Positions 1 to 29,281 of a stretch of 29,281 nt of DNA are shown here, in pieces. Each line of letters opens with the position of its first letter. Positions within the stretch are counted from its first letter, which is position 1. The notes below the pieces were generated by a model. The model did no database searches. It saw nothing but the letters and a program-made list of their open reading frames with translations, and had not been told where the DNA came from. Position numbers and translations under genes: made by a program. Source of the DNA: Promethearchaeota archaeon (lineage in GTDB: Archaea; Asgardarchaeota; Lokiarchaeia; Sigyniarchaeales; SOKP01). The stretch covers positions 1 through 29,281 of the forward strand of contig JBHLLU010000049.1 in assembly GCA_048938895.1 (NCBI GenBank), given 5' to 3'.

Positions 1-161
1 CCCTTTTTTCCAAGAACTTTGATTTTTCCTTCTTTCTTCAGACGTAGAAGATAAGTACGTGCATCTTGCTTGCTAAGTATGAGTTTTTCTGCGATCTCAT
101 CACTAGTCAATGGAAGAGATTTGAGTAGTTCCAATATACGTTCTTTATTACTTATCCCCAT
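1..161 (-). CDS. winged helix-turn-helix DNA-binding protein, 5' part only (runs off the window edge)
   Basis: Not in the ORF track. Manual translation from ATG at 161: MGISNKERILELLKSLPLTSDEIAEKLILSKQDARTYLLRLKKEGKIKVLGKK, a typical wHTH pattern (ILELL..PLT..EIA..L..S.......L..L...G.I). An in-frame TTG at 173 with GGTGAG upstream is an alternative start. Confidence 0.8.
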   Translation of the reverse strand, partial: MGISNKERILELLKSLPLTSDEIAEKLILSKQDARTYLLRLKKEGKIKVLGKK

Positions 162-252
162 ATCAAAATTCAAAACGATTATTTCTCACCCATTGCTTGA
201 GACTAACTCTCTCGTTAAGTTTCTTAACTTTGTTAAAAAATTTTTTTTATCT

Positions 253-376
253 GTATATTAATTGTATATTCTCATATATAAATATGGGGAAATATGTATA
301 TAAATTAAATTGAGACAGAAACATTTAAATAGGTGTAAATGCAATTAATCTTCATGAAAGTATACGATTAATATAC
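253..376. promoter_or_regulatory. two oppositely oriented copies of a 16-bp motif TATACRATTAATATAC in a divergent promoter region (candidate operators)
   Basis: 361-376 (+) reads TATACGATTAATATAC; the reverse complement of 253-268 reads TATACAATTAATATAC (15/16 identical). Each copy is a TATAC direct repeat at 11-bp spacing. Confidence 0.55.
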
Positions 377-418
377 GACTGTATATACATAATATACAGA
401 ATGAATCCAATATGAAGG

Positions 419-631
419 ATGAATATGACTGAAGACAGATATATTAAAGTTCCGGAAGATATCACTTTTCTTTTAGAGCTTTGTCGTGTATTATTAAGAA
501 GAATTAGAACTGATAATCCAAATCAAGATATTCCAGTGAGTATTAATGAACTAAAGAGATTAAGAAGTCTAGAGGAAATCTATTCTAAATTAGAATATAG
601 AATAATAAACCGAGAGGAGTTGCTATCATGA
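419..631 (+). CDS. small hypothetical protein, translationally coupled to the roadblock gene
   Basis: 70-aa ORF; ATGA stop/start overlap at 628-631, with GAGGAG RBS at about 613-618 for the next gene. Confidence 0.65.
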   Translation: MNMTEDRYIKVPEDITFLLELCRVLLRRIRTDNPNQDIPVSINELKRLRSLEEIYSKLEYRIINREELLS

Positions 632-1047
632 TAAATCAAGATAATAATTCAGATACTAAGATCAATGAAGATAAAGATGACTATCTTAACAAATTAAAGA
701 AGATTTTGAAAAAACTGTTATCCGATAATCCAGTTATTACCATTGCAACGATTTCTTCAGTTGAGGGCCTTCCAATTTGTTCATATATCCCCAGGGGGAA
801 AAATGAGACCATAATTTCTGCGATGGTTGCGACTTTGCTCTCATTATCCGAAAGGGCAGTCATGGAAATGAAAATTGGTGAATTCACACAATTATTTATC
901 AAGGGGATTGATGGATATTTATTAGTCTTTGAAGCAGGTCCGAATGCAGTTTTAGCAGTATCAACTACTAATAAAGCAAAATTAGGTCTTATTTTTCTTG
1001 AATGTGGACGTGTGGCAAATGAAATAGCAGATATTATAGGAAGATAG
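628..1047 (+). CDS. roadblock/LC7 (MglB-like) domain protein
   Basis: Pattern L..LL...P.I....I.S.EGLPI.S.........ISAM.A.LLSL.ERA..E...G...Q..IKG.DGY......G..AVL.V......KLGLI..E.......I matches the roadblock fold expanded in Asgard archaea. Confidence 0.92.
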   Translation: MINQDNNSDTKINEDKDDYLNKLKKILKKLLSDNPVITIATISSVEGLPICSYIPRGKNETIISAMVATLLSLSERAVMEMKIGEFTQLFIKGIDGYLLVFEAGPNAVLAVSTTNKAKLGLIFLECGRVANEIADIIGR

Positions 1048-1120
1048 GATTTATATCCCTAAGTGAATGTTTGTATAATGAATAAATAAAAACCTCAAAT
1101 ATAATTTTCATATCCAAAAC

Positions 1121-3124
1121 ATGAACCAGCTACCAAGAAGAAGACTCGTCATCCTAATCATACTTCTTACTTTATTTGTTCCTATATTTTTTTTCTTTTC
1201 TCAGATAGCTTATGGATATGATAAAGAAATTAGAGTAGTTAAAGATGCAAGTGTGTATGAATACAAGCCAGATACAAATTTTGGCAATGATACGCTTTTA
1301 CGGGTTGGTAATTACCATGCAGGCAAAGTAAGAGCATACTATTTTTTTGATATTTCTTCTCATTCGAAAAAGTGGAAAGAAGCGACTATAGCAGTTCGTT
1401 TCAATTATGGTTCTGATATGGTGTATGTGGGAGCAAATTTGACATATGATAGCTGGGATGAGGCAACAATAACATGGAATAATAAACCAAGTGAAGGAAT
1501 ATATCGAGGATATATTCTATGCAATGGTTTCGATTTTAATATCCCTCTTAAAACAGATAATTTTACAAATGGTCGAGTTACTATATGTTTATACGGAAAA
1601 GGAGGTTCAGATGAGGGATTTATACAAGGAGACTCAAAAGAAGGCACATCAAGAATGACAGAAACTCCAATGATATTTTTAACTTACGATGGTTTTAATG
1701 CAATCTTCCCCATAATAGTAGTTATAATAATAACTATAGTAATAACATTGGGGATAATAGCAACTGCTTTTGTTTATTCTGTAGTCACGACACGAAAATT
1801 TAAACCTGAGTTCCAAAAAAAGTCAGCTATAGCACAACATAAAATCCCAAAGGTTCCTAATTTCCCAAATATTCCAGAAATACCAGAAATTCCTGAAATC
1901 TTTCTTAGGAGAAGTACAGTAATTCACCCGGATCTTGAGAAAAAGATAAATAACTATATCACTCTCAAAATGGTAGGTGGAAAAACATTTATCTACGTAA
2001 ATGGTAAGAGGTTTTTACAGTGTATCCGCTTAATCCTAAGTATACCACAAGATGAGGTGCATTTGTATGATGAGATTGACTCTATAGACGAAGCAGCGAA
2101 ATTGTATAACAAACATGTCTTTCAAAATCGAATCGTAAGAGGTCCAATGGCGGCACCAGACCATGATCAGAATCACGATATTACACCCGAACAGGAATTC
2201 TGGGGTCATTGTTCGAATATACAGGCATGGGTTGAGCATGATTATGACACGAGGATACTGATGAGTAATATTTCCTTTCCGTTATTGAGAGAATTAACAA
2301 TGGTTGGAGATCCTCTCGCAAAAAAAGTATATAAAGAAGAAATTGCCTTAAGGCTTGAAAGTGGACAACCATCTGTAGTTCAATATCTTCTTACTCAAGG
2401 ATATATTCGAGTTTTTAGTTCTGAAGAATTAAAAACTATTTTAGAAACTAGTAATGTCGTAAAGAATCTTACATCTGAACCTAGAATGCTCCCTCGAATT
2501 ATAAATGCTTTAATGCTTAGATTTCCAGATGTAATCGAAACTATTATATTAAAAATCTTAAAGCTTCCAAAGGGAAAAGATATTTTTATATCGACATTTA
2601 TAACCCCTGGAAGGCCTCAATCAAGTCCATATTTAGGTTCATACCCTAGGCTATTTTCGCTTCTAAAACCTGCCTTAGAGAAGCTGTTAATAAAAGTAGA
2701 TGAAGAATTAGGTGAGGATATTAGAGATTGTATTAATTTAATCGAAGAGAAATTTGGTAAAAGACAAATTTATACTCCATACGCTATAAGGGATAAACCA
2801 GAATTATTCAAGAAGGTTTATGATAATCAACAGCTACTGAAGAATTTAGCAGACGTAAAGAAATTCGTAGAAGGTCAGAAAGTCATGGAGGAAAAGAAAT
2901 TTATACACCTTCCGCAACTATTTTTAAAAGATGTTCAAAAGGCGAGTAAGTGTTCCTACTGTGGAAAAATCATTCCTAAAGGTAAACTAACTTGCGATTG
3001 GTGTGGACACAGAAAGGATGATGAGGGATTTTTCCCCTTTCCCTACATTTTTAAACCTCCCGGTGGCGGCGCTGGCGGTGGTCGCCATAAAGAGGCAGCG
3101 ATAGTTATCCCAGTTGTTGTATAA
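1121..3124 (+). CDS. multidomain membrane protein: signal/anchor, extracellular DNRLRE (CBM96-like) domain, TM helix, Lokiarchaeia-type conserved cytoplasmic domain, C-terminal zinc ribbon
   Basis: DNRLRE hallmarks D(A)SV...PDTNFG, RAY..FDIS, WDE.TITWNNKP, SKE. Hydrophobic segment IFPIIVVIIITIVITLGIIATAFV. Cytoplasmic motif NNYITLK..GGKT.IYVNG..F.QC..SIDEAA..ITPEQEFWGHCSNIQAW.EHDYDTR. Zinc ribbon CSYC..CDWC. Confidence 0.8.
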   Translation: MNQLPRRRLVILIILLTLFVPIFFFFSQIAYGYDKEIRVVKDASVYEYKPDTNFGNDTLLRVGNYHAGKVRAYYFFDISSHSKKWKEATIAVRFNYGSDMVYVGANLTYDSWDEATITWNNKPSEGIYRGYILCNGFDFNIPLKTDNFTNGRVTICLYGKGGSDEGFIQGDSKEGTSRMTETPMIFLTYDGFNAIFPIIVVIIITIVITLGIIATAFVYSVVTTRKFKPEFQKKSAIAQHKIPKVPNFPNIPEIPEIPEIFLRRSTVIHPDLEKKINNYITLKMVGGKTFIYVNGKRFLQCIRLILSIPQDEVHLYDEIDSIDEAAKLYNKHVFQNRIVRGPMAAPDHDQNHDITPEQEFWGHCSNIQAWVEHDYDTRILMSNISFPLLRELTMVGDPLAKKVYKEEIALRLESGQPSVVQYLLTQGYIRVFSSEELKTILETSNVVKNLTSEPRMLPRIINALMLRFPDVIETIILKILKLPKGKDIFISTFITPGRPQSSPYLGSYPRLFSLLKPALEKLLIKVDEELGEDIRDCINLIEEKFGKRQIYTPYAIRDKPELFKKVYDNQQLLKNLADVKKFVEGQKVMEEKKFIHLPQLFLKDVQKASKCSYCGKIIPKGKLTCDWCGHRKDDEGFFPFPYIFKPPGGGAGGGRHKEAAIVIPVVV

Positions 3125-3141
3125 TAGAGGTTTGATACTTT

Positions 3142-3843
3142 TTATTTTTTAAATTCTGGCAGATGATCTGGTGGCCATGCTCGAGGGATGCTTCCACCTT
3201 TTAAATATCGGAAGTCACAAATATCGGCTCCATTTCCTATTGTTTGAGTACGTGTCAGACCATATCCATAAGCTCGAGCTTGGGCAAAATCAGCAATGCA
3301 AACCAATGGCATGAAATGTTCAGCATCCTGACTTTTATAGAATTTATACACTCCGCATTCAGAATAATCTACACCAAAAGTGAAAGTTTTGCCATCTCCT
3401 TCTATGAAATTTGATACCCAATCTCCTGGATAGTTTTTTAACTTAGATTCCCTTGCCCGTTTTCTTTCTTTGTTTAAATATTCCTCTGAGAAAATATCTT
3501 CTGACTGTGGAATCATTCTATAAAAAGCTTCGAATAATTCGTAGGTTATTCTTCCGATTTCTCTAAACTCAAGTCCTTGTTTCTCAACTGATCTGAGAAT
3601 TGGCAATAGTCCAGCAGCATTGATAAGAGGTTCAGTTAAGCGGTTGTCATTACCTCCAATATAAGGTAAGTGGGGGATGAGTTTTTCAAATTCATTACGT
3701 GTTGAGGTAACCATCTCATTGCATTTTTCTTCTCCGAAATTATCGATCAGAGTTTGCTTAGCAATCAAAAGCATAGCGTCAAACGTCCGCATTAACAGTT
3801 TTTTCTTCTTTATGTAAAAATTGACTTTATTTTCAGCATTCAT
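3142..3843 (-). CDS. L-2-amino-thiazoline-4-carboxylic acid hydrolase family (ATC hydrolase-like) protein
   Basis: LPYIGG..N and C-terminal Y.ECG..KF.......F.P..C.AD.......G..L.RTQTI..GA..CDFR motif with three conserved Cys. Confidence 0.88.
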   Translation of the reverse strand: MNAENKVNFYIKKKKLLMRTFDAMLLIAKQTLIDNFGEEKCNEMVTSTRNEFEKLIPHLPYIGGNDNRLTEPLINAAGLLPILRSVEKQGLEFREIGRITYELFEAFYRMIPQSEDIFSEEYLNKERKRARESKLKNYPGDWVSNFIEGDGKTFTFGVDYSECGVYKFYKSQDAEHFMPLVCIADFAQARAYGYGLTRTQTIGNGADICDFRYLKGGSIPRAWPPDHLPEFKK

Positions 3844-3960
3844 ATTCTTGGTTAATTTTAAAATTCTACTTGATATTATTCTAAGTTTAAAGAGATTTAT
3901 AAGTTTAGTAATAATTTTGCTTTAGTTCAAAACGTATTGATTTCATTTAAATAAAAACTA

Positions 3961-3983
3961 TGCATTAAAATACATTTAATGCA
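3961..3983. promoter_or_regulatory. perfect 9-bp inverted repeat (TGCATTAAA-N5-TTTAATGCA), candidate transcription-factor site
   Basis: Read directly from sequence; lies between divergent genes (3843 - and 4035 +), about 50 bp before the 4035 start. Confidence 0.5.
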
Positions 3984-4034
3984 CTATTTTATGTAATTTA
4001 AACGTTATTCAAATTATTGCTGAGGTAATAAAAA

Positions 4035-4547
4035 ATGGGTAAAGATGGCACCATTTTTGGGATTATTGGATTAATTCTGGGAGCAGGAGGTTTAGGATTA
4101 GGAGGTTATATGTGGATATCTTTATCAAAAGTAGAAAATCAGATGACTAACATTTCACAACAATCATTGTGGTATAAATGTAATGAAACCCCAATTAATA
4201 CCAATCCTATTTTTAGTTATATTTCATTCAATGGCCTAACCATTGAATTTACACTAGGTCATAATGAATCTGCTTACTTTACTTTTACGGCATTAGCACA
4301 TTTGGAACCCGATTCAGGATGGTCTCAAATTTACGTTTATTTCAAGGTAAATGGGATTATTGATACCGACCATTATGCCTTAGTGGGACTATATAATGGA
4401 GAGACTGCTTCACTTATAATAACATTGCAATATATTAGGCGTGATTTATCCCTGGGAGTACATAGTGTTACAATAGTTATATATGGAACCAAAACAGGTA
4501 ATTATATTTATTGTAGTTCATTATCTGTACAAAAAATTTCATGGTAA
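4035..4547 (+). CDS. hypothetical N-terminally anchored surface protein with a beta-rich domain
   Basis: Gly-rich hydrophobic N-terminus (GIIGLILGAGGLGLGG); GAGGT RBS at about 4022; alternating beta-strand pattern; T-rich tract after the stop. Confidence 0.75.
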   Translation: MGKDGTIFGIIGLILGAGGLGLGGYMWISLSKVENQMTNISQQSLWYKCNETPINTNPIFSYISFNGLTIEFTLGHNESAYFTFTALAHLEPDSGWSQIYVYFKVNGIIDTDHYALVGLYNGETASLIITLQYIRRDLSLGVHSVTIVIYGTKTGNYIYCSSLSVQKISW

Positions 4548-4638
4548 CTTCCTAAATTAACTTTATTTTTTTTGAATTATTTTGCATAAACTAGTGATAA
4601 TGCTATTTTACAATTTTGGACTGAAAAGGGTAATTTAA

Positions 4639-5901
4639 ATGAAAATGATTACAGGTGTAGATATCTTAGAGGATGATATAAAGGAAAAATTAAGAACAGA
4701 AAACATCTACAAAATTTTTAATAATTTTATATTTCCTCTCATAACTGAAGAAGAACGCGAATTTCTGGAAGAATTGGAACGGTTTCTATTAAAAGATATT
4801 GAACCTAAAATAAATTTAAATGAAGAAGTATATGAACTCTTCCCCATTCTTGGAAAAAAGAATTATATCCAAAGATTAAATCCATGTGGTGATTCTGAAA
4901 GGTATAATATGCGTTATGAAATGCTGTTAGCAATGGCTACATCGATTATCGATCCCGAATTAGATTTAGCTCGAGTAGTAACGGGAGTGATATTTGCTAA
5001 TCCACTGTTTCTATTTGGTAAAGGAGAAAGAATTTCAGAAATTTTGAATGAAATAATAACAGGTAAAAAGATTGGTTGTATTTGTATTACGGAGAGAAGA
5101 CGAGGATCTGACGCAGTGAATATGGAAACGAAAGTTGAAGATAAAGGAGATCATGTAGAGTTCACTGGAGAAAAGTTATATACTACTAATGGACCTGTGG
5201 CTGATTATTTTATCGTGTATGGTGTTTCAGATGTTTCAGATCCACGAGCTACTATGTATCAAGCAATCGCAGAAAGAGGTCATGAAGGCTTGGTAACCAA
5301 TAGACTCGGTGTTCAATCTATTCCGCGAGTACAAATTGGGCAAACTATTTTTAATTCTGTAAAAATACCAAAAGAAAATGTACTTGGTGATAGAGGACAG
5401 GGGTATAAAAACTTATTTTCGGGGCTAGTGGCAGAACGATGTTCCATTATGGGTTCAAGTCTGGGTATAGCCTGGTTAACTGCGGTTACAGGACTCATTT
5501 ACACCAATCTCAGAACTCAATTTGGACGACCATTATATGACTTTCAAGGAGTATCATTTCCTCAAACTCAAAATTTCACTGAACTTATGGCTGCTACTGA
5601 ACTAGGATTTAAATCAGCTTCAGAGTATAATAAAACTATTGAGCGGGATCATTTCGGGGAACAGAAATTCATTAAATACAATGCATCATTCAGTTCAGGA
5701 TCCAAATATTTGGCATCACACCTAGCCCAAAAAATTTCGTACGAAACTCAACAATTGTGTGGTGGGATCGCCTTTACAGATAACCTAAGAATTGATAAAG
5801 CCTTAGAAGTAGCTAAAGTTCAGGAAATCATAGGCGGTGCTCGTAATATACAACTTTATTTAGTCAGTAGAACCATAAGAGATATGGTATTACGATTGTA
5901 A
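4639..5901 (+). CDS. acyl-CoA dehydrogenase family protein
   Basis: CITE...GSD, GEK.YTTNG, F..V.IP.ENVLG..GQG, R.QFGRPL..FQ, QLCGG motifs. Confidence 0.93.
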   Translation: MKMITGVDILEDDIKEKLRTENIYKIFNNFIFPLITEEEREFLEELERFLLKDIEPKINLNEEVYELFPILGKKNYIQRLNPCGDSERYNMRYEMLLAMATSIIDPELDLARVVTGVIFANPLFLFGKGERISEILNEIITGKKIGCICITERRRGSDAVNMETKVEDKGDHVEFTGEKLYTTNGPVADYFIVYGVSDVSDPRATMYQAIAERGHEGLVTNRLGVQSIPRVQIGQTIFNSVKIPKENVLGDRGQGYKNLFSGLVAERCSIMGSSLGIAWLTAVTGLIYTNLRTQFGRPLYDFQGVSFPQTQNFTELMAATELGFKSASEYNKTIERDHFGEQKFIKYNASFSSGSKYLASHLAQKISYETQQLCGGIAFTDNLRIDKALEVAKVQEIIGGARNIQLYLVSRTIRDMVLRL

Positions 5902-6043
5902 TTGAATAATTATTCTTTATACCCCTTAACCTGAAATAAATTTAATAGTGCTTCTTATCATTATTTTACTAATATCCTATTTGGGAATATGAAGTAGATA
6001 CTTACTTTGATCAATTAGTAAGCATCTAAATGGTATAAGAATA

Positions 6044-9000
6044 ATGTTGACTCAACATTTTAAGAAAATTAGGATTGTGAAAAGAGATCAAAAGAACAAG
6101 CAGTATATATTAATTATTTTGTTTTTTAGCATTTTTTTAATTCCTATTTTGACTATTGTTTATAATAACGAATCAATCACTGATTTTAATGAACGAGAAT
6201 CTCCAATCATCTCATCAAATGATGTAAATGGTAGATATTTACCAGTCATTCAACATGCAAACATTTCAAAATCATTTAGTGAAGGAGAATTTCCTTCTAA
6301 CGTTAGCTTTAATCTTGCACCAGGATGGACGTCAAAAAATGTAACAATTAGTTACTCCGGGTTAAGCACAAGAAAAGATTGGGTGTCTAACGGTGAATTT
6401 GATTCTGATATGAATGGATGGACATATGAATCTCTTGGTTCAGAATGGTCATTAGCAGGATATGGTAGTTCTGGGAATCCTGGAGGTTGCCTCAAATTCA
6501 GGGTATCCGGAGGTGTGTCTAAAGGAGATTATTCTTATTTTGAACAAAATGTTGCGATTCCGGAGGAATTTGCTTCAGGAACTGCTAGATTGTCTATTGA
6601 TTATTATATTGCATGGACAAGTACTTTTAATGGAAGTATCTTTATATCGTTAGTTGTAGATAATGTAGAGAAAAATAAAACAGTACATCTCCAATCAGCA
6701 CCTATCATGTCTTGGGAATCCCTAATATTATCTTACGACCCTCTAGCATACGGACAAGTACTTCCTGGAGATGTTTCCTTAAGAATTGGAGTTTATACCT
6801 GGGAAGCAGATTCGGTTACCCCATGGAATGAATTTTACTTTGATAATATTAAATGCGAATTGGAGACAAAACCAAATATTCCTAACATAATATATGTAAA
6901 AGATAATGAATTTAATCAAAATTACTCCTATATAAACACTAGTTTTGGAGAAGGATATTCTTTCATTGATACTGAACGTTATCGTGAGGTCAGTGATGAT
7001 ATTATTTTTACGATTTACCAAAATATATCGGATGTTTTGGACCTAAATATAGATACAATTTCAATTCATTCTCCTTCAGAGAAATCCCTAAATTCATCAG
7101 TGTTAGGAGTAGAAGGAAGTTGTTATGAATTTGGAACAAATATTAGTTGGTATACAGAATTATCCATCTCTTCTATTCCACCAGATTACACAAGCTGGGT
7201 TGAATTAGAAAAACCTACTGATTGGTTTTTTACTAGTATTATTGATGGATATGAAGCAGATCGAACAAGTAATTGCTTTGGTAAAGAATTTGGTTCGCCT
7301 AAACTTATAATCCCTTCTGGTATAATAGGACCTGGTTTGTGGAAATTAAGTGCAATAAGTCAAAATTACATTTCTGAAAGTTCATTATTTGTTTGGAATG
7401 GGATAGGATTTGAAATAACAGACACATTTAACCATGATGATAAATTTAAAATAAGTGTATCTTTGAACAGTACCATTTCTCTTCAAAATACTGTTATTAA
7501 TTGTTCTATCTTTTACCCAAATGGCACACTTCTCCTTCACCAAACCAAAGAGCCTTTAAGTTATAATTTAAATTTTGGAAATTATACTGTAGGAAAAAAC
7601 ATGACGGTTGGAGAATATCTGGTCAAGCTGAAATGGTTAAATAGCCAGAGTTCTGAATTTGTTGATGAGGTAGGGTATTCAGAATTCATATTTACTGTGT
7701 GGCACAATACTACTTTAACAGCAGTAGATTCCTATATTGAGAGACTTGCTGGGGACCCTTGTTTAATTAAAGTTAATTACACGGATTATGATTTCAAAAC
7801 TTACATCCCTTTTGCTACAGTAACTTATAATTCTACCTTTGGACAATCAGGAGTGATGGATTTCATCGGCACAGGCCCTTATATTCTCGATTTAGATACA
7901 TCTGATTTAGAATTAGGGGATTATTATTTTTCATTTAATGCATCAAAAGATTTCTATCAGAGTCAAACATCTAAAAATTTAATCCATTTAAAGATTATGG
8001 CACAACCTTTAACCATCGAGGTTCCAGATTCGATTATTACTGGTATGGGAAATGATTATGTAAGTTGTCGGATAAACGTAACAGGATTATATTCTAGTAG
8101 CTTAATTTGGCCAGTAAATATCACTACTGATTGGGAAAATCCTTATACGGTTACAGACCATAATAATGGTACATATACTCTGAATTTTTCGACAAGTAAT
8201 CTACCTACTCGTGGTATGAATGAATCATTTACAGTTAAAGTGTTTGCAAGTAAAAAATTTTATGGGAGTGCTTCAAGATTCATAACAATGGAAATTCATC
8301 CAATACAAGCAACTATTGGAGTGAATAATTCAATTATTTTGACAGATTTGGGAGATAAAATTTATTTTAAAGTGAACTATACTGAAAAAGGATCAATGTC
8401 TTTGATTGATGGAGCCATATGTAGCATTACTTGGCCGGACACATATACTATAACTTTTGAAGGCCAAGAATTTGTTATATGCTTAGATACCAGCAATCTT
8501 ACTATCGCAACTTATACTGCGTTTATAAAATTAGAAAAACCAGGATTTGAAACTGTCTACAGTAGTGTCACTGTGTATATTAACCGTATTGAGATAAAGG
8601 TTCAGACTATTGATTTTGAAGATTCAATTAAGGCTTCAATCGGGGAAACACTTATGATTAGGATTAATTTGACAGAAATGAGTACGGGATTTCCAATAGA
8701 AAATGCATCTGTATTCTATTCATGTAAATTTGGATTAGGATATTTTACATATGTGAGTGATGGGATTTATGAATTAGAGTTAACTCTCCCAAAGACTATT
8801 GATGGTAATTATAGAGTAACTCTAATTATCTTAAAGGAAGGTTCAGTTTATAAAACCAAAGAATTTTCTTTTTTTATCTCAATCAGTACGATAAAAAAAC
8901 CGGATTATACAATGTGGTACATCATAACGGGTCTTGTAATTATTCTCGGCATATTAGGTATTTTTAGTCTAAGAACATATGTTGTAGTTCCATATAGGAG

Positions 9001-9715
9001 GAAGAAGCAAGCCGAACTGCTTGCTAAGACTCAAAGGTATAAAGACATCATGAATATAGAAGCAATTGTAATTTCAAATCGTCTAAGTGGACTTCACATA
9101 TATTCTAAAAGCTATTACCTTATAAAAGATCATCAAAATGAATTATTGTCTGGTTTTATTCAAGCTATTACTCTAATAAGCAGTGAAATAGTAGGAAAAG
9201 AAAGGTTAGAAGAAATTAAGATTAAATCAGATAAAATAAAAGGAGTTGAGAAAATAATAGAGCTTGATTTCAAACACTTCAATTTCTTTATTAGCGATTA
9301 TAAAGATATAAGGATTATTTTTATTCTCAAAGAAAAAGCTTCTGACAGATTTAAAAGTATCATTGCTGAATTTTTATCCAATTTAGATGGAAAATTCGCA
9401 AATAAATTTAAAAACTGGACGGGGGACTTAGAAGAGTTTAGTACAGTTTTACCTTCTCTTATCAATAAACATTTTCAATTATTTTATAGAGAACATTTTA
9501 AAATTAATCCCATTTTAAATACAAATCGAATATCAAAAGATGAAGAGTTGAACAAGCTTGAAATACGCCTTCTAAATGTAGTTATTTCTATGACTAAAAA
9601 TCAAGAAGAATTTTACTTAGAAGACGCTCTTGAAACTATTCATGAAAAAAATAGGGATAAACTAATCGAGGCTCTTGAAGCGTTAATTACGAAAAAAATT
9701 CTTATACCTTCCTAA
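6044..9715 (+). CDS. large single-pass membrane protein with an extracellular beta-sandwich region and a cytoplasmic longin/roadblock-like domain
   Basis: N-terminal hydrophobic anchor; NGEFDS...GW carbohydrate-binding-module-like start; many N-x-S/T sequons; Ig-like repeats (G.Y.L...T..L..G.Y....ASK..Y); TM WYIITGLVIILGILGIFSL; cytoplasmic SGLHIYSK..LLSGFIQAIT...EI..ELDFKHFNFFI.D...IR.IFIL. Confidence 0.8.
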   Translation: MLTQHFKKIRIVKRDQKNKQYILIILFFSIFLIPILTIVYNNESITDFNERESPIISSNDVNGRYLPVIQHANISKSFSEGEFPSNVSFNLAPGWTSKNVTISYSGLSTRKDWVSNGEFDSDMNGWTYESLGSEWSLAGYGSSGNPGGCLKFRVSGGVSKGDYSYFEQNVAIPEEFASGTARLSIDYYIAWTSTFNGSIFISLVVDNVEKNKTVHLQSAPIMSWESLILSYDPLAYGQVLPGDVSLRIGVYTWEADSVTPWNEFYFDNIKCELETKPNIPNIIYVKDNEFNQNYSYINTSFGEGYSFIDTERYREVSDDIIFTIYQNISDVLDLNIDTISIHSPSEKSLNSSVLGVEGSCYEFGTNISWYTELSISSIPPDYTSWVELEKPTDWFFTSIIDGYEADRTSNCFGKEFGSPKLIIPSGIIGPGLWKLSAISQNYISESSLFVWNGIGFEITDTFNHDDKFKISVSLNSTISLQNTVINCSIFYPNGTLLLHQTKEPLSYNLNFGNYTVGKNMTVGEYLVKLKWLNSQSSEFVDEVGYSEFIFTVWHNTTLTAVDSYIERLAGDPCLIKVNYTDYDFKTYIPFATVTYNSTFGQSGVMDFIGTGPYILDLDTSDLELGDYYFSFNASKDFYQSQTSKNLIHLKIMAQPLTIEVPDSIITGMGNDYVSCRINVTGLYSSSLIWPVNITTDWENPYTVTDHNNGTYTLNFSTSNLPTRGMNESFTVKVFASKKFYGSASRFITMEIHPIQATIGVNNSIILTDLGDKIYFKVNYTEKGSMSLIDGAICSITWPDTYTITFEGQEFVICLDTSNLTIATYTAFIKLEKPGFETVYSSVTVYINRIEIKVQTIDFEDSIKASIGETLMIRINLTEMSTGFPIENASVFYSCKFGLGYFTYVSDGIYELELTLPKTIDGNYRVTLIILKEGSVYKTKEFSFFISISTIKKPDYTMWYIITGLVIILGILGIFSLRTYVVVPYRRKKQAELLAKTQRYKDIMNIEAIVISNRLSGLHIYSKSYYLIKDHQNELLSGFIQAITLISSEIVGKERLEEIKIKSDKIKGVEKIIELDFKHFNFFISDYKDIRIIFILKEKASDRFKSIIAEFLSNLDGKFANKFKNWTGDLEEFSTVLPSLINKHFQLFYREHFKINPILNTNRISKDEELNKLEIRLLNVVISMTKNQEEFYLEDALETIHEKNRDKLIEALEALITKKILIPS

Positions 9716-9795
9716 GGATAAGTATTAAAAAAGATATTTTCTGACTTTTTCTTGAAGGAAGAATGTTTTTATAACAAGAAAATTAAATTTCTTCT

Positions 9796-10161
9796 ATGAA
9801 TAATTACGACGACCTTAAAATTGAGGGTGGAAAAAACATTGCAATTAAAGCTCCACCACATGTTTTTATTCCCACCGTTGAATTCTACATTGATATCTTA
9901 AAGTTAGAAGTAATTGAAGAGAATCCAAATAGTATCAAATTCAGATTTGGAGAAATGAACCTTTATATCGACAAAGTAGAACATATAAGCCAAGCTGAAG
10001 TATGGCTTGAGATATGTGTAAATTCAGTTGAATTGGCATCCAAATATTTTGAAGAAAAAAAAATAGTAAGGTGCGATAGTATTGAGAAATTACCTAACGA
10101 TTTTAAGGGTTTTTGGATATTAAATCCTGCGAGCATTGTTCATTTAGTAACAGTAGATTAA
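9796..10161 (+). CDS. VOC/glyoxalase-like protein
   Basis: NIAIK.P......TVEFY.DIL.L, F.FG...L.ID, and GFWI.NPA.IVHL beta-alpha-beta-beta-beta pattern. Confidence 0.75.
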   Translation: MNNYDDLKIEGGKNIAIKAPPHVFIPTVEFYIDILKLEVIEENPNSIKFRFGEMNLYIDKVEHISQAEVWLEICVNSVELASKYFEEKKIVRCDSIEKLPNDFKGFWILNPASIVHLVTVD

Positions 10162-10170
10162 GTTTTTCCA

Positions 10171-10713
10171 TTAATTTGTAAGTGATATACTGAAACTCAA
10201 CATCCAAAACATAAGAGTGTATATAAGTATTCGCTCTAATGTTCCCTTTCCTAATCCTAAAAACGTTATAGTCGAATCTGCAGGTAATCCTACATATGGA
10301 AAGAAGACAATAAGTAAAACTAATGAAATAATACCTAGAACAATTGAAAGATAAGATATCGGGGAATTCAAGACTTTATAGGAGAGAATAGCACTAAATA
10401 CCGCAAATAGGAATGCAAATGCGGTCATGTATCCATGAAAGGGTCTTATATCCTCATTAAATATCCCAACTCCTATTATAAATACACCTGTGAGGAATAA
10501 CGAGATATTAAATATTTTAAAGTCAATATACTTGAAGAGTAAAATAGAAGAGAAAATAATACTTATTCCAAATAATATAATCGAAATATTATATATAATG
10601 GATGTTGTACCACTGCCAAGAGAGCTTACATAATGGAGAGAACTGTTGTATCCCGGCTGATAACTAGCTAAAACAATTATCATCATCAACCATTGAATAC
10701 ATCCAATAAACAT
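10171..10713 (-). CDS. DUF998 family membrane protein (true start probably upstream, see findings)
   Basis: PGYN.....VS.LG, G...IGVGIF.E, H...., G.GTLERI..Y...W motifs; several TM helices. Confidence 0.82.
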   Translation of the reverse strand: MFIGCIQWLMMIIVLASYQPGYNSSLHYVSSLGSGTTSIIYNISIILFGISIIFSSILLFKYIDFKIFNISLFLTGVFIIGVGIFNEDIRPFHGYMTAFAFLFAVFSAILSYKVLNSPISYLSIVLGIISLVLLIVFFPYVGLPADSTITFLGLGKGTLERILIYTLMFWMLSFSISLTN

Positions 10714-10791
10714 TATTAATCCAGCAGTTCCTTTTGAAAATGATTTAATTGGTATATCACCTTTTCATAGTTGTTATATCTTTTAAAAGAT

Positions 10792-11328
10792 TTATTTATT
10801 TTGAAGAGATTCAATTACTTTTTCATATTTGTAATGAATTAGAGTTTTGTCAAAATCCCAAAATTCTTGGAGCATTATATTTTGTTCTCCTTCTGTAAAG
10901 TATTTCATTACGGGAATAAAAAAATGTTTATCTTCTTTTTCAATATGTTTTGGGTAGAAATCCACCAATTCGCCTATGAGATTTACAATTTCATCTATTT
11001 TTTTGATATTACCCTTTACATACTCATTTTTTGCATCAACAAGTTTACCAACTATACCTCTTGCCCAAACATGCTCCTCTACTAATTCTTGCATTATCCG
11101 TTCATGATTAGGAGAGAGTTGTTTCTTATCAAGGTCTCTGAATAGTATATCCTCTTCTTTCCCATGATGAGTTCTATCGGCATATATCCTGATAAAATCA
11201 ACAGCTGTATCAATAAATATTGGATTTGCTTTAGAAAGTTTTTTCATCTTGTCAATTTCAATTTCCATTAGAGAGATCATTTTTTCAATTAATCTATGCT
11301 CTTTCATCAATGGTCCTATTGGCATCAT
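10792..11328 (-). CDS. hemerythrin-like (HHE cation-binding) domain protein
   Basis: LM.EH..I, HHGKEE.ILF, EH...R, HIEKED..F metal-ligand motifs. Confidence 0.92.
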   Translation of the reverse strand: MMPIGPLMKEHRLIEKMISLMEIEIDKMKKLSKANPIFIDTAVDFIRIYADRTHHGKEEDILFRDLDKKQLSPNHERIMQELVEEHVWARGIVGKLVDAKNEYVKGNIKKIDEIVNLIGELVDFYPKHIEKEDKHFFIPVMKYFTEGEQNIMLQEFWDFDKTLIHYKYEKVIESLQNK

Positions 11329-11544
11329 TTTTACTTTACCTAATTTACCTTTTATTATTTAATTAATCACGTAAAAGTAAATAAAATTAGCCATGAACAT
11401 GTTCTACTATATTTTCCAAATTGTTGTAGAAACACCTAGATATATAATTTACATCAAATTTGCTATCAAAGTGTAAATATAAATATTTTTTCACGATTAT
11501 TCATATAGTTAAGACTAATTAATTTAAAAATAAAATTTCTGAAA

Positions 11545-11826
11545 ATGTATTGTACCAATTGTGGTGCTAAAATAGACCAAAACTATCGAATTTGCCCTTA
11601 TTGCGGGCAAAAAAGCAGCAGTTCAGATATAGAAGATGACAAAGATATTAAGATACGAGATTTAGAACAAAAAGTGGCGCAATTAGAGCAGAAAATCAAG
11701 GAAGGATCGAAATCGGAGGATAAAAAAAAGCCTTTCAATCCCTTTCAACCTTGGTTTTTCATCTTTCCTCTGCTATTTGTAGTTTTGTTTTTTGTATTCT
11801 TTATAGTATTGGTTAGTATTAGGTAG
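11545..11826 (+). CDS. zinc-ribbon, coiled-coil, C-terminal TM (tail-anchored) protein
   Basis: CTNCG..CPYCG; heptad IRDLEQKVAQLEQKI; terminal hydrophobic segment WFFIFPLLFVVLFFVFFIVLV. Confidence 0.85.
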   Translation: MYCTNCGAKIDQNYRICPYCGQKSSSSDIEDDKDIKIRDLEQKVAQLEQKIKEGSKSEDKKKPFNPFQPWFFIFPLLFVVLFFVFFIVLVSIR

Positions 11827-11946
11827 AATTATTTAAGTTTATAATGAAGAGAATTGACCCTTTAATACATATCATATATCATTTAAATGAATATTTAACA
11901 AAAATGTTAAATTAAAGGGTATCTATTTTTTAACTACCAAAGTAAT

Positions 11947-14900
11947 TTGGTGAAATCTAAATTGAAATTCAATGCAAAAATCAAATTAAAAACTAAAGGA
12001 AAAACTGTAATTCTAATTCTAATCATAGCAATGTCAGTGGCAGGAATTAGCAATATAAACGTTAATTCATCACAAGTTAACAAAGCAGACGAAGAAATTA
12101 AACCCAGTACACCTCCAGTTAAGAAGTATAAATATGATTACGAGAATAATTTTGATTATTCTAGTCATTCCGCTGCTGTCATACTAGGAGATATGAGTCC
12201 TGTAGTCACGTCAGCTGTTGCTGGAGCTGATACTGAATGGAGTCAAAATCCAAATGATAATAACAAATTAGAATTTGATATGGTGGGGGTTTTTAATTCT
12301 TGGGAAGGAGATTTTGCTGTAGTGGGCGCCGTACAAGTAGAGTCTGTTAATACCTTTAAGCCGCAAGCGAATCCATATTTAGGGGCTTACATTGATTGGT
12401 CCTTTGATCTTAATCTTGATGTTCTGGAAGGTATTGACATTTTAACACGGCAATGTTATATATCCTTAATGATCTTAACTCCAGATCCAACTGAAAATGA
12501 AGAACTAATAACAATCGAAAACTTTAATCCTCAAAAAGGTACCTACTATTTGGCTAATTTTAAAAAATATATTTGGGATGACGGAAAAGTTAGATTTGCG
12601 TTAGCTTGTCTTTTACTTGGGACTACTTTATGGTATGCTCCATTACCTTGGTTTTTGGCGACGCTTGATTTTAATGGATTGCGGGTAGTTCAAGAAATAA
12701 AACCTGTAGAAACAGAAAGAGAGGAGAAAACTTTAATTCTTGTCCACGGTTGTTTTGAAGCTGATCCAATAACTTATTGGTCGAGTTATAGAGCCATGTT
12801 AGAATTTCAGCAATCTTATGATAAAATCATTATAATGAGTTATTATGGTAATTATCGCGCACATAGATACTCAAAAGATGAAGATGGCGTTTGGCATGAT
12901 GATCCTATTTTTTTCGTCGATTTCGGTTTGACACCTCAACCCATTTTTACTCTAGCAAATTCTATTGTTGAAATCGCTTTTGGGTTAGCACTCTACATAA
13001 TGCAAGATCTTTTTTATGTTGGGAATAATGTAGACATTGTCTCTCATTCGATGGGAGGTTTAGTGACGAGATTCATGGTGAAACATTTCTATGAAGAGAT
13101 AAAGAATTTTTATGCCCTTTTTGACCAAAGTTTTACAATTAATTCTGTGTGTACGTGTGGAACTCCTAACCATGGACTAATGCTCGGATGGATAGCTTGG
13201 GCATTTCCGTTCCCTATAATACCACCCCTTCAGATTGCTGAAATGGGACCTGGAAGTCTTTTCCTTACGGAATTAAACTATATAGGGGTAATTTCTGGTA
13301 CTGAAATACCCCTTTCAGGTATATTTATCAATTGGTTTACGTATCGAGGTGGAGATCATACGACATGGTTAAGTCACTTCATAAGAGGAGATGGGTTAGT
13401 AGGAGCCCTTTCTGTTCCTATAGCTGGTGCGACAAATAGGGGTATATTCAATGTAGATCATGGTGGAACAGCAATCAGCAAAATGACGAGACATGTTATA
13501 TTCAATGATCTTGTTGAACCGCCTGATATTATTGAAGAAATCTTTGCGACGGGGATACCTGGAACAATTATTTGTATAGAAGATCTCACGCTTGAACCTA
13601 ATTTTGAGATGCCTGGGGGAAAAACTCTTTTATCGATTACATTAGATCCTCAAGATGTGAACGATATTGAACCAACCTCTATGGAAGTAGATATTAATCC
13701 AATTTTTCCTATGCAGTTAAAATCTGGAACAGAAGGCACTTATGAAGTCGAACTCCCATTAGAAGATGGAGATTATTCTTTTTTAATAACTGCAGATGAG
13801 CATGATGGGGGAACATACCAAATTTATGGGAATTTGAGAATCGTAGATGATGATGCGCAAGCACCCCAAATTTTTATATCACCCCTTCAAACTTTGATAT
13901 CAGATGAAGAAGCTGAGGGAGGAGTCTCGGTTTTATGGGTAATTTCAGATTACAGTGGTATCGATGAGGCTATAGTGACTTTAAATGAATTAGAGATTGC
14001 TTCTTATAGCGATGAAGGTGAAATAATTGGTGGTTATCTAATCCCAAACACTCTTGGAGTATATACTTTTTCTTTTTATGCGAGAGATGACGATAATGAT
14101 CCGGGACATGATCCACCAGGAGGAGACTGGTTGGAAGGCTCAATCGAGAGAACATTTACGATTTATGATGATGATATAGATCCTCCTGTAATAACCATAA
14201 CACCAGGCGATGGTTATTTTTCCGATGGAGAAACTGTTGGTGGTTTATTAGTTTCATGGGATATTTCAGATTATAGTGGTATTTCTGAAGCTACTGTAGA
14301 GTTAAATGGAGATGAGATTAGGTCTTACGGACTTACTGAAGGATCCATAGAAGACTCATACCTTTTACTAAATGAACCAGGAACATATACATTTGAAATT
14401 TGGGCTAAAGATGGAGATAATGACCTAAGACATGATCCACTAGAACAAGATTGGTTAGATAATTCAGCTCAGAGAACTATTGTAATCTATGATGATGATA
14501 CAACAGGACCTACGATTTATCCCCTTATAATTGATCGTTATTGGGTTGGTGATCAACTATGTCTTGAGTTTAATGTATTTGCTACAGATCATCAGAGTGG
14601 TATTGGAATCGTAGATATTAAAATCGGATCATATAGTGCAAATTTCCTTGGTCGTCATTATGCTGTTCTTGATCCTGGAAATTACGATCTACAAATTACG
14701 GTATCAAATGGAGATAATGATCGATTATTTGATACAGAAATATCATATTTAACCATACCAATAGATTTAATGCCTTTGGTAACAACAATATCTTTTGGTA
14801 CGCCACATCATCTTATAGGTGATAATCATCATATAACTTCAGATACAGAAATCATTTTCACTGTTGATGCAGTTTCCGAATTAGACGAAACACTATATAA

Positions 14901-15708
14901 AATTTCAAATGATCAATATCCTGGTGAATGGACTCAATATACAGTACCACTATTTCTTAACTTAGATGATGGCATCTACACTCTTGAATATTATAGCATT
15001 GATACTGAGGGTAACACCGAAAAGATTAAATCTGTATCCATCGTCCTTGACAATTCGGCACCTTTTATTAATATAATCACGCCTCAACCAGGAGTTGCTT
15101 TGCAGGATGGTGTTACATTCACTATGGAAGTGACAGATTTAACTGGGGTAGAATGGGTAAGTATTTCAATAAGAGAACCTGATGGCTCTACTGGAATTAT
15201 CATTGATCCAGCTTTTGAAGATTTGTCTGCTATAAACGTAGGTGGTGATATCTGGCAGTACGACTTTGACACTACACTCTTACCAGATGGATACTATATT
15301 CTCTTCGTAGAAACAATTGATCCATTAGGACAATATGGATATGAAACGGTTAATTTTGCTATTAGAAATTGGGCTGTTTTAGAATTATTACCCGCAACGG
15401 AAAAAAATAGAGCAGGTCGTACTATGCCTGTTAAATTTTCTCTAAGAGTAGTTGAAGCTGTTGATCCTGCTATGCCATTCGTGTGGAATGAAGAATTAGA
15501 TATATTAATATACGACGAAAGCGATCCTTCAACAATCCTACAACATTCAACTTATGGAGATACTTCAGTAGATTATAGGATCAGTGCTGAAGGTGAACTC
15601 TATATTACAAATTTTAAAACCTCCAAAACTCCTGCAGTTTATATTGTTGAAATTTGGAGAAAGGGAATACCGATAGGAACCTTTGATTTCGAAACTTATC
15701 TTAAATGA
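11947..15708 (+). CDS. large secreted alpha/beta-hydrolase (lipase/PGAP1-like) with Ig-like repeats and a C-terminal PxKF domain
   Basis: Signal/anchor; LILVHG, DIVSHSMGG nucleophile elbow, GTPNHG, GDGLV (Asp), VDH (His); acidic beta repeats; G.YTLEYYSID..GN.E repeat; AGRTMPVKF. The TTG/GTG start is uncertain. Confidence 0.85.
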   Translation: MVKSKLKFNAKIKLKTKGKTVILILIIAMSVAGISNINVNSSQVNKADEEIKPSTPPVKKYKYDYENNFDYSSHSAAVILGDMSPVVTSAVAGADTEWSQNPNDNNKLEFDMVGVFNSWEGDFAVVGAVQVESVNTFKPQANPYLGAYIDWSFDLNLDVLEGIDILTRQCYISLMILTPDPTENEELITIENFNPQKGTYYLANFKKYIWDDGKVRFALACLLLGTTLWYAPLPWFLATLDFNGLRVVQEIKPVETEREEKTLILVHGCFEADPITYWSSYRAMLEFQQSYDKIIIMSYYGNYRAHRYSKDEDGVWHDDPIFFVDFGLTPQPIFTLANSIVEIAFGLALYIMQDLFYVGNNVDIVSHSMGGLVTRFMVKHFYEEIKNFYALFDQSFTINSVCTCGTPNHGLMLGWIAWAFPFPIIPPLQIAEMGPGSLFLTELNYIGVISGTEIPLSGIFINWFTYRGGDHTTWLSHFIRGDGLVGALSVPIAGATNRGIFNVDHGGTAISKMTRHVIFNDLVEPPDIIEEIFATGIPGTIICIEDLTLEPNFEMPGGKTLLSITLDPQDVNDIEPTSMEVDINPIFPMQLKSGTEGTYEVELPLEDGDYSFLITADEHDGGTYQIYGNLRIVDDDAQAPQIFISPLQTLISDEEAEGGVSVLWVISDYSGIDEAIVTLNELEIASYSDEGEIIGGYLIPNTLGVYTFSFYARDDDNDPGHDPPGGDWLEGSIERTFTIYDDDIDPPVITITPGDGYFSDGETVGGLLVSWDISDYSGISEATVELNGDEIRSYGLTEGSIEDSYLLLNEPGTYTFEIWAKDGDNDLRHDPLEQDWLDNSAQRTIVIYDDDTTGPTIYPLIIDRYWVGDQLCLEFNVFATDHQSGIGIVDIKIGSYSANFLGRHYAVLDPGNYDLQITVSNGDNDRLFDTEISYLTIPIDLMPLVTTISFGTPHHLIGDNHHITSDTEIIFTVDAVSELDETLYKISNDQYPGEWTQYTVPLFLNLDDGIYTLEYYSIDTEGNTEKIKSVSIVLDNSAPFINIITPQPGVALQDGVTFTMEVTDLTGVEWVSISIREPDGSTGIIIDPAFEDLSAINVGGDIWQYDFDTTLLPDGYYILFVETIDPLGQYGYETVNFAIRNWAVLELLPATEKNRAGRTMPVKFSLRVVEAVDPAMPFVWNEELDILIYDESDPSTILQHSTYGDTSVDYRISAEGELYITNFKTSKTPAVYIVEIWRKGIPIGTFDFETYLK
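13840..14484 (+). repeat. two tandem internal protein repeats of about 107 aa (a third, degenerate copy follows)
   Basis: Units start IVDDDAQAP (13840), IYDDDIDPP (14161) and IYDDDTTGP (14485). The first two share ISDYSGI.EA.V.LN, G.YTF...A.D.DND..HDP...DWL. Confidence 0.85.
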
Positions 15709-15715
15709 ACGAATC

Positions 15716-15756
15716 ATGAAAGAAATTCTTTCATTAAAAAATTCTTTTTTTTTTTT
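15716..15756 (+). terminator. hairpin plus T12 tract between convergent genes
   Basis: ATGAAAGAA-A-TTCTTTCAT inverted repeat (15716-15734) followed by 12 T at 15745-15756, just after the 15708 stop. Confidence 0.6.
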
Positions 15757-15782
15757 AATTTTAAAGGATATATAAATAAAAA

Positions 15783-16547
15783 TTATTTTCTTCTTATCAG
15801 AATTATAACTCCTATTAAAAGTAAAGCGCAAAATCCATATACGCTTGCATTAATCAATGCTGATCGTAAGATTTCATTGGGCTCTAGAGGAGGTGGTGGA
15901 TTTCCTGTAGGTGAGCCTTGTTGTTCTGGAATGAATAAATTCCCCGGGGGAATTTTGTCAGGATAATTATAAGCTAACAATCCAACAGCACCACCAGCAA
16001 TAATAGGAAGTAATACTCTTGAGAATATTTTCATACCAAGCGAAGGACCATAAATTTTCAATTGGTCACCCCGTTCTTGTACTTCCCTTAAAAAAGCAAG
16101 ATTTATCGATTCATCAATTGTATTGTCAATAAGACTCCTCATATCTCGCATAGGACTATCCTGTACAACCCTTTCAATTTCGATAGCAGCCTTGTTTTTC
16201 ACCCATTTCTTAAGTTCCTTTTCTTTAACCCACTCATTTTTATCTATGTAGGATTTGACATTTTTAGCAGTAACATTTTGAATTTCCCGAAAGACTTGTG
16301 GATCTGTTTTAGCGAATTTTCTTTTATATCGTCTTACTCTTCGAAAGCTTCTTTTAATTCTTCTCCCTACTCTCCTAACCTTCCTTCCCACTCTTCTGAA
16401 TCCTCCTTTTATTTTTCGCCCTATTCTTCGAAAAGCTCTTCCAATTCTTCTGATAAATGAAACTATTGAAATTAGAACAAAAACATACAAAAGGATTTGA
16501 AGAATCCACCATTGATTCATTATAATTATTATGGATAAAAACCTCAT
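15783..16547 (-). CDS. hypothetical membrane protein with an Arg-rich amphipathic repeat
   Basis: Three hydrophobic segments; RRIGRAFRRIGRKIKGGFRRVGRKVRRVGRRIKRSFRRVRR after TM1; Pro-rich loop. Start may be the Met at 16520. Confidence 0.75.
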   Translation of the reverse strand: MRFLSIIIIMNQWWILQILLYVFVLISIVSFIRRIGRAFRRIGRKIKGGFRRVGRKVRRVGRRIKRSFRRVRRYKRKFAKTDPQVFREIQNVTAKNVKSYIDKNEWVKEKELKKWVKNKAAIEIERVVQDSPMRDMRSLIDNTIDESINLAFLREVQERGDQLKIYGPSLGMKIFSRVLLPIIAGGAVGLLAYNYPDKIPPGNLFIPEQQGSPTGNPPPPLEPNEILRSALINASVYGFCALLLIGVIILIRRK

Positions 16548-16635
16548 TTATTAGATTTCAATATGATGTAAATATATTTAAGAGTTAATATTTAATACAC
16601 TATTATCAATTTAATATGATTTAAAGTACAATGGA

Positions 16636-17376
16636 ATGGATAGAATATTAGATATCGATTTAGACTTCTTTCTCAATAAAGTAAGTATTTCACGAGAGAA
16701 TGATAAGCGCTTAAATAGGAAAAAATATTATCCTTGGTCAAAGTCCAGGTTTGAAAGTTTTCTTGAAAATCGTTGCCAATTATCAAAAAATCATCGCATT
16801 CCAGGAAGAATTCTTAATCAACATCATGAAGCATTCTATTTTTGGCGAGATCAGATACTTCAAGGAAAAATTATAACTCCTTTTGAACTAGTGCACATTG
16901 ATGCACATTCTGATTTAGGTGACGCTGATTGGGGGTGGATATATGTTACAAGCGAATTATTACATAAACCAGTTGAAGAAAGAATCAATCCCAATGATTG
17001 TTTTTTATATGGAATTAATGAAGCAAATTATCTGGCATTTACTCTAGCCTGTAGATGGATAAACAAATTGACTTTCGTGGTTCACCCAAGATGGGAGGAT
17101 GATTTAACAAAAGTTTATTTTAAAGATTATAAATCAGAGAGTCACATGATAGAACTAAAAAAATTCGACAAGGATGAATTATTAGAAAAAGGATTTGATG
17201 CAACTCCAGATATTTCTGATCCCGAACCTCATGTTCCAGTTGAGTTCATTGATTTATTAGACTATAAAACTGAAGATCAATTTAACGTAATAAGCTGCTG
17301 TCACTCAAAATCTTACACTCCAAGAAGTTCAGATAAATTATTAGGAGTTTTTAAGAAATTTATAAAGAAAATCTAA
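16636..17376 (+). CDS. UPF0489 family protein (arginase/deacetylase-like metal motifs)
   Basis: LDIDLDFF, HH.AF..W, VHIDAHSDLG, INEANY, S..YTP..SD motifs. Confidence 0.8.
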   Translation: MDRILDIDLDFFLNKVSISRENDKRLNRKKYYPWSKSRFESFLENRCQLSKNHRIPGRILNQHHEAFYFWRDQILQGKIITPFELVHIDAHSDLGDADWGWIYVTSELLHKPVEERINPNDCFLYGINEANYLAFTLACRWINKLTFVVHPRWEDDLTKVYFKDYKSESHMIELKKFDKDELLEKGFDATPDISDPEPHVPVEFIDLLDYKTEDQFNVISCCHSKSYTPRSSDKLLGVFKKFIKKI

Positions 17377-18290
17377 GATATATTATTTCTCTCAATTGGA
17401 TCAAGTACTTTTCTGATAATTTTTGGTTGATAAATTAAACTTTTATGAAATACTGGTGAATAATAAAGTGTATTATTATTTATCCTGGTATAATTGTTTT
17501 GAATTTGTTCAATACTTACGCTTTTAAAATCAATGCTGTCTGAACCAAGTGTAAACGACCAACATCCAAAAAAAGAGGGGATAAATTGGCGATATTGAAT
17601 GGAAAATTGGAATTTTTTTGAAAATATTTTAAAATATTCAATTGAACTCTTCGGATTCTCCTTAGAGAGAATTTTACGAACCTTTTTCGTTCTTTTAGAG
17701 TAATAGAAGCTATCCCCATTCCCAGTTTGTGCAGAAAGAATACCATTTGGTTGTAAACAAGTTTTAAGGTCATTATAAAATTGCTCTTCTAAGGCAAAAG
17801 AACAATTTTTTTTATTATCAGGTAAATCAATATAAATAATATCGTAAGGTTCTTCAACCTCCTTAATAAATTGTAATCCATCTTGAATTTTAATGTTTAA
17901 TTTTGGATGTTTATTTATTTTACCAAGTAATGGTTTAAAATGCTTGATACAAAATTTTGTCACATACCTATCTAACTCAACTAAATCCACAAGTTCAATT
18001 TCTGGAAATTTCAACAGTTGTTTTGCTAAAAACAAATCCCCTCCTCCGATGATCAGTATTCTTCTTGGATTAGGATGAGAAAATAAGGCAGGAAAGCAAA
18101 ACAATTCATGATATATAAATTCATCTAACTCTGCAAGTTGAATTTCATTATCTAAAAAAAGCATCTTACCAAAGCTCCGAGTTTTAATAATTTCAATATG
18201 ATTAAACTCAGAATAAAAATCCTCTAGTATCTTATCAATTAATATTTTTACTTTAACAGAATGAAGAACAGTTTTCGGTTTATATTGCAT
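17373..18290 (-). CDS. speE: spermidine synthase / polyamine aminopropyltransferase
   Basis: FGKML.LD..IQ....DEFIYHE, HPNPRRILIIGGGD, VELD..V, DG..FI, YDII..D..D, L.PNGI...Q, IPSF.G.W.F. Confidence 0.92.
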   Translation of the reverse strand: MQYKPKTVLHSVKVKILIDKILEDFYSEFNHIEIIKTRSFGKMLFLDNEIQLAELDEFIYHELFCFPALFSHPNPRRILIIGGGDLFLAKQLLKFPEIELVDLVELDRYVTKFCIKHFKPLLGKINKHPKLNIKIQDGLQFIKEVEEPYDIIYIDLPDNKKNCSFALEEQFYNDLKTCLQPNGILSAQTGNGDSFYYSKRTKKVRKILSKENPKSSIEYFKIFSKKFQFSIQYRQFIPSFFGCWSFTLGSDSIDFKSVSIEQIQNNYTRINNNTLYYSPVFHKSLIYQPKIIRKVLDPIERNNIS

Positions 18291-18310
18291 CTTATTCCCT
18301 ATTTTGGTAT

Positions 18311-19393
18311 TTAATTATCTTTAATCTCAACTTCAGTATATTCTATAATCAATCCTTTTTGAATTAAGAGGAGATCACTTCTAAATTCAAGTTTCCTTAG
18401 TTTCCTCTCGTCAAATTTAAAATTTGTATCGAACTCTATTTCTTTCTTAAGCATTTTCAAAAATTGTTGATCTAATGATTTTAATGGATATGAATTAAAA
18501 GATTTATACGATTTAGAAATATTAAGCTCATTTTTGCTAATAAATTCATTAATTATTATTTGAGAGTTATCATCATACAACCCATTCAGATAAATCTGAT
18601 TGATGGAATCATCTAAGATTTCCTCAATAATACTTAAAAATGTAAATAGTTCTTCAACTTCATATGGAGGATCTATATGAATGATTGAAAATTTCTCATC
18701 CTTTAGTTCTGAAATTTCATTTATTTCCTTAAAATCATAATTAAAGACTTGAAAATCCTTGAATTTATATTTATATGCAATTTCTTTCAATAATTTAGTA
18801 ATTCGGCCATCAATTTCGATGACGTACACAGATAATTCAGGTAGGATGAATTTACATAAGATACTAATCAAATCATCGTCTCCAATAAATATTGCTTTTT
18901 GAGATGTAAGTTGAATATTGCTAATAATTAATTGAGCTCGTTTTAATGAAGTTTTTAATGAGCATGGGAGTTGATAGTTATAATAACTCGTTTTAAAATT
19001 AGGTTTAAACAGCTTTAATAAGCTAAATTTGGAAAATAAGTGTGGATGTTTCAAATAATATGATTTATGGGGAATTTTTCTTATTAGTTTTAACCATATT
19101 CTCGTTTTTGAAGGTCTTTGAAATAATAGGTTAAAAACTTCTTGATTTTGAATTTTGATATTCTTTTGCTTTTTAAGTTTAATTACATTGACATTTTGCA
19201 GAAATTTTGATACGGCTAAAAAAGATGAGAATGAAACATTCGATTTTTTAACACAATCCGTAAATTTTCTATAGGATTTTATTAATCGTAACAGATTTAT
19301 GAAATTTAGAAAAGAAACAGTATCATTATGGAGATAGTTCCCTCTAATTAAAAGATCAAAAAGTTCCTCTAGTTTTTTTACATTTTCAGTCAA
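18311..19393 (-). CDS. BpsA-like (N4-bis(aminopropyl)spermidine synthase family) aminopropyltransferase, divergent
   Basis: Y.Q..C...T..KRA, IFIGDDDLISI, V.EIDGRI, DPPY motifs match the BpsA C-terminal domain; 20 bp upstream of speE on the same strand. Confidence 0.75.
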   Translation of the reverse strand: MTENVKKLEELFDLLIRGNYLHNDTVSFLNFINLLRLIKSYRKFTDCVKKSNVSFSSFLAVSKFLQNVNVIKLKKQKNIKIQNQEVFNLLFQRPSKTRIWLKLIRKIPHKSYYLKHPHLFSKFSLLKLFKPNFKTSYYNYQLPCSLKTSLKRAQLIISNIQLTSQKAIFIGDDDLISILCKFILPELSVYVIEIDGRITKLLKEIAYKYKFKDFQVFNYDFKEINEISELKDEKFSIIHIDPPYEVEELFTFLSIIEEILDDSINQIYLNGLYDDNSQIIINEFISKNELNISKSYKSFNSYPLKSLDQQFLKMLKKEIEFDTNFKFDERKLRKLEFRSDLLLIQKGLIIEYTEVEIKDN

Positions 19394-19513
19394 TATATTC
19401 TATAAATAAAATGTATTAGAATTTAAAGAATATAGTTATTCTTAAGGTATTAAATCCTAAAATTAAAAATTGATTAAGAGTTTTAATTGTAAATATAGTA
19501 GAAAGAGAGAATT

Positions 19514-20359
19514 ATGAAATTATTATACGTAACAGATATACATGGAATTGAATGGAAGCATAATGAAATATACAAAATAGCATTATCATTAAAACCAGAT
19601 GTTGTAATTAATGGTGGGGATATGCTTACTTTTAAAGGCAATTTAATGAATCAAGATAGGTTTATTACTGATTTTCTCGATGAGTATTTTTCTAGATTTG
19701 AAAAAATGAAAGTTTACTTTTTAAGCATGTTAGGAAATGACGATTTAAAAATATTTGATGATTTATTCCAAGAGACATGTAATAAATATTCTCACGTTAT
19801 AAATCTTGCTCAAAAAAAATTTCAAATTGAAGGAAGCGAATTTGAGTTTATCGGAATGAATTGGATACCGGATCTTCCTTTTGGATTAAAAGACAGAGCT
19901 CGTAAAGACATGAAAGTTTTTAAATTCCCCAAACAAATAGGAAAACAATACCTTTCAACTCTAAATGGATGGAATCAAATTGAAGATTGGATTTCATATG
20001 TTGAAACTCTTCCCACTATTGAAGATGAGCTTAGAAATCTAGTGAAACCTTCTGATATGAGTAATACAATCTATGTTTTTCATAGTCCACCTTCAAATTT
20101 AGATCTCGATGTTACTTTCACTGGTTTAAAAGTAGGTTCAGTAGCAGAATATAATTTTATGAAAGAAAACCAACCTAAAATGTCTTTTCACGGACATATA
20201 CACGAGTCTCCTAATGTTTCAGGCATATGGTTCTCTCAAGTAGGGAAAACAATTTGTATTCAACCAGGTCAGTCACAACAACATGAAAATACCGTAAGTT
20301 ATGTCTTGGTAGATTTAGAAACTATGAATCTTGAACGGAAAGTAAGTAAAAGGGAATAA
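19514..20359 (+). CDS. calcineurin-like metallophosphoesterase (Icc-like)
   Basis: DIHG, GGD, GNDD, H.PP, GS, HGHIHES motifs. Confidence 0.9.
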   Translation: MKLLYVTDIHGIEWKHNEIYKIALSLKPDVVINGGDMLTFKGNLMNQDRFITDFLDEYFSRFEKMKVYFLSMLGNDDLKIFDDLFQETCNKYSHVINLAQKKFQIEGSEFEFIGMNWIPDLPFGLKDRARKDMKVFKFPKQIGKQYLSTLNGWNQIEDWISYVETLPTIEDELRNLVKPSDMSNTIYVFHSPPSNLDLDVTFTGLKVGSVAEYNFMKENQPKMSFHGHIHESPNVSGIWFSQVGKTICIQPGQSQQHENTVSYVLVDLETMNLERKVSKRE

Positions 20360-20546
20360 TAAAAAAGATAGGAATTAATTATCTTTTGTAATTGCCATAC
20401 TCTAAGAATTAATTCTGCTACAATTAAAACTACTAAATAATATCCTGCATCTATTACCCAAGTAATAATATAGTCGACAATAATTAGAGTAAATACTTTA
20501 ATCTTGTATCATTAATTTTAAATAAAAAAAACTAATACGTGGAATT

Positions 20547-20882
20547 ATGAAAGAAGTATTTCCAGAACCTATAATAGGCTTACCAGAAGCAGATGTACCT
20601 TTAGAGGGTATTAAAGCTTACCTAGCTCAGGGAGATAGCTACCAAATTATATTTATGAGGTTTGAAAAGGACGTGGTTCTCGAGGAACATTCTCATGAAA
20701 GTCAGTGGGGTGTAGTACTTGGAGGCAAAATCGATTTAATTATTGATGGTAAGAAATATACTTTCAAGAAGGGTCATAGATACTTTATTCCAAAAGGGAT
20801 AAAGCATTCGGGAAAAATTTATAAAGGATATGCTGATATTACCTATTTCAATCAAAAAGATAGATATAAGGTTAAAAAGTAA
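20547..20882 (+). CDS. cupin domain protein
   Basis: EHSH..QWG.VL.G and G..YFIP.G..H cupin motifs. Confidence 0.9.
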   Translation: MKEVFPEPIIGLPEADVPLEGIKAYLAQGDSYQIIFMRFEKDVVLEEHSHESQWGVVLGGKIDLIIDGKKYTFKKGHRYFIPKGIKHSGKIYKGYADITYFNQKDRYKVKK

Positions 20883-20973
20883 GAAAGTGGATTATAATTT
20901 TTGGATTATTTAGCTTTTCATCAAGTACAGCAATAAATAGAAACAAGTTATCTATGTCTAAATAACAGAAAAT

Positions 20974-20987
20974 GAAAAGCTTTAAAA
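20974..20987 (+). promoter_or_regulatory. archaeal BRE/TATA promoter candidate for the Lys-rich peptide gene
   Basis: GAAAAGC-TTTAAAA about 70 bp upstream of ATG 21057; GAGGAG RBS-like sequence at 21040-21045. Confidence 0.55.
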
Positions 20988-21056
20988 CCTAGATTAAAAT
21001 TTTTAAGTATATAGATATTTAAATTCTTTTACAAAATTAGAGGAGAGAATAAAAAA

Positions 21057-21152
21057 ATGGCTAAAAAAGCACCTAAGAAGAAAGCTGCTCCAAAGAAAAA
21101 AGCAGCTCCAAAGAAAGCAGCGCCTAAGAAGAAAGCTCCAGCAAAAAAATAA
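21057..21152 (+). CDS. 31-aa histone H1-tail-like Lys/Ala/Pro peptide
   Basis: Below the ORF-track length cutoff. Manual translation MAKKAPKKKAAPKKKAAPKKAAPKKKAPAKK*. Repeats differ only at synonymous positions (Ala GCT/GCA/GCG, Pro CCT/CCA, Lys AAA/AAG). Flanked by RBS and T-rich terminator. Confidence 0.85.
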   Translation: MAKKAPKKKAAPKKKAAPKKAAPKKKAPAKK

Positions 21153-21167
21153 AAATATGAAATTTGG

Positions 21168-21198
21168 TTTTCGTTTTTTTTAATTTTAATTTTTTCTT
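21168..21198 (+). terminator. T-rich archaeal terminator after the peptide gene
   Basis: TTTTCGTTTTTTTTAATTTTAATTTTTTTCTT begins about 15 nt after the stop codon. Confidence 0.6.
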
Positions 21199-21401
21199 GG
21201 ATTGAAACTAAGAAGATTTAAACAAATATTTTATAATTAAGTGTTTGCGAAAAGGTAATTACTCTTTAGATCTATTTATCAGTGGAAAGAATTTTTTTTT
21301 CAAAAATAATTTAAGATTTTTAATATCTTGGTCTAGCTAGATATTTTTTAAATAATATCTAAAACCAAATGTATTTATGACATAAACCGTTTATAATATT
21401 A

Positions 21402-22109
21402 ATGAAGACAAAAGAAGAAAAAGACGACCTTGCGTCGTGCCAATCCACTCTTAATCCCAGCAAGTGGAATGGAAGAACAATAGAAATTGATGATGCTGGG
21501 ACTGGAGATCTCGTTGGAGATGCCTTTATTGGCTTTAGAGATACCCAAAACGGAAAGATATTATTTCAATCTGTTCCGGTAGGGTTCTATAATCAGGATA
21601 ATAAAGACGATAACCGTGCCAACAAACACATTGTAGAGGTTGTTAAGAAAGGACTTAAACTTCTCAATTATAAAAAAGGAGATCGGATCCTTCTATGCAG
21701 AGGTGATTGCTTTAATTTAGTGAGGGAATACTTTGACGATAATGAGATTTATTATGAACCTGCAATTATCGAAGGAGTACTCCAAGAAGCTGTAGAAGGG
21801 AGATATATCCACCATTTAAGAAAACTTGGAATTTATTCACGTAAACTTACGATTGAGGCTGGTGCTGAAAGATATTTTATCAGCTTTAATTGGATTTGTC
21901 GAGATTTCCCAAACCGTGAACGGTTTGTTAAAACAGGATTTCCTTCTTGGAAAAAGAAATGGCGGAAAATTGCCTTAAAAAGGTATAAATCATATCAAAG
22001 TAATAAGTTTATGCGGAGACACCCCAGTAAGAAAGACAAAAATCTAAATAAAGAGTATCTCCTCGAAAAACCAATTTCTATACGAGATTCAACCTCTAAA
22101 CGGCAATAA
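21402..22109 (+). CDS. conserved hypothetical protein, possible RNase H-like fold
   Basis: N-terminal IEIDDAGTGDLVG resembles the RNase HII GxDEAGRG motif; basic C-terminus; T10 tract at 22126-22135. Confidence 0.65.
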   Translation: MKTKEEKDDLASCQSTLNPSKWNGRTIEIDDAGTGDLVGDAFIGFRDTQNGKILFQSVPVGFYNQDNKDDNRANKHIVEVVKKGLKLLNYKKGDRILLCRGDCFNLVREYFDDNEIYYEPAIIEGVLQEAVEGRYIHHLRKLGIYSRKLTIEAGAERYFISFNWICRDFPNRERFVKTGFPSWKKKWRKIALKRYKSYQSNKFMRRHPSKKDKNLNKEYLLEKPISIRDSTSKRQ

Positions 22110-22463
22110 AATAAAGAATATATGGTTTTTTTTTTACTTCAAAATTAAATTTTGTTATAACTCTAAATTGTATCATTGAACATATATTTTCCTTTAATTC
22201 ATAGGAAAAAAAGGAATAAAATCGATGAGGTTTGCATTTTCTTTATCTTCCATTAATATCAGAGAAAGAAAAAGAAAACTGGTTAATTTTCCACAAAAGA
22301 TTTATATAGGCATTTCACTATATAAAGCATTGCATATTTAATAAATAAAAATACGTTTTGAGGAATAACGTAGGGTAAGGGTTGTAGGTAGTTATATTCG
22401 GTTTGGGACTATAAATCCTCCTATTTTCATAAATTACGTATAAATAGGTTGAAAAAGATTTAG

Positions 22464-23012
22464 ATGTATGACGCATTATTCAAAGTAGTTATTTTCGGAG
22501 ATTCTGGTTCGGGTAAAACGACTCTAAGAAAAAGATTCATGACAAATAAATTTATATCTGATTCTCGTCAAACTATTGGAGTTGATTTTGAGACTAAACT
22601 CCTTGATGTTGATGGTTTAGAAGTGAAATTAATGATATGGGATTTTGCAGGGGAAGAAAGATTTCGATTTATTTTTCCTCAATATATTTATGGTGCTATG
22701 GGGGGTATTCTAATGTATGATATCACTAATTATTCGAGCTTTTCTCATATAAATGAATGGTTGGATATAATAAAAGAAACTAATCAACTCTTCCCAATGA
22801 TTCTACTTGGAGGAAAATCGGATCTAGATGAATATAGAGAGGTTCCATTTGGACTAGGAATGGAAGCTGCAAAAGTAAGTAATATGACAGAATTTGTTGA
22901 ATGTTCCAGTAAAACAGGGGAATATGTTAATGAAACCTTCACAACGCTTGCAAGGATAATGTTAAATAAGATGATGATTAAGAAACAAGAAACACAAGGT
23001 ATTTTAGTATAA
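22464..23012 (+). CDS. Rab-like small GTPase (Ras superfamily)
   Basis: G1 GDSGSGKT, G2/RabF1 TIGVDF, KLMIWDFAGEERFR, Y.YGA.G.ILMYDIT, G4 GKSD, G5 CSSK. No C-terminal Cys prenylation motif. Confidence 0.95.
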   Translation: MYDALFKVVIFGDSGSGKTTLRKRFMTNKFISDSRQTIGVDFETKLLDVDGLEVKLMIWDFAGEERFRFIFPQYIYGAMGGILMYDITNYSSFSHINEWLDIIKETNQLFPMILLGGKSDLDEYREVPFGLGMEAAKVSNMTEFVECSSKTGEYVNETFTTLARIMLNKMMIKKQETQGILV

Positions 23013-23103
23013 TATATTGCATAAAGCACTCATTTTTTGTTTTTAATTCAAAATTTCTCTCAATAGTTTAATTACATATATTAAAAAAAAAAATGAAATT
23101 GAT

Positions 23104-23664
23104 TTAATTAGCTGTTGTTAGAAAGCCAAAAAATACAAAGATTAACACACCCATAATAAGACACATTACACCATAGATATAATAAGCTCTTATATACTTT
23201 TCACTTAAGAACATTAAGTCTGTCATATACCAGCTTATCAATCCACCAAAACCCCATAATGTAATGTCGGTTATCACATTTACTGCACTATCAAGTTCAA
23301 CTTTAATACCAACAGCATATAGAAGAGTATTTTCTATAATTTCCCATATGCCCGCAAGTCCAAGGGTAATTAACCAATATATTATAAATTTTCTATAACC
23401 CGGGGGATTTATTGGTGCTTGTGGGTTACCAGTTAAATTCTTAGCAATAAACCCGATTGTAAAAAAAACAACGAATATAGCAACACCCCATAGGAGATGC
23501 CCTACTGACCAATAATCAAATGAAGCAATTGATATATCTGGTTCATCCAGCGCTATAATAGGAACCTCAAAGAGAGCACCAATAATTGGAGTTATAATCA
23601 AAATGATTAAAAATCCAAGCATTATTAAGAGAGGTACAAAACGTTTTTCCATATTAAAAATCAC
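23104..23664 (-). CDS. hypothetical polytopic membrane protein
   Basis: About five TM helices; polar motifs DYWSVGH, WEIIEN, DS..N..TD. Likely start is the ATG at 23652. Confidence 0.75.
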   Translation of the reverse strand: MIFNMEKRFVPLLIMLGFLIILIITPIIGALFEVPIIALDEPDISIASFDYWSVGHLLWGVAIFVVFFTIGFIAKNLTGNPQAPINPPGYRKFIIYWLITLGLAGIWEIIENTLLYAVGIKVELDSAVNVITDITLWGFGGLISWYMTDLMFLSEKYIRAYYIYGVMCLIMGVLIFVFFGFLTTAN

Positions 23665-23766
23665 TTAATTTTATCTTTTAAATATGAATTTCTTTTATAA
23701 CAATATCGAATAAGACTAAGTAGTTAATAAATTTAATTTATTGAAGTTTAAAATTAGAAATCATTG

Positions 23767-24606
23767 TCATTCATGAGGTAAAAGAAGTATTAAAAGCATA
23801 ATTAGAATTATACCGCCTACAAAAATAAGCGATTGAATTATAGATTTCTTTAAATCTTTCTCTTTTATTAATTCCGGCATAAGCTCCGTGCTAGCCAAGT
23901 ATATGAAACCTCCTCCTGAAAATGCTAAAAAAAACAGATTAAATATTTCAAGTATATCTGATAAGATGAAAGCGAGTAATCCTCCAAGTAAAGCTACTAA
24001 AGCGCTTAAAAAATTAAACAAAAGAGCTTTTTTCTTAGAAAGTCCACCATATACTAATATTCCAAAATCACCAATCTCTTGAGGTAATTCGTGAAACAAA
24101 ACCGCTAATGTAATGACAACTCCATTGGTCACTCCACTTAGAAAAGCAACCATAATTATTACTCCATCTAAGAAATTATGCAATCCATCCCCAATAAGAT
24201 TAAGAAAAACGAAGGATTTTATATCTCCTCTTCCCTTTATTGCTACATCCTTATCTTCAGACATTGATTCATAACAGACAAATTTATCCTCTTTTTGATG
24301 AGCATGACCATGAAACCAGTAAATAAATCTTTCAATAATAAAAAATGCTACAAATCCTATTATAATATAAGTGAAAACAAGACTTAATGCTATTCCCATT
24401 CCCTCTGCATTTAATTCTTCGAGATGATGAATTGATTCAGGAATTAAATCAAATAATGCAGATGCAAGAATAGTGCCTGTTGCAAATGCTATAAGTATAA
24501 ATAAAATTCTATCTAATGTTTTTTCTTTAACTGAAATCATAAATACCCCAATCAAACTGAGCAAACTTATGAAGAATATCATTAAGAAGCCTAATAATGA
24601 TTCCAT
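23767..24606 (-). CDS. ZIP family (Zn/Fe) metal transporter
   Basis: FATG..L..A.FDLIPE, His-rich loop WFHGHAH, GDGLHNFLDG, HELPQEIGDF, GGFIYLA..ELMPE. Confidence 0.95.
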   Translation of the reverse strand: MESLLGFLMIFFISLLSLIGVFMISVKEKTLDRILFILIAFATGTILASALFDLIPESIHHLEELNAEGMGIALSLVFTYIIIGFVAFFIIERFIYWFHGHAHQKEDKFVCYESMSEDKDVAIKGRGDIKSFVFLNLIGDGLHNFLDGVIIMVAFLSGVTNGVVITLAVLFHELPQEIGDFGILVYGGLSKKKALLFNFLSALVALLGGLLAFILSDILEIFNLFFLAFSGGGFIYLASTELMPELIKEKDLKKSIIQSLIFVGGIILIMLLILLLPHE

Positions 24607-24740
24607 CTTTATTCAAACTCTTATTTTTATAAGTATAAAATTTACTAATTTAGGATAATATTTTATATTAAACATTTTTAATCAAAAAAGATTGTATTAT
24701 TATTAAAAATAAAAAAATTTTCAATCATACAAATTTTCAA

Positions 24741-25130
24741 ATGTCAGACGAAAAACTTAGAGATCAAATTAACAAAATTGCAGTTGAAATAGAAAAAATC
24801 GAACAAACTGCAAAGCAAAAAGAAGTTTATATTAGGAGTAGAATTGAAGAAGAATTTGGAACGAAAATTAGCGAAATTGAGGCAAAATTGCAGCATCAAA
24901 AAGGAATCCTTGATCAACTGAACAAAAACCTTGAAGAATTAACCTTACAAAAGAACGAAGTAGCCCCAATTGTAAAAAATTTAGAAAAAGACCATGCAAA
25001 TTTATTGAAAGAGAAAGAAAAAGCATTAAACGACAAACTTAAGTCAATAGTTAAAGAGAAGCAAACAAAAACTAAAATTATTGACCGGGAGATAAAGACA
25101 TTAGAAAAGGAGTTAAAATCCACTAAGTAA
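24741..25130 (+). CDS. coiled-coil hypothetical protein
   Basis: Near-continuous E/K/Q/L heptad pattern over 129 aa. Confidence 0.75.
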   Translation: MSDEKLRDQINKIAVEIEKIEQTAKQKEVYIRSRIEEEFGTKISEIEAKLQHQKGILDQLNKNLEELTLQKNEVAPIVKNLEKDHANLLKEKEKALNDKLKSIVKEKQTKTKIIDREIKTLEKELKSTK

Positions 25131-25138
25131 AAGTAACT

Positions 25139-25810
25139 TTATAACTTTAAGTGCATAGTCTCGAGTAGTTCTTCATTTAAAAAGTAGAGAGTCTGTTTAG
25201 GTGTCTTTTTTTTAATGATTACATTAAATTCTTCTAGCTTTTTAAGATATTTTGAGACAGTATTATGATGCATTCCTAAATCATTTGAAAGATTCGTTTT
25301 CGTAATCCCAAAATCGTTTAATTTCAAATATTCGATAATTCTCTTACTTTTCTCGTTGGAAGTAAAATATCCAACTTTTTTCTTTTTATCAGTTAAACTA
25401 GTATCAAAAAATATTGCGTGGTTTTCAAAGACTTCTCTTTTGATGTAACCAAACCGCTCCAACATTTTTACATGCCAAACAACTACAGGTTTATTGATAT
25501 TTAAATCTATGACAATTTTATTAAAATAAGAGCCTGGATTTTTTAATATGTAATTATAAATTTTGTTTCTCGTTTCATTAACTAAGATATCATTCTTAGT
25601 CAACTTGGTGCCCTCAACAATTAACCTTTTCTTAACGAGAGATCTGAGAATTTCTTCAATTGCTCTGGTATTCAGGTCTACTAAGGCTGATCTTAATACT
25701 GATTGAATAAATGGGAGTACCTTTTTCATATCAAAAAACTTATTAAGGCTGAGGTATTCTTGAACAATGTTTAATATAAGATTCTCATGTTGTGACAAAT
25801 CAACTGACAT
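25139..25810 (-). CDS. winged helix-turn-helix transcriptional regulator with tandem HTH domains
   Basis: TR..IY.YI..NPG.YF..I...L......V.WH...LE.FG.I, then I..YL.....G.T...LS..L.MH.NTV.KYL..LEE..V; the N-terminal region is also wHTH-like. Confidence 0.88.
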   Translation of the reverse strand: MSVDLSQHENLILNIVQEYLSLNKFFDMKKVLPFIQSVLRSALVDLNTRAIEEILRSLVKKRLIVEGTKLTKNDILVNETRNKIYNYILKNPGSYFNKIVIDLNINKPVVVWHVKMLERFGYIKREVFENHAIFFDTSLTDKKKKVGYFTSNEKSKRIIEYLKLNDFGITKTNLSNDLGMHHNTVSKYLKKLEEFNVIIKKKTPKQTLYFLNEELLETMHLKL

Positions 25811-25836
25811 TATTCTCAGATTCGTAACACAACCCT

Positions 25837-27156
25837 CTATTGTATTTCTATTATCATTTCTTTAAGAAACAATTCTCTTTCTTTAGGGGGAATACTGAGC
25901 ATTTCTCTGATAAAATTTTGCTGATCACCTTTTTCCAAGCCAAGATTGTTTACTTTTTCAAAGAAGTCTGAAGAAATTGTTGTAATATTAATATCTCCTT
26001 TATGATATAGTTTTTCTATCGCACCTTTTTCTTCAAATATTTGAAGTGCTAATGTACTGTCAAATAAGGAATCATACAAATCAGCTTCTAAAATTTCAGT
26101 ATAATCTTCTTCTCCTGGTCGTTTATAATCCTTAGTTGGTAGATCTTGCTTGTTCGTATGAATTATAGAATACACTGAAATTACACTTAAAGCACCAATT
26201 ACTAGTGAGATAACTATGATTGGTATAAGAGAAGAACTTTGTGGTATTACCAATAATCCTTCAATTCCAATTTTAGCAGAGTGAGAGATATGTGTTCCAT
26301 TCATATAATTAATATATAACTTTTCCGCACTTTCGATATGATCATCAGGGAGTATTTCACTTGAGACAACAGTCTCTGGAAAATTATCAATTTTCGCATT
26401 CTCCTTCCAAGTAAAGAATCCAATATCATCTCCCATAGTGGTCATTACTCCTTGTTCATTTTCTGCATATTTATTTCTTTCATCTTCAGTATCTTCTTGT
26501 CTTTCATAATTACCTTCAGATTCCAACCTAGTATACAATGATAACTGAGAACTGAAGTTTAAATAAGGGAAATTTGAAATTTCAATATTAATTATTGCTT
26601 GAGTAGGAAGTATCAGAGTATTTTCAAGTAGGGAAAATTCTTCGCTGAAATAGATATGAGCAGTAAAGGTTTCATTTACAGTTTGGATTCGAAAATAATG
26701 GATAACACTACCGTAGTCATCTGTAGAGTTTTCATAATATATAGGGGAAAATTCATTCAACGAGAAATTTTGAATATTTTTATCAACTTCAGGATTATAT
26801 ATGCCATTTTCATCGTTATCAATAAATTCTATTATTTCTCGGAAAGTAATACTAAACATTAATTCAAAATCTGATTCGAGATTTGATTTATAACCAATAA
26901 GAAATTGAATACCATCTTCACTGCAGACAATTGTGGTCGAAATTAGATCTTTCCTATGATCACCATTTCGAACAGATTCAATTGAAATTTCACTCCCTTC
27001 AATGGTATAATCAATTTCTCTTTTATTTAATTGCTCTAATTTATCATCTATACCATCTCCATCTTTATCATTTGAAGCTATGGTAAATTTACATGTTATA
27101 ATAATTAGGAGAACACTAAAAAATAAAATCCCCATCAGTTTTTTACTCTTTTTCAT
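25837..27156 (-). CDS. single-pass membrane protein, paralog of 27300..28433, with an extra cytoplasmic domain of about 105 aa
   Basis: Signal peptide, DKDGDGIDD, F.EIIEFID.D.NG, SQL.L...L, GFFTWKE.A.ID, TM IPIIVISLVIGALSVISVYSII; AGGTGA RBS at 27161-27166. Confidence 0.85.
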   Translation of the reverse strand: MKKSKKLMGILFFSVLLIIITCKFTIASNDKDGDGIDDKLEQLNKREIDYTIEGSEISIESVRNGDHRKDLISTTIVCSEDGIQFLIGYKSNLESDFELMFSITFREIIEFIDNDENGIYNPEVDKNIQNFSLNEFSPIYYENSTDDYGSVIHYFRIQTVNETFTAHIYFSEEFSLLENTLILPTQAIINIEISNFPYLNFSSQLSLYTRLESEGNYERQEDTEDERNKYAENEQGVMTTMGDDIGFFTWKENAKIDNFPETVVSSEILPDDHIESAEKLYINYMNGTHISHSAKIGIEGLLVIPQSSSLIPIIVISLVIGALSVISVYSIIHTNKQDLPTKDYKRPGEEDYTEILEADLYDSLFDSTLALQIFEEKGAIEKLYHKGDINITTISSDFFEKVNNLGLEKGDQQNFIREMLSIPPKERELFLKEMIIEIQ

Positions 27157-27299
27157 TTCTTCACCTTTGAATAAATATAAACAATAATTTGATTAAGGTA
27201 TTTTTTTGTTAACTAATACATGCCAATTGACTTTAATATTATTATTTCACATAAACCGGACTTTTATTATAACTTCTAAATTAATAAAAAAAAAATTAA

Positions 27300-28433
27300 T
27301 TATCGAATTCTACGTTTTCTGAGGAGTGAAACTGCTATTCCTGCTACTCCGACAACTGAAATTGCTCCTGTTGTAATAATAATTGGGAGTTTTCCCTTAA
27401 CTGGTATTCCTATATAAATTCCAACTTTTGGATCGTGGTATATATGTGTTCCTCGTGGATAGCAGATAAATAAGACTTGATGAAACTCATCTTCATAATC
27501 TAATTCTCTTGTTAAGACTGCCATCTCAACACCATCAATTAGAGCGGTTTCCTTCCAGCTAAAAAATCCAGAGTATTTTGCAGTTTTAATAGCTACATCT
27601 TTTTCATCAGTCGCATATCCTTCTTTTTCGTTTGAAGTTTCTTCATTCTTTTGATATTTTTCCTCAGCCCATAATTTAGCCATTAAAGCTAACTGAGAGT
27701 TATCGTCTTGGTACTCATAATTTGTGATTTCTATGTCAATCTTTACTTCAGTGGGAGATATTAAAGTCTCATCAACATATACAAATTCTTCTACAAGGTA
27801 GATGTGTGCTGCAAATACACCATCAGTTGTATTAAATAGAAGATAATGCAAATTTGTATCATTCGAAATGCTAATGAGACTATAATCTATAGGTTGGAAT
27901 GAGTGAAATCCATAATCAGAGATAATTTCATCATTTTCTTCATCTAAAACCCCATCTCCATTTAAATCAATGAATTCGATGAGTCCTTTAAACAATACCT
28001 CAAAAACCAGTTTATATTCCACCATCTCCTCACAATAATCTCCACCTGCGGGAACAATTCCTTCTTCACATTCAGGGCATTCTTCCTCTACTGGTGTTTC
28101 ATATTTAGTTGTAAAAGTCCCATAAGAAACACGAATGGATAAACCATAATCGTTATATCCCACCCTTAGGTCTATGATATCTTTCTTATTTTCAGATCGT
28201 TTAATAGAGGCTACTTCGACAACGGATTCTCCTATCCATATTTCAATGTCTCTTTTATTTTCATCCTCAACAGTATCATCTACTCCATCTTGATCATCGT
28301 CAGGGTACTCATCCTCACCTGTTTCTCCTTCTCCATCACTGCCTTCCTCAAACCCATAACTATAACTATTGCTAACAAATAGAATTCCTATAACAAAAAT
28401 CCCTAACAGTACATATTTTGTTTTCATTTTCAT
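27300..28433 (-). CDS. acidic single-pass surface protein with a C-terminal TM anchor and basic tail
   Basis: Signal peptide, DDDQDGVDD, LIEFIDLNGDG, P..VKIDIEI.NY.Y, GFFSWKETA.IDG, I.HDPK.G, terminal TM plus RKRRIR; T10 terminator (A-run 27286-27295). Confidence 0.85.
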   Translation of the reverse strand: MKMKTKYVLLGIFVIGILFVSNSYSYGFEEGSDGEGETGEDEYPDDDQDGVDDTVEDENKRDIEIWIGESVVEVASIKRSENKKDIIDLRVGYNDYGLSIRVSYGTFTTKYETPVEEECPECEEGIVPAGGDYCEEMVEYKLVFEVLFKGLIEFIDLNGDGVLDEENDEIISDYGFHSFQPIDYSLISISNDTNLHYLLFNTTDGVFAAHIYLVEEFVYVDETLISPTEVKIDIEITNYEYQDDNSQLALMAKLWAEEKYQKNEETSNEKEGYATDEKDVAIKTAKYSGFFSWKETALIDGVEMAVLTRELDYEDEFHQVLFICYPRGTHIYHDPKVGIYIGIPVKGKLPIIITTGAISVVGVAGIAVSLLRKRRIR

Positions 28434-28911
28434 CCTTTTCTTGGATACTTTTTCTATATATATTTAGGTTGTATTAGTAATTCCCAAGAAGGTATTTAAA
28501 TAGCTATTTGTGTTTTGTGAAGTATTCAAATTCTGAAAGATAACTTTGGATGAATAGCCATTCATATTAAATGAATTTGTCGTTTAATTATAAGTTTCTT
28601 GGATATCTGTATTGATTATCATGTATATAATACTTTAATTAACTAGATCTGATTAGATATTGCAAAAGTTAAGAAAGTTTAAAGATCATTTGATTATTAC
28701 TTCAAATAAGAAGGTTAAATTCTTTTTTTCCTCTCATTTATTCTGACCTCTTATTTTAAAATATATGACTATTGGAATTTTAAAAAAAAGAGAAATTCAT
28801 TAAGATCATTAAATAGTAGAAGTTCAATACCTCAAAAAATAACAAGACTAGTTTAAATATTACACTATGAGTTAGATAAATATAATTTAGAGATTAAATG
28901 GTGATTATTGA

Positions 28912-29181
28912 ATGGAAATATTTAAGATGAGGGGATATGAAATTCATTTGACAGTAAAAATACCGCATTTATATGAGGATACTCCAACTTATTCTTTTCA
29001 ATTCCTAGTGTTTAATAAAAAAGGAAAACTAATGAACTATCCATTTAGTTGTATCATCGCTCATAATGATGAAGAATTTAAATCAGAACTCGATAAGTAT
29101 TTTGAGAAATATATTACTTATACTAAAGTTAAAACATATCCTCGATCAAAATTCCTAGAAATGATGGTAAACAGCAGTTAA
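28912..29181 (+). CDS. small hypothetical protein
   Basis: 89-aa ORF with GGTGA RBS at about 28900; no recognised motif. Confidence 0.6.
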   Translation: MEIFKMRGYEIHLTVKIPHLYEDTPTYSFQFLVFNKKGKLMNYPFSCIIAHNDEEFKSELDKYFEKYITYTKVKTYPRSKFLEMMVNSS

Positions 29182-29200
29182 ACCAGTGTTAGAGAATTTT

Positions 29201-29281
29201 TTATATTCCAATATCTCTTTCTGGTAAACTAGGAATATTTCTAAACCAATTACTAACTGTGTATGACAAGATTTTATAGAT
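29201..29281 (-). CDS. possible 3' end of a gene entering from the right edge
   Basis: Frame is open from the edge: IYKILSYTVSNWFRNIPSLPERDIGI*; converges on the 28912 gene. Confidence 0.3.
   Translation of the reverse strand: MYKILSYTVSNWFRNIPSLPERDIGI

Follow-up and report, generated by a model that had tools for sequence, protein, structure and literature searches.

A stand-alone gene for a 31-residue lysine-, alanine- and proline-rich polycation in one family of Asgard archaea, and its likeness to histone tails

What would an archaeon do with a peptide of 31 residues built from lysine, alanine, proline and a single methionine, and is such a peptide encoded by a gene at all? The question is raised by a short frame in a 29,281-nucleotide stretch of a Promethearchaeota archaeon contig (JBHLLU010000049.1; hereafter the window), for which a preliminary description had proposed a stand-alone gene for a peptide resembling the tail of histone H1. 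Among the defining features of eukaryotic chromatin are histone tails and linker histones. Precursors of both in Asgard archaea are an active question in the available text of a review and a preprint (PMC10919886; bioRxiv 10.64898/2026.07.02.735847). That text holds no passage on a stand-alone tail gene, and literature searches found no paper on a free-standing form of the tail.

The frame lies on the forward strand between an ATG at 21057 and a TAA at 21150-21152 and, read directly, encodes MAKKAPKKKAAPKKKAAPKKAAPKKKAPAKK, with 15 lysines, 10 alanines, 5 prolines, 1 methionine and no acidic residue; re-reading gave the same frame and composition as first described. Its assignment as a coding sequence of 31 residues (21057-21152) rests on this reading, on orthologues and on selection. 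Upstream on the same strand, a BRE-like GAAAAG (20974-20979) is directly followed in the sequence by the TATA box CTTTAAAA (20980-20987), 76 nt 5' of the ATG. From the usual archaeal distance between TATA box and start site, transcription is expected to begin at about 21005-21012, giving a putative 5' UTR of ~45-50 nt within 20988-21056, and a Shine-Dalgarno sequence GAGGAG (21040-21045, forward strand) places its GGAG at -15. Past the stop codon, the forward strand carries a putative terminator region of three T-tracts (T8 at 21174-21181, T4 at 21184-21187 and T6 at 21190-21195); archaeal RNA polymerase is well established to terminate at oligo-T tracts. Promoter box, Shine-Dalgarno sequence and T-tract thus all stand where the preliminary description had put them. 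The gap that houses them measures 519 bp, from the end of a cupin gene on the left (20547-20882) to the start at 21402 of a 235-residue ORF without an assigned family on the right (21402-22109, forward strand). The predicted product of transcription is a monocistronic RNA of ~180 nt.

In the 4.65-Mb, 31%-GC assembly of the source genome, the peptide frame is the only stop-to-stop frame in which at least 17 of 20 residues are K, A or P, and it still ranks first of 12 frames under a looser K/A/P filter. A degenerate DNA pattern for PKKKAPAKK finds two loci only in this genome, the peptide gene and the tail of one histone gene, and the same pattern run backwards as a control has no match there. 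The exact peptide is present in the ESM Atlas. It has no entry in a collection of 15 billion proteins, nor were four of its orthologue sequences found in that collection; low-complexity micro-ORFs can drop out of protein catalogues.

Is the frame kept in other genomes? The preliminary description had named conserved equivalents in related genomes as a check, and stand-alone orthologues of 27-37 residues were indeed read in 39 of 135 genomes of the same family (f1). They are spread over 4 of its 13 genera, with 28 of 54 genomes in the source genus (the source genome included), 9 of 42 in genus g22, 1 of 6 in g15 and 1 of 10 in g21; five further matches in g22 and one at a contig edge (G018) stand outside the count of 39. 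A protein search of 41 relatives recovered small K/A/P frames in 10 of the 24 other genomes of the genus, all of which start MAKK and end in a stop, a profile of 11 peptides matched 30 of the 135 family genomes, and two degenerate DNA patterns contributed additional copies. Five metagenome contigs also carry the gene, and a scan of viral contigs with the pattern MAKKKAPKKKAPAKK returned 0 contigs. Among the 400 Asgard genomes searched, the stand-alone peptide was found in family f1 only: the 265 genomes outside it yielded no stand-alone copy and gave three matches only, each inside a frame of 272-295 residues. Against protein representatives, the 11-peptide profile retrieved 5 proteins at E<=0.001, all of 134-369 residues with generic K/A/P or K/A/S/R repeats, which are uninformative on the range of the short form. 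Since the searches depend on prefilters and patterns, which miss variants, each absence is to be read as "not found". Detection in only about half of the genus, and in no more than 4 of the 13 genera, means that the gene is either dispensable or was partly missed by such searches. We know of no cultured relative that carries it.

Some variation within the family is seen at the level of gene number and length. One genome (G093:C29) has two peptide genes ~300 bp apart on the same strand (4517-4609 and 4823-4933), which looks like a tandem duplication. At three other loci (L030 in G009, L033 in G090 and L035 in G005) an in-frame TAA trims the 37-residue form to 31-32 residues, and the codons past it still read in the K/A/P frame.

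The layout recurs together with the peptide, in keeping with the stand-alone gene with its own promoter, Shine-Dalgarno sequence and terminator that was first proposed. Over 32 non-identical loci, TTTAWA lies 60-110 nt 5' of the ATG in 31 (mode -81; -76 in the source genome), GGAG falls within the last 25 nt before the ATG in 27 (mode -16; -15 in the source genome) and a run of at least six T follows no more than 70 nt past the stop in all 32. The upstream consensus of the orthologues is aGAAAnCTTTAAAA ... AAGGAGACGTA, and an nhmmer profile of these upstream regions, made with the source genome left out, has its top match in that genome at C78:20958-21047 (E 0.023). The four histone genes of the source genome are arranged on the same general plan, their TATA boxes lying 85-110 nt upstream and GGAGGA preceding the ATG.

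Could the frame still be non-functional as a protein, either an ORF that arose by chance in an A-rich repeat, a leader peptide for the gene at 21402 or a small RNA? It is short and of low complexity, and the repeat has further open frames in the source genome. The pattern of substitution points the other way. Pairwise comparison of the 14 orthologues of 37 residues gave 190, 317 and 1273 differences at first, second and third codon positions, and 1086 synonymous against 353 non-synonymous codon differences. The 13 of these that align without a repeat shift (L047 was dropped) have a pooled pN/pS of 0.084; for 75 of their 78 pairs the median dN/dS is 0.047, the other three lying outside the correction range. 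Environmental contigs, which come from DNA runs of one study that may include the source sample, vary inside the ORF at 21086, 21095, 21122 and 21128, all third codon positions read as synonymous. Substitutions are overwhelmingly synonymous; the protein is under strong purifying selection, and the constraint falls on it and not on the DNA repeat. Selection on the protein, as the preliminary description had it, is thus borne out; its premise that the repeat units vary only synonymously does not hold, as the length and order of the units vary too (KKKAAP, KKAAP, KKKAPAKK). The ATG and Shine-Dalgarno sequence are moreover kept in the K/A/P frame, the T-tract is kept past the stop, the genes downstream differ among genomes and the locus has no Rfam match at E<=1. 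A non-functional frame is hardly credible on these figures and is largely refuted by the conservation pattern; the peptide locus is a real gene.

How firmly is this gene tied to its surroundings? In a related genome (G002), a peptide 94% identical to that of the source genome is encoded by a cassette that is 72% identical over 227 nt, from promoter to terminator. This cassette stands ~6 kb away on the same contig, and the cupin gene and the 235-residue gene there lie ~30 nt apart. Contigs in two sequencing runs (X3 and X4) join position 20876 of the window to 21361 with 41 letters between, and therefore represent a related strain without the cassette at this place, as in G002. Neighbours in other genomes include genes for a nitroreductase/ferredoxin, a PNPOx protein, MsrA, a Ras-like GTPase and an MFS transporter. 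Synteny with the gene at 21402, which had been suggested as a guide to orthologues, is accordingly loose: in G002 the cassette is found in the same region, ~6 kb from that gene. The cassette moves within a loosely conserved neighbourhood, and the variation of its neighbours argues for a monocistronic unit and not a leader peptide. A leader function for the gene at 21402 was considered and rejected, since the downstream genes differ and a T-tract lies past the stop in 32 of 32 loci.

Several features of the surrounding DNA are recorded here in their own right. The ORF at 21402-22109 matches no Pfam or NCBIfam family, has a basic C-terminal part and is kept at 76-80% nucleotide identity in G002, G013, G018 and G084. 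On the reverse strand at 17373-19393, 1.7-3.7 kb upstream of the peptide gene, lie genes for a spermidine synthase and a BpsA-like branched-chain polyamine synthase, and G002 homologues of both are found ~12 kb from its peptide cassette; that two kinds of polycation are encoded in one neighbourhood may be coincidence. Genes for Ras/Rab-like small GTPases occur near the peptide gene in the window (22464-23012, forward strand) and in G013 (L006:1820-2344, reverse strand), a proximity that is likely due to chance because these genomes probably hold many such genes. Two very long ORFs are also present on the forward strand of the window, at 6044-9715 (1223 residues) and 11947-15708 (1253 residues).

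What kind of protein is encoded? The 32 peptides together comprise 1094 residues, of which lysine makes up 48% (43-53%), alanine 28%, proline 16% and glycine 3%; arginine occurs 3 times, and aspartate, glutamate and aromatic residues are absent. Prolines are spaced by 5 or 6 residues in 136 of 142 intervals. The repeat unit differs by lineage, KKKAAP in the source genome, KKKAPA in others and three copies of KKKAPAKKAGP in the 37-residue form, so that what is kept across orthologues is the charge, the proline spacing and the MAKK start and not the precise sequence.

Profile searches place the peptide in no family. Three peptide forms gave no Pfam family at E<=10, a group that includes the winged-helix globular domain of linker histones (PF00538), for which 31 residues would leave no room, the histone fold (PF00808), and the HC2 (PF07382) and Hc1 (which we take to be PF07432) profiles. 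The NCBIfam search returned nothing above noise and PDB sequences had no match at E<=10. A stop codon directly follows the K/A/P repeat, with no histone fold behind it. The ESM Atlas adds a likeness at the level of features only (score 0.92) to a cluster of bacterial proteins, 17% of which carry HC2. What is present is a basic tail of the H1 type, rich in K, A and P, poor in arginine and punctuated by prolines. Membership of the H1 family falls with the lack of a globular domain and of any Pfam match; the peptide is neither an H1-family member nor a histone-fold protein.

The source genome has four histone-fold genes, all on contigs other than that of the peptide, and one of their products (P0001, C33:113781-114011, 77 residues) starts MAKKKAPAKKSEGY, beginning MAKKKAPAKKSEGYIAKAPIRRLMK and ending KRKRVTAADIRAATR. 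Tailed HLoB histones from cultured Loki archaea have a similar sequence, and the preprint, in its available text, gives the peptide RKRVTAADVIAAE for HLoB.1 (bioRxiv 10.64898/2026.07.02.735847). According to the same text, tailed Loki HLoB histones are abundant and co-localised with DNA, their tails are acetylated and methylated, and writers and erasers have been identified (bioRxiv 10.64898/2026.07.02.735847). The first ten residues of P0001 are MAKKKAPAKK. Orthologous peptides start MAKKKAPAKK or MAKKKAPKKK, the former in G024, G076, G085 and G001, and many of them share all of their first ten residues with the N-terminal tail that the HLoB-type histone has in the same genome; the peptide of the source genome starts MAKKAPKKK. 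In G032 and G038, both of a sister family, and in G071, what matches the peptide best is the K/A/P tail of this type of histone; in G071 the tail reads MAKKAAPKKAAPKKAAAPKKPAAKK.

Does this likeness reflect common origin? Homology to the histone tail is unprovable because the sequence is of low complexity. Origin by duplication of the 5' end of a histone gene was considered and is unsupported: the upstream region of the histone gene is not among the matches of the peptide upstream profile in the source genome. Most members of the genus have a short-tailed histone and the peptide together, and in five neither the peptide nor an HLoB-type histone was found. In four further genomes (G006, a single contig, and G009, G021 and G097; L196-L211) the peptide is present and an HLoB-type tailed histone was not found, the only histones seen being untailed or starting MAKK(K), with the starts MAKKVFAW, MAKKKHSFAW, MAAFAW and MSEYISW. 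Presence of the peptide does not track the tailed histone, and a complementary distribution, in which the peptide would replace a long histone tail, was rejected, as the genomes compared show no clean pattern. The tailed histone is far more widespread, so descent of the peptide from the tail, or convergence with it, is likelier than the peptide being the ancestor of the tail. Restriction to one Lokiarchaeial family likewise argues for a lineage-specific derivative and not an ancestor of eukaryotic H1 or histone tails. The peptide is probably either related in evolution to the HLoB-type N-terminal tail of the same genome or convergent with it.

What, then, would the peptide do? The reading preferred here, to which we assign a probability of about one half, is that of a disordered polycation with DNA or chromatin as its target, acting like a free histone tail or H1 tail. 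The self-contained transcription unit would yield a disordered chain of 31 residues with a net charge of ~+15, in which KK(K) clusters are parted by A and P and a proline recurs every 5-6 residues. The initiator methionine would probably be removed, because alanine follows it. The mature peptide may then bind the nucleoid electrostatically and neutralise the phosphate charge of DNA between or on histone-DNA complexes, doing the same job as an H1 C-terminal or histone N-terminal tail with the tail as a free molecule. Kinship or convergence with the HLoB-type tail makes it a possible substrate for the lysine-modifying enzymes that act on that tail. The data show how the gene is built, that it is conserved, that selection acts on the protein, what its composition is and that it resembles the histone tail; expression, a DNA or chromatin target, any linker role, methionine removal and any modification are inferred. 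DNA is favoured over RNA because of the near-exclusive use of lysine, the regular prolines and the identity with the tail of a chromatin protein.

RNA, ribosomes, polyphosphate or acidic proteins would attract such a polycation as well, and this counts against the preferred reading. A basic peptide serving RNA or the ribosome might be a filler of rRNA like eL41 or Thx, or might associate with the large expansion segments of Asgard rRNA. Ribosomes are known to contain tiny, highly basic peptides, and the strong Shine-Dalgarno sequence and consensus promoter suggest high expression. The Toxoplasma H1-like protein, too, is placed with the nucleolus and ribosomal proteins in the available text of its description (PMC9769792). 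An eL41- or Thx-like peptide would be broadly conserved with a fixed length and sequence; the peptide is confined to one family and was not found in many of its members. Its length ranges over 27-37 residues, its repeat period is a 6-mer in some and an 11-mer in others and premature stops are tolerated, which would be unexpected of a peptide that slots into a pocket of the rRNA. Micro-peptides that bind RNA or belong to ribosomes are generally rich in arginine, whereas lysine is used almost exclusively here, with arginine at 3 of 1094 residues. No PDB sequence matched at E<=10. A ribosomal role is weakened by these points and appears unlikely.

Less probable again is a soluble mimic of the histone tail, which would serve as a free substrate or competitor, a decoy or buffer, for the acetyltransferases, deacetylases or readers of HLoB tails and would not act chiefly on DNA. 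Its attraction lies in the MAKKKAPAKK N-terminus shared with the histone tail of the same genome. Loki enzymes that add acetyl groups to HLoB tail peptides or remove them are described in the available text of the preprint, as is the broad activity of LoHAT2, which extends to the yeast H4 tail (bioRxiv 10.64898/2026.07.02.735847). Yet the peptide occurs in genomes where an HLoB-type histone was not found, no writer or eraser gene adjoins it at any inspected locus, and in the source genome its MAKKAPKKK start differs from the exact tail motif. A partnership with polyphosphate or another polyanion is very improbable. Its model is AlgP, a protein of K/P/A repeats that spaces polyphosphate granules in Pseudomonas according to the text available (PMC9239181), and the source genome has one frame with a VTC domain (C47:3153-3851, forward strand, E 3.3e-38). 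However, PPK1 and PPK2 were not found in this 98.7%-complete genome, and no polyphosphate gene lies in any inspected neighbourhood. The probability left over by all these readings belongs to functions that were not thought of.

Within the preferred reading of a DNA- or chromatin-binding polycation, a bolder form is conceivable and must be called doubtful: a free, modifiable histone tail that acts in trans, has the N-terminus of the HLoB tail, binds linker or wrapped DNA in Loki-type chromatin and is handled by the same lysine acetylation and methylation machinery. The preliminary description had already suggested a histone tail supplied in trans, and this idea now has a concrete basis in the MAKKKAPAKK shared by the same-genome histone and many orthologues. 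If true, the free modifiable tail would be the first functional counterpart of a linker histone in archaea, and would mean that a "tail" can exist and evolve as a gene apart from the histone fold. A synthesisable peptide of ~30 residues also offers a simple reagent for the effects of tails on archaeal hypernucleosomes.

How does the peptide compare with systems already known? The C-terminal domain of H1, as far as the available descriptions go, is likewise a K/A/P copolymer with spread prolines and almost no arginine or acidic residues. That tail is roughly 100 residues long, against ~30 in the peptide. For 94 such tails, the available text of one study gives means of 34.6% lysine, 24.0% alanine and 10.6% proline, with little arginine, and has them condense DNA purely electrostatically while proline keeps a polyproline-II or disordered state (PMC11331069). 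The composition of the peptide (K 48%, A 28%, P 16%) supports the likeness to H1 tails first remarked upon; the winged-helix domain is lacking, and the charge is denser (K 48% vs 35%).

H1-like proteins without a globular domain, described in kinetoplastids, Toxoplasma (TgH1-like, 91 residues), dinoflagellates and bacteria, are small, basic and of the K/A/P type in the accounts available, and correspond to the C-terminal part of H1 only. The Toxoplasma protein is reported there to be associated with chromatin (PMC9769792). Unlike these, the peptide is archaeal, about one third of their size (27-37 residues) and free of S/T-P-x-K sites, and homology to them is not demonstrable. Chlamydia Hc1 and Hc2, Pseudomonas AlgP and the tail of mycobacterial MDP1/HupB resemble it, in the sources as available, as polycations of K/A/P repeats that bind polyanions, but are much longer or fused to folded domains, whereas the peptide has no Pfam match. 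The Asgard HLoB and HMpB tails of the preprint, in its available text, are lysine-rich and disordered and share the MAKK start (bioRxiv 10.64898/2026.07.02.735847). In contrast to HLoB, the peptide carries no histone fold and comes from a gene of its own, which has an independent promoter and terminator and no detectable shared upstream sequence. Within the range searched, the gene is the smallest stand-alone K/A/P polycation gene of its type and the first from archaea. By analogy, its product appears closest to the globular-domain-less H1-like proteins and the tails of Asgard histones.
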